DNA of 64,000 nt from Octopus vulgaris (Eukaryota). Every line of letters starts with the position of its first letter. Positions within the stretch are counted from its first letter, which is position 1. The notes under the pieces were generated by a model. That model did not search any database. It was given only the letters and a program-made list of their open reading frames with translations, and was not told the origin of the DNA. This document shows, in pieces, positions 1-64,000 of this stretch. The stretch covers positions 156,302,001 to 156,366,000 of the forward strand of contig OX597816.1 in the NCBI GenBank assembly GCA_951406725.2, written 5' to 3'. The translations under genes were made by a program, and so were the position numbers.

Positions 1-751
1 ATCTATGTGAGGATGTGAATACGTTAAAATGAATCTAAATGTTAATTTTTTTTTCATAATACGACGCCAATAATGTAAAAATATACCACTCCAGCTTTGA
101 AGTAACAGCATTAACAAGTACTGAAGCAAACAAAAGCAAAATATAGAGAAAAAAATATGCGGCAACTACGAGTCAAACATAAAAGTATTTTGTATATCAA
201 ACTAAATTATTTAAAACTACCTAGTTCTATTTGCAATTTGCAGAGAATTGACTATAAATTATAAATGAGAGATATAGCCATCTTCAGGATAATGGCTTAG
301 CAAAGAGAAAATTAAAGCCAGTGATCCTACTTGAAAAGAACATACATAAGTATGTACACACCCACATACATACGTATGTATCTGTGTATTGGAGAAAGCC
401 CAGCTGTGATAAAATAGAAATGTAAACGTATTCCTTTAATTCAGGAAATAATTAAGCGGCCGTTATAGAGAATGAGAGTTACTACAATGTGTGAGCCGTT
501 GCAACGCTTCCTTCCACGCAAAAAGTAGCATAGGCTATTTGCAATAATATATACCAGTCACAAATTATACTATCTTTGTAATGACTAGTTTCATTTTCAT
601 ATTTTACCGCTTGAGGCTTCTACATTATATACAAATATCATACAACACGTATATACATACATACATATATAAACATATATACACACACATATATATATAT
701 CTATACATACGAATATATGTATATATATATATGTGTGTGTGTGTGTGTGAG

Positions 752-790
<39 letters not shown>

Positions 791-1386
791 CTCTGTGAAT
801 TAGAGGTTGAGAAACCAACAAAGGGATAGTACCTATCCAATATACTTGGTGGTAGTGTACTCAATTATTCATAGACAAGTGATAGTCATTGCATAGCAAT
901 CTCGCAATTGAATATAATATACGGGCGGGGGTAAAAAAAAATGTGATTTACGCATGGTTAATACGGCAAATACGAAAACTCTAGTTATATTATTATAATT
1001 TATTCGACGACAGTTTGATGTGGCTCCACGCAGTTTAAATTTTCGTTGGCTCAATCATCGAACTCCCTCAGTCCCGGATTCGGGTGTACAGGGTGGATGA
1101 TACTGAGCTGCTATTGGGGAATATAATTCACATCCTGTCACTAATAGTGATACTGACATTGAAGCGACAACAGATTCAAACTGAATTCCTAGAAACACAT
1201 GTTTGGTCGGGATGTTTGCTGGTGACTGCCTATCTGGGAAGTGGAAGCGACAGCAGATCGCTGTTGCCAGAGCGTGTATTAAACCTACCTGATGTGTGGT
1301 GTGCGTGTGTGTGTGAATGTGCATGAATGCACGGGTATTTATGTGTGTGTTTATGTTGACAGCATCACAAAGTTAGCATATATATA

Positions 1387-1421
<35 letters not shown>

Positions 1422-1589
1422 CTGATATATAAGTGCGTGTGTTCGTGTGCGTATGTATTGCGTGCACGCGCACGTATATATATATCCGTATAAGTTTGCG
1501 CTTGTATCTAGTTTGTGTGCGTGTTTATGTGTAACTGTGGTGTGCGTGCATGTGTACACATACACGGACACTTCAGACGCACATCCAAA

Positions 1590-1910
1590 TTCATTGCCCT
1601 CTCTAATGGGAGGATGATGGTAAAAGATATCATCACCATTGTAATCGCACCAATTTGAAAGCATAACCTTATTCCGGTAAAGTCCAATTTCGGAGGTTGT
1701 TTGTGGTGTTCCACTGCACCTCCTCCGTTGTTATAGACAATCCATTTATTGTCATCTGTCTCCATTCTCTTCATAAACGTTAGCATCATTCCAACAATCA
1801 AGCCTGCTTACATAGCTAAGTTGATAAAGATAGTTTTCAACACGTGATTTGAATATTTGGAGCATGCTTGTGATCTTCCTGTTGGTGTAACGTTGGTTCG
1901 TGCGCAATCT
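1590..1910 (-). pseudogene. Decayed mariner (D,D34D) transposase fragment
   Basis: Minus-strand frames read LRTNQRYTNRKITSMLQIFKSRVENYLYQLSYVSRLDCW (HTH region leading to the WVPHEL linker), FMKRMETDDNKWIVYNN (cf. FLKRMITGDEKWIVYNN) and MLSNWCDYNG (cf. VMLSIWWDYKG), broken by frameshifts. Confidence 0.85.
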
Positions 1911-2100
1911 GTCTCGTTCCAAAATAGCACTGTACTACGTTGATGTAACGGGTATGGATGCACCAGGCATTTCAATGTTAGCTACTTATTAGGGTGGTTG
2001 AAGTTTAGTGTCAATAAAAACCGGACGAAAATTTTGATCGTCTGATCTCTGACTTCTGGCTGAAATCAGAACGCCATGTTGAATCGTTAGCTCCTGCACG

Positions 2101-2293
2101 CATTTTTTTTTCTCTCCTTGTTTCTCTCCTTGTTTCTCTCCTTGTTTCTTTTCTGTGTATCTTTCTGTTGAAGAGCGTAGGCTCGAAACGTAAAAGACTT
2201 GTTTTATTTCTATTCCTGGGCGCCATACTAATAGAATTACTTGTTTGTACTCCACCTGCCTTCGTCTTTTGTTTATTTTCGTAAACCTTCCCG
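2101..2293 (+). mobile_element. Penelope-like element terminal repeat (pLTR-like) fragment with hammerhead motif
   Basis: Pyrimidine-rich segment (12-bp tttctctccttg x3), then an HHR motif at 2160-2197, then a T-rich 3' part ending cgtaaaccttcccgt directly against a long (TA)n. Homologous to 13996-14170 (-). PLE assignment is inferred from the minimal HHR architecture. Confidence 0.65.
2160..2197 (+). ncRNA. Minimal type I hammerhead ribozyme motif, A6U core variant
   Basis: tcttt-CTGTTGA-A-GAGC-gtag-GCTC-GAAA-C-GTA-aaaga: 5-bp stem I, 4-bp stem II, short palindromic stem III (ACGT), GUA cleavage triplet. Confidence 0.7.
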
Positions 2294-2296
2294 TTA

Positions 2297-2393
<97 letters not shown>

Positions 2394-2407
2394 GTATATA
2401 TATATAT

Positions 2408-2488
<81 letters not shown>

Positions 2489-3334
2489 GAGTATATATAT
2501 ATATATATATAAATGAGTGTGTGTATTTGTGTCTGTGTATGTGTTGGTTATGCTCCTTACCGAGCATAAACGTGGTTTCCCGGTTTTGTGTGAATATATT
2601 CGTCATTGAGTGGGCTGCAGCAACGTGAAAGGCAGTGTTTTAATCAAGAACATGATGCATCCGGTTCAGGAATCGGAACATCAATCTTATGATCATGAGC
2701 CCGACACCCTAACACAAAGACATCTGGTTCCACTCACTGTATGTGCATATATACATACATGAACATCACACACACGTATGTTTGTGTGTGTGTTTGTGTG
2801 TAATAAAGTTAGTGAAGTTTTCAGAAGACTACGCTTCACTGATGAGGTTTAATAACAGGGAAGCATTTCCTTTGTTGTGACCTTATCCGCTAACAGTCGT
2901 GTGAATGTACATCGTTGTAGAAACTTATTTAGTAGTCAATGCCTTAGTGAAAGGTATTTCTTGCTCATGGAAACAGGAATGTCTATAATTAAATATTGAA
3001 TAGAGGTTGAGCTCGTTACAGGCCTAAGTATGGCTTCTGCTCAATGGAGCTGCTTTTGTGAATCACACATACTATTGACGTTGTCGCAGGAACTGTTTAC
3101 AAGAACAGACAGACTAAAATCATACAAATCGTACTTCAGGGTAGAGCGTGGCATAATATATTCAAAACAATGTATACGAGGGAAAACATGGGCTTAAACA
3201 ATGAACGTTCAGCGCTAGAATAGTTTTGTTAGTTGATCACGGCTCGTACACGCCAACAAACCGCCACCATTTTCCCACCACCACCACCAGCAACAACAAC
3301 AACAACAGCAGCAACAACAACGAATCTTTTACAC

Positions 3335-3453
3335 TTTGTACTTATTCTATCGGTCTCTTTGGCCAAACCGCTAAGTTATGGGGACGTAAACACATCAGTT
3401 GTCAAGCGATGCTGGGGAACAAACACAGACACACAAACACACACACATACACA

Positions 3454-3528
<75 letters not shown>

Positions 3529-3692
3529 GACGGGCTTCTTCAGTTTCCGTCTACCAAATCCACTCACAAGGCTTCGGTCGGGGCCCGAGACTATAACAGA
3601 AGACACTTGTCCAAGGTGCCATGCAGTGTGACTGAACCTAAAACCATGTGGTTAGTAAGCAAGCTACTTAGCACACAGCCACTCCTACGCCT
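3335..3692 (-). mobile_element. tRNA-derived SINE, family A (CORE-like centre, internal (TA)n(TG)n, LINE-like tail)
   Basis: Minus strand: aggcgtaggagtggctgtg head with B-box-like ggttcagtc, ccttggacaagtgtcttct centre, internal microsatellite, tail gtttacgtccccataacttagcggtttggc. Homologous copies at 29490, 34413, 40995, 44930. Confidence 0.85.
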
Positions 3693-4619
3693 AAAACAAT
3701 TATAACACAAACTACATTAGTAGCAATATGAAGGGTGTGTAAGTAGTAGGTCGAATTGTATGAAATAGTAGCAAAATCACTAAATGTTAGACATCACTCT
3801 CAAGAATAGAAAAGGAGCGCTGCAGTTAGCAAAACAAGGAACACAAGGTGTATTGTAATGTCTTAGACCAAAAGTTTTATTGACCAATGATGACTCAGAG
3901 GCAAATAACACCAAGAACGAAGCTGCTATTAATGTGAAAAATAAAAATATATCATCTGTTTCTATTGATTAATTCAGCCCTCAACCCATTAAGTACATAT
4001 GCTTTCTGTCTGTCTGTCTGTCTCTCTCTCACTCTCTTTCTCTCATCCTACTATCTCACTCCACAGCTTTTGTTTTCACACTTGCTCAGCATCCTGTTTC
4101 GGTTAATGTCATTAGTACTGCACTCACACATACCATCAGGCGACTCCAGCAGCAATGCGTGTTCGCTAAGAGAACATGTTGTGCAACCGACCATTCCGGC
4201 ACGTCATTTATGCATTAAATCGTACACAGAACAGATCACTCTCATATATACATACATATATGCATGCATACATACATATGTACACACATACATACACACA
4301 CGTATGTATGTGTGTGGGGGTGTACGTGTGTATGTATGTGTGTATATGTATGTTAAAACTTATTGGTTCTCAATATTACAGCCTTTATCAAACCTATTCA
4401 ACAGCATAGTTTATTATCTTTCATATAGAACAATAGATCTATAAAGCGATCTATAAGTATGTGTATATGCGTGCGTATGTGTATGAACGTGCGTACCGTA
4501 ATGTTTTAACGCTTAATCAATAACCTATCAGTACTTCCGTCCTTTTTTCTATTAGAAATGATGGACGGTAAGACATTTATAGAGCATATTGTGCAAGTAA
4601 GCTGCAATATAAGACTGCG

Positions 4620-4732
<113 letters not shown>

Positions 4733-4757
4733 GTATATGTGTGTGTGCATGTATGTA

Positions 4758-5146
4758 TCTCTCTCTATATATAAACGGCAGTTTGTTTGTCTGTGTTTCT
4801 GTGTGTCTGTTTGGGTGTACCCTCACCCTGACCACGGCTTTCAACCGATTCTGCTGAAACTTGACACACACATAGCCCAATGTCATAATTCAAAACTAAC
4901 GCAGCGAAAATTTTGAAAAGTTCCCCAGTTCTGAAAAAAATCGATAAATTCGACATGGGATCGAGAATCAGAAACACAAACCACAGACTGTCTAGGGGAC
5001 GCAACTCGACCTTTTTTAACTCTCAAAAAAAAAAATTTACCATAATTTTTTTTCCATTTTTTTGCTATTTTTTGGCTATAACTCTCTAAAAATGCTTTAT
5101 AGTTATTTCCCTTACAAACCCGAGCAACGCCGGGCGATACTGCTAG
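4758..5146 (+). mobile_element. Non-autonomous Helitron
   Basis: Starts 5'-TC (tctctctctatatataaa), ends CTAG-3' (5143-5146) with subterminal hairpin cccgagcaacgccggg (5119-5134); inserted between A(4757) and T(5147) with no TSD. Confidence 0.85.
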
Positions 5147-5196
5147 TATATATATAGAAATATATATGGATATCTACATATATATATATACATATA

Positions 5197-5237
<41 letters not shown>

Positions 5238-5277
5238 ATACATGCTTTATATATATATATATAATATATATATACAT

Positions 5278-5435
5278 GCCCTAACCACTGGACCATTGCG
5301 CCCAGTGGTTAGGGCAGCGGACTCGCGGTCGTAGGATCGCGGTTTCGATTCCCAGACCGAGGCTCCGGCAAGGTGGAGGGTCGATCCCTTGCTGTACTTT
5401 TTCGCCTCACTCTTTTTTCTATTGGCCTGCTCGCT
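5278..5435 (+). mobile_element. Internally deleted tRNA-derived SINE with fold-back 5' end
   Basis: GC-rich head ccagtggttagggcagcggactcgcggtcgtaggatcgcggtttcgattccc with A-box-like and B-box (gtttcgattcc) motifs; the first 14 bp are an inverted copy of the head. Confidence 0.65.
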
Positions 5436-5899
5436 GGAGTCATTTGAAGGCTATAACAATATCACAGGATCACGTGATATATATATATATATATATATAC
5501 ACGTCAATTTCCGGACCTTATCCGAAGAGATTTGCTCTAGGTAACAATACAAATCAGTATAACACGTATCAATGGTCATGCTGTTTTCAATTAACTAACT
5601 GCAAGGAAAGGTCACCCACCATACTTGCATATGCTGAGGCGGGTTTTCTGTGGGGGACACATTCCAGAATGAAAAAATTACACCTTTCAAATGCCGGTTG
5701 AAATAATATCAGACTTTGTTAAAATCTGCTATGTTGCTTCTGGGTATTCCGCCTTTCTGATTTTTTCTTATATTCATATATTTATAGTCCCAAAAATATA
5801 CCCGGGATGCGTTGTACACACACATACACATACAAACACACATATATATATATACACACACGTATATATACATATATCTATATATATGCATATATATGC

Positions 5900-5941
<42 letters not shown>

Positions 5942-6068
5942 ACGTATGAATGTATTAGGTTAGTATTATAAAATGTGTCTCTTAAAACCGTAGTCAGTAC
6001 TGCATTAATTTTGGTTAAGAAGATATCTACACATACAAATGCATATACATACATATAAATACATAGTT

Positions 6069-6116
<48 letters not shown>

Positions 6117-9100
6117 CAACAAAAACCTCTAATGGATTTGTTTACGTGTGCACAGTGAGCACAGAAAAATATTCTCCTATTCATTAATTATCCTTTATTT
6201 CTATGTTGCACGTTTTTATCGATAAATGTAATCTTAAGCACAATTTTAATTGAAACACGTCCTCTATCATGCATCCTTGACATTTCCAGGTGGTATATTC
6301 TACTTAAGGTTATTGACCATCCCACTTTTAATGATGTTTACTCTTAATTAAATTTAAAGAAACTTATCCTTAATACTTTTATTCTATGTATATTGTGTTT
6401 CAGTTGATTTCAAATACACTTTTTCGTATTCTTTCAAATTAACATACTTTTTATTCGTCGCATTTTACTCACATTCTCATTCAGTGTGGCAACTAAGTAT
6501 TAGAACAGATACTATACTAAAATGTTGCAAATTAGTGTCATTTTCAATTTATAGTTAAATTATTTCATTCTGATTTTATCGCAGATGACTTCCAGATGGC
6601 ACTAAATTTACAAAATCATGTTTTCTCCTAAGGTTATAGGAGTCTATACCTGACAGATCCGACCAAAATTTCTGTCACAATTACAGTGTAGTGTCTTCTA
6701 ATAGAAGCAGCAGGCCGCAACATCATTTTGATAATTGCTTAAAATTGTTTCATTTAGTTTTCATTATAAAAGCTATTTTAACCACTTATAAATAAATCCC
6801 AAATCCCATTGTACTTGCATTTATAATATTGGTAATGCGCCAGTGAAAGGACATTTCAACGAAGGGTCCTTTATGTTGTCATTTCACCATCTAAAAAACC
6901 TACCAAACCAGCCTCAAATCATATCCTACTGCCTTAAAAAGAAGAAAGGACACATTAGGCAGCGTATTCCTTCACATCCCTAAAAGGAAAGAGCGATAAC
7001 AGCTGAAATGCATTTGACCATAGAGTTGTTCAATCGTAGACGAGGTGATCTAAACAATGATAACAAACAACAGTTGTCATTTTGGACCTCGTGAAAAGAA
7101 CCCCGTGTTCATAGGATTAAGTAATTGTTTCACATTGACACATGTATTTTGTAAGGGAGGCAGGTTCATTTCGCCAAGGTGTTAAATTTATAATTTCCCT
7201 TCGTTCTAATGACATGTGTTATATTATTAATCTCTGTCTCATACAATGTACAGGAATTAATTGCAAATGTAAACACTAAGGGATTTGTAGAGGATTTGTT
7301 AAATACAAAGAAATTTACTTTGAAAAAGAATTGTCAAAATTTACTTCCAAAAACAAATAAATATATCTTTAAAAGAAAAAAAAACTACCAATAATATATC
7401 TTTGAATAAAATAAATAAAGTTTTAATTTGAATCAAAGAAGATTCCAGCTTGAATTCACAGGAGTATGCTTCGTTTCCATCACCCTACAACACCCACGCC
7501 TAACCTCAGAGCTACCTTAACGATTGAGAGCTTTTCAATTTCAATTTTTACATTTATTTCCAAGAAATGTTCTTAATTTGCATGATAAATTGTAGTTTTT
7601 ATGGTAAATCACTTCTTTTCCTAAAGCTCACATCATCTGCAACTGTTAACCGTTGTTTTTCATGGTAATTTCTTCTGTTCTCACTACCCTACAGATATAT
7701 TAGCTTTCATACGCATGTTATTTTACAACAAATTGATTTTCCTTTTCTTGTACATTTGAATCTAGCTTTATGCTCGATTGTTTTATGAATGATTAACATC
7801 AGACTTGTAAGTGGAACACCTCATAGGAAAAGTAGTTTCTTGTAAGAATTGTTTAGAATTTGCTGAATTCCTACTTCACTTGATGTTTCAATATGTAAGT
7901 TGTGTCGATCAAGCCATGGTCTGATAATCTTCATCATTGATTTTTTGTGTGTATGCATATAAATATATATACATATATATATGTATATATGTGTGTGTGT
8001 GTGTGTGCATGTACCTCCACAGAAAGTTTTAAGTAACCATATATAAGACATAAACAGTTTGCGTAGGTGTCCAGAATAGATCTGGCTTCTGGCAAGAAAG
8101 TGACACTTCAAGTCATTCAGAGAAATGAAAATATGAGCTGGTGTAAAACATAGACACAAAAGATTATAATTATGCGACGCAGACCGTATTATCTCATAGG
8201 TCTAGATATACAAGATCTTGTGATGTGTGAGCAAGTTCTGAGTTTCAATAATCAGTTTGAACTATTTCATTCTATGAGAAGCTTCTAATTTTCTTGCGAA
8301 ATGTTTGTAGTCAAGAAGATATTCGTAAAACATTAGAAAGATTTTCATATTGGAAAGACAAGTTGCTGAGGAGAATTTCTCAGCACGGGTCTTGGAAGCT
8401 CTGTGCATGTTATTTCATTTCGAAACTGTGACCATTTTATTTCTTCTATTCAACAATAATGTCAGTGCAAATGCTCAAGTATAGCACGCTCTTTCATCAC
8501 ATGTAACCATTTTTTGACATATGTTGACAAAAGTATTATGAGACTAGTTAACTGAGGGCCGTAGAGTATAACACACACTCATTAACAGCCATAACCAACT
8601 CCCTTTTATACACTCAGATTCCCAATCTGTTTCACAACGTCATGAAAATAACATTTTCCAATATCCCCTCGTACTAGAAAATAAAAAAATCAATAACCTC
8701 CCCGTGATTAAAATCCCGTTCATTACAACTTCTTTATAAATGACTATTGTCCATACCCTTGTTCTATATTGCTGATAATGACATGTTAATTAGCTCCAGG
8801 CTTTCATTTATGAGCACTGAGAATGTTCAACGTTAATGGAAATAGAGTTTATTTCTCTGTAGTCGTATGCAAAAGGCAATGGGAAAGAAGGAAATTTCCA
8901 GTCTCATTTGTATGTGTTTCCTGTTTATGTGAATGAATGCATCCTACAAATCCTATTAATTTGTCTTCATCTCGTGTAACAATTGCATCACATTTGAACA
9001 GAAGTCGTCTTTCTAATGTGAGGTAATATAAAGATACGTACGTCATTCGTAGCATGTATAATCTAAATAGTTATTGTGCCATCATATAGTACCTGTTTGC

Positions 9101-10389
9101 AGAATGTTACACTTGGCTTTTTTAGAATAAAATATTGTGTAGCCCTCCTAATGATATACCAAAGCCGTACAATTTGTGCTGGCTGCAGCTTTCTATAGTT
9201 ATATAATATATAATTACATAATGTTCTTTGAAATGTATAAACTTTTACTGCAGTCATATACGCCATCATCTCTCCTTTAATGATCTCTGTATTCATAAAT
9301 ATGTCAATAATTAAAACAATTCTAAAGACAGAATTTTTTATATTTTCCTTAGTTGAACCGAATTTTTTTCCTTTCAATTCATATAATTTATTTCAACTCA
9401 AACGTTTGTAACAACAACGTTTTGCAATTAATAACTCTAAAGTTTGGACACGTTAATGGAAGCATTTTTAACCAAAAAGTACTTCCCTTCACATATAGTT
9501 TCGTCTTAATTCCCATGACGATCTTATTTTCAACTTCTCAGTGGTAGCTTTTTCTTTATAGCTTAAATTTCCGTACCGTATAACATATAGAAATTAAATT
9601 ATCACCCATAAATTACCACAGTGAAATTATGTAAAGTAAACTTGACAGATTAAATATTCACAACCAATTTTTAACGGCTGTTTGATTTAGTTGATAATCA
9701 ATATATCTGCTGCAAAGTGGTTTCCTGGGTTTATTAAGTGGCATACTAAAAGCGAAAATAGAAATTCTTCTAAACAAAAATATGTGAAATTATTTCACTC
9801 CCCATTAAAAATTTTCTTCATGTACAATCCTCTTCCATCTTCTCTTGATTTTAGATTTTTCATGATTTCAATTCCCTATAGTCCGTGTCTACATCCTACC
9901 TCACTCCCGTTTTCTGTCACCCTAGTTGTTTTAGCTCTTTATTTTTAATCTATTCTTTATGGTTATTATCTAATGCCTTATCTTCCATATCAGACTCTTC
10001 TTTGCAATGACAGTCGATCATAATTCATTATGGTTTGTATTGATTTATAGCAGAAACATATGCAGTCTGACATATTTCCTCACACACACAAATAATCAGT
10101 ATTACATACATATGCACACTCAAACAGCGACACACTCACACAGCAAAATTATTCAAATAAATTTTTACTTTTTCTTATGTTGGATAATGGCAAATACGGT
10201 ATCAGAGTACATCAAACGAGCTAAAAGTTTGCAACAAATACAACGCTACCACACCGCAGTTGTTCCAAGTATTCACTTCTTATTTCCAGCATATTATCTT
10301 CACAATACTTACAAAATTAATGATCCTAGCTTGTGGCCTAAGAAGTGATACCTTGACAAAACAGAAGTATCATATATTAATTAGTGCTA

Positions 10390-10600
10390 TGGCGGTGAGA
10401 TGGCAGAATTGTCGCGTGCGGATCAAAATGCTTAGCGATATTTCATCCGTCCTTTACGTTCTACATTTAAATTCCGCTGAGGTCGACTTTGCTTTTCATA
10501 TCTCGGACTCAGTAAAATAATAACCAGGTACGCATTGGGATCGAGATGATCAACTAGCACATTCACCCGAAATTTCATGTTTTGGGCCAATTGCAAAAAA
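10390..10600 (+). mobile_element. tRNA-derived SINE, family B (Meta-like central domain), diverged
   Basis: ggcggtgagatggcagaattg head and aaattccgctgaggtcgactttgcttttcat centre, shared with 35913 and 44332. Confidence 0.7.
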
Positions 10601-12790
10601 GACATTGACTTAGTCTATACTTAATATTAACCGTTGTAAACGTAAGATAATCTCCCATAAGGTCGGGCCTGCAAGATGGTTCCCATTCACAGTTTAAGTC
10701 AAATCAGTTTTCTTAATTTGAAGTACCTTAAGGGGAAGTATGTTTATTACGAGGAACCTTTCTATTATATCAAAATAAGGTATTTGTTATGTCTATTTTA
10801 CATCTGTTTTCTTACAAAGGACGGAGAACTGACAGAAAGTGTGGAACAGCCAACGAAATTTATTGTTTTCTGTATCATTGCAAGTTAAAATACTGCTAAG
10901 GGTAAATATATCAACTAAACCATCTAATTCTATGAAATAAATGGCTAGAAGAGGTATAAGGTAAAATGGATAGGTAGGTCAAAATAAGTCATTTCTGAGT
11001 TCCTTACTCTTTACTTGTTTGCAACTATTACAATACACCTTTGGTATCATCATTTTGTACAGCTGCATCTTCTTTGTGAGTACAGATTGTTTAGCATTGT
11101 CGTTGCTGCTGAAACTGAGAGACTTTGAAATATAGTCAGGTGACGAGTACTTTTATCAGGAAATTTTTCCTCTATTTTGACCCGATTTTCACTGTTTCAT
11201 TCCAAGTCAATTTATGTTCTCAGGAATATCTAATTTAATATATTTCCATTTACAGCTGTCTAAAGCAGCCAAAATGACTAATATCAAATTTCAATAATTT
11301 TTTCTCTTGCACAGCTTGGTGCTTGGCTATATCAGGAAGAGAGCCATTCCAAAAGGTCGTGAAGCCATCCCAACTGGTCAAAATTTCAGATTTAGAAAAA
11401 TTTCATATCATGTGCCATTTTTCTGTGATTCTCTTTCATGTGACCAAGATATTTTTTCAACTTTTGTTGCATTTCTGATCTTTTTGATATCTAAGGATGG
11501 ATATTAATATATACGAGTCTTTTACGAATATAATTCTGGAGAACTGAAAAAAGCAAATTTACTTTAATTTGTCTTATTCATTTTTCTCTACTCACATTTG
11601 TCTTTTATATGCTCAAAGAGAAAGTAGGATCCTTTTCTGAGTGTTCTGAATGTTACAGTATGTTTAGTGGATTTAGAGGTCATTTGCTTAACTGATATAG
11701 ATTTCGTCAAGTAGTGAACATTTGTAATTTTCTTTCATCAACAAAAAAAACCTGCAAATATTACTCTTACATTTAATCAAATTTTAATATTATCAGACAC
11801 ATTAAGTTCTTCTTTTCGCTTAAAGGAAGTTGCATGCCTCTCTCTGTGTATGCCCAAATGTAACCCATGTTTTACATTTATTTACTAATTAAGCGAAACT
11901 TTTAATTCGCTATTTGTTATATTAATCCCTTACTGTCGATTTTACATTGGAGCCTTTGTGCTTGAAAAATTACCATTTCTTGTCATTCAACGTATTCGAT
12001 ATACATGAGTGAATCAGTTGATAGGGGGTTACATTTTATCTGTTTGCTCCGAAACAGATACCACACAAATACAAAAGAAAAAGAAAATTAAAGAACAGGC
12101 TTTCCTATTGGCTTGGAAATTTTCAATAGTTCAGCGGTGCGGAATAGTTTCAAACATGTCATAAATGCACAGCTCACGGCAAGTCATTATTTACTGTCTA
12201 ACGAAAAGGAATAGCAAAATAAGAGACTTTGCAATCTTCTTTTATCTTCTTCCTTTTCTTGTGCAATAAAAAGATCGAAATTAATGGAACTGTCTGATTT
12301 TGAAAAAAGAAATCATTTCTTTTTTAAATAAATCTAGAAATTACATTTCTGTGTTTCCCCAGTTTCATTTGTTTTTGCATTGCTACAATTCCAATTTCAA
12401 TAAAGACTTCAATTACAAAATCTTACGAAATTTTGCCAATGTTACTTCTGAATGTTATTATTTATTCAAAACTGAAATAGATCCTCTGGCTAATTAATAA
12501 TATCGTATTAGATGTTTCCAACAAGAACTTTCGAAAAAGTTTCCGATCTCGCAATTGCATTTTCTATTTCTTTATTTAAATACTTGTTGTTATAGTTTCT
12601 TTTTTATATTTTAATTTTCATTCTCATTTTTTTTCTTTTAACATTTTTTGCTAGGAGTTTCTCGCTTTTGTTGTGTTTCTTCATTCAGCTGAAATTTCAG
12701 TTAATTTCGAAATGAATTCTGTTATTTTTTAATCATGCGCACCATAATTCTCATCAGCACTCTAAGTATGTACGCATATATTATACTGGC

Positions 12791-12864
<74 letters not shown>

Positions 12865-13995
12865 GTGTGTGCATGTATGTATGCATGTATGTATGTATTT
12901 ACACCTACACATTTAAATATATATACACATGGGTACATATGTCCAAACAGGCAGACATATATATTCATTTCTACATACACCCTCATCCATATATATATGT
13001 GTATATGTATGTATGAATGTATGTATGTATGTACGTACGTACGTATGTATGTATGTATGTATATATGTACGTATGTATGTATGGTTGGATGGATGGATGG
13101 ATGTACATATATACATATGTATGTAGATATTCTTCTTCGTTTCTATCACTTTATTTTCTCTATAGTTGACTGTTTATAAATATAATAGCTTCCAGCGAAA
13201 CGAACTAAACCAATCATAAAAATAAAGAATTATAAACGAAAATTTCGCAATTATAAATATAATGAAAATGTCAGCATCACCACAGAATAGTTTATATATT
13301 TTGTAATATGTAGTGATCAAGTTAATTCACACTCTTAGAACGCAAGACCCTTTGGGTTATTGACAATGAATGGAAATCCGTAAGTCATTGAATAGCTCTA
13401 CCATAAATTAAAACCAACAATGTTTGATATCTCATTTGGGATAAGACTAACGTGGGACCGAGTGTTAGGTCTTACAAAGCCCATTATCAGAATGAGAGTT
13501 ATATGCAATAACAAATTAACTGGAAAAAGCTTGTGGTTCTTATTCTGAAGGTGAGCGATCCATCAAGTCATAGCTTTCATCTTAGCTATTTATCCATTCT
13601 GGTAGTTTTAGAGAGACTACTAAACTACCACAATGGGCAAATAGCAGCACTATCATAGACGTGTAGAGGAATTTATAGGATAAGTATAGCTCCAGATTTA
13701 CACAGTTTGATATTGTAGATTTTTTTTCCTTCCATATCAAGGTCGTTGCTTGATAAGGCGATTGAAATTGCAAAAAAGATATGCCAATAAAATAGGATTA
13801 ACCATGTGAAGGATTAATTGAGGTGCAGGGCAGGTAATAAAATAATCTGTTGGATTATCGTATTTCCACGGTACGAAACTATAGTAGCTTTTATTTTAAT
13901 GCTGAGCATATGTGTGTGTTTGTGTGTGTGTGTGTTCTTAAACATACACACATATATATATATGACAGGTGTATACTTTATATACAATATATATA

Positions 13996-14170
13996 GTGAG
14001 AATTTACAAAAAAAAGACGAAGACGGGTGTGTAAACAACAAACAGATGTATTAGTTTAACACTCAGGAAGTGAGAAAGTCTTTTACGTTTCAAGCCTAAG
14101 CTCTTCGACAGAAAAGAACACAGAAATAAACAGGGGAAAAAATAATAAAAGGTTTAGTGGCTAGCGATCT
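13996..14170 (-). mobile_element. Penelope-like pLTR fragment with hammerhead motif (14079-14115)
   Basis: Minus strand tttt-CTGTCGA-A-GAGC-ttag-GCTT-GAAA-C-GTA-aaaga; 3' end gtaaattctcac abuts a short TA run; same family as 2101-2293. Confidence 0.65.
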
Positions 14171-14199
14171 ATATATGTCTTAATCTTAATTTTACTTTC

Positions 14200-14520
14200 T
14201 CCCTCTTTCCATAGAACCCCACACGACGAAAGATCTCCATAGAGCTAGGTCACAATCCCTACCATGAACCTACTTCCCTGTCAGGTCCATATGTGTCACG
14301 TCCTTTCCACTGTTCTCGACCAAATATCGTGAAAAGCTTGTCTCACCTCCTGCGCTGTATCTCTCTGGTTTTCCATTCCAGAAGCTGTCTCATTAGTCTT
14401 TTCATGAGTATTCCTAACACATGTTCTACCATCATTCTGCCACCACACAATATATATGGATATCCCGCCGATTATTGACCTGGCCCATCCATGGTGTTTT
14501 CATTCATGATGCAGTGGCGG
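14200..14520 (-). mobile_element. RTE-clade LINE 3' ORF remnant
   Basis: Minus strand RMMVEHVLGILMKRLMRQLLEWKTREIQRRR resembles the RTE C-terminal W.GHV.RM...R.....L.W.P.G.R.RGRP signature; heavily decayed. Confidence 0.5.
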
Positions 14521-14956
14521 CATGATGTTCATGGTGTACTACGCTTTCGCAATTGGTTTACTGGGGGCGATATATTGATGTGAAGACACGGAAATCCTCT
14601 TTGTCTTAAGTCTCTTGAATTCTGAAACAAAGGTTGCTGGTGATAGGGCTTCAGCATCATTTAACGAGGCATTTATTTACGGATTGAGAGAATCAACGAC
14701 AAGATTGCCTGCCAACATTTGAACTCTAACCTGAGGGACAGAAAACTAAAGGTAAAACATTACACTCCATAACCTATGACTGACAATTCAGCGCGTGGTT
14801 GTTAAGTACTTATACGATGATGTAGGCGTATGCAATCACATACACATGAACACAAAGTCATATATCCAGCAGGCACACACACACACACGCACACACATAC
14901 ACACACGTGCGTATGAGTGCGTGAGTGTTTATATATATATATGTGTGTGTGTGTGT

Positions 14957-15093
<137 letters not shown>

Positions 15094-15744
15094 TATATAT
15101 ATATATGCACCATACACAAGTTTAGATATATGTAGACGCACATACACACTCACACCTACAATACAATCACAACCCCACACACTCACACATTATTACTTAT
15201 GTAGACATAACCTTACGCGGTTCCTTACTTGTAATGCTTATATGTATGTGCCTGTGTCAGCTGTATATTATTGCGAAAGTAAAGACATGACAGTTACTGA
15301 ACATGATAGGTGTGGCGTCTGACATGTTCATTTTTCTTATTTCCCCGATTTCAAATTTGATTATAGTAAGTAGCAATGCAATTAATATAATTGTCTCAGA
15401 TATCAGATTCCTTTGGCATCCGAATGTCAACCACACCTATATCCGGAATTCAATATATGTTGAATACCTTGTCTTCTATGGCTTAAGCTGCTGACATGCT
15501 CAATTAACAATAAGAATTGCTTGTAATTTAAGTAGAAGGCCAGTGATTTTAAAGGGAGGTGGTTAGTTGTTACCATTGATTATACTACTTCAATGGTTCG
15601 AGCGCGAAAGAATGAAAAAAACAAAATTATGGTGGGCTTTGAAATAACAGAGTAAAGTGTCGTCAGAATGAACAAAATACCACAAGGCATTTTGTCCGAT
15701 ATTTAAAAGTATCACTATTATCATCATAATCATCATCATTATTA

Positions 15745-15824
15745 TTGTTCAGATCACTGCTTGGAATCGAACTCGGAATCTTGGGGTTAGTAGCCCGCGC
15801 TCTTAACCACTACGCCATATGCCC
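15745..15824 (-). mobile_element. tRNA-derived Pol III head (SINE-like)
   Basis: Minus strand gggcatatggcgtagtggttaagagcgcgggctactaaccccaagattccgagttcgattccaagcagtgatctg: A box TGGCGTAGTGG, B box GAGTTCGATTCC, followed by AAT/GAT repeats; acceptor stem does not close. Confidence 0.75.
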
Positions 15825-15922
15825 CAAGACACCTGAAGAAGCCGAAACGTTGTGTTAACAACAAACAAGATGAGGACAAATATCCGTCGAATGTAAATAA
15901 TGTAAATAATGTACATAATTCC
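15822..15922 (+). mobile_element. Penelope-like 3' terminal fragment with collapsed hammerhead (15828-15856)
   Basis: gacac-CTGAAGA-A-gcc-GAAA-C-GTT-gtgtt: 5-bp stem I and intact core words, stem II lost; followed by aatgtaaat tandem copies. Confidence 0.6.
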
Positions 15923-16816
15923 TCATCTCTTAAATATAGAACAATAGTATACTCAGTTTTGATATTCTACGGTAAGAATATGATTAAGCTGTGAGAAGTG
16001 ACAAATATATACGAACAAAGATCTCGCGTATGAAAGTGAGATTGTATACAGACACTTAATTATATGATAATAGATAATTTCTGTCACATAATGTTAGGAG
16101 CTGCAGGCAGGCAACAACTCTAGATCATCGAACAAGATATTTTATATTGTACCTTTACATATTCTAATTTCAATTCCCAGACAGGTCCACTTTGTATTGT
16201 GAAAGTTTAACGATAGCAATTAAATAGATTCCGCACAAATTAATGGGTTCCTTGTGACCGACTGAAACCTTGAAAAGTTGTCTCCCAATATGATCGCAGT
16301 TCATTGGTTACAAATTCAAATGGCGATTGTGAACAGGTGACACAGCATTGTTAGACTTTATATATATGAAAACTGAAGAGCGCAACACTTGTCTGAATGT
16401 AACTATAGAAACATGGGTAACAATAAAATCAGAATTAAACAGAGGGGTTTCTAAATATGATATGACACTCTCTTGGGCGTATGGTGTAATGGCGAGGATT
16501 TGGAGTAAATCTGTGGAAAATTTTGTGAAATGATTTTAGTTAATTTTTGTTGAAAAGGAGATTGTGAGTACCGATGTTTCGAGAGATATAGTGAGAGAGA
16601 GAGAGAGAGGAGGGGCTTCTTCGTAAGTGAGGAAGTGCTGAAGTATTGATACCGAATTAAATAAGTGCTTATTCGTTTCCGGAGATGCACTAATGCAGAA
16701 AGATGTACTTAATGACCAAACTACAAGCAACTAATTGTAGATAATAACCTGATCATTGAAATAAGCACGAACCACTACATTTTAAGTATAAATGTGCGTC
16801 CATATATGTATATGTA

Positions 16817-16879
<63 letters not shown>

Positions 16880-17012
16880 GTATATGTATGTATATGTATA
16901 TGTATATATGTGATATATATATATATATATACACATACGTATATATATGTGTGCATGTATGTGTGTATGTGTGTGTGCGTGCATGTATCCAGGCATTTGA
17001 TTGCACACACAC

Positions 17013-17058
<46 letters not shown>

Positions 17059-17695
17059 ATGTAAGGTCTATGTGTGTGCTGTGATAATGTTTGGGTATAT
17101 ATTTCCTGCAGTTAAGATGAGAGAAAGGTGAACGCTACGATTAAATATTACCAACTGTCACACGCAATTCTCCATATGCTTTCCTTATCTATGCCCATAT
17201 GTGTTTGTATTTAGTTATCTATAATATACTCTTTCTCTATTGTTGTATATACATTATTATTTAGTAATTGTTGTATGTACAATATTATAGAGTATAAATA
17301 TACACTTCTCTCTAACATTCCAGTCTCTGTCTAATTATGAAGGCTTTTCTGTGTCCTTTACATCCTCTGTTCTCTTTATGCATAGATATAATAAGTAAGC
17401 ATGCCCCTGTGTCGAGATAGAATATGCGTGTGCATATGTAAGGACAAATGAATATACATATATATATATGTATGCTAATTTGCTATGCGAAGGTAACGAG
17501 CGTCACTTATGCAGTGTCAGTAATAGCTCTGATTTCGCAATATTAAACGTCCTAAAAATAACCATCGCCGTCGTCGTCGTCGTCGACTTCATCATTACCA
17601 CCACTTAGATGCAGTTCTACAATTTAGGCTCTTAATTGGCTCACACACACATACACAAACACACACACACACACGAACACACAAACACACACACG

Positions 17696-17742
<47 letters not shown>

Positions 17743-17819
17743 TCACACACAAACACACACACACAGAGGGAAAATGAATTCTATACAGCAACAGGCACGT
17801 GTGTGTGTGTATGTACATA

Positions 17820-17889
<70 letters not shown>

Positions 17890-17968
17890 CACATACATAC
17901 ATACATACATACATACATACAAATATATATACATATATAGACTCATGTGTGTTTATTCATCTATCCAC

Positions 17969-18037
<69 letters not shown>

Positions 18038-18421
18038 CATCTATCTATCTATCTATTTATCTATCTTCCTACCTACTTAGAAACGTAGATAGATGATATA
18101 TATTATATTAACCCGAAGTCTTTTGAATCTCAACAGTGTTTCCCTTGTTGACTCAGTAGCATTATCTACGCATTTTTCACCAGTGTTCATTACATTTCAC
18201 TTTGTTTGCAAGTGTTTCTTCCTTCTTAATACCTGTTTGCCGATCTACTTAGATACATCATGCATACACCGTAAACTAGAGTTTCTTAACCGGCATTCTT
18301 CGGGACCCCTAATTTCATGATCGCAATATTGCTATACAGGCACAACATATTGGTTATTGTAATATTGTAATATAGATATCATCCTATCTAACCTATTATG
18401 TTATTAATCAAAAAATATATT

Positions 18422-18466
<45 letters not shown>

Positions 18467-18481
18467 GCACACATACATACA

Positions 18482-18560
<79 letters not shown>

Positions 18561-18731
18561 GGAAGAGGGTCTGAAAATGCAGAGGTCTTTTAAAGACGTT
18601 TATTGATTTGACTGGTTTCACTTTTTTTTTTTTATATTTTCAAAAGTAAGGTGCAAGGCTTTGTGTAGCCTTTGTGGTATTAAGAATTAGTTAACATATA
18701 TGTATCAAAATATATATATATATATATATGT

Positions 18732-18886
18732 AAACTGAAAGAAGCCCGCTTCTTTCAGTTTCTGTCTAACAAATCCATGGCTTTGATCGGCCCGTGGCTA
18801 TAGAAGACACTTGCTCAAAGTGTCACGCAGTGGGACTGAACCCGGAACCATGTGGTTGGGAAGGAAACTTCTTACCACACAGCTAC
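18732..18886 (-). mobile_element. SINE family A head and centre fragment
   Basis: Minus strand gtagctgtgtggtaagaag...ggttccgggttcagtcccactgcgtgacactttgagcaagtgtcttct. Confidence 0.8.
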
Positions 18887-19640
18887 AGTAATTGTGAGAT
18901 GTAGGTTTAAAGTTGATTAGTGGCAGGAAGAGCACTAGATACCATGGTAGAGATTACATATGGTTATATTTGGTCGATTCATTCCTGCCAACTCTGAGTT
19001 TCACCAGTGAGTGCGTAGAGTTTTCAGGCAATTCAAAACTTTGCTGAAGTTGCTGTATTCTGAGTTTCATCCACAGACGAATTTCAAAGTAACAAAACAA
19101 AAATACAACGTATTTATGTATGTGTGTATCTTTATATTTGTATTTACCTGCTCCCTTCGCTTACAACCGGTGTTGTTTAAGTAATGTTTACCTAATTCGG
19201 GCGTTCGACCACAAAATTGACAAAATAAGTAGTAGATTAAAAAAAAATATATCTATTTGAAGCGATTTCTTCGACTAAGCCGACAAGGCAATGATCCAGC
19301 ATGGCCGCAGACTATTGACTAAAACAACTAATGGCGTATAAATACATGCATTCATATATACATAAACACACACATAGGCACATGCACACATACATAATAT
19401 ATAGGAACATTCATAACTACACATATATATATATATACACATACACATGGATACATAGATATCTAGATACATGCATACATACGTAAATGTTTGTATGCGT
19501 ATGCGCTCCCTCGCTCATTACAATCTGCTTAAAACTTAGAATGTACTTTGTAAAATGAATCCATATATTGAATCCGTATTATTCCTTTCCTGTCCAGTAA
19601 ACGGATTACTGAATAATAACACCAATACTATACACACACA

Positions 19641-19677
<37 letters not shown>

Positions 19678-20439
19678 CAAGTATGTGTGTGTGTATTAAA
19701 ATCCTCTCCCACCTCTTACACAGCTTTCACCAAAATCTTATGCATTAAAAAAACCTACTCTACTCACAGCTATCAGATAGCTTAAATGTGAACATCCTGC
19801 TCCTGTCTGTGACCGGGAAGTCTCCTGTATTAATAATGCATTAAAGTTTTTTTTTTTGTCGATGCAGCAGTAATATTTTTAATGCTATAATAGTAAGAGA
19901 ATATCAAACTTCTGTGAGGAAAGTACACATAACATTTCTTTATATATTCTAAATCCGTTCTAAATGTATTTTCATCAAAGACCGATTTCGCCGGGTCATG
20001 TGATCTGCAAATACCCTTTTGTTCGAGGATGTTGACGCCCTCCCCTCTTCCTTTATCTCAGTCGATAGATGAGTGTATGTCGCTCTCTCTCTCTCTCTCA
20101 CTATTTCTCTCTCTGTACATACGCATGTGTGTGTGTATATATATACACGTATGTCAGTGTGTTTGTCTGTGTCTCCGCGTGTCTGTTTGTACATTATATA
20201 TATATATACGTTTATATATGTATACAGATATACAAACACACGTATGCACAAATACACAACGATTGCCCATACATTCGCTGTCTAGCAAATTTCACCGTCA
20301 CTCTCGATCTATAAGTCCATCGATCTAGCTATCTATCCATCAGTATGTGATTTAAGCATTGAGCTATGCAGGGGCACCGAATTCAGAAACACATGGATCA
20401 CAAGCAAACTTCTTAAACACCCAGTTCCATCTGAACCCA

Positions 20440-20584
<145 letters not shown>

Positions 20585-21171
20585 GTTTGTCTGTCTGTCT
20601 GGCTATCTATCTATCTGTAACCTACCTTTCTATCAATGTATCTAAATGACTTTCTATCTATCGATCTATAAGTCCATCGATCTAGCTATCTATCCGTCTG
20701 CTGTCTGTCTGTACACTCATTCAGACATGCACATACACACATACACACACACACACATACACAAACACATAGACATATAGACAGAGTGAGAGAGAATGAA
20801 ATGATGACAGAGAGACAGAGTTAGAAAGATATATAAAACCAAATGTATACATCCATACCTTCATACATAATTGTGCATATATATATATGCATTTATGTAT
20901 GTATATCTGAGTAATCTTAGTTCTGCGTATTATAGAACAAGCTGTGTTTGTCATAATCGCTTTTCTCAGCCATAGGACTACAGCAATGCATGAAGGTTTA
21001 ATCAACGAAAGAGATACCAGTACTTATTTTCAGGTCTGTTGTATCTGTTTATTTTGCCTAGGTACAACTACAAAAAGAATCGATGTTTACGGGGATATAA
21101 ACAAACCAATACCCACAATCAAATGTCGGTGGTGGGCAATTATAAACACAGAGACGCATAAACATATGCAT

Positions 21172-21211
<40 letters not shown>

Positions 21212-22079
21212 TTACGAAGGGCTCCCACACAATGTCCGTCAACGAAATTCACTCACTAAGTATTGGATAAGTCCATCGATCTAGCTATCTATCCATCAGT
21301 ATGGGACTTTAAGCCCAATGTATGCGGGCTGTGAGTCTGAATTCCCGAAAGCCATGTAGATGCAAAGCACACTTTTCATAACCATACAGTCATGCCTGTG
21401 TGTGTGTGTGTGTGTGTGTATGCAAATATATATATGTATATATATAGGGAGAGTTTACGATGTATGTACATGCATAAAAAGGTAGAAAAATAGCGGAAGT
21501 GAGAGAGAGAGAGAGGGAGAGAGGGAGAGAGGAAGACATCGAGTGTGATAGATAGATATATAGATAGATAGATAGAAGAATAAGAGAGAGTAGGGGAGAA
21601 AGAATGTTTGCTTGTATATACATAATGTAAAACTAAAGAATAATAGTAAAAAGTATAATTGAAGAACTGCTCAAATAACAGTTGCTGCTTTGAAAAAATT
21701 TAGATTTATACTATATGAAAACTACGTATCTCTCAAAGCTACTATTTATGCAGAGAAGAAGAATCCGAAATATGAATTATTAAAGATTGATATGTAGGAA
21801 ATGCAAAAGTACCCTTTTGACCCGAAGTGAATTTAATTGGAAACAAGACAGAGCTGGAAAAATGACAAATGACTCTGTTTAAATGATGTCAAGTAGGCTT
21901 CAGAGAAACTCGGTTCTCGTGTGCGAAAATCAATTTCCACGACAAGTGGTTGACCTTTTTTATTCATGTGACGTGCAAAATAGAATAGCATGCTTTTTTT
22001 GTTTGTTTTTTCTTTCTCTTCAGTATTTCAACATTCATAAGAATTCTCTACATACGTATATATCTATATATCTAATTGT

Positions 22080-22148
<69 letters not shown>

Positions 22149-22191
22149 GTATGTATGTATGTATATATGCATGTATATGTATATATATGTA

Positions 22192-22242
<51 letters not shown>

Positions 22243-22426
22243 TATTTTACAATAAGAAAACAATGTTCGTGTCAGTGTTGTAGAATGCAGAAAAGGAAAT
22301 CGCAAATAATAATTTTTAATAATTAATATATGGGAAATGAGTCAAGTTAAGCAACGCTGTATTTATCAGAAAAACTTGTTCACAACTCTCCTTTTCGTTC
22401 TAGAGACAAGGAAAAAATAACAACTA

Positions 22427-22803
22427 CCGTAAATCTTCGAGTATAGCGCACTCTTCATATACCATACAGTCATGCCTGTGTGTGTGTGTGTGTGTGTGTG
22501 TATGCAAATATATATATGTATATATATAGGGAGAGTTTGCGTAGTTAACTAGCAGCACCTAGTCGAACGAACCCTTCCGCGCATGCGTAATACAATAATG
22601 GTGATGTTCTTAAGTGTTATATGGGAATGTAAATATGTTTGCAAATTATTTTGTTACATGTTATTCTGTGTTCTGAATACTTTTATTTTAATAAATGTTG
22701 CTTAATGCAACATTTATTAAATTAAATTTAAAGGTTAAAATTTAAAGGATTTTGACCTTTAAATTTCGGGAAAATAATGCGGATTATACTCGAGGATTTA
22801 CGG
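22427..22803. mobile_element. Tc1/mariner (pogo-like) MITE
   Basis: 19-bp TIRs ccgtaaatcttcgagtata / tatactcgaggatttacgg (1 mismatch), flanked by TA at 22425-26 and 22804-05. Confidence 0.85.
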
Positions 22804-22898
22804 TAGTTATCTTTTTCTTATGGCATGTGAATGCAAAAGATTAATTGTTGATGCCATCAGATAATCACCCATGCTTATTTGGAATGTGTTGCAAATAC

Positions 22899-22965
<67 letters not shown>

Positions 22966-22978
22966 TTAAATTAATGTT

Positions 22979-23311
22979 ATTACCTTCGCCTTATCGTGTT
23001 AGTTTGATTGTTTGTGTAGACAAGATATCACAACAACCGCTGAATGGTTTCGGATGAAACTTTCGGATGAAACTGTAACTGGCACGAACTAAATAGATTT
23101 TGGGATCGATCCGTTACTGGGCAAAGATTCTGGATTGTTTTTACTATTTTTATTTTTTTTTACTTAATTTTTGAGAGCGGTCGGGCTAATTTGTAGTATT
23201 TTTGTTTGTGAGAGTAGTCGAGTTTATTTGAGATATTCTCATTTTAAAAATCATCTTTGGCTAATCGTTGGTGTAGCCTTGGCAGAGGTTTGCACTCTCT
23301 GAGTGCTCTTC
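22979..23311 (+). mobile_element. Helentron-associated non-autonomous element (HINE/DINE-1-like)
   Basis: 5' taccttcgcc and 3' ggcagaggt subterminal inverted repeats, 3' stem-loop gcactc-tct-gagtgc, typical gatgaaactt/gatccg core, T-rich insertion site. Confidence 0.7.
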
Positions 23312-23341
23312 TTATAGCTGCTATTATTATTATCATTATTA

Positions 23342-23447
<106 letters not shown>

Positions 23448-23807
23448 CATTATTATTATTATTTTGCGAAGAATGCATCTTGTGCGGTATCATTATACCT
23501 TTCAACGTCTTTGTTGTACCAATTCAAATCACACAATGTATTTCTCAGTATGTAAATTTTTTGCTATATTTGCATGTATATTTTAGATAGGTTTGCAGAT
23601 TCCTACTATAGCCATATCTGATATATAATAACGCCACCCAAAGTAATCTTTTCAGTAATATTTCGGACCACCACAGCTCACTCACGGAAAACAAGTGTTC
23701 GTGTCAGAAAATTCATCCACCTTCGGAAGAATTTGTCTAGATGACTCTAAATAATAATTTTTCCTCTTCTTAATACTTTCGGTAATAAGTCGAGTTAAAC
23801 AATTGTA

Positions 23808-26084
23808 CACTCTGCTTAATGCAGACTTGAAAATTTTGGCCAAGGTGCTAGCCAAGAGGTTGGCGCTTGTCATCGAGAAACTGGTCGACAAGGCGCAAAC
23901 ATGCGCCGTGCCGGGCCGGACCATCCATGACAACCTCAACCTGATGCGCTACATCATAGACTGGGTAGTTAACGAACCTGGCATGGGTGGGGCGCTGATC
24001 AATTTGGATCAATCGAAAGCTTTCGATAAGGTGGACCATCGATACTTGGAGGCAGTCCTCAGAGCGGCTGGATAGCCGCTTTGTACAGAGGCATCCGTTC
24101 GGTAATTCGCGTAAATGGACATCTATCGAGACCTTTCGACATCGCACGTTCGGTCCGTTAGGGATGCCCCCTCTCGTCGCTTCTATACGTATTGACTCTC
24201 GAGCCATTATTGCGGAAGCTGGCAACTTTGATGGGCATCTCGCAAGAACTAGGATGCGGGACGAGCGTGTCTGCATACGCGGACGACGTCACCGTCATAG
24301 TGTCTAGCCACGAGCACATCGAGCAAGTCGGCGAGACACTGAAAATCTACGAAGCGGTGACAGGAGCGAAAATCAACCGGGAAAAGTCAGTGGGCTTGCG
24401 ACTAGGCACCTGGAGAAGCAAGCCCATGCCGTCAACCAGCGCCTCCGTCGTGAGGCGCTGGACCGACGGCCCGGTCTGGTTCGGTCCAGACCACCAAGTG
24501 GAGAAGAACTGGAACGAGATAACGAGTAGAGTGGTCACTCTCGGCCGGCAATGGGCCGAGAGGAAACTGTCCCTAAAAGGTCGGGCGGAGGTGACCAACA
24601 CGTACATCGCGTCCGTCATCTACTACCGCCTTGTGCCTTGTCCCGACCCTACCATCACCAAATTAGAACGCATTCTCTTTCGCTTCTTGTGGAAAGGATG
24701 CGTCCCGATGGTCAGGCGATCCATTTGCTGTCAACACCCGTTAAAAGGAGGACTGGGCATGCCGTGGTTGATGATGCGCAGACACGCGCTGAGACTGCGA
24801 CATCTCAGGCTCTTCGTAGACGACGGTGAACAGGTGTGGTCGCCGTTTGTGAGGCACGCTTTCCGCAGCTCGTCTCCATGACCGAACTGCAGTCGTGGAT
24901 CAAAAAGAGGCCGAGGAAGGGCGAATGGCACCGCGAGTGTCGCGTTGCTCTCAAGCAACTCTGCCGTCCTGGGTCGACCTTGAGTGACTTCCATCACAAC
25001 CAAAGCATTCTATAGGGGATTAGTGGAGGGGAGGTACGACGACGAACTCGGGGCGAACCTGGACGTCAATGAGGAGTACCTGATCCGCCTGTTCGGGACG
25101 ACTTTCGGACCAGGGCCCATGGACAACTTCCAGGGATCCCTGGTCTGGCAGTGCTACCGAGAAGCGCTACCCGTTCGGGATAAGCTCTACAGACACGGCT
25201 CGAGAAACACGGGGCCGACCTGCCCGAGATTCGGTCAGAGCGACGAAACCGTTCTGCACGCACTCGTGCAGTGTCCAACAATTTCCGACCTGTGGGCTTA
25301 TGTCGAACAACTGCTGTCACGTGTGGGACGAGTCGGTTTATCAGCTGAGTCTATCGTCAATATTGTCACGCCTCCTTCCTTCAAACGGGAAGGAAGAGCT
25401 ATTTTCATCATCCTTGTGGCTATGGCGAAGGAATGTATCTGGTGGACGCGTCTGAAAGGATTGGAGACAAACACTTTCCTCTCTGGTCAATCTCTCATCA
25501 ACTTCTTCAAGTACCACTTGAAAAGGAAAGTGAGAGTAGAGAGGCAAGTTTTGTCTAGCGAATGTTTTAAAAAAAGATGGGTGAATGTAGCAAGGATGGC
25601 ACGTATGAATGACGAAGCCACCTTGAGCATAATCCTATGAACCCAGAAATTGAAAACAGAGGGTTACCCACTTGCAAACAAATGTGGTAACATATAACAA
25701 TATTGACCAAGGTTACCGTGGTCTTTTTCGTAGGCTTTTCTTCCCACGGATAAACCTTACTTGCTTTCCCCTTTACACCATACATCATAACACTGTGATA
25801 CACGATCCCTATTGATCGTTTTTCTTTCCTCTTCCCCCTTTTCCCCCCTTTTTTCGTCTCTTTTCATTTCTCTTTTCTTTTGTTCCTTTTCCTTTTTTTT
25901 TTTTTTTTTCTTTTTTTTTTTGTTCTTTTTTCCCTTTTACGATCCCTTTTGATCGAAAACCTACGCCACCTTTTTTTTGTTTCTTTTGTTTTTTTGTTTT
26001 TTGTTTTTTTCATCCCCCAAAAGAAAAGCTCTACCTTGTAACTTGTCCCATCTGTGTGCAGCCCTGTGTGGCCAATAGAGAAAC

Positions 26085-26086
<2 letters not shown>
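23808..26086 (+). mobile_element. 5'-truncated Tx1/L1-clade non-LTR retrotransposon (ORF2 RT + CCHC zinc finger pseudogene, 3' UTR)
   Basis: TLLNADLKILAKVLAKRL, LDQSKAFDKVDH, SVR*GCPLS, AYADDVTV, GAKINREKS, KGGLGMP and LPVRDKL..CPRFGQSDETVLHALVQCP across three frameshifted ORFs. ORF2 stop at 25640; T-rich 3' UTR ends gccaatagagaaactt. GC-rich relative to flanks. Confidence 0.95.
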
Positions 26087-26139
<53 letters not shown>

Positions 26140-26172
26140 CCTACCTACCTACCTACCTACCTACCTACCTAC

Positions 26173-26253
<81 letters not shown>

Positions 26254-26254
26254 A

Positions 26255-26294
<40 letters not shown>
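26087..26294. repeat. (ATCT)n/(ACCT)n microsatellite at the LINE 3' end
   Basis: Direct sequence. Confidence 0.95.
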
Positions 26295-26298
<4 letters not shown>

Positions 26299-26619
26299 GT
26301 GTGCAGCCCTGTGTGGCTAATAAAGAAACATATCTATCAATCTATATATCTATCAATGTAATTCTTTTGACTGGTGGACGCACCTGAAAGGATTGGATCT
26401 ATATCACGAATTCCGTATTGCTACTTCAGATAATAATTGATGAAGGAAACGGAAGATACATTTATCCTAGTCTTTATTCAGTACGACAATCGGTTTGACC
26501 CATCCTGCAACTCTCCGTTATGGGTAGGGTTATCTCCATCTAATTCTGTTGCATCAGTCTGTGAGGTTTGTGCCACAATAAGTACATGCATAAATAAGAT
26601 GTACCGCTAAATACACTGA

Positions 26620-26881
<262 letters not shown>

Positions 26882-27100
26882 TGTATGTATGTATGTATTG
26901 ATGTATTGTACTTGAATAAAACGAGAACTGTGATTAGAGAAGCGTGAACACTACATTACACTCATCTGTATTGGACTACAATGTTAACTGTTATCCGTGT
27001 CCGCAGGAAGAGCTTTCTGTGATGACCTCACAATTCTCCGAATCTATATGTTATACTACAAAATTTTATTACGTATGTGCGTTTGTGTGTGTGTCTATAT

Positions 27101-27134
<34 letters not shown>

Positions 27135-27878
27135 GTGTGTGCGTGTATGTTTGTGTGAGTATTTACACGTATACATATTTATGGACGTGATGCATGCCGT
27201 GCGTGTATTCTTTTGTATCATATCAGGTGTTAATCCACACAGATAGACAAATATACAAATAGATGTATTGAAATGTATTTTAATGGTTGTTTTACTATTA
27301 TAGTTTACATTTTTATACTTTATGCTACAAACTTGAATTCTAAATAACAGAACATTCGCTTATATCTGTAAGAGAAGCAGAGTTACAACTGTAAAGCTTG
27401 TTATAATAGACATAGCTATCACATTATTCTCTTCCGTTCCATAACGCAATTAATTGAATATTATTCTGAAAGAAACCATTTTCCAAGAAGCCTCTCAGCT
27501 GGGGAATGTTTCCACGAACAGAATGCAAGTCCGCTTATCAAAGAATCACTAGAAATTCTACCAAATTGATAATCCGGTGAGACATGAAATTATGTCTTCA
27601 TTTTCATTTGATACAGGAATTACAGTTAAACTATATAATGAAGGAAGACTACATGATAGAGGAAGTAGAAATCTTCATAAAATAATTATATCAAGGTTTA
27701 ACAAAATTTTAATTTGGCACTGGGAGGTTTAAACTTCTTATGAAGCTAATACACATATTATCAACGGGATTCATACATAGACACACACAAACAGAAAGAC
27801 ACACATACGCCCCCACCCATGTGTGTTGAGGTTCTTTTTGCGTAGTTGTCTTTCTCTGTATGTGCATGTATGTGCATG

Positions 27879-27922
<44 letters not shown>

Positions 27923-28566
27923 CATGTATACATACATATTAATACAAAGTATTTAATTTTATAAATATAATTCATATATACATATACATACGTGTGTATA
28001 TATGCATTTATATATTATGTATGTGTGTGTTTGTGTGCTAAGATATTGAATTGCAGTCATGCTTAAGCGCTGCCTTAAAGGGTCTAGTTGATTAACCAAC
28101 CACTTATGATTTCGGTATTTATTCTATCACACGATTTTGCCGCGCCGCAAAACGAAGGGACGCAAGTAAACCGAAGCCTGTTCCCATACGATAAGAAAGA
28201 AAAAAAACGACACGAAGCCTTGCACGTGGGCACTCATGTGCAAAATTGCCCCGAAATACATGCGCGCACACAAACACACACACACTCACACATATGTATA
28301 TTAACCAGGAGCTTCCATGTAATTTCCGTCAACGAAGTTCCCTTACAATGCATTGGTTGGCTTTTGGGTACACTAGAAGACGCTTATACAAGAGCCACGT
28401 CCTGATACTGAACCGAAAATCACATTCATAGTGAAATTGTTATGTGGACAGTAAAATATGCGACACTTTGCGTCCCTTCTCTTCCTCAATAGCTCTTCTT
28501 CAACTCTACCTTCCCTCCCTACCTCTCTTTTCCTTCTCCTCTCCCTCTTCCTTCCATATTTCTCTG

Positions 28567-28637
<71 letters not shown>

Positions 28638-28904
28638 ATATCTATCTATCTTTCTGTCTGTTTTTCTGTCTCTATATCTGTGTGTGAGTGTGTGTGTATG
28701 TGTGTGTGTATGCGTTTGTGTGTGTGTGTTAACTATTTCAGTAAGATAGAACATAATGAATGATGTAAAAGATTATACATATATACATCCATTTAAACTG
28801 AGGTCTTCGACTTGCTTGATATTTCAGTTACCTGAAAATTCTCTGAGCGGTAAACTGGCTGTATCTAAAATAAGCATACAGGACCATATACAAGCACCTT
28901 GCAT

Positions 28905-28956
<52 letters not shown>

Positions 28957-29039
28957 CCAAAGGTTTATGCGTGCGTCTATATTGGTTTCTGTGTTCAGTT
29001 TTCTCTATATCTATATGCATGGCCCTATTTTGAACATTT

Positions 29040-29433
29040 TTTATCTACTCTAGGCACAAGGCCCGAAATTTTTGGGGAGAGGGCCAGTCGTTTAGATCGA
29101 CCCCAGTATGCAACTGATACTTAATTTATCGACCCCGAAAAGATAAAAGGCAAAGTCGACCACAGCGGCATTTGAACTCACAGAGTAAAGACGGGTGAAA
29201 TGCCTATTTCTTTGCTACCCACAAGAGGCTAAACACAGAGAGGACAATCAAGGACAGACAAACGGATTAAGTCGATTGTATCTATCCCAGTGCATAACTG
29301 GTACTTATTTAATCGACCCCCGAAAGGATGAAAGGCAAAGTGGACCTCGGCGGAATTTGAACTCAGAACGTAGCGGTAGACGAAATACCGTTAAGCATTT
29401 CGCCCGGCGTGCTAACGTTTCAGCTCGCCACCT
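29040..29433 (-). mobile_element. Two tandem SINE family B copies
   Basis: Two minus-strand gagttcaaat.ccgc..aggtc.actttgccttt.atc.tttcggggtcgat blocks (about 29130-29190 and 29310-29370); head ggtggcgagctgaaacgttagcacgccgggcg at 29433. Confidence 0.85.
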
Positions 29434-29489
29434 TCCTATTTTGAACACATTGTATCTCCTTAGGAGCACAATTATTTGCCAAATGTTAA

Positions 29490-30432
29490 CAGGAGTGGCT
29501 GTGTGGTAAGTAGTTTGCTTACCAACCACTTGGTTCCGGGTTCAGTCCCACTGTATGTCACCTTGGGCAAGTGTCTTCTACTATAGCCTCGGGCCGACCA
29601 AAACCTTGTGAGTGGATTTGATTGACAAAACTGAAAGACGCCTGCCGTATTCCCTTCCGCCATTGCTTCTTTGCCAAGTTGTTTTGGCGCCTTTTTCTCC
29701 CAGCCTCTTTGATTCTTTCTCTCTCTCTCTCTCTCTCTTGGTCACTGCTCCTGTCCTCAGCCTTCCACCCTCCTTGGTCCCCTCTCTCTCTGTCCCTCTT
29801 TCTCTCACTCTTACCCACTTGCGACTTGCTGCCTCAGCCATTCCGTTGCCAACGGCCGCTTGTTCAACATGTGTCTCTTCGCCGAAAAGGTAATTATTTT
29901 TCCACGCTTGCTGATAAATTGTTTTTGTGTCTCCTTTTGTCTCAAAGCCGTAGGGCGCCTGTGTCATCCTTGTTTTTAACCGTTACTGTCTTCAAAAAAG
30001 TTTTTTTCGTTTCATGTTCGTCTCTGTTGCGTTGCATTCTTTCCTTCTGGGGCTGGCCGATTCAGAGCAGATCTCAGAATTAAACAGCCGAAATTTGCGA
30101 TGATGAATCGGTTTCTGACTGAAGAACGAAGACTTTGAATGACCCGTCTGTCTCTTATGTTCGTCCCTTCGTGTATTTCACGTTATTTATATATGTAAAG
30201 GTTTATTTTATTATTATATATATATATGTGTGTGTGTGTATGTGTCCGTGTTTATGCCCTCGCCCCCCGCCACATCGCTTGACAACAGATGCTGGTGTGT
30301 TTAAGTAACTTAGCGGCCCGGCAAAAGAGACCGATAGAATAAGACTAACTCCTGGGGTCGATTTGCTCGACTAAAGGCGGTGCTCCAGCATGGCCGCAGT
30401 CAAATGACTGAAACAAGTAAAAGAGTAAAAGA
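29490..30432 (+). mobile_element. SINE family A split by a nested insertion (head 29490-29650, tail about 30225-30432)
   Basis: Head ggagtggctgtgtggtaag...ccttgggcaagtgtcttct and tail catcgcttgacaac...cagcatggccgcagtcaaatgactgaaacaagtaaaagag are collinear with the intact copy at 34413-34860. Confidence 0.85.
29651..30190 (+). mobile_element. About 540-bp inserted repeat (PLE-like?) with structured RNA motif at 30051-30125
   Basis: Interrupts the SINE at its central microsatellite; pyrimidine-rich 5' part, T-rich 3' end abutting tatatat; shares motif architecture with 49120-49345. Confidence 0.5.
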
Positions 30433-31019
30433 GTATGATTGACCACGAGTGCATTTCACACCACCGACAACATTTTAGAATATTTGGAGATGATTTAATG
30501 TGTTGCATAATCAAGCTCACTATCCACCACTCTCTTTCTATCAATATCATGCTGATATCTTCTTGATTATGGTTTTAATTAGTGCATTCACCTTTATGAA
30601 TATTCCCTTATGGAATTTCTCCTACGCAAATTCTGCTCACTGTCAACAGGATTTACCGCTGTTAAGACCATCAACTCCACCAAGGCCACCATCCCTGGTG
30701 TCGTAGTAGTGGTCATCATCGTTGTCATCGTAGGAAATATCGATCTTGTCATACGTCCTCCGGCTCTTTCATTGTTCGTGAGTGATATGAGAGTAAGCGG
30801 AAGGAGCTTGTTGGAAAGAAGGAAAAAAATGAAAGAAAGAATGGATGAAAGAATGTGAGTTATAGGTGGAGGTGGAGAAAGGAAGTGAAGGCCGGGACGG
30901 ACGGTGAGTGAGGCCAAGGGAAAGGGAATGAAGCAGCTAGAATGAATAAATAATATTTAACATAAAAAGAGAAGTAAAAGAAGGCTAAGAAAAGGAAGAA
31001 TAAGAATAAGAATAATAAT

Positions 31020-31385
31020 AAGAGGAAGAAAAACGAGAAGAAAGAATAAGAAGAAGAAAAAGAAAAAGAAGAAAAAAGAAGAAAAAGAAAAGAAATAGAA
31101 GAAAAAGGAGGTGGAGAAGAAGAAGAAGAACAAGAAAACAAGAAGAAGAAGAAGAAGAAGAAAAAGAAGAAGAAGAAGAAGAAGAAGAAAAGAAGAAGAA
31201 GAAGAAGAAGAAGAAGAAGAAGAAGGAGGAGAAGAAGAAGAAGAAGAAGAAGAAGAAGAAGAAGAAGAAGAAAAAGAAGAAGAAAAAGAAGAAGAAGAAG
31301 AAGAAGAAGAAGAAGAAGAAGAAGGAAGAAGAAGAAGAAGAAGAAGAAGAAGAAGAAGAAGAAGAAAAAGAAGAAGAAGAAGAAA
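31020..31385. repeat. (AAG)n-rich polypurine tract
   Basis: Direct sequence. Confidence 0.95.
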
Positions 31386-31689
31386 AGAGAATGATAAAGG
31401 AGTAGGAGGAGAAGCAGAGGATGAAAGAAAGAAGTTATAACGTGCCTGCCAATCCAATTAATTCTCACGTCGGTCCGAGGTCGGAAACCCGCTTTGAAGA
31501 CGTTAATGAATAGAATGAAGCAGGTACAGAGTCAAATTTGACTAATAACGAATTCTAACAAAGACACGCTGTCACATATATGATAAATGGATTAAACAAG
31601 ATTAACGGGCCACAATGTATTACTGCTAGTCCAATTGTGACCCCTGGTTGGAAGGCAATATTAGCTAACTCTGGTGAATTTTTACCCAG

Positions 31690-32750
31690 AATGTAAAGGG
31701 ATGGAAACAAAGTGATCCCTTATGTTGTTTTGCAAACAACTTAGACGTGCAAGTGCTACCAGTCGAGAACTCCGCATGCCCGAAGCCAGGTAGAGTGTGG
31801 GGCCATCAGGAGAGAATGCACGCCATTTTGGGGACCTACGTTTCGACGGCATCAATGCGTTCCGGCCCACCTCCGTAATGTGATGCCCCGCTTGTTAGAT
31901 CAATTGGTTATTAAATACAGCACAATATTCTTTTAGCCATCACTCAACGTCTCTTTTTAACCAAATCCAGTGGCTAACCTTTTCCACTGTAGTTCGGATA
32001 TCGGTCATGGTGATATTTACTTTACGATGAGTTAGACCTAACGATAACAACAGTCAGCTCACACTGTGTCCAACTCTCTTTCACTCTAAATAATTCCTTT
32101 CCTGTATCGTAAATTGAGCTTGTTAACTTTCCCAGTTTCTCCACTGTAGAACCTGTCACTTTATAAAGTGCACGACATACCTTGTTTTCATACTCTATAT
32201 TTTCCTTTCTCATTAGCAGCAGGCCACAAAATCTTCGGTCTCCTCTGAGTATCAGTTTCATAACCTGCAGTTTCCTGTCAGGAAGAAGTTTTTGCTGTAG
32301 CTTTATCGATCCCCTGTGGTTTGAGTCCGCGGATGATTTGCCAGCCTCTCTCGGTTGCAAAGATCTTACAGCACAGTTTGCATCCAAAGTTGTTTGTATT
32401 TGGTTCGCTGTTCGAACGAATGGCCGTACTCATGTCCAAAGTCATTTCCGTGTTAACTGGGTTTGAGTGATTCTCGACCCCCCCCTCGCCCCTCAGTCAA
32501 TTGTGGTGCTGTCATTCTCATTGGTATCTGTTACAACATGTTACAAAGGCGAGGATCGTAAGTCCACAGCCTCCGCCAGTCTTTCCTGTCGTCGATAGTC
32601 TTTCCCATTGTCCGCTCGTCTTTCCTAGTAGCCCTCTTGTCTTTCCAAGATGCCTAAGCGTCTTTCCGGGGCCAAAAGAGGTATTCTGGTAGTCGTGGAG
32701 CTGATGGTGCAGATAGGAGGCAGAGTGAATATTCACTGACATCAAAACTT
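31690..32750 (-). mobile_element. Possible decayed LINE 5' UTR/ORF1 region
   Basis: Microsatellite-free, higher-GC block with purine-rich minus strand, broken ORFs (32022-32387, 31682-31870) and a repeated-motif 5' part; no diagnostic motif firmly recognised. Confidence 0.3.
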
Positions 32751-33203
32751 TCCTTATACAAATTTTTGTTTTGAACCCCTGTATTATATTTTATCATTTT
32801 AATTTGTTTCATCCATTGAAGTGTGGCCATGCTGGTGTATCACCTTGTGGAGGAGGGGGCGGAGTAGATGAACAAATAGATCCTGGTACCGATTCTTTTT
32901 CAAGGCTGATCACTTATACCAAACTATCGGTGACATTTACCGAACTATCGACGACTTTTACCGAACCAATAATGTACAAGAAGCTACACAAACCAATACC
33001 AGACGGACAGCATACAGGGTGGGATGGCTAAATTAAAAATTAAGGTTAAGAAAGGAGACATTAAAATGCAGTAGCCAAACCTTATTTCGGATAAGTCCAT
33101 TTAAAGTACCTGCATAGCACGTTCACCACTTATGGCTACCGGGTGTCATCCACTTTACTGCACTCTCGTCGCTCAGTCTACATAGGTGCATGTTGGGTAT
33201 ATT

Positions 33204-33319
33204 TTAAATAATTGATACGGAAGACGGAGTGTAACTAAAAGCTCTATTTAGCACTACAAACGAAACAATTGGTGTGCTAAATAAAGCTTCTAGTTACACT
33301 CCGTCTTCCGTATCAATCA

Positions 33320-33324
<5 letters not shown>
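33204..33324. repeat. 51-bp-arm inverted repeat (inverted PLE-like termini)
   Basis: Arms 33204-33254 and 33274-33324, 3 mismatches, 19-nt loop containing cgaaac; right arm has aataaa and abuts (TA)n. Confidence 0.85.
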
Positions 33325-33355
<31 letters not shown>

Positions 33356-33451
33356 AATACCATTACTCTCCGTATCAATATTTTAATATATATACATACA
33401 TATATATGTATGTGTATATGTATCTATATATATATATCTATATACATACAT

Positions 33452-33499
<48 letters not shown>

Positions 33500-34080
33500 T
33501 CCCGGGTTGAGTCGGGGTTAACCACAGTAAATAAGGTACTCAATACATTACAGAGTAAATTAATTTAATTCTATAAAATAAATAAATAAATATATTTATA
33601 TATATATATATATACATATATATCATTGCTTTCAGTCTACATCCTGAGTATTCATAATGTTTTACTTTTCATTTACTTTTCTTCTATCATATCTCTCTCC
33701 TTCTCTCTCTTTCCTTAGCATTTCATTATCAGTTCTTCTTTTTTCCTGTCTTTCCTTACCCTTATATCATTCTCTAATTATATGTAACACTTATTTTACT
33801 TCATTCCTTCATTTTATCGCGTTTCTTTCTCATTGCTTTCTTCCTCTTACAATTTTTTTCTTCACAACTTGCTTTTCCTTGTCCCTTTCTATATCTCTTT
33901 TGTCTTTTGTTTTTTAAATTCTTTAACTTTTTCTTTACATTCAACTCCTTTTCTTTCTCTCACTACATTTTATTATCCTCCAATTTCCAAGCGCATCTTT
34001 CTCCGTTCTTTCTGCTTTCCTCCTTCTTTCTGCTCCGTTGCTTAATCACATTATTTTACTCTACCACCTATTGCACTTCG

Positions 34081-34169
<89 letters not shown>

Positions 34170-34377
34170 GTGAGTAACTGCTTGACTGTCTTCCTGTCTC
34201 TCTTCCTATCTGTTAATCGGTCTGGTCTCCCCTTCTGTCTGTGTGTCTTTTTCTCTCTACATTTCTGGTTGTCTCTGTCTCCCCTAATTTAAATATATTC
34301 ATCTCTGTTTTTCCCTCTCTTTCTATATATATGTATCCCTCTCTCTCTATATATAGATTTGAATATTCATATAGGTA

Positions 34378-34412
<35 letters not shown>

Positions 34413-34417
<5 letters not shown>

Positions 34418-34562
34418 TGTGTGGTAAAAGGCTTGCTTCTCAGCAGCATGGTACTGGGTTCAGTCCCACTGCGTGGCACCTCGGCCAAGAGATGTCTACA
34501 ATAGTTTTGGGCCGAACAAAGTATTGTGAGTGGATTTGGTAGACGGAAACAGAAAAAAACAT

Positions 34563-34659
<97 letters not shown>

Positions 34660-34860
34660 TTGTATGTGTTTATCCCCCCACCATTGCTTGACAGCCGATC
34701 TTGGTTTGTTTACGTCCCAGTAACTTTGTGGTCCGGTAAAAGAATAACTATTATGCTTACAAAGAATAAATCTTGAGGTTGATTCGTTCGTTAAAGTCGG
34801 TGCACCAGCATGGCCGCAGTCAGATGACTGAAGCAAGTGAAAGGGATAAAAGAAATAAAA
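34413..34860 (+). mobile_element. SINE family A, near full length
   Basis: tggctgtgtggtaa head, gggttcagtccc B-box-like motif, internal (TA)n(TG)n, tail ending cagcatggccgcagtcagatgactgaagcaagtgaaag. Confidence 0.85.
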
Positions 34861-34898
34861 GGAATATATGTAATAACGAGATATTCAGATATACATCC

Positions 34899-34977
<79 letters not shown>

Positions 34978-35810
34978 CATGTATATACATATGTATGTAT
35001 GCATGTACGTGTATATGTATGCGTATGTGTGTGTGTGTGTCTGTGTGTGTCTGTGTGTGTGTGTGTGTGTGTTTATAATTTTTCTCATTCTCTCATTCTC
35101 ATTGCTGCACACGTTGATATTCATATTTTCTTCATTGCATTTATCAATCCTTTTACTAAATATTTTCAGCTTATTTTTGTCGTTTATTTTGTTTTCTTTA
35201 TTCTTTAGAATACGTTTCTTATCCAATAATATGAAAATGAAAAACAAAAATCATCTAAGATGAAATTTAATAACAACATGCAAAAAATAAAAAGGAACAA
35301 TTCAAGAGAACTTGGTGCCCTGTGGTGTTCCGTTTGTACTACTACTCTTTGTAAATGTGATCATGACCAAGAGAGATGATTTAAATATAGTACAAAGTTG
35401 CGAACCAAGAATGTCGTGAGCGGAACTGGGATAAAAGACAGAATATGAAAATGCTGAAAGAATTAGATTACTAAAATAAAAATATAAAAATATATAATAT
35501 AAATTGGAAAAAGGGGAAAATTACTTATAGCCGAGATATTCTTCATGGTTGATTATTCGTACGTGTTGTAACATAGAAATTTACATTTGGAGAGCGCTAT
35601 GTGAACTTTCTGTCCGGTAAGTAACCAACTGGTGGTCTGGTTGTGAATACATGTTCGGCATTTCCTGGAGGATACTTCAAACGATGTTGCTACACGACTA
35701 TTTGAACTAAGGCACATTTGTTTATGTATGCATGTGCATGATTCTGTGGATGTATATAGGCATTTGTATATACATACATACATACATACATACATACATA
35801 CATACATACA

Positions 35811-35843
<33 letters not shown>

Positions 35844-35874
35844 GCATACATACATACATACATACATACATACA

Positions 35875-35910
<36 letters not shown>

Positions 35911-35912
35911 TT

Positions 35913-36118
35913 TAAGGCGGTGAGCTGGCAGGATCGTTAGCATGCTGGGCGAAATGCTTAGAGGTGTTTCGTATGTCTGAGTTCAAATTCCACCGAGGTC
36001 GACTTTGCCTTTCATCCTTTCGGGGTCAATAAATTAAGTACCAGTTGCGTACTGGGGTCGATCTAATCGACTGATCGCGTCCCCCAAAATTTCGGGCCTT
36101 GTGCCTAGATTAGAAAAG
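35913..36118 (+). mobile_element. SINE family B, full length
   Basis: aaggcggtgagctggcaggatcgttagc head, gagttcaaattcc B box, gactttgcctttcatcctttcggggtc..aagtaccag centre, tail ggccttgtgcctag. Confidence 0.9.
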
Positions 36119-36158
<40 letters not shown>

Positions 36159-36243
36159 CGTTTTTGTGTATGTGTGTGTGACTGTATGTATTTGCGTGTA
36201 TCTGTGTGATGCTTGTATGAATTTGTATATGCATATATAGGTA

Positions 36244-36297
<54 letters not shown>

Positions 36298-36758
36298 AAG
36301 CATGCCGTTTTATATGTATACTCGCATAGACACATGCCTATACACAACTGAATAAACACCTTCCTATATACACAGACACAGACACTCAGACACAACACAC
36401 ATATGCAGAGACTCACGCAGAAACACGCAGGCACAAGTTTTCAGCAAAAGCGCCTTTAGCGGACTTTTGCAGAGTGCTTGGAGAGATAACGTGAGTACTC
36501 ATGCGATGTAGCAAAATATGAAAGATGTTTCATAGTTCATAAAGAGGATGGAAGGAACCCAATCCTTCTACATGATAGGGAATATGCTCTGGAAAAAAAA
36601 AACCTCCATACAAACTGAAGTAAAAATGAAAGGACGACTTAAGATTGGATGTGAAGACAAGCAATATTCAGCAGATAATTTGGGGAAATATTGGAGTTGA
36701 GAGCGTATCATGAAGAAAAATTTTGTTGTATGCATTCAGACATTTTCAAGCGAATCGC

Positions 36759-37061
36759 TCTATACACATAAAATTAAAACAAGACACAAAGATAGGAGAC
36801 CTTGTATATTCAAGCCTCGACGGAATTTGCTTCTGTAAGACGAAGCTTGTTAGACTTGACTACATGGACATTTGAAAGATATTATGTCTGCTAATTATTC
36901 TATGAATGTCATTATTTTGGTGTGGTGAAAAGACACCTGTCTATACACATAAAATTAAAACAAGACACAAAGATAGGAGACCTTGTATATTCAAGCCTCG
37001 ACGGAATTTGCTTCTGTAAGACGAATGTCATTATTTTGGTGTGGTGAAAAGACACCTGTCT
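36759..37061. repeat. Tandem duplication (181-bp offset); second copy lacks about 59 bp
   Basis: 36759-36844 = 36940-37025 and 36904-36942 = 37023-37061 exactly. Confidence 0.9.
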
Positions 37062-37656
37062 CTATAAAATGCCAAATATCATAATTCTGCATTGTATTTA
37101 AGAGAGGAGACTCATGTAATACCTGTAATCAGTCTCACATATCTTCATTTACACACACACACACTTATATATGTATATACACACACGTATTAAAAGTCAG
37201 GGTATATGTACCTGCTTGCTTGAACAGGTGCGCACGGGAAGGTAAATATAGTTTTAAAAATAGTTTACGTTGTGAGCCTAGATGATGAGCTTTAAGCGTC
37301 GATTCAACACAGAAACCGAAATCAATTGATGCTGGGACATCTACGTCCTATTTTTAGTTTTATAAATTGGGGTGACCGTTTTTCTAAATGTATTTGCTAC
37401 ATTCTCCGCGCGTGTTTGAATATGGTGAACGATGCATGGTTTTGTAGAGTTTTAACTCTTCTTTCAAACGAACAGGTACATATTGTACGCCGACTTTTAA
37501 TATATATTTTGTATATTGAGATTATAGTTGCTGGCTACTTTATCATTATTGTTTTAGAAACACTGATAACTTATTTGAAATTTATATATATATGGTGGAA
37601 AGGAACACACGAGTTGATATATATGAAAAAACAAGTCAAAAATAGAAAATGCTAAG

Positions 37657-37724
<68 letters not shown>

Positions 37725-37756
37725 GTGTATATATATATAAAGTATAAACCAAATAT

Positions 37757-37956
37757 GAAAACACAAAGAGAAAACGCAACAACACGAGGACGTGGAACAA
37801 GTATAGTATTATTGAACGCTCAGGAAAGAAGGAAACAAGGAGGATTTAACGTTTCGAGCGGAGCTCTTCGTCAGAAACATGGGAAAATGAAAGATCCAAA
37901 GAAGGGAAGATGGAGGAAAAAAATCGCCAACGGTACCAACGGTACACACGCGGTCA
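37757..37956 (-). mobile_element. Penelope-like pLTR fragment carrying a hammerhead
   Basis: Minus strand pyrimidine-rich lead, HHR motif, then ttcctgagcgttcaataatact...gttgttgcgttttctctttgtg, related to the post-HHR segments at 2200 and 14060; (TA)n nearby on both sides. Confidence 0.65.
37844..37878 (-). ncRNA. Minimal type I hammerhead ribozyme motif, canonical core
   Basis: gttt-CTGACGA-A-GAGC-tcc-GCTC-GAAA-C-GTT-aaat; palindromic AACGTT at stem III. Confidence 0.75.
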
Positions 37957-38053
37957 TATATATATAGATATACACAGGCATACATATACACACAGGCATA
38001 CATACATACATACATTCCAGAGTACATGTGTTTGTGTGTATGTGTGTGTGTGT

Positions 38054-38115
<62 letters not shown>

Positions 38116-38365
38116 CCAATCTGACATATTACGAACAAGAACACGGAATTCTGTTTGAATTTTTGAAAAACAAAATATTTATTCTTCACGTAAAGAAAAA
38201 GCAAATATTGTCATTACTACGAACAACAAATTGTCGAGAGAGTTTTTTCATGTCATTATTCACAATTCTTTCTTTCTTTCCTACTTTCTTTTTGTCTGTC
38301 TGTCTGTCTCGGCCTGTTTGTCTGTCTCGGTTTGTTTGTCTGTCTGTCTCGGTCTGTCTGTCTGG

Positions 38366-38423
<58 letters not shown>

Positions 38424-39312
38424 GTATCCGTAACAGCAGTTAAATGGAGGTTAGTAGCAGCTTGCCGTGCTAGCTACTGACTTTTAATGTTTTTCGTCCT
38501 CTTATTGTTCATTGCCTTTGTGTTATCAGCTACCTATTTCTTTACTTGTGTTATCAGCTACCTTCCGACGTCTTCTACAATGTCAGTCAATGTTCTCTGT
38601 CAAATGGTGAAAGTGTGCTGAATTTAAAGTGCTGGATAGGGTCAGAGAGAACAGCACAATAAGATGAGAATGCTGCTGGAGCCAACCCTAGGTGATGCAA
38701 TGATTGGTTAGAATATTTTATTACATGGGTAATATTCTAAGGAATCGCTTCATCGCATGTAGGGACCTGAATGCTATAAACCAATTAATTCGTTTTTCCA
38801 GCTTGAGTAGAATGCGTTGCCTAATGAAACTAATTGAATCACACACATAAACGATAAAGAAGATCGTGTCATTTTTCCTTGTGTTGTTGTTGCTTTCCTT
38901 CAAGTTGACTCTGATGAATTAAGCCTACGATCAAAACAGTAATGTCATCCCTGCGTCGCTTTCTTTACTTTTGGAACATAAGTATATTCCCAACTCTTTT
39001 ATACCATGTATCCATTTTAAAGACGTGTAGATATGGTTTGTAGAATCGTGGCTAATAATTGTAACCATTCCGAGTTATCATGTTCAAGAGGTGACTTATA
39101 TTTGTTGCAAATATATGAACAAAGGTCGATAGAATTGTTCGCTGATACGTTCACCCTCATCAGATAACAATTTAGTGCACCTAATTACATTTCAAATGTG
39201 TTTATCAGCCATCTTGTTTCAGATATTTAAAATTCGTATATTTTCAATGTTTTCAATCGTCTATAATACATCATATAATAATAATAATAACAATAACAAT
39301 AACAACAACAAC

Positions 39313-39387
<75 letters not shown>

Positions 39388-39388
<1 letters not shown>

Positions 39389-39932
39389 CAGTACTAGGCA
39401 GTGGCTTTCATGGCTTCTGTTCTTAACTGATTGGAAGTGTTAACATGTACATTGTTTTTTCTTGGTATAAAAGATGGGCTACAGCAAATATTCTACTCAA
39501 TACCACAGATTTGCTTGTCAGTTGTTTGACCTTAACCAGTTGACCATGTCCCTTAGTGGCTGATGTTATGTGCATCTCTGATCACGAGTAGAAGTAGTGG
39601 GGGAGATCATAGCCATGTGTTGAGAGGGATTCTTTGGAGTTTGAATAATTCACCTCGGGAAACATGGGTGTTTCGTTCAACATCCTTAAACAACCCTTAT
39701 TCAGGGACCTTTTGAGCGGGATGGGCTACTCGACCAGAAGAAAATTCTAATTGGGCCCAACCTGCAAGGTCTTGCGCTGTTTATCTTGATATGAGATCAC
39801 CATGTCCTGCACATATGGTTGTGATGCATGTGCCTGGTGTACCCTTATCAGACGGGTAGTCATAATGGGAATATTGGGCTTCGTATATTTTACCCCAATG
39901 TCACTTTGATGGCATGCACTACTCTCTCACTC
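39388..39932. mobile_element. 545-bp element embedded in an (AAT)n microsatellite
   Basis: Complex, higher-GC sequence with in-phase (AAT)n on both sides; no ORF or TIR. Resembles a truncated 3' UTR of a TAA-targeting non-LTR element (inference). Confidence 0.6.
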
Positions 39933-39948
39933 AATAATAATAATAATA

Positions 39949-40038
<90 letters not shown>

Positions 40039-40081
40039 GGTGGTGGTGGTGGTGGTGGTGGTGGTGGTGGTAGTGGTAGTG

Positions 40082-40127
<46 letters not shown>
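39933..40127. repeat. Compound (AAT)(ATT)(TAG)(TGG)(TAG) triplet repeat
   Basis: Direct sequence. Confidence 0.95.
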
Positions 40128-40129
<2 letters not shown>

Positions 40130-40405
40130 AGGCAGAATCGTTAGTATCCCGGGCGAAATTCTTAGCAGTATTTCACCTGTCTTCACGTCCTGAGTTCAAA
40201 TTCCGCCAAGATTGACTGTGCCTTTCATCCTTTCTGATATATACTAGCGTGACTTCCGGCTTTACGTCTTCAGTTCAGATTTCATCCAGATCGATTTTTC
40301 TTTTTATACTTTCCGTGTCTATAAATTAAATACCAGTTAAGCATCGGGGTCGATGTAAATGACTAACCACCTCCGCCTACCCAATTTCAGGCCTTGTGTC
40401 TATAG
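40128..40405 (+). mobile_element. SINE family B with partial internal duplication
   Basis: ggcagaatcgttag head, two gttcaaat/gttcagat B-box blocks, tail tttcaggccttgtgtcta. Confidence 0.75.
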
Positions 40406-40994
40406 CAGACAGAGAGAAATAATGCTAATCCTCACAGCATATGCTGTTCTTGTTAGTTCTGTAATGATGCAAGGCTTAAAATTAGTAACACTAACTTGAC
40501 TCTTTAGAATAGAACATGGTATTACGATGTCGTTGCACCTTTTCACCTTTCTTCCCTTTCCGATCCCTTCTTAAACTTCTTTTCAGTAGAATTCTATTAC
40601 GAAAGTAATAGACATCTCAAACTTCCTTACACTCCTTATGCACTTGAAATATTCTTACAAAATCATTATTTTTTCCCTCTTCAATCGACTGATAACGTGA
40701 GGTACTAGAATGAAAACGAGCTATAATGTAATCAATTAGTCAACGAGATGCTGATTCATCTACAGTTCCCAATTGCTACTAATTAGCTGATTAGTGCTGT
40801 GCACGATGTCCCCCATCTCTTACTTTATCCTATGCACTTAATTCAATAAACTCTTACTCAGGCTACAGATAAACTGTTTCATCACCCACTAATATCTCTT
40901 TATTTTTAGATCCCCTTCATAGGGCTTTAGTATGTTCCGTTGTTCGTTTTATTTTTTTTTATTCTGTTTTCTTTATTGCCCACTATTCATGAGT

Positions 40995-41480
40995 AGCGAC
41001 GTGGTTAAGAAGCTTGCTTTGCAATTATGAGGCTTCATGTTCAATCCTACTGCGTGACGACGGGAACTGGTGTCTTCTACTATACCTCCGCGCTGAGGAA
41101 TTTGGGAAGGCGGAAACTGTATTGAAGGTGGTTTCATATATGTATATGTGTACGTGTTTTTGTGTCTGTGCCTGTGCACCATTTTGCCTTGACAACCGGT
41201 GCTGGTTTGTTTATGTTACCGGAATGTAGCGATTAGGCAAAAGAGAAGAAGGAATAAGTACCAGTGCCAGACATCAAAATAAGAGCTGAGATCGATGCGT
41301 CCGACTAAATATCTCTAAGCTACATCCCTGTAACATAGTGGTTCGGCAAAGGAAACCGACAGAATAAGTACCAGGCTTAACAGAAAATTAAGTACTGGAA
41401 TTGATTCATTCGATTAAAACAAATTGCTGAAGGTTGTGCCCCAGCATGGCCACAGTCTAATGACTGAAACAGGTAAAATA
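40995..41480 (+). mobile_element. SINE family A, diverged, with duplicated tail
   Basis: cgtggttaagaagcttgc head; two ggcaaa.ga.a..gaataagtacca tail blocks; cagcatggccacagtctaatgactgaaac end. Confidence 0.75.
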
Positions 41481-41547
41481 AAATAAGATACATATGTATA
41501 TACATATGTATATATATATATACATATATATATACATATATATATAC

Positions 41548-41613
<66 letters not shown>

Positions 41614-42120
41614 GTGTGTGTGTATGTGTGTATACATACATATATATCCACACATACAGAGAGACTGACAGACAGATAGGTAGAAAAATAGATGGATAGA
41701 TATATAGATAGGTAGATATATATGTAGAAAGTTATAACTAGGGATATATATATATATATTTATGTATAAATATATAAGTATATAAATATATAAATATATA
41801 AGTATATAAATATATAAGAATATTATTGATCACGATACACCACAAACGCACACATACACACATATAACGTTGCTATTATGTGAAAATTTGTATGTCGTAT
41901 GTCCAACTTTGACCAAAAGCGTTTTCTTTTCAATATTTATTTTTGCTTGCAATACACGGTTCTTTACGTCAAACTATCGTATCTCAAGCTGCTTTAGATG
42001 TGAAGATATCAAAAACTGTCAAAGTCAAGTACAACGGTTTTGCTATGGAATTCTGAAACTATCTTTTCTTTTTCTGAAAACTCAACGTTTTGGACTTGCG
42101 ACACTTTTGCATAATAACAA

Positions 42121-42176
<56 letters not shown>

Positions 42177-42189
42177 TGAGATACACTTC

Positions 42190-42513
42190 GGTCATAACTG
42201 ACCTTGGGATTGCACCTAGAAAGTTACCCTCTCAGGTACAACTCAGGGCAATATTGTTTATGGAAGACCAGCAGTCGTTCATGCATACCGGCCTCCCCTC
42301 TCCACGACACCAGTGTTATCCAAGGGAGAGGCAAAGGCCGATACAACTTGGCACCTGTGACGTCGCAACTCATTTCTACAGGTGAGTAAACTGGAGCAAC
42401 GTGAAATGAAATGTTTTTCTCAAGAACACAACACGCAGCCCGGTTCGTGATTCGAACTCACAACATCACGATCGTAGGCTCGACGCTCTAGCAACTGACC
42501 CATGCGACTTCAC
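42190..42513 (-). mobile_element. tRNA-derived CORE-SINE, family C
   Basis: Minus strand gtgagttcgaatcac B box and CORE-like gtgttcttgagaaaaacatttcatttcacgttgctccagtttactcacctgtagaaatgag; decayed relatives at about 2605-2735, 44720-44870 and 56670-56800. Confidence 0.8.
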
Positions 42514-42553
42514 TATATGTGTGGGGGGGGGCGTGCGTATGCGTGTGTGTGTG

Positions 42554-42589
<36 letters not shown>

Positions 42590-43516
42590 ATGTATACGTG
42601 TCAAACAAACAAAAGAAGTGAATTCAACACACATATTGGGAGTTACATGTATGTATCAAAAAATTTTGATCCATATTTATACATACGTACATATATATAT
42701 ATATATATATATATGTATATTGTTTAACACTCATACACACACACACTATCTATATATCATTGCTAGCCTTACAATATAAAAGAGAAAAATAACATTAATA
42801 TATTCTAATGAACACATCGACGCTGAACTTGTTATGTAAAATATGAAATATTTAAAATGAAATGCTATGTTTACGCTCTGAAAGTTAATAGAATGGTTAT
42901 TTTCTTAGTGCAAGCTGTTCTTGTACTTTTTGCTAGAAGAAAATTTATCAAAACTCTTGTACAATTTGTAGATAATTATAAATTTTCAGAAATTAAGCAA
43001 GGAAAATATTTGTATATAATTTATTCTTTATTTGAAAATTTCCCTATTTTGTTTTAATTTTAACATAATAATTGTATGTGTGAAGTACAAACACGTGAGA
43101 GTATACACATACACATACACAGACAGATCTATATATATATGTGTGTGTATAAATAGATTATATAGGTATTTATATACATATGTGTATGTTTGTATATATA
43201 TATATATAAATATATATATGTATATATAAATATATGTTTGTATGCATGTTTGTTGTGCACATATATGTGTGTGTATGTATATATATATATATTATATACA
43301 ATATATACGTATGTATATATGTATATATATGTATGTATGCATGTATATATATATATATGTATATGTATATGATATATGGTATATGAACTGGAAATGATTG
43401 GAAGAAATTCAAACATACCATCGACATAACGTGCATCCACGTACGTGAACACATATGCATACATATTCAGAGTCAACTAACTCATATATATATATGTGTG
43501 TGTGTGTGTGTTTGTT

Positions 43517-43568
<52 letters not shown>

Positions 43569-43585
43569 TATGTGTGTGTGTTTGT

Positions 43586-43628
<43 letters not shown>

Positions 43629-44226
43629 TATATATTTATATACTTATGTTTGTGTGTGTGCTTGTGTGTAGTGTGTGTGTTTGCATGTAGCATGTCTGTG
43701 TGTATGTGTGTGTGGCAAGAAAGAGATAGATAGAGCTAGAAAGAGAGAGATAGAGAATATTATTGATCACGATAATCTTGATTATACAAATAAACATAAA
43801 CATATTTAGGAACGAGGCCTTCATATCTTCCAATAGCTAAGTACTTAGCATAAGAATAAAAAGTGGCCACTAGTTATGTTTTCTTGCACTAATTGGCTCG
43901 CTGTCAAGAGCTATTAGTGAAATAAGGCATACAGAAAAAAGGACAGTAACAGTAGATGACTTCAGAAAACAAAAAACAACAGACGTCATTTGTAAGGACA
44001 TATGCTTACTTCTTTTCCGTGGTAGGAAAGAAATTCCTCTAAACATGGTCTGAATGTTTTAATTTGAGGATCGGAGAGAACATTCGCAAAAACAGTTGCG
44101 TGATATTTACTTAAGACGAAGCACTGTATTGCATATATTTATATAATTTGTCTTCAATGCTATATACTTTAATTACCTATTCGTAAACTTTCTTTCAATC
44201 TCTCAGTCTCTCCCTCTCCCTCTTTC

Positions 44227-44280
<54 letters not shown>

Positions 44281-44331
44281 ACGCATGCACACATTTTCTT
44301 TCACCGACTCTTGCGGTATTACTACACATAT

Positions 44332-44570
44332 AAGGCGGCGAGTTGGCAGAAACGTTAGCACATCCGGGCGAAATGCGTAGCCGTATTTCGTCTGCCGTTA
44401 CGTTCTGAGTTCAAATTCCGCCGAGGTCAACTTTATCTTTCACCCTTTCGGGGGTCGAAAAATTAAGTACCAGTTACGCACTGGGGTCGTTGTAATCGAC
44501 TCAGTCCGTTTGTCTGTCCTTGTTTGTCCTCTCTGTGTTTAGCCACTTGTGGGTAGTAAAGAAATAGGTA
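44332..44570 (+). mobile_element. SINE family B, full length (alternative tail)
   Basis: aaggcggcgagttggcagaaacgttagc...gagttcaaattccgccgaggtc...; tail ccgtttgtctgtccttg...gtgggtagtaaagaaatagg shared with 29200-29270. Confidence 0.9.
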
Positions 44571-44876
44571 TTACTATACACATACATGAACTTATAACAC
44601 TGTTTATTCATAAGTTTATTCATAAGCGTGTATTCAACTTTCGTGTATGTCTGTATGTATGTATCCATCCCTCTGTATCTATCTTGATATGTATATGTTT
44701 GTATCCATGTAGATATATAACAGGCTTGGTTGTTAAGGTGTTCCGTTTATGATCAGAAGTTTGCGGTTTCGATTTCTGGACCAGGTGATGCATTGTGCTC
44801 TTGAACAAAGCACGTTGCGGTAGGCCAATCAACTGGCAAAAATAGGTAATACTGCGACGGCCCGGAATAACCTTTG

Positions 44877-44929
<53 letters not shown>

Positions 44930-45104
44930 TTTCACTTGTTTCAGTCATTTGACTGCGGCCATGAAAATCGATCCCAGGACTTATTCTTTGTAAGCCTAGT
45001 ACTTATTCTATCGGTCTCTTTTCCGGAGCCGCTAAGTTATGGGGACATAAACGCACCAGCATCAGTTGTCAAGCGATGTTGGGAGGACAAACACAGACAC
45101 ACAA

Positions 45105-45167
<63 letters not shown>

Positions 45168-45172
45168 CATAT

Positions 45173-45224
<52 letters not shown>

Positions 45225-45431
45225 GACGGGCTTCTTTTAGTTCCAGTCTACCAAATCCACTCGCAAGGATTTGGTCGGGCCGAGGCTATAGCGGAGAACA
45301 CTTGCCCAAGTTGCCACGCAGTGCGACTGAACCCAGATCCATGTGATTGGGAAGTAAGCTTCTTAACACACAGCCACTCCTGCGCCTTCACGCAGCCACG
45401 ACTGCGCCTCTACACAGCCATGCCTGCGCCT
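44930..45431 (-). mobile_element. SINE family A, near full length, triplicated 5' end
   Basis: Collinear with 3335-3692; three aggcgcagg.gtggctgtgt copies at 45368-45431. Confidence 0.85.
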
Positions 45432-45619
45432 ATATATATGTCGATATCTCTGCTTACTCAACTTTTTCAGACGTCTGACGAAGCCAAGCAAATGGAAACT
45501 TCAATTTCTCTGTAATTATCCATCTATAATTCACCTCGGCGTCCAGTCAGAAGCCAGTACAATATTCGAAGCATTAAGTATAAAATGCAAATGGTAAATA
45601 GAATCAATATTGCTTTTAA

Positions 45620-45808
45620 ATTTGGGTTCAGGACCAGAGGTTTTGTTGAAGGGCTTAAGTCGATTACATCGATCCCAGTGCTTTTATCACTTGAAAGGGA
45701 TAAAAGCCTAAATCGACCTTGGCGGAATTTGATCTCAGAACGTGCAGGCGGGTGAAATACTGCTAAGTTTTTTGTCGGCGTGCTAACGATTCTGCCAGCT
45801 CAACCCCT
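45620..45808 (-). mobile_element. SINE family B, diverged
   Basis: Minus strand gagctggcagaatcgttagcacgccg...gttctgagatcaaattccgccaaggtcgat. Confidence 0.75.
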
Positions 45809-48320
45809 TATTGAATAGAATCAATATGAATGTGACAAGACTATGTTAGATTATTGAAAATTGTACGATTCTGAATGCGTCTTACAGAATGTTGGAAATC
45901 GAACGACTAACTTTAAATTGCACTTTCGAGTGTTCATATCTCTATACACGTTCTAGTGACATTGCAATATATCAATATAATCGATGATATGCGATTCGCC
46001 CTGGTGTACACTGAAGAAATATTTACACTGTGTCTATAAAAGTAAATATAATTAATAGCTAATTAACGGACAGAGTCACAATCGATTGAAAGGGTTGCAA
46101 AGCAACGAAAATTTTCGAAGAAAAAATATAAATAATAAATGAATGGTAATCGGACCAGTGAGTGTGTTGGGTAATAAGGCATTAAGACCATATGGTTCTC
46201 CCCGGACATAATAAAATGGGAAGAATCACAAAAAAATTATTGAAGGACTTTGCTGGAAGCGTAATAATCTTATGTTTGTGAGGTTTTGTAATCCTTTCTA
46301 TTATGGAATAATAGAGGAGTATTAACATTTGTATTGGCGCCAATGATGTGAGTATTACTATAAAGTACTATAAGTCCGAAACTTGAACTTGGCCCGTAGT
46401 ATGGTCACTGCGACAGGCTGTGCAAGGTGAAACACGTAAATTGGAAACGTCTCGCACATCAGATTTTCAAGTCAGGATAATGTCAATTTTGTGACCGAGC
46501 TTTGATCCTGGATGTGCTCATGTGGTTTTATGTTTAATTTTTGCCTAACAAAGTGCTACAAAAGTTCACATTTAGTTCAGAGTAAAGTTGAGGTAAGTAC
46601 ATTCCATTACTATTCAATGGCACAGTGGCCAAGTGAACTCCGAATTTCAAATTGTTTACCAACACAAACATTAACTTATTGTCCTCACTGAACAATAGGT
46701 TTGTCATGTGTAGGTGTTGCAAAAATGATATCTCTGAGTGACTCAAAACGATAAGATTATATCCTAGTTTGCCTGAAGAGTTGGCAGACAAAGCGACAAC
46801 ATGCTACACACACACACAACACGCTCGCACAAACACATGCACATACATACACATATACAAATACATACATTCCTTTATTGTGTATATGTATCGATACACG
46901 CAAACACATATGTATATGTACATCTGTGGGTACACACAACACGCACACTCACACACACACAAATATGTGTATATATATATGAGTAAATGTATGTAAATAT
47001 ATAATATATGTATTTAGTGGTTGGATAAAACTATTGAACAGAACAGAATGAGATGTGCTAGTAAGATAATGCAGTAATGTTATGTTAGCGTGCGCTAAGA
47101 TAGTATATCTAAAAGTGTATCGTAATTTGTTTTTGTCTATTCACCGAACAAACAGAACTTAAAGGAAATAGTTTTGCTTCGTTTATGCAGTATTGCATCG
47201 ACAAAACCTTCCACATCAATCTAACACATTGATGGTTATTTTAAACTACTTGAACACGTCTGTATTGATCGTTATCTTACTACTTTGTAATAATCTATGA
47301 TATGGTTCTCATGCAGAAGCTGATATTTGCACGATTCTTGTAACGATGTTCCTGCTCAAGGTGTTAAAACTGTTAATAGAGGTGAAGTGATAGAGAATAT
47401 TGTTTTTATTCCCCCTTTTTACAGTGTTGTTTCTTTCCTTGTTGTTGTTGTTGTTGTTCATGATGTTTATTTGATGTTTTAATGATGTAATAAGGTTTCT
47501 AATTAACCTTTCAGATTCAATCAAAATTTTTCATCTCACATAATTTGAACAGGACAGAATTAGGAATCATTAAATTATGGTTTCGTACGCAGATATTAGG
47601 CCATTAAGGCGGCCAATTAGTGGAAACGTTACACCCACGAATAGATTGGTTTAAAGTAATAGGCTCTGAGTTCAAATACCACCGAAGTAATCTTTGCCAT
47701 CATTGGAGTCGTCTTTCCTATTTCTCTCACTCTTTTTGCATGACTGCCTCCTTTTCTACAAGAACTCAACGGCTACGTCAGCTTATACACGTCATATGTC
47801 AGGACGGCAAAGCATTAGCCCACTAGCGTTTGGGATAAGACATATATTCGCCTACAACTATGTGTAGTTACTTTAACTGAACTGTGTTGAATCGAAATCA
47901 GAACGATGTAGTGAAAATATCGGTTTCATTTAACTTCGAATGTGAAGAGAAATTACGAAACACCATTAAGTGTCCCTTTTGATGCTCCGCCGATTCTCTC
48001 AAAACAACACAGATAACTGTTAAAAGGATAAAGACATATAACGATGGTTTGCAAAGCTTCGAACAATATCCTTTCACTTGGACCCCCAAAATAAAACACA
48101 TGGCACTTAAGATAAGTACATACAAATTGCATACATGCAAACCATTTCTTCATATACAAGAAAATACGTACAAGAAAATGATAGTTGTCATTCACAAGCG
48201 GACTCAAATCGAACACCTGTGCTTACACAAATAAGCGTAATACACATATATACATAAGTGTATGCGTATATATATATATGCATATATATGTGTGTGTATG
48301 TATACCTACACACACAGATA

Positions 48321-48397
<77 letters not shown>

Positions 48398-48422
48398 TTA
48401 TGTGAATATGCATATATTATAT

Positions 48423-48471
<49 letters not shown>

Positions 48472-48916
48472 GTATGGAATGCATATGAATGTGAGTGAAA
48501 GAATGTGCGTGCGTCCCTATTTAAAGCAAGTTTCGTTCCAAGTTTTAGTGGGTACCGCAAGATTTCCTTTGAGGCACATAGGTTTTCAGACTGCCTGATC
48601 CAACATTAAGAAACTTATATCTAAGGGTGTTTTATTTTCATGGTTTCTTTATCAAATACATTTTTAAATGCGTTTCACTATTTTCCCTGCAGTACTTTTC
48701 TGAACATCAAATTATTATTAACTATATTTTTTCCACTGCTATCATATATCAAAATAAGAAAAGTACTCCAGTTATGAGCTTGAAGCATTCCTCTCGGCTA
48801 ATAAGTGAGCTAATCATGATTTAATTTGGTAAGCTATATTCTCATGAAAATGTAATGTAATCTGCGTTGTCTCCCAATATACGCACATTGAGCTCGTTCA
48901 AATTTATAAAATCACC

Positions 48917-48947
<31 letters not shown>

Positions 48948-49119
48948 CACATATATAAATATAAATGTATATATAAATAGATAAATAGATATATATAGAT
49001 ATATATATGCATACATATATATACATACCTATATATAATATAAATAATATAGAAATATATGCATATATACATACATATTACTTTTTTACTGTTTTTAATT
49101 TTTTATTATATTTACTGTA

Positions 49120-49345
49120 TTGTTTTCACTGTCCTGTTCTGTTACCACTTTCAACCTCCGCAAAAAATCCCAAATGTTATTTAATTTGCTTTGCGGGAAG
49201 GACTGTTTCAACGAAGTTGCGTCTTGTTCTTGCTTTCGAAACATGGAGTAGTTGAAACAGGGACAACTGAAGAAGAGGAATATTCTTTGTGTTGTATGTC
49301 TCTTTTCTCTGCTTTTTTTTTCGCTGTTGTCTTCAAAACAAAACT
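49120..49345 (+). mobile_element. Repeat fragment (PLE-like?) with structured RNA motif at 49196-49303
   Basis: Perfect 10-bp pairing ctgtttcaac/gttgaaacag, CGAAAC..GTA and CTGAAGAAG words, T-rich 3' end. Confidence 0.45.
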
Positions 49346-50810
49346 GGATCTCCTCCTGTCAAAGATTCCAGATGACCCAACCTCATGCCAGGAAACATAG
49401 ATGAGGGCAACAGCGTCAGATTCCCTCATTCACCAAATGCCATATATGAGAGGAAGTTTTAAAAGATGGCGTGGCACAGCCAACAGTGGTGCCCCAGCAT
49501 GACCGCAGCTTTAAAAGTGAGACAACGGAAAGAAAAATGAAAGAAAATATGTGTGCATGTGTATACATACATACATATTGCAGACATAGATAGATGCATA
49601 CAAATATATATCGTTGGTGGGTGTCAAATATTTACGAGACAATGTAACGTCGCAGATAAAATGGAACAAAGTGAGATAATTAGTTTTGCAGTCAATGATA
49701 AATGAAGAAATTGCAAGTAATTTGACATTTTGAGGTTAAACTCCTTTTCAGAAATGTTTTTAGTTGGAGGAAGAAACAATTAAGAGAGAAGGAAAAACGA
49801 CGTAACAACAGTAACGAAAAATTAGGTATCGCTCTGTGTCAAGCGATGAACGTTTGTATCACATTATGTGTATAGGAACATGCGTGTGAGTGGAGCAAAT
49901 AACTGAAACAAAATATTAAAACTAAAGCAAGATAAATAGTAAGTAGTCTCTTGTGGCTAGTATTTATTTAGACTAATACTTTTAACAAACATTAAAACAT
50001 TTTCCTGTTATATAAGAACTGTTAATCAAATATTACAAACAAGAGAATTGCAGATCAAAGGAACTAACAACTTTCAAAGAATAAAACTTAAAAGAAAATT
50101 AAATAGAATGAAAATATGAGTTGCAGTCTGCTTAGATGATATAGAGGTTAATGGCGTTGTATCGTCTTATATGTAGTTTTTTAGGAACTCGCACAGAAAA
50201 GATAGTTTTGTGGTTCATCGTCATTTTGTTCATAACAAATGAGAGTCTTAAGTATATGTCAAAAATTTTACCGTGTAGTATTATCTATAATTGTACTTGC
50301 AGAGGTACCCACATTAAATACGACATTCAAATTAGAATAAAAGCAGGCCTTTCTTTCTAATCAAATACTTAGCGAACAAGACGTAATAAGACATGTTTTA
50401 GAGCCATATAACCTTATCTTTGGTTGCTTTTACCGAATTTAACTAATATCATTAATGGTATCATTATCAATAGATTTATAAAAAAAAAAATTAGCTATTA
50501 GATCTAAGGTACTTTGAGTAACCCCTAACTGCTTTTAGCGTATTAGCAACGTGATACATCTTGACATTAATTTCTGGAGGATTAGCAACGAAGTTTAAGT
50601 GATAGCACAATGCAAGAATAAAATGCAAGCTCAAAAATTGAAGCAAAAGCGAAATATGGGTAGAAGTGATACGCTGCCTGAAAATGGACTCAGACTTATT
50701 TGTTACGGAATACATATATATGTTCATATGCATACACATATATATTAGTATTATTACATAGATGTATACACACACACACAGACACGTACACACATGTATA
50801 TACGTAAGTA

Positions 50811-50899
<89 letters not shown>

Positions 50900-52969
50900 A
50901 TACATGTGTGTATATGCATGTAACCATACACGTACACATAAAAACGTGTATATGCGATAAATACTCATATATGAAATGTACCGAGCAGAACAAAGACGTC
51001 CATTAACTGTAGTCAACCCTGCTGTTTGCACTTGGATAAGTGCTCAAACGAAAATCTAAATGATTGCGAAGGTAGATAACTCCAATGATATCAATTACAA
51101 TAAATTTTCGGAAACAAGGACTATGTAGTCAGACATAGTTGTTGCCTCATGAGCAATCGGTGAAAGTAATAATTATGACTTCATCTTGTTAACCTCCTCT
51201 GAGTTGCATATACCTCATCTAAAAGAGCTTCATTTAGAGTAATTCCATTTCGATACAGAAAAATATTTATTTGATTCCATTAAGGCAGCTGATAAATTTC
51301 ACAAACTTCGGAAGAATAGCAGTTTGTAGTGACAGTAAAATACATTTCTCGATCTCTTTAATATTGGAAAATCAATTCGATTCGAAAAGTATAGGGGCTC
51401 GGAATGTTAGACCAACATTAGTAAATACGGTATGACGATTTTGTCATACTTGCTATTGAATAGTAGAACTGAATTATTTACAATAAGGATTAATTAGACA
51501 CAAGGCAAGAAATTTAGGAGTAGGACAAACTGCACTTATCTAATCGAGTTCTTGGCACACACTGTAATTCATTGATCATAAGATAATGGAAGCAAATTGG
51601 TTTCAAAACGATTTCAGCTAAATATCGCATAACACTATAGGCCATTCGGCTGAATCTCCAGTCCATCCCTATTCAGTTATGTACAATACTGAAGGAGTAT
51701 ATCAGAGAACATTTATGGAAGTTTTTCCTGGATTTTGTCCAAAGCAAAGTTTGGGGCCAGTATAGCACAGAAGACTACAAAGAAAGGAAACGAAATGCCT
51801 AAAAATTCAAAAAATATAGATTGAATTAACAGAAATCTTAAAGGAGAGTATATCACAAACCGGAAGAAAACAAAACGACGATAGAGAGTTCCAGGAAAGA
51901 GGTTATTAGAGTAAAAGGACTTATGACTAACTGGAAGCTCAACAGGAAAACGTACACATGAAAAGAGAAGCGGGTGACACATTAAAAGGCCTCGATAGGG
52001 GACACTACACTAGAAAGTTTATCAGAGCAATGACCGTAGAAATATTTATAGAATATATGCTACAAATATACATTACGATCATGAACCAACAACCCCAACC
52101 TAGTAGAAAAAGGAGGAGTTCCATGTGGACAACTCAATTCTGACTTCGATCAAGCAAACTGAAATACTCAGCAGAAAACACCAGCTCAAAGATGACAGCA
52201 ATATGCAATACAAGGCCGACTGGTGCCCCTATAGAGTTACAAGATGCTCTATGGCGCAAGAAATTTGCCACCAAATACCGCAGAACCAAATTAAGAAAGG
52301 AGACGATACTTTAGATAATGTAGCCATGGAGACACAATGTCTGAAAAGAAAGACGCGATGGTCACGGTTGTAATGTTTCACATCATAGCCATGATCGATC
52401 GTTCGCTGCTGATCGTTTGCTAAACGACATAGATTAATGAAACCAATTATACGGCAGTTAGCGTTCATTATTTCAATTTGTATAGTTTTAATTCTTTTCT
52501 TTACTTCGATTTCTTTATTGATTGATAAAATATTGGTGGAATTGGAAAAATGTCTAAACCACTTGGTTACCTGAAAATCTGATACGTTCGTTCCAGTAGA
52601 TCTTAGAAACATTGTAAACAGTTTCTATTGGAATACATAATCAAGTAAACAGCACTTTGTTCTATTAATAGCTGTACTGTCTCCTCCAGTGTTAACCCTC
52701 GTAAACACCGACGTTCTGAGTCATTAGTTTTTTCTGATTTAATTTGCTGATGTTACCGATGATGGTTACATATTATATTACATAAAACATACAAAGCATC
52801 TTTTACACACAGGCCATCTCCACTCTCACACTTTCTCTTCCAATATCTATCTGTATGTATGTATGTATGTATGTATGTATGTATGTATGTATGTATGTAT
52901 GTATGTCTATCTGACTGTCTGTATATCTATCTTACTGTCTGTATGTCTGTATGTCTGTCTGTCTTTCTG

Positions 52970-53056
<87 letters not shown>

Positions 53057-53150
53057 GTCTATCTAGACAGACATACAGACAGACAGCCGACAGACAGACA
53101 GACAGATAGATAGATTCAGATAGATAGATAGATAGATAGACAGACAGATG

Positions 53151-53226
<76 letters not shown>

Positions 53227-53798
53227 CAGTGCTAATAATATTTTCATGACTTAAAAACAAAGATTTCTTAGGTTTTAGCAACTCATGGCAGTTGTCTGCA
53301 ATACACATAGGTATTATGAATATGCACACTCTCAAACCGGAACACAGTGCACATATATCTGTTAGTTTTATGTTGGATGCGTTTAGGTGCAGTGGCTAAA
53401 CACAACGTTAACTCTATTACATGTGTAAGACTTTCGAAAGTGGTGACAGATAACAATAATAGAGCTGTGTTTTCTATTGCAAATACTGCAACACACATAT
53501 GCATATATATATATATATATTATTTATGGATACGTAGGTGGGTGTGAATAAATATGACTGATGAGAGATTAGCTCAGACTATCATTTTCACATCTGACCG
53601 CTTTCAGCAATGATTATCAAAGTTCTGTTTGTTTGGAAACTTTGACTTACCAAGGTTATAAGACGGCCTCAGATTTATTCAAGTCAAACTATTAAAATAT
53701 CTAAATATATATATATTTACACAAGCACGTAGACACAAGCTCTCATAGACATGAAACAAAGAGTGAGACCAATGTAGATATATGTCAGGCTATTTAAG

Positions 53799-53850
<52 letters not shown>

Positions 53851-54293
53851 GATGATCAATCTTAATATGTATGCTATTTTATATGTGTATATACCTGTAT
53901 ATTTATACATTTATACAAACATATTTATATATTTATACAACATATATATGTATAGACACATGCATATTTATATGAGTATGTGTGTATATGTAGCAGTATT
54001 AGTAATAGGATTAGTAGTAGTAGTTGTAGTTGTAGTAGTAGTAGAGCTAAAATCTCAAGCAATGTCAAAATGTCTCCCCTTGTAACATTTAATTACACAT
54101 GAAATATCATATAATCATTCTAAATATTTATATATGCATATATCTTGATTAATAAATCATGTGACAGTTTAAACGTCATTACCACCAACATTACTGCCAA
54201 TCTCATTATCATATTCATCATCATCAGCATCATCATCATCACCATAATCATGTTTGTTGTGGTCAATATCATGACCACTATCATATTTATTAT

Positions 54294-54337
<44 letters not shown>

Positions 54338-55448
54338 GCGCACGAGCGCACACACACATGCATACACACGCATACACACACATACACGCACACAATTATA
54401 TTTGTATGTATGTACGTACTAATGTATTTATGCCTTCATTGCAACTTCTTTGCTGATCTGCTCCACATGAATACAGATTGAGTAGACTGGTGACATTCAA
54501 AGGCTTTCCAACCATGATCATTACGACTTTTACTATATCTTAATACTAGATACGGTAAAATTGATGGTTTTTTAATATTTATTTAAAACAGTGTAACGTA
54601 ATATAAGAGATATTTAGCTACTATTTCTAACAGAACTAGTGACTTCATTGGGACCCCATGGTTTAAATTACAAGCACTTTTGATAAACGTGAAATAAACT
54701 TCAAAGCATTAAGATCTATACATGCTTTTTTAAAGCTTTTTAATGAAGAGGGAAAGGTGTACCCATGTCCATTTACAAGGGTTCTAAAACTTGTGGAAAG
54801 GTGCTAGAAAGGTATCCCTAAACTGGAGGTGTAGTCCAAGTGCTTGCAAAAAGATCGGGCTTTATTAAAGGCAATCAATGTGACATGTGGTGATGTTAAA
54901 CTTTGCGAAAGTATGTTTTCCATGCAAATAAACCGTGGCGAGATTTGAACTCAGAAAGCAAATAAACTAGAATAAATGCTGTAAGGTCTTTATTCCGATA
55001 TTCTTATAACTCGTCTTAATTACTGGTGCATTTGTTTTTTTATCGACCCTACATGGGGTCGATAAAAAGCAAATTGCCTTTGTCAAGGTTTGATATCAAT
55101 GTGTAGGAAATCATAACGAATACCTCGCAAAACTCTATCCAAAACTCTAACGTCTCTGCCAATTCAATGCCTTTTTAGGTTGTCATTTTTGTTGTTTTTT
55201 ATTGTTTTTGATCTTGTCGGATATAATGTTTCGGCTGAACATAAAACGTACAACAATCATTTACGGAGGTCAGCTTCGTTACAATTTTTTACTCCCTTCC
55301 CCGTTCTTATACAATGGCTTCATGCCACCATTTCTGAAGAGGGAAGAGAGAAAAATTGTAGTGAAGTTCCCGTTTAGTATACTGATTTATACTAGCATAT
55401 TGCTATATACATGTGTGTGTCTGTGTATGTGGGCATATATATAACATT

Positions 55449-55515
<67 letters not shown>

Positions 55516-55649
55516 ATTTCTTTGACAAGAAGGCCTGAGAGAAGGGGAAAAAAGGTTTCGGTTTTATGACGAAAAAGGAGGGATGTAAAACGACAGGAAG
55601 GAAAATAGTTATAACCACAATAGTAGGGACAGTAGCAGCAGCAGCGGCA

Positions 55650-55679
55650 GTAGTAGTAGTAGTAGTAGTAGTAGTAGTT

Positions 55680-55725
<46 letters not shown>

Positions 55726-55726
55726 C

Positions 55727-55774
<48 letters not shown>

Positions 55775-55952
55775 TGTTGTTGTAAAGTGTGTGAAGGCAA
55801 TGATAATATTGGACACAGAGAATAGTAGAGCGAGAGGGAGGAAAATGAAGAAGAAGAAGAAGAAGAAGAAGAAGAAGAAGAAGAAGAAGAAGAAGAAGAA
55901 GAAGAAGAAGAAGAAGAAGAAGAAGAAGAAGAAGAAGAAGAAGAAGAAGAAG
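55650..55952. repeat. (TAG)n and (AAG)n triplet tracts
   Basis: Direct sequence: (TAG)n 55650-55772, (AAG)n about 55847-55952. Confidence 0.95.
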
Positions 55953-57395
55953 AAAGCCGCCTCGGACGTCGACGATGAACACAATATAGAGGGTAGTAGT
56001 GATAGCTTTTTTTTCTTTCGTATTGATACCAAAAAAAACTAGGGAAGACATTAACTGTAGAAAATGCATTAAACCACATGGCCGAAAAAATCCACTGTGT
56101 AGTTTCAAACCGATTATCTTTTAAATGTAACCACTTCTAAGCACCTTAACAGATTATGTCACTCGTTCGCTTTCTGTTTTAAAATCAAATACAGAGGATT
56201 GTGAACTCTACCGAACTCTGACATATTTTGTTTAGATATCAAATGAATGATGATGCGAGTTTAAGCAGTACACAGTTCCATGTCCGTGTTTTAAGAAGAA
56301 TCACTCTGATTCATTAATTAATGGCTTAAATCATTTCAAGATTCATAATTTGACGGATTTAATGTTCCTAATCAAAAGACAATGAAAAATGGCCTTTGGC
56401 TATGGAAACAGTGAAGTGACTACACTCATTGGTTTATAACTTTGTATATTCGGTTTGGTTAATTACTATATGCTTTAACAAGTGTCATACTGAGCTAATA
56501 GGAGATAGAATCGTTTAGCCGTCACATACGAACGAGTATGACCTGGCAGCTTCTATCACGCTTTCGTTAAATCTTTTAGATGCTGATGTTGTGCAGAGCA
56601 GATATAAAGACACTCGGCATCTCCACCTTTGATCCAAACTGAGGAGCTGCTACAACAGTCGAATGTTAAACATTTACAGCTGAGTAAACTGGAGCAATGT
56701 TAAATGAAGTGCTTTACTAAAGGGCACACCACGCTACCCTGTTCGGCAATCGAAACTACCCTTTTATAGCCGTGCGTTCAATGCTGTAATCACTAGGTTA
56801 TAGATTTTCATTGGCTCTACAATAACCAGTTGATATAATTCAGTGATCCATGCGTGTATTCTCTTACTGGCACTTTGACCGTATAATAAGCTTCTATGTG
56901 GCCGACCACCGTGCTAGACATACTATTCACTTGTTTCCAATAGATACTCTGCCTTCTTTAGAGAAAAAAGGGATACTTTAAACCAATGGTTTTATAACGG
57001 TCCGCCGCGGTGCACTAGTACGCAACAAGGGCTATCTAGGCATGACGTAAGTCTTTAGAAATATAATTTCATGTTTTAATAAATTCTTAATTCTTTGAGC
57101 ATTAGTAGATTGTGTCTGTGTTTCTCAGGTGTTACTAAACATTGTGTCATTTTAGTTAATTTTCTTTGTAGGTATGTCCCTGGAAATAGTCTGATTTTCG
57201 ATCTTAGACAATCTGGGAAAAACACATTTATTAAAAAAGATCTCTTGTGGACTTATATCTGTGTACTAATTGAAAGAAATCCAACTGCATGGGTGAAATT
57301 TGTTTCGATCGAGGACTTCTAGTTTTGCCAGTTCTTGAGTTCATTGACTTTGGCATTTAACCATTTATATCATCTCTGCCGCTAGAAAGATTTAA

Positions 57396-57583
57396 CTCTT
57401 TAACATTCAAATTACTTTGTCATATGTAATGTTCATTCCTTCAGTGTTTTGAATTTATCATGTATTACCTTGTAGCTTCGAGATTTCTTGAATGTTTACT
57501 TTAAGAATGACATAGTAGGGTACATATGAGAGGCCTGATCTGGTCAGTTCTAAGATAAAACATAATCTGTTATGCTAAAAGGT
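57396..57583. mobile_element. piggyBac-like MITE (decayed)
   Basis: TTAA at both ends (57392-95, 57584-87) with imperfect TIRs ctctttaacat / atgctaaaagg. Confidence 0.45.
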
Positions 57584-59127
57584 TTAACCTTTAAATACGA
57601 ATGGATTTAAAGCAGAAGCGTAAAAACGAATGAAAAATAGAAAATAGACAAAATGGTAACAAATGATAATGGTTGTGTAATACAAATTGGACAAACCTCA
57701 GCAGATTTAAATGCTAAAGAAAAAATATAAATTGAAGAGTCGAAGTGGAGTAGTAGTAAAACTATAAGAATGGATTATTTTCAGAGTGGCTGGTGATAAA
57801 AAGCAAAACTAAATTAAAGTGTTAAAATATGTTATTGCGAAGTAATAAAATGCTTGTGATGGTCACAAAATATTAAGATAAGAAAAAGGGTGGTAAATTA
57901 TCGTGTTGAAATAAAAGAGAAACTGTGAACCAAAAATAACATTTGCTATCTCATTATGGTTTCGCAGTTAATACAAGCTTATTCAGATGCTTCGAAACTT
58001 AGTTTTTCGTTAGACTTTGCTAAGGTGATTTTTATTGTTTTAATAAAAGGAAATAAGAATTACAAAAATCAAGAAACTGGTACACTATTAAAGATTTGCT
58101 TGCGAAAACTAAAGAGTTATAAATTTTATCATCTGAAAGCATAATGTACGTCTGTGTCCAATGTTGTGATGAGAATCATAAACGTGTGTTTTAATGTAGA
58201 ATTTTATATTCCCCAACTGATTTTATAGTATTCAATGTTTATGCTTGTCCATTTGAGATTAACTGGGAAAGAGATAAATCTTTTCCAGTATTGTACACCA
58301 GACCGCTAACGGTTACCTTCTCCGATAATCTTGCTGTAATTCCACCATGGCTGAGACGATTAGATATAAGCACACTTCCAATATACTTAATGGATCCTGT
58401 GAGATTTGAACTCAGGCTTTAGCGCTGTTAGTCCCATAGGGTATCGAATAATTTACAAAATATCTACCGAAATGATAAGAAGAGAGATATCCTCCATATG
58501 TAATGCCGCATTCGTTTAATATTTTAACATTTACTTATGATTTACAATGCAAACTGCATGGAAACCACTGAACTAGATATATCTACACGCTATTGATTAC
58601 CTTGCAACAAAACAATGTGCCTTCTCAGTAGAACTAATTTTGTAAATAAAAGAAAAAAGTCATGCATAATTTATATATTGCTGAAAGGAGTGTAAGTTTA
58701 CTGTTACATACTATACGTTGGGCTCTACATTTCTACATTGTACAGGAGGAGCTTTCATTTAATCCTCAGAAGTAATATCTAATAATTAAACAAAACATAC
58801 AGTCGTCTAGCAAGCTGCATACGGGTACCAGTTGTAAACTGCGATAGCATCGTAAATTTGACAAAGGTAAACATCTAGTTTATAAATCTGCTTGGAATAG
58901 AGACAGATAATATATCTTCTGAACACACATGAATACATGTGTGTGCTTGTGTGTGTGCGTGTTTATTTGTGTGTGCGCGTGTGCTCATGTGTCTGTGTGT
59001 GTACAAATGTATAGCTATGTATATGTATATATACTTATGTATGTATACATATATGTACACACATGGACACCATAGATATATCTATATATATATACAACCA
59101 CACACCCATATATATACATCCACACAC

Positions 59128-59235
<108 letters not shown>

Positions 59236-59362
59236 AAAGCTTGAGTTCTATGTCATCATTTACTTTGTGGGGTTCCAAAGGTTGATTTCTAATAAAGATT
59301 CTTCATATTACATTGGTAGCTTACTGTAGTAAGTATTTTTCGAAATGGAAATGTTACGAGTA

Positions 59363-59553
59363 TAAAGTGTGTTAAGAGCATTTATAGAACATGTATCCTA
59401 TAGCAACTCAACAAACAATGGAGAAGAGAAAGTGTTATAAGTTTTTAATAATATTTATTTTTTATAACTTATAACACTTTTTCTCCTCCGACATTAATTG
59501 TTTGTTGATTTTCTATAGGATACGTGTTCTATAGATGCTTTTAACACACCTTG
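59363..59553. mobile_element. Palindromic Tc1/mariner-type MITE
   Basis: About 85-bp inverted arms (gtgtgttaagagcatttatagaacatgtatcctatag... / ...ctataggatacgtgttctatagatgcttttaacacac), about 22-nt AT loop, TA flanks, ta-caaggtg terminus. Confidence 0.8.
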
Positions 59554-59719
59554 TATATATACATATGTATGTATGAGAGAGAGAGCGTGAGTGAGAATTT
59601 GAGCGTTGATGAAAATGCCTAGCATACAGACATCGGCATTCTACGCTCTAGGTTCAAACCCCAGCAAGGTTGACTTATTTCAGGTTTTTGGTCTTGATAT
59701 GTAAAGCCATCTTCCTACC

Positions 59720-60870
59720 CTCTTTTCTCGAAATAATGAAAACGGCAAGACCAGAAGAGCGATAGTTTCGATCAGAACAACGGTTTGACGTATCTCCATG
59801 CAACTTATATTTTCGCAGAACGAACCCAGGTTGTCAGGCATCTAGAAATAGAGTTAGAGTACGAGATAAATCGAAGACGGCTTCTGGATGTTAACCGTCT
59901 AATGGCCAACTCAAGTCACGTAGTTTTATTAATCTGGAGGTGACATCAGTTGTTTGCTTTCTATTTAGGACCCGTGGTCGGAGAGGATGTTGCTAAGTAG
60001 CTGTCGTCGTTGTCTGAAGACTGCGGTATGGTATATTTAGCGACATTAATTCGTTGCATCTGCTGCTACACTGGGCAGAGCGGTGTGTTGTTGAGCGTTA
60101 GTGGAGAACTAGCAATATAGCTGCGACAGATATTTCATGGGAGAAAGAGTTGGTGGTGCTAGTGTTCATTGTCAGCATGAAGAAGGCTTTACTCTATACC
60201 TTCCATGTCCTTGATTATGGGGCAGATAAGCCTAAGGTGGTATATCTGGATTATCAACTACCAGTGGTTTGAAGTTTATTAACAGGGCGTACCTCTGCTG
60301 GCAACTGTAAGAGAATTAATGCTTCCTGTTGATAGATACAGCAGTTATCTGGGATATGTGCAATCACTCGTGGAGGCAGAGTTGGCAATTGTGAGTTCAA
60401 GGTGTGTAGGCAGGAGCCTCTCGATGACACTCCATTCAATGTTGGAGAAATCGTTCAGGCGGTCGTGAAGTCTCTTATAGGTGGAGTATTCCCTATGTTT
60501 GCAAATGAAGGAGTGAATATGCTATGTATACCTAACTATGAAGTCATTAGCAATGACTGTGTAGTGTATCATGTCATACAATCGGATGACGTATGATTGG
60601 CTCTATAGAACACAGCTTTTAAAAGGGAGGGCATCACAGTGGACAGTTGGTGGGATTTCGAAGGTTACAGGCTGAGATGTGTATTTCATGGTGTGTAGGT
60701 CTGCTCAGGAATCTATTGCAACGTACGATGATTGAAAAGATGATGTATGAGACGAAGTAACGGATCTTGAGGTTGTGAATACAGAAAAGTTTGTAATACT
60801 TAGGAGTTCTACGAGAGCGTTACTCTGTGCCATTTTATCTGGAGTTGAGTCAAATTGTTATCAAATAATA
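59720..60870 (-). mobile_element. Heavily decayed CR1/L2-type LINE ORF2 fragment
   Basis: Minus strand remnants in the expected order: RPTH, FSNIEW, TNSF, LSRTLTLF, AWRYVKPLF, NYR (endonuclease end to RT start); many stops and frameshifts. Confidence 0.45.
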
Positions 60871-61025
60871 CATGTAACTCTTGCCAAATGTGTTGAGCAC
60901 CATTTTCTTTCGTTCTGACCACTCACTCATATATACGTGTATATATATATATATAGATGCATATATATATGCATCTACATACATATATCTATCTATCTAT
61001 TTATCTTTCTATCTGTCTATCTATG

Positions 61026-61090
<65 letters not shown>

Positions 61091-61119
61091 GTCTATCTAT
61101 CTATCTATATGAAACAACT

Positions 61120-61893
61120 GTAGAGCTCGATGAGGATGTCCTGCAAACCCTGGTGGAATAAAATCCCATTGTATATTCTGAAGAACTAGCAGAGAAGCTT
61201 GGATTTGTTCATTCAACAATTCATCGACACCTGCGTGCCATTGGAAAAGTCAGCAAATTGAGTCAATGGGTTCCTCACAAACTTTACGAGTCCAGCCGTG
61301 CACAGAGAGTGAATGTGTGCTTTTCCTTGTTGTCACGTCATTTGGTAGGGCGGGGGACCGAATAATACTGGTGACGAAAAATGGTTTCTATATAAAATAG
61401 TTTCTCTATGAAAATGTCAAACACCGAAGACAGCGGGTAGGAAAAGTAGACACACCGGCACACCAAGCTAAAGAAGGTTTTCATCCACATAAGGTGTTTG
61501 GTGGGATACGAAAAGTTTAGTCCACTTTGAACTTTTAAATCCAAACTAAACGATAACAAAGGAGATCTACTGCGTGCAGCTTGAGCGATTAGAAGTCAGC
61601 GTTAGAAGAAAAATGAGAAAAATCTTCTTGTTAAGTGTTCTTCCATTAGGGTAAAGTGAGGATGATATTTCAAAGGCTGGAGAATTTTGAATGGGAAACG
61701 ATGCCCCTCCCAACATATAGGCCAGAAACTGCTCCATCTAATTATCATTTATTTCGCAGTCTTCAAAATCATTTGGACGGAAAAATATGAATTCTGTAAA
61801 TGAGGTCAAAAGAGTACTGGAAAAGTATTTTTCGTCAATTTTTGGAAGAGGGCCCTTGAAAATGTACTGGATAGATGGAAGAGCTTTGTAGAA
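61120..61893 (+). pseudogene. Mariner transposase pseudogene
   Basis: VELDEDVLQTLVE*NP..EELAEKLGFVHSTIHRHLRAIGKVSKLSQWVPHKL, TGDEKWFLY, FHPHKV, WWDTKSLVHFELL, FEWETMPLPTYRPETAPSNYHLFRSLQNHL, LDRWKSFVE; stops and frameshifts, third catalytic D reads N. Confidence 0.93.
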
Positions 61894-62971
61894 CACGCAT
61901 GGGCGAAGTGCCACGCAGTGGGACTGAACAGGGAATCATGTGGTTGGGAAGCAAGCTTCTAACCATAGATATATATATCTATATCTATAAATGTATGTGT
62001 TTATATATATATATATGTATATCTATTTACATATATATATTCGCAGATATATACATATATGAACACATATACATACATATATACATCCATCCATCTATAC
62101 ATACATACAAACACACACACACACATATGCATGCATGCATGCATACATACATACATACATACATTCATACATACATACATACATACACACACACACATAC
62201 ATACATACATACATAATACATACATACATAAATGTGTGTACTGAGAGGAGGATCATGCACAAAATGATCTGAAATGGAGAATAGACTGTTCAAACTGAAC
62301 TCCCTGAACTAAGAAAAATCAAGTAATACTACAAAGTAGAATACTAAATTTTTGTATAATACATGTATTCTAAAAACATGTAATCTAAAAAATGAAACAG
62401 AAATATATTTTGTGCATTTGTATACGAGATTAGAAATGGCAAAAAATATGAAGACAGTTAAAATGTGTTAAGAATAATTTTCTTTTGTTTTTTTTTTTTA
62501 TCAAAGTTTTATCAACAACATCATATGTTGCTAGATGTAGACAGCGATATCTTTTGACTGGAAGTATTGTTTTTTCAATATATATTTCTCTAGCATGCTT
62601 ATTTTATCGTATATGCATATGTTTATTTATTTATGTATATGAATGTGTAAGTATATATATAAATATTTTGACACACACATATACACACACATACACACAC
62701 ACACACACACACACGTTCTTCTATTTTTTTTTTACATGTTTCAGTGATTTGGGTGTGTCTATGGTGGAGCACGAATTATTCTTTGTAAGCCAATAACTTA
62801 TTTTATCGGTCTATTTTGCTGAACATCTTAGTTATGGAGACGTAAGCACATTAACATTGGTTATCAAATGATGGTGGAGGTGGGGAGATGGACAAACACA
62901 GAGACAAAGACACACACATAAATATACACACACACATACATATACATATATATATATTATATATATATATG

Positions 62972-63019
<48 letters not shown>

Positions 63020-63034
63020 ATGTATGTATGTATG

Positions 63035-63115
<81 letters not shown>

Positions 63116-63793
63116 GCATATGTGCGTGTCTGCATATGAAGATGAGTGTGTGTGTGTGTGTTTGTAATGTGAGATACATTTGGTTATCAATTCTAGCCAG
63201 ATTAAACGAACACAGAGTAGCGTCCTACTTTGCATTATTGTTGTTGTTATTGTCGTTGCTATTGTTGTTGCTGCTGTTGACGATGTTGTTCTTGATGTTT
63301 TTGCTCACAACGATGATAACACTTCAATGTGGCAGAGAAGAGTTAAAGGCCCAAAAGAGCCAAATATATATTTGTAAGGAAATAATTTAATTTAAGACTT
63401 TGATTATTACAACCAACGTAAATGTTGTTATCTTAATGCAAAATACTGCATTCCGTTGCTAAGGACAATGATTGAGTAGATTAGTTATCGGGGAATTGTT
63501 TCGGTTTTAAATATTCGAAAGCTGCTTATTCTAATAGCTTTAAACATAATTCATCATGTAGAAATATGTGTTTGCTTATAATTACTTTAAACCTCCATTT
63601 AAATTCTGTAGAAGCAACACACTTAGAACTTCGAACCTAACAGCTGTAACCTTATGATTTATATTAAATGCAAACATTTCTCTGTGATTGTTGCAGTTCA
63701 GACCTTTACCTTACTTTTTGCAAAATATTACAAATCATTAAGTATCTCTCTCTCGCTCCCTCTTTCTCCCTCTCTCTCTCCCCTCTCTCTCTC

Positions 63794-63837
<44 letters not shown>

Positions 63838-64000
63838 GTATATTTGCATACATGCATACATGCATACATGCATATATATATATGTGTGTATGGGGGGGGA
63901 TTTGTATCTATGTATGTATCATGTGTACGTGCTTGTGTGTATGTGTGTACGAGTGCTTGTATGCTTGTGTGTGTGTGGGCGCTTATGTGTTTGTGTGTGT

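Follow-up and report, generated by a model that had tools for sequence, protein, structure and literature searches.

A candidate hammerhead ribozyme with a split-core, non-circular strand order in octopus repeats and Naiad Penelope-like elements

Two copies of a pseudoknotted motif in an octopus window

The window analyzed here, a 64,000-nucleotide stretch of the Octopus vulgaris genome (contig OX597816.1, positions 156,302,001–156,366,000 of the forward strand), is AT-rich and microsatellite-rich animal DNA, with short interspersed repeats that resemble those known from octopuses. Among 93 window open reading frames (86 that passed a length and complexity filter and seven that were added), the only above-cut-off matches are a LINE-like reverse transcriptase (RT) and a zf-RVT domain at 24162–25637. 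These belong to a broken LINE-like element (23780–25700, plus strand), in which RVT_1 (E = 2e-9) and zf-RVT (E = 8.5e-7) are followed by a T-rich 3' region. A short inverted repeat with TTCGAA at each end lies at 26620–26670, and weak helix-turn-helix matches (E about 0.003, below the cut-off) at 61162–61362 (plus strand) are perhaps a DNA transposon remnant. On the minus strand, a pyrimidine-rich repeat between microsatellites contains an ordinary type I minimal hammerhead (37845–37885, at 37874) with CUGACGA, one extra A, a 4-pair stem II, a palindromic CG stem III, and a 4-pair stem I.

CGAAA followed by CTGANGA 10–50 nt later occurs at only two places when both strands of the window are searched, hereafter copy 1 and copy 2. 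The words named for copy 1 in the original prediction lie exactly where it placed them (A, 30051–55; A', 30085–89; GAAA, 30090–93; B, 30055–64; B', 30104–13; CTGAAGA, 30119–25), with G30055 belonging to both A and B. A and A' form 5/5 Watson-Crick pairs, and B and B' form 10/10 pairs, including two G-U. Copy 2 (49196–49273) has the same word order and both 25-nt spacings. A complete helix listing showed that GAAA of copy 1 is preceded by stem III, the cut triplet, and stem I. A/A' corresponds to stem II, and B/B' to a helix that bridges stems I and II. Within stem II, A' supplies the strand that ends at C11.1, and the upstream A strand supplies its partner, which begins with G10.1 (5 pairs in either copy). 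The A-B-A'-B' pseudoknot is present as predicted and is no loop pseudoknot: in this non-circularly permuted hammerhead, stem II and the bridging helix cross. The NUH triplet and stem III of copy 1, which had been described as unclear and possibly decayed, are both intact upstream of GAAA (AUC at 30071–73, with a 6-bp stem III and a 6-bp stem I).

Copy 1 is part of a multi-copy repeat on the plus strand (29930–30190, the stretch compared rather than mapped ends), followed by a TA/TG microsatellite. Its strands, all on the plus strand, begin with the leader (30043–30047) of a proposed helix IV, which pairs with the tail (30128–30132) and would seal the break between A9 and G10.1. Four of the five pairs of this helix form with the window letters, and 30132G, which accounts for 0.97, 0.98, and 0.91 of depth in three runs of the copy 1 family, restores the fifth. 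The stem II 5' strand (30051–30055, G10.1 = 30051) is followed by the 5' strand of helix B (30056–30064, pairing with 30104–30112), which is continuous with stem III. Strand 16.x of stem III, together with the AUC triplet (30067–30073; U16.1 = 30072, C17 = 30073), makes six pairs with 30093–98; the predicted cut is at 30073/30074. Strand 1.x of stem I (30074–30079) forms 6/6 Watson-Crick pairs with 30113–18. Next comes block G (30085–30098), which combines the stem II 3' strand, GAAA, and strand 15.x of stem III (C11.1 = 30089; G12, A13, A14, and A15.1 = 30090–93), then the 3' strand of helix B (30104–30112), and strand 2.x of stem I, which runs straight into C3–A9 (30113–30125; CUGAAGA 30119–25, G5 = 30121, G8 = 30124). 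A possible alternative partner for helix IV is 30010–15, which forms 5/6 pairs with 30126–31 in the window letters. Copy 1 has no hairpin V.

In copy 2, also on the plus strand, the leader strand of helix IV (49155–49158) forms 4/4 Watson-Crick pairs with the tail strand (49275–78), with one extra A after A9. Hairpin V (49159–49195; 6/6 outer and 5/5 inner pairs) stands directly before stem II, as in the available Naiad records. The hammerhead body (49197–49273) consists of stem II (49197–201/49233–37), helix B (49203–12/49251–60; 10 pairs), and stem I (49224–32/49258–66; 9 pairs), with GAAA at 49238–41, CUGAAGA at 49267–73, and the triplet GUC at 49221–23 (predicted cut after C49223). Stem III is worn (two core pairs, then a C-A mismatch), and stem I and helix B compete for 49258–60. 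Another option for the tail strand (49275–49278) is the stem II 3' strand, with which it could make four pairs (two of them G-U) after one extra base. Copy 1 is close to the intact form of its family, and copy 2 is probably weakened.

Some sequence is shared around the two copies. Eight identical bases lie exactly 23 bases after CUGAAGA in both (30149–30156 and 49297–49304), and three common family variants of copy 1 fall near this word, at 30148–30154. About 14 bases found upstream of copy 1 (29986–30000) recur in similar form downstream of copy 2 (49327–49342), and copy 1 sits between the two units of a 12-base direct repeat (30014 and 30157, a spacing of 143 bases). The placement of the 14-base word and the 12-base repeat may reflect tandem or permuted element ends.

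Chance, covariation, and variation within the copy 1 family

We wrote a descriptor of the arrangement that demands a UH site, at least 4 pairs in stem I, 2 in stem III, 4 in the upstream stem II, and 7 in helix B. It matches the window twice, at the two copies, and finds no match in 1000 dinucleotide shuffles of the window (nine without the B term), a flattering figure because the descriptor was written with both copies in view. As further nulls, we used 216 loci pre-selected for the same core words (21 and at least 120 viral loci, plus 75 metagenome loci); 0/216 match the full descriptor and 2/216 match without helix B. These viral and metagenome loci, retrieved as possible homologues by DNA pattern, contain none that is similar to either copy (blastn). 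A relaxed window scan that allows one core mismatch gave no convincing third copy; its four rows are copies 1 and 2 themselves, copy 1 again in an offset reading, and a weak match at 53546. Local Rfam scans around the copies (E ≤ 10) gave four and five weak matches (snoRNA, lncRNA, and microRNA) and no hammerhead. A scan of the whole window (E ≤ 5) gave 429 matches; among the 150 matches listed, all of them microsatellite-like microRNA families apart from two pestivirus-family matches, none is at the motif.

In a structure-guided comparison of 25 pairs between the two copies, 10 are the same, 12 are changed on both sides, two are changed on one side, and one is broken. Five of the six compared pairs of stem I are changed on both sides, and MAFFT alone aligned each strand of stem II with its counterpart in the other copy. 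Nested folding recovers helix B and stem III in copy 1 and hairpin V in copy 2. With the window letters, the nested minimum-energy fold of copy 1 pairs the leader with core bases 30121–24, which is an inactive fold, and the z-scores of the two copies are not unusual (-0.94 and -0.32). It is very improbable that the arrangement arose by chance in two unrelated repeats, an explanation that is largely refuted. It draws on a descriptor fitted after the fact, on the presence of only two copies in the window, and on these ordinary nested fold energies, and is opposed by the zero counts in shuffles and core-word loci, the 12 two-sided changes, and the same layout in independent Naiad records (read by eye).

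Part of the 29930–30190 stretch is present in 20 of 24 listed sequencing runs (10 studies, four organisms), none of them labelled as RNA. Three large runs, from as many organisms, contain 590, 410, and 113 matching contigs, and another run, possibly of RNA, contains 10; most are 90–99% alike, and all listed bins are covered in three runs. Variants of the family, read from unphased contigs at a threshold of at least 8% of depth, occur at 21 places in 261 bases, 14 of them within 30043–30132, and many of these are places where copy 1 departs from its own family. The 36 bases that make up the core and stems I and II contain none of the 14 motif variants (P = 3.6e-4) and none of the 21 variants of the whole 261-base stretch (P = 0.039); the stem II 5' strand, both stem I strands, and C3–A9 thus have no variant at the threshold. 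At paired positions, 9 of 11 variants keep or restore the pair (30110A being counted with the majority letter of its partner). In helix B, 30058 C>T together with 30110 G>A keeps the pair; in stem III, a G-U pair becomes G-C through 30095 T>C; and one pair is gained with 30099 G>T. Two common family letters each break one pair in the 3' strand of helix B (30107T at 0.45–0.69 of depth; 30104G at 0.14–0.27). The part of the motif that starts at 30048 also occurs in a second family, which has other sequence upstream of that point and a different B strand (loose ends at 30048 and 30065), and some contigs start at 30009, right after the TA/TG microsatellite.

The original prediction assigned the motif to the type II permutation, an assignment that does not hold. 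Stem I would have only 0–1 bp at all of the UH sites between GAAA and CUGAAGA (three in copy 1 and two in copy 2). With 0–6 extra bases allowed, no more than one pair with C11.1 is available to the copy 1 strand that follows A9, which leaves this copy without a stem II after A9. A partly decayed type II hammerhead with a loop pseudoknot would agree with GAAA preceding CUGANGA and with the 5-pair hairpin stem III that can form at the UH site at 30109. However, that hairpin is disrupted by 30107T, a letter common in the family, and we regard this reading as hardly tenable.

The same layout in Naiad Penelope-like elements

Naiads were reported to lack canonical hammerheads (PMC8557442; Craig et al. 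2021). In the available parts of that paper, some Naiads carry core words that fit no descriptor, including eight 'half core' cases (one octopus family and one squid family are in this group), and the fold at these words is not resolved. We read by eye the 62 plus-strand CTGANGA places in 54 Naiad families of its File S5 (19, 18, 16, and 9 over the four CTGANGA words), searching the given strand only and missing words broken at line ends. The split layout was recognized at 11 of the 62 places, from ctenophore to octopus, and represents about eight independent types. These are the ctenophore Naiad_Bfor (with only two pairs in stem I), one Clytia record, the near-identical Amil, Aacu, and Anas records, two part-12 records (one probably Naiad-2_Movir), a crustacean record (part 19), the near-identical octopus records Obim and Ovul, and a squid record with an imperfect stem II. 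Near-identical records apart, no relation is seen among the stem sequences of these places, nor between them and the window copies. In 10 of the 11, the tail forms helix IV (3–8 pairs) with a leader strand, after which comes a hairpin V that ends at or next to G10.1, and the leader of the eleventh lies beyond the passage shown. The order IV, V, II, B, III, I of copy 2 is that of these 10 places (by eye).

A complete type CSG hammerhead with the same B helix was read by eye at six of the 62 places, all of them nematode (Naiad-1/-2/-3_Nbra, Hcon, Asuum, and one Pristionchus record). About seven places are ambiguous (spider [Ptep and part 17], ostracod [Dst], and hemichordate), with an S-G-C-like word order and a visible stem I or III and no clear stem II; these are possibly further variants. 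By eye, no structure was apparent at the remaining 38 or so places, and 0/11 bivalve families have the motif at the core word.

The window copies are probably the 3' end of a Naiad-type Penelope-like retroelement, an assignment made from their architecture. Six short words, four of them from the window copies, are absent from the available Naiad supplement of PMC8557442, which indicates that the copies belong to families other than those published. No Penelope-type ORF (N-terminal GIY-YIG, CxC motif, C-terminal RT) was found among the 93 ORFs scanned or by peptide words, and both copies are short end fragments; given the lack of shared words and of such an ORF, it is architecture only that ties them to Naiads. 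TA-rich runs, which would suit the (TA)n insertion of Naiads, adjoin both copies, but they occupy 16% of the window as a whole. In a search around copy 1 for a pLTR arranged in partial tandem or inverted, with a 30–40 bp tail, the 12-base direct repeat was the only element recovered. Copies 1 and 2 may represent termini of other Naiad families or of short non-autonomous derivatives. The proposal of an undescribed ribozyme-derived motif at a retroelement end is upheld in that the motif is hammerhead-derived, pseudoknotted, covarying, located in a repeat, and undescribed in the literature searched; its place at a Penelope-like end is only probable.

The Naiad records also bear on an ordinary type-SGC hammerhead, in which stem II would form with the strand after CUGANGA (after one extra base in copy 2 and five in the copy 1 family) and the upstream A strand would be competing or regulatory. 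The S, G, C block order and the short link between stems I and II match that type as described in the available text of PMC10085705. A stem II strand within 1–2 bases after CUGANGA, giving an intact block C, is missing from copy 1, and copy 2 offers the four tail pairs noted above. The majority letter 30132G, which completes the 5-pair leader-tail helix of copy 1, also permits a 4-pair stem II after five extra bases, and because it serves both helices, the copy 1 family alone cannot separate the two orders. In contrast, the stem II made with the upstream strand has 5 pairs in either copy, more than the tail could offer, and is unvaried in the copy 1 family, and in 9 of the 11 split-form Naiads the tail, which pairs with the leader, is unable to make three pairs with the stem II 3' strand when 0–6 extra bases are allowed (by eye). 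In the two octopus Naiads, the tail could make five pairs (three G-U) after four extra bases, compared with six Watson-Crick pairs upstream (by eye). Furthermore, the bridging helix published for SGC (as far as that text is available) follows the downstream stem II strand, whereas here its 5' strand comes after the upstream strand. An ordinary SGC hammerhead is therefore unlikely, and we favor the split-core order, with stem II formed by the upstream strand.

Proposed mechanism and comparison with known hammerheads

The strand order of the motif is the helix IV leader, an optional hairpin V, the stem II 5' strand, B, stem III, UH, stem I, and the stem II 3' strand, followed by GAAA, stem III, B', stem I, CUGANGA, and the helix IV tail. 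The motif holds all hammerhead parts in this non-circular, split-core order, and we consider it likely that it self-cleaves at a probable Naiad-type 3' end. The chain is opened between A9 and G10.1 and would be resealed by the leader-tail helix, such that A9 is linked to G10.1 through helices IV and V rather than by one phosphate, and the B/B' helix would draw stems I and II together. Because helix IV (and hairpin V) would hold the loose ends, we infer that A9 could still pair with G12 on top of the G10.1-C11.1 pair.

In hammerheads, G12 acts as the base, and the products carry a 2',3'-cyclic phosphate and a 5'-OH. The usual hammerhead chemistry, with the G8 2'-OH as the acid, is proposed here, with predicted cuts after C30073 in copy 1 and C49223 in copy 2; the A9-G12 pairing and the role of the G8 2'-OH in the hammerhead core are described in the available part of PMC11300833. 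Given that CUGANGA is transcribed last, cleavage would be possible only once the whole motif has been made, and the roughly 25 pairs of II, B, III, and IV would keep the two products together. By analogy with other Penelope-like elements, the motif is likely to release element RNA from read-through or tandem transcripts, and since the same layout ends many animal Naiads, it likely cuts their RNA as well. In the available text of PMC11167929, the hammerhead of one Poseidon element required protein for cleavage, and insertion in vitro did not depend on it.

The same observations on Poseidon would suit a hammerhead-derived fold without self-cleavage, which binds the RT protein or positions the template, or which cleaves only with that protein. 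This possibility also fits the poor cleavage of minimal Penelope hammerheads on their own (accessible part of PMC4209133), the lack of a tested precedent for a break inside the core in the accessible literature examined, and the competing inactive fold of copy 1. On the other hand, the UH site, A15.1-U16.1, CUGANGA, GAAA, and G10.1-C11.1 are kept across unrelated stems and are unvaried within the family, a pattern of selection that would be expected of catalysis more than of binding. We therefore give the non-cleaving fold little weight. More broadly, we lean toward an active split-core ribozyme that lies beyond the six strand orders considered possible and that, together with the nematode CSG form, would be the missing ribozyme of Naiads across animal phyla.

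With respect to the features that define hammerheads, both copies contain CUGANGA and GAAA (unvaried in the copy 1 family). A NUH triplet with A15.1-U16.1 closing stem III is found in each (AUC with 6 pairs; GUC with 2 pairs and then a mismatch), stem I starts just after H17 and runs up to C3 (6 and 9 pairs), and a G10.1-C11.1 stem II adjoins G12 (5 pairs per copy, with the upstream strand). Types I and III were rejected because the word order is reversed (CUGANGA does not precede GAAA), and Rfam gave no hammerhead match. A type GCS reading was also rejected, and a decayed, palindromic minimal type I was dropped, stems I and III being located upstream of GAAA. By its sequence, the motif is a full hammerhead in a non-circular order, outside types I–III and outside SGC as defined.

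If the split-core order is confirmed, the rule of six hammerhead strand orders would be broken, and a core that can be opened at A9-G10.1 would provide a new handle for ribozyme design. Non-circular permutations would move from rare environmental RNAs to high-copy repeats that are abundant in animal genomes, and the view of Naiads, which are dominant in some invertebrate genomes, as hammerhead-free would be overturned; one argument for hammerheads as mere passengers of Penelope-like elements would be removed. The split-core and CSG forms are circular permutations of each other, which suggests a testable route between them (tandem terminal repeats), and one retroelement clade would keep two interconvertible hammerhead permutations. 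In mostly open-access literature, we found no description of a split between A9 and G10.1 or of a non-circular hammerhead in an animal genome or Naiad. Neither such a split nor a permuted Naiad hammerhead appears in the available parts of PMC13725137, PMC10162972, PMC7936874, PMC11300833, PMC11167929, and bioRxiv 10.64898/2026.07.22.740005.

The closest permuted forms are those of PMC10085705 (Eckert et al. 2023), in the available text of which the hammerhead is divided into blocks S, G, and C, with six orders allowed. There, at most 1–2 extra bases next to CUGANGA are assumed, and block C is taken as uninterruptible; SGC and CSG were validated, both with a helix joining stems I and II, and CSG was known from two metagenomic sequences. 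Like SGC, CSG, and GCS, the window motif has the cyclic strand order, the short 1.x-11.x link, a Watson-Crick bridging helix, and all core bases. As in SGC and CSG, this helix joins the far sides of stems I and II, with B after the stem II 5' strand and B' before strand 2.x of stem I. Unlike these types, its ends fall between A9 and G10.1, inside block C, and its stem II 5' strand stands at the start of the motif instead of after CUGANGA, with helix IV and hairpin V in addition. One extra base after A9, as in copy 2, is common in known hammerheads, as far as the available texts of PMC10085705, PMC8557442, and PMC4209133 describe them.

Type II and pistol-like pseudoknot hammerheads (available part of PMC11300833) are similar in that a pseudoknot lies beside the core and, in type II, GAAA precedes CUGANGA. 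However, in these forms A9 is directly followed by G10.1, and either the cut lies between GAAA and CUGANGA or a pseudoknot replaces the outer part of stem II, neither of which is found here. The type I minimal hammerheads of Penelope/Poseidon, Neptune, and Hydra elements and of retrozymes (accessible parts of PMC4209133 and PMC8557442) share the core words and the Penelope-like setting with the window motif, and in many of them a single additional base follows A9. They differ in having CUGANGA before GAAA, no pseudoknots, and a short palindromic stem III that needs dimers, whereas the window motif has a long stem III and looks monomeric. Compared with the window copies, which use CUGAAGA and have no attached ORF, the Naiad 3' ends in the available records of PMC8557442 ('HHR_core' and 'HHR_half_core' cases) belong to other families, and by eye 11 places, including two octopus families, have the identical split layout, with (TA)n flanks and a 3' position as further likenesses.

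Follow-up and report, generated by a model that had tools for sequence, protein, structure and literature searches.

A Predicted Split Hammerhead Ribozyme on a High-Copy Animal Repeat, with Putative Counterparts in Naiad Penelope-like Elements

Introduction

What kind of RNA is encoded by a short dispersed repeat that carries the core letters of a hammerhead ribozyme in an order other than that of the ordinary type I form? The locus lies in a window (the whole stretch of DNA analysed here, 64,000 nucleotides long) of AT-rich, microsatellite-laden eukaryotic DNA without long genes. A sequence-only reading had proposed a hammerhead-related, pseudoknotted and covarying RNA motif common to two places, positions 30051-30125 (copy 1) and 49196-49303 (copy 2). 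It was right on that point, and the particular fold and cut site that it assigned to copy 2 are revised here.

Two published lines of work frame the question. In the available portions of their article, Eckert, Friedrich, Weinberg and Weinberg (2023, PMC10085705) allow six permutations of the hammerhead blocks, assume that the CUGAnGA block is uninterruptible, and use descriptors that require the 5′ strand of stem II to follow CUGAnGA; type SGC comes there from metatranscriptomes and type CSG from two metagenome sequences. Craig et al. (2021, PMC8557442), in the sections consulted, describe Naiad Penelope-like elements without a canonical hammerhead, marked only with “HHR_core” and “HHR_half_core”, and state that cephalopod Naiads target (TA)n. 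We consider it probable that the locus holds a predicted non-circularly permuted hammerhead that, by analogy with such ribozymes, would cleave itself just after C49223. Its carrier is an animal repeat of high copy number, likely representing the tail of a Penelope-like element (PLE).

Results

The carrier is a high-copy dispersed repeat on the + strand with approximate limits 49113..49304, preceded on its 5′ side by a (TA)n-rich microsatellite (48917..49078, Tandem Repeats Finder). Contig depth climbs from 49113 and drops past 49304 in all four runs used, which come from four organisms and placed 5241, 282, 2896 and 3054 contigs on 49081-49560, with depth mostly at about 49113-49304. Part of the motif region is present in 20 of the 24 sequencing runs listed. 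Single contigs of related repeats carry the same block order across 49140-49317, which shows that it did not arise by a rearrangement peculiar to this locus. The deepest contig cover falls on 49161-49208, that is, on the P6 hairpin and the stem II 5′ strand described below and not on the catalytic core, depth being distinct from copy number. A second, unrelated high-copy repeat (49328-49525) comes right after the motif, and its contigs run upstream with other sequence. An 11-mer shared by positions 49329 and 29988, once considered as the mark of a tandem unit, was dropped, as 49328 onward belongs to that other repeat.

A domain scan of 150 frames, the longest of 317 that were not of low complexity, detected no PLE domain beside the motif. 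Nor did it detect next to either copy a reverse transcriptase or GIY-YIG frame, Naiads having upstream of the tail an ORF with an N-terminal GIY-YIG and a C-terminal reverse transcriptase; short truncated copies are expected to lack such a frame. BLAST within the window returned no further copy. Rfam gave zero matches at gathering score over the whole window and four weak ones over 49100-49340, none of them a hammerhead; the output of an E-value search of the window was swamped by microsatellite matches. Elsewhere, a LINE-type retroelement that matches RVT_1 and zf-RVT, and is broken, occupies 23758-25637 (+), and weak helix-turn-helix matches at 61162-61362 (+) are perhaps a DNA transposon remnant.

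The fold that we propose for copy 2 is that of a predicted non-circularly permuted hammerhead with block order S-G-C, whose stem II has its 5′ strand separated from A9. All its parts lie on the + strand, in the order P5a, P6, stem II (5′), B, S, G, B′, stem I (5′), CUGAAGA and P5b. It opens with the P5 5′ strand (49154..49157), which is predicted to pair with the four bases that immediately follow A9 and was placed from pairing and from the majority letters of related repeats. The P6 hairpin follows (49158..49196), with seven Watson–Crick pairs between 49158-64 and 49190-96 and an inner helix of 5 bp, ending directly before G10.1; its mean pair probability in the nested ViennaRNA ensemble is 0.94. 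G10.1 (49197) begins the stem II 5′ strand (49197..49201), which pairs with 49233-37. Next comes the 5′ strand of helix B (49203..49210), equivalent, by comparison with the available portions of PMC10085705, to the helix by which stem I is connected with stem II in types SGC and CSG. Helix B has a pair probability of 0.97 in the same nested ensemble. The left strand of an internal loop between B and stem III (49211..49216) faces 49247-52 and may serve as a hinge.

The S block then sits in the 20-nt loop between B and the stem II 3′ strand. It comprises the stem III strand 49217..49222, which ends in U16.1 (49222) and pairs with 49241-46; the H17 residue at 49223, in a GUC, just 3′ of which the cut is predicted by analogy and which is C or A in related repeats; and the stem I strand 49224..49229, pairing with 49261-66. 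The stem II strand begins three bases past the stem I strand. Block G (49233..49246) combines the stem II 3′ strand (49233-37), GAAA (49238-41) and the other stem III strand (49241-46). After the 3′ strand of helix B (49253..49260, placed by pairing), the segment 49261..49273 brings the second stem I strand (49261-66) and, directly, CUGAAGA (49267-73), and the P5 3′ strand (49274..49277, from pairing and majority letters) starts directly after A9. The core letters are thus all present: CUGAAGA, GAAA, the U-H step at 49222-23 with H17, and the pairs A15.1-U16.1 and G10.1-C11.1, with which stems I, II and III abut the core.

Copy 2 is not a flawless member of its family. Its stem III is weakened by one mismatch along with three G-U pairs, which is not so in copy 1, and P5 has two mismatches, i.e., two of its four pairs are broken. 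In the nested ViennaRNA ensemble, neither P5 nor any of stems I, II and III exceeds a probability of 0.003; such an ensemble cannot score pseudoknots, and the values show strong competing folds. A local hairpin after the core (49274-79/49283-88), first taken as a conserved helix, was replaced by P5. Readings as HDV-like, pistol or twister ribozymes, judged against their consensus structures, were dropped for absence of the needed letters.

Letters of related repeats separate this fold from the one proposed at first. Majority letters were read from four runs (X1, X3, X8 and X17) of four organisms among the variant rows listed (40 of 180), and they are unlinked; they include C at 49154, 49218, 49228 and 49234, G at 49243 and 49276, A at 49252, and C or A at 49223. 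With those of X1, six variable pairs of the S-G-C fold are improved and none worsened, whereas the helices of the sequence-only reading gain at one variable pair and lose at five. Over the 36 pairs of the model, copy 2 has 28 Watson–Crick pairs, 5 G-U pairs and 3 mismatches, versus 34, 2 and 0 with the X1 majority. P5 becomes Watson–Crick at four of four pairs, the two restoring letters standing at 98% and 96% of X1 depth, and stem III becomes intact. The loose-end consensus of run X8 (20 contigs), read by eye, represents a subfamily with changed letters on both stem III strands. Most restorations put C or G for T or A, mostly undoing C-to-T and G-to-A changes, a pattern that decay from a GC-richer ancestor would give as well.

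The same letters shift or shorten the helices first drawn. Every letter group named in the sequence-only reading is where it was said to be (GGAAG at 49196-200, CTTTC at 49233-37, GAAA at 49238-41, GTA at 49248-50 and CTGAAGA at 49267-73). The pairing of the first two groups is real in kind and wrong in register: C at 49234, at 92% of X1 depth, breaks it and makes perfect the register one base to the right, which is why we place stem II at 49197-201. A helix of 49203-12 with 49251-60 also exists, yet the perfect pairing claimed for it is private to copy 2, and what remains is the 8-bp B/B′ (49203-10/49253-60). Related repeats read A at 49252 in 87% (X1), 99% (X17) and 67% (X3) of depth, with X1, X8 and X17 all within 87-99%.

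That position matters for the fold first favoured, a hammerhead of type II (G-S-C) that has its cut after A49250 and is switched by B and the 3′ tail. Several of its elements are in the sequence, namely GUA at 49248-50, the pairs C-G and A-U that follow GAAA, and the helix of the tail. Both candidate short stems I (uug/caa and guu/gac) need T49252, however, which is A in most related repeats, so that the U-H with a closed stem I hairpin that type II has between GAAA and CUGAnGA depends on a private T, and the cut after A49250 on letters private to copy 2. Copy 1 has no U-H at the place matching that cut site. The better U-H site is 49222-23, in the loop that had been left unpaired, and we regard the type II reading as very improbable. 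The tail helix itself exists as claimed: 49297..49303 can pair with 49259-65 (duplex −7.3 kcal/mol, nested probability 0.21), in competition with stem I. Because of this competition, the suggested conformational switch is possible in the motif family, in which the tail could hold stem I open; no such competitor is seen in copy 1.

Copy 1 (30051..30125, +) fits the same predicted fold: stems I, II, III and B are kept with different letters. Stem II is of 5 bp (30051-55/30085-89), helix B of 9 bp (30056-64/30104-112), stem III of 6 bp (30067-72/30093-98) and stem I of 6 bp (30074-79/30113-18). H17 at 30073 lies in an AUC site, similar to GUC, the core is at 30119-25, and a GA/GAUGA internal loop (30065-66/30099-103) separates B from stem III, all on the + strand. 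Upstream of copy 1, P6 is absent. The copy ends in a TA/TG repeat near 30190-30245. The spacing of the two copies had been called identical; the GAAA-to-core distance is indeed 29 nt in both, but the arm from B to stem III takes 2 nt in copy 1 and 6 nt in copy 2, which makes them near and not identical. It is also doubtful that copy 2 is the best preserved, as had been stated, since its four-helix score is 39 against 45 for copy 1, although copy 1 is the one without P6.

Could the two copies be debris left by one or two PLE hammerheads of the ordinary type I, with leftover or chance pairings? Ordinary minimal type I motifs are indeed present at other places of the window, and a small hairpin can form in the stretch that follows CUGAAGA. 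Chance, on the other hand, is excluded by three tests. The descriptor A-B-x-A′-GAAA-x-B′-x-CTGAnGA, written after both sites had been seen, has exactly two matches in the window (30051 and 49196, both +) against three in 663 shuffled windows, which argues that the motif is not a chance assembly. Scored over four helices with the core, the window contains only two matches of at least 24 (45 and 39), while the maximum among 1056 shuffled windows was 34. Shuffling the 20-nt loop from B to A′ yielded a U-H with a 6-bp stem I and a 2-bp stem III in 0.7% of 100,000 cases for each copy. Together with the block order that related repeats keep over 49140-49317 in single contigs, these tests largely refute the debris reading, to which we assign a very small likelihood; the early remark that this is not an ordinary type I hammerhead with a deleted core was borne out.

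The window does hold other hammerhead-like stretches. A minimal type I hammerhead at 15828-15856 (+) has stem II largely deleted, a minimal type I PLE-like one at 37844-37879 (−) has an intact core and an extra A after A9, and a minimal type I hammerhead-like motif at 2160-2198 (+) has one core change. At 26600-26700 (+), a 16-nt match to copy 2 around GAAA comes with a 6-bp stem II-like pairing and without an intact CUGAnGA; it is possibly a decayed relative. A relaxed four-helix scan of the window found no third copy at a score of at least 24, and 26627-26695 was not counted because it falls below that score. Beyond the window, none of 255 loci from loose-pattern scans of viral contigs and a metagenome passed the strict descriptor, a result that is silent on presence there.

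How far, then, does the motif differ from an ordinary type-SGC ribozyme? Two features of that type are present: the S-G linker, 0-8 nt in type SGC, is 3 nt in copy 2 and 5 nt in copy 1, and stems I and II are connected at their far ends by a helix, B, which is 8-9 bp long and separated by 0 nt from stem I and by 0-1 nt from stem II. The uninterrupted block C is absent. Instead of lying 0-2 nt after A9, the best partner of the stem II 3′ strand is 76 nt upstream of A9. One could suppose that stem II is nevertheless formed by the G-rich bases right after CUGAAGA, 49197-201 being an inhibitor that holds stem II off. Four such pairs (49234-37/49275-78) are possible both in copy 2 and with the X1 majority letters, and in the available text of PMC10085705, one additional base after A9 is frequent among SGC ribozymes. 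Of the four pairs, though, two are G-U, and A at 49278 (the X17 majority) breaks one; no such pair can form after the core of copy 1, and at most two can in the eight Naiad lineages presented below, while the upstream partner offers 4-6 bp in all of them, within the records consulted. We therefore hold this explanation to be improbable and retain the split S-G-C fold.

Comparison with Naiads was made on 54 consensus records from the supplement of PMC8557442, parsed by eye around core words, not computed. The places covered were 56 of 62 for CTGATGA, 60 of 81 for CGAAAC, 29 of 43 for CTGAAGA, 15 of 23 for CTGACGA, and, for CTGAGGA, 15 of 25; core words split between two lines escaped this reading. 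Within these passages, the split form with P5 and P6 was recognized by eye in 11 of the 54 records, representing about eight lineages and five phyla: Naiad_Bfor, one Clytia record, Naiad_Amil, Naiad_Aacu, Naiad_Anas, Naiad-2_Movir, Naiad_Plae, Naiad_Obim, Naiad_Ovul, Naiad_Esco and one that is likely Naiad_EuTe by file order. As far as the passages extend, P5 begins 0-2 nt after A9 and P6 stops 0-1 nt before G10.1 in all of them; the upstream strand gives stem II 4-6 bp, the bases that follow the core no more than 2 bp, and the stem letters differ. Some records are imperfect in these passages: stem I is only 2 bp in Naiad_Bfor, Naiad_Aacu has two mismatches, and Naiad_Esco has mismatches in II, P5 and P6.

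An intact type CSG with the same short linkers was found by eye in a further 8 of the 54, nematode by header or file order. The other records of the covered passages comprise one that looks like SGC with a weak stem II, one partial and four unparsed, and the bivalve, hemichordate and fish records show no such motif in the passages around core words. If the CSG ring is imagined as circularly permuted and opened at A9/G10.1, the split form results, and pseudo-LTR copies in tandem could give rise to it. The tail of Naiad-1_Movir looks like a twister ribozyme, by its likeness to the twister consensus, in place of a hammerhead.

Both window copies abut (TA)n-type repeats, the target reported for cephalopod Naiads in the accessible part of PMC8557442, and the split fold, by eye, occurs in 11 of the 54 tails; the (TA)n adjacency is weak evidence, since such repeats fill the window. 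In contrast, the copies and the tails of the Octopus Naiads in that supplement have no obvious sequence in common, and no linked coding region was found among the frames scanned. Their link to Naiads, as far as the letters can tell, appears to be one of shared architecture only.

Discussion

Our model suggests how a hammerhead with a severed catalytic strand might still work. The covalent link between A9 and G10.1 would be replaced by P5 stacked on P6, the crossover point bringing A9 out next to G10.1. At their far ends, stems I and II would meet B in a second three-way junction, as in types SGC and CSG, and the hammerhead core would fold within a cage closed by B. Since CUGAAGA and P5b are the last parts to be transcribed, assembly of the active site would have to wait until the polymerase has passed through the tail. 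With its long stem III, the ribozyme could act as a monomer, trimming the element RNA from read-through or tandem transcripts, and the cut after 49223 would leave a cyclic phosphate and a 5′-OH.

The stem III arm is expected to bend at the internal loop between B and stem III. In copy 1 and two Octopus Naiad tails, a 3-nt bulge followed by tandem G-A/A-G at the stem III/B boundary makes what we take to be a kink-turn-like element; the 6x6 loop of copy 2 seems to us to resemble the bulged-G (loop E) motif more than a kink-turn. In contrast to these, the other Naiads use plain bulges at that boundary in the passages covered.

In the sections of Cervera and de la Pena (2014, PMC4209133) consulted, a single extra base between A9 and G10.1 is conserved in PLE hammerheads, so the backbone at this point tolerates change. 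Copy 2 itself shows partial decay, and its cutting may be weak or absent; that it is active is rather doubtful, while for intact family members we rate the chance of activity as good.

An objection is that the fold may be real and conserved without cutting itself, serving as a binding or priming platform for the protein of the element, or cutting only with the aid of a protein. In the available portions of PMC11167929, the Anolis PLE hammerhead cleaved only with its protein, no RNA ends were found at the site in public data, and insertion in vitro did not depend on cleavage. According to the parts of PMC4209133 consulted, metazoan PLE hammerheads are poor cutters in vitro, and a break at A9/G10.1 falls beyond what Eckert et al. 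found in known alignments, within the accessible text of PMC10085705. Against such a platform stand the catalytic letters and the U-H, kept in both copies and in all split Naiad records read, and a stem III that is long, unlike that of the weak minimal forms. We judge a non-cutting platform unlikely, though less so than the other alternatives, and keep self-cleavage as the preferred reading.

On balance, we lean towards a broader view: that the split form is a seventh natural hammerhead arrangement, caged and with two junctions, whose severed catalytic strand is re-clamped by two stacked helices; that, together with intact CSG, it is the missing ribozyme of many Naiads, from ctenophores to cephalopods; and that non-circular forms are common in animal genomes instead of being metatranscriptome rarities. 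If so, the 2023 assumption of an uninterruptible CUGAnGA block would be broken, and the stated puzzle of Naiads without hammerheads would have its answer. The split fold is invisible to the published descriptors and to Rfam. These would also apparently be the first non-circular hammerheads in animal genomes within the literature searched, mostly without subscription journals, in which we found no non-circular hammerheads in Naiads or animal genomes and no helix insertion at A9/G10.1. In their accessible portions, a 2026 retrozyme preprint treats type I only, Perreault 2011 has core insertions of only 1-2 bases, and PMC13725137 mentions hammerhead variants with additional helices. The dependence of activity on the clamp helix and the bend would make the fold a ready design for switchable RNA devices.

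The motif shares with the minimal type I hammerheads of PLE pseudo-LTRs (PMC4209133, in the sections consulted) a place in the tail of a retroelement and a point, A9/G10.1, at which a one-base insertion is tolerated. Those ribozymes, however, are of type I, with a tiny palindromic stem III and action as dimers, whereas the motif does not have their order C, G, S and short palindromic stem III, showing a scrambled order and a stem III of 5-6 bp. Closer are the type-SGC and type-CSG ribozymes of PMC10085705, which, in the available portions of that article, have in common with it the short S-G linker (3 and 5 nt here) and the helix that links stem I to stem II. The motif differs from them in that its block C is interrupted, with the stem II 5′ strand at the 5′ end and P5 and P6 between A9 and G10.1, in that both strands are continuous between stem III and the joining helix, and in its residence in animal genomic DNA.
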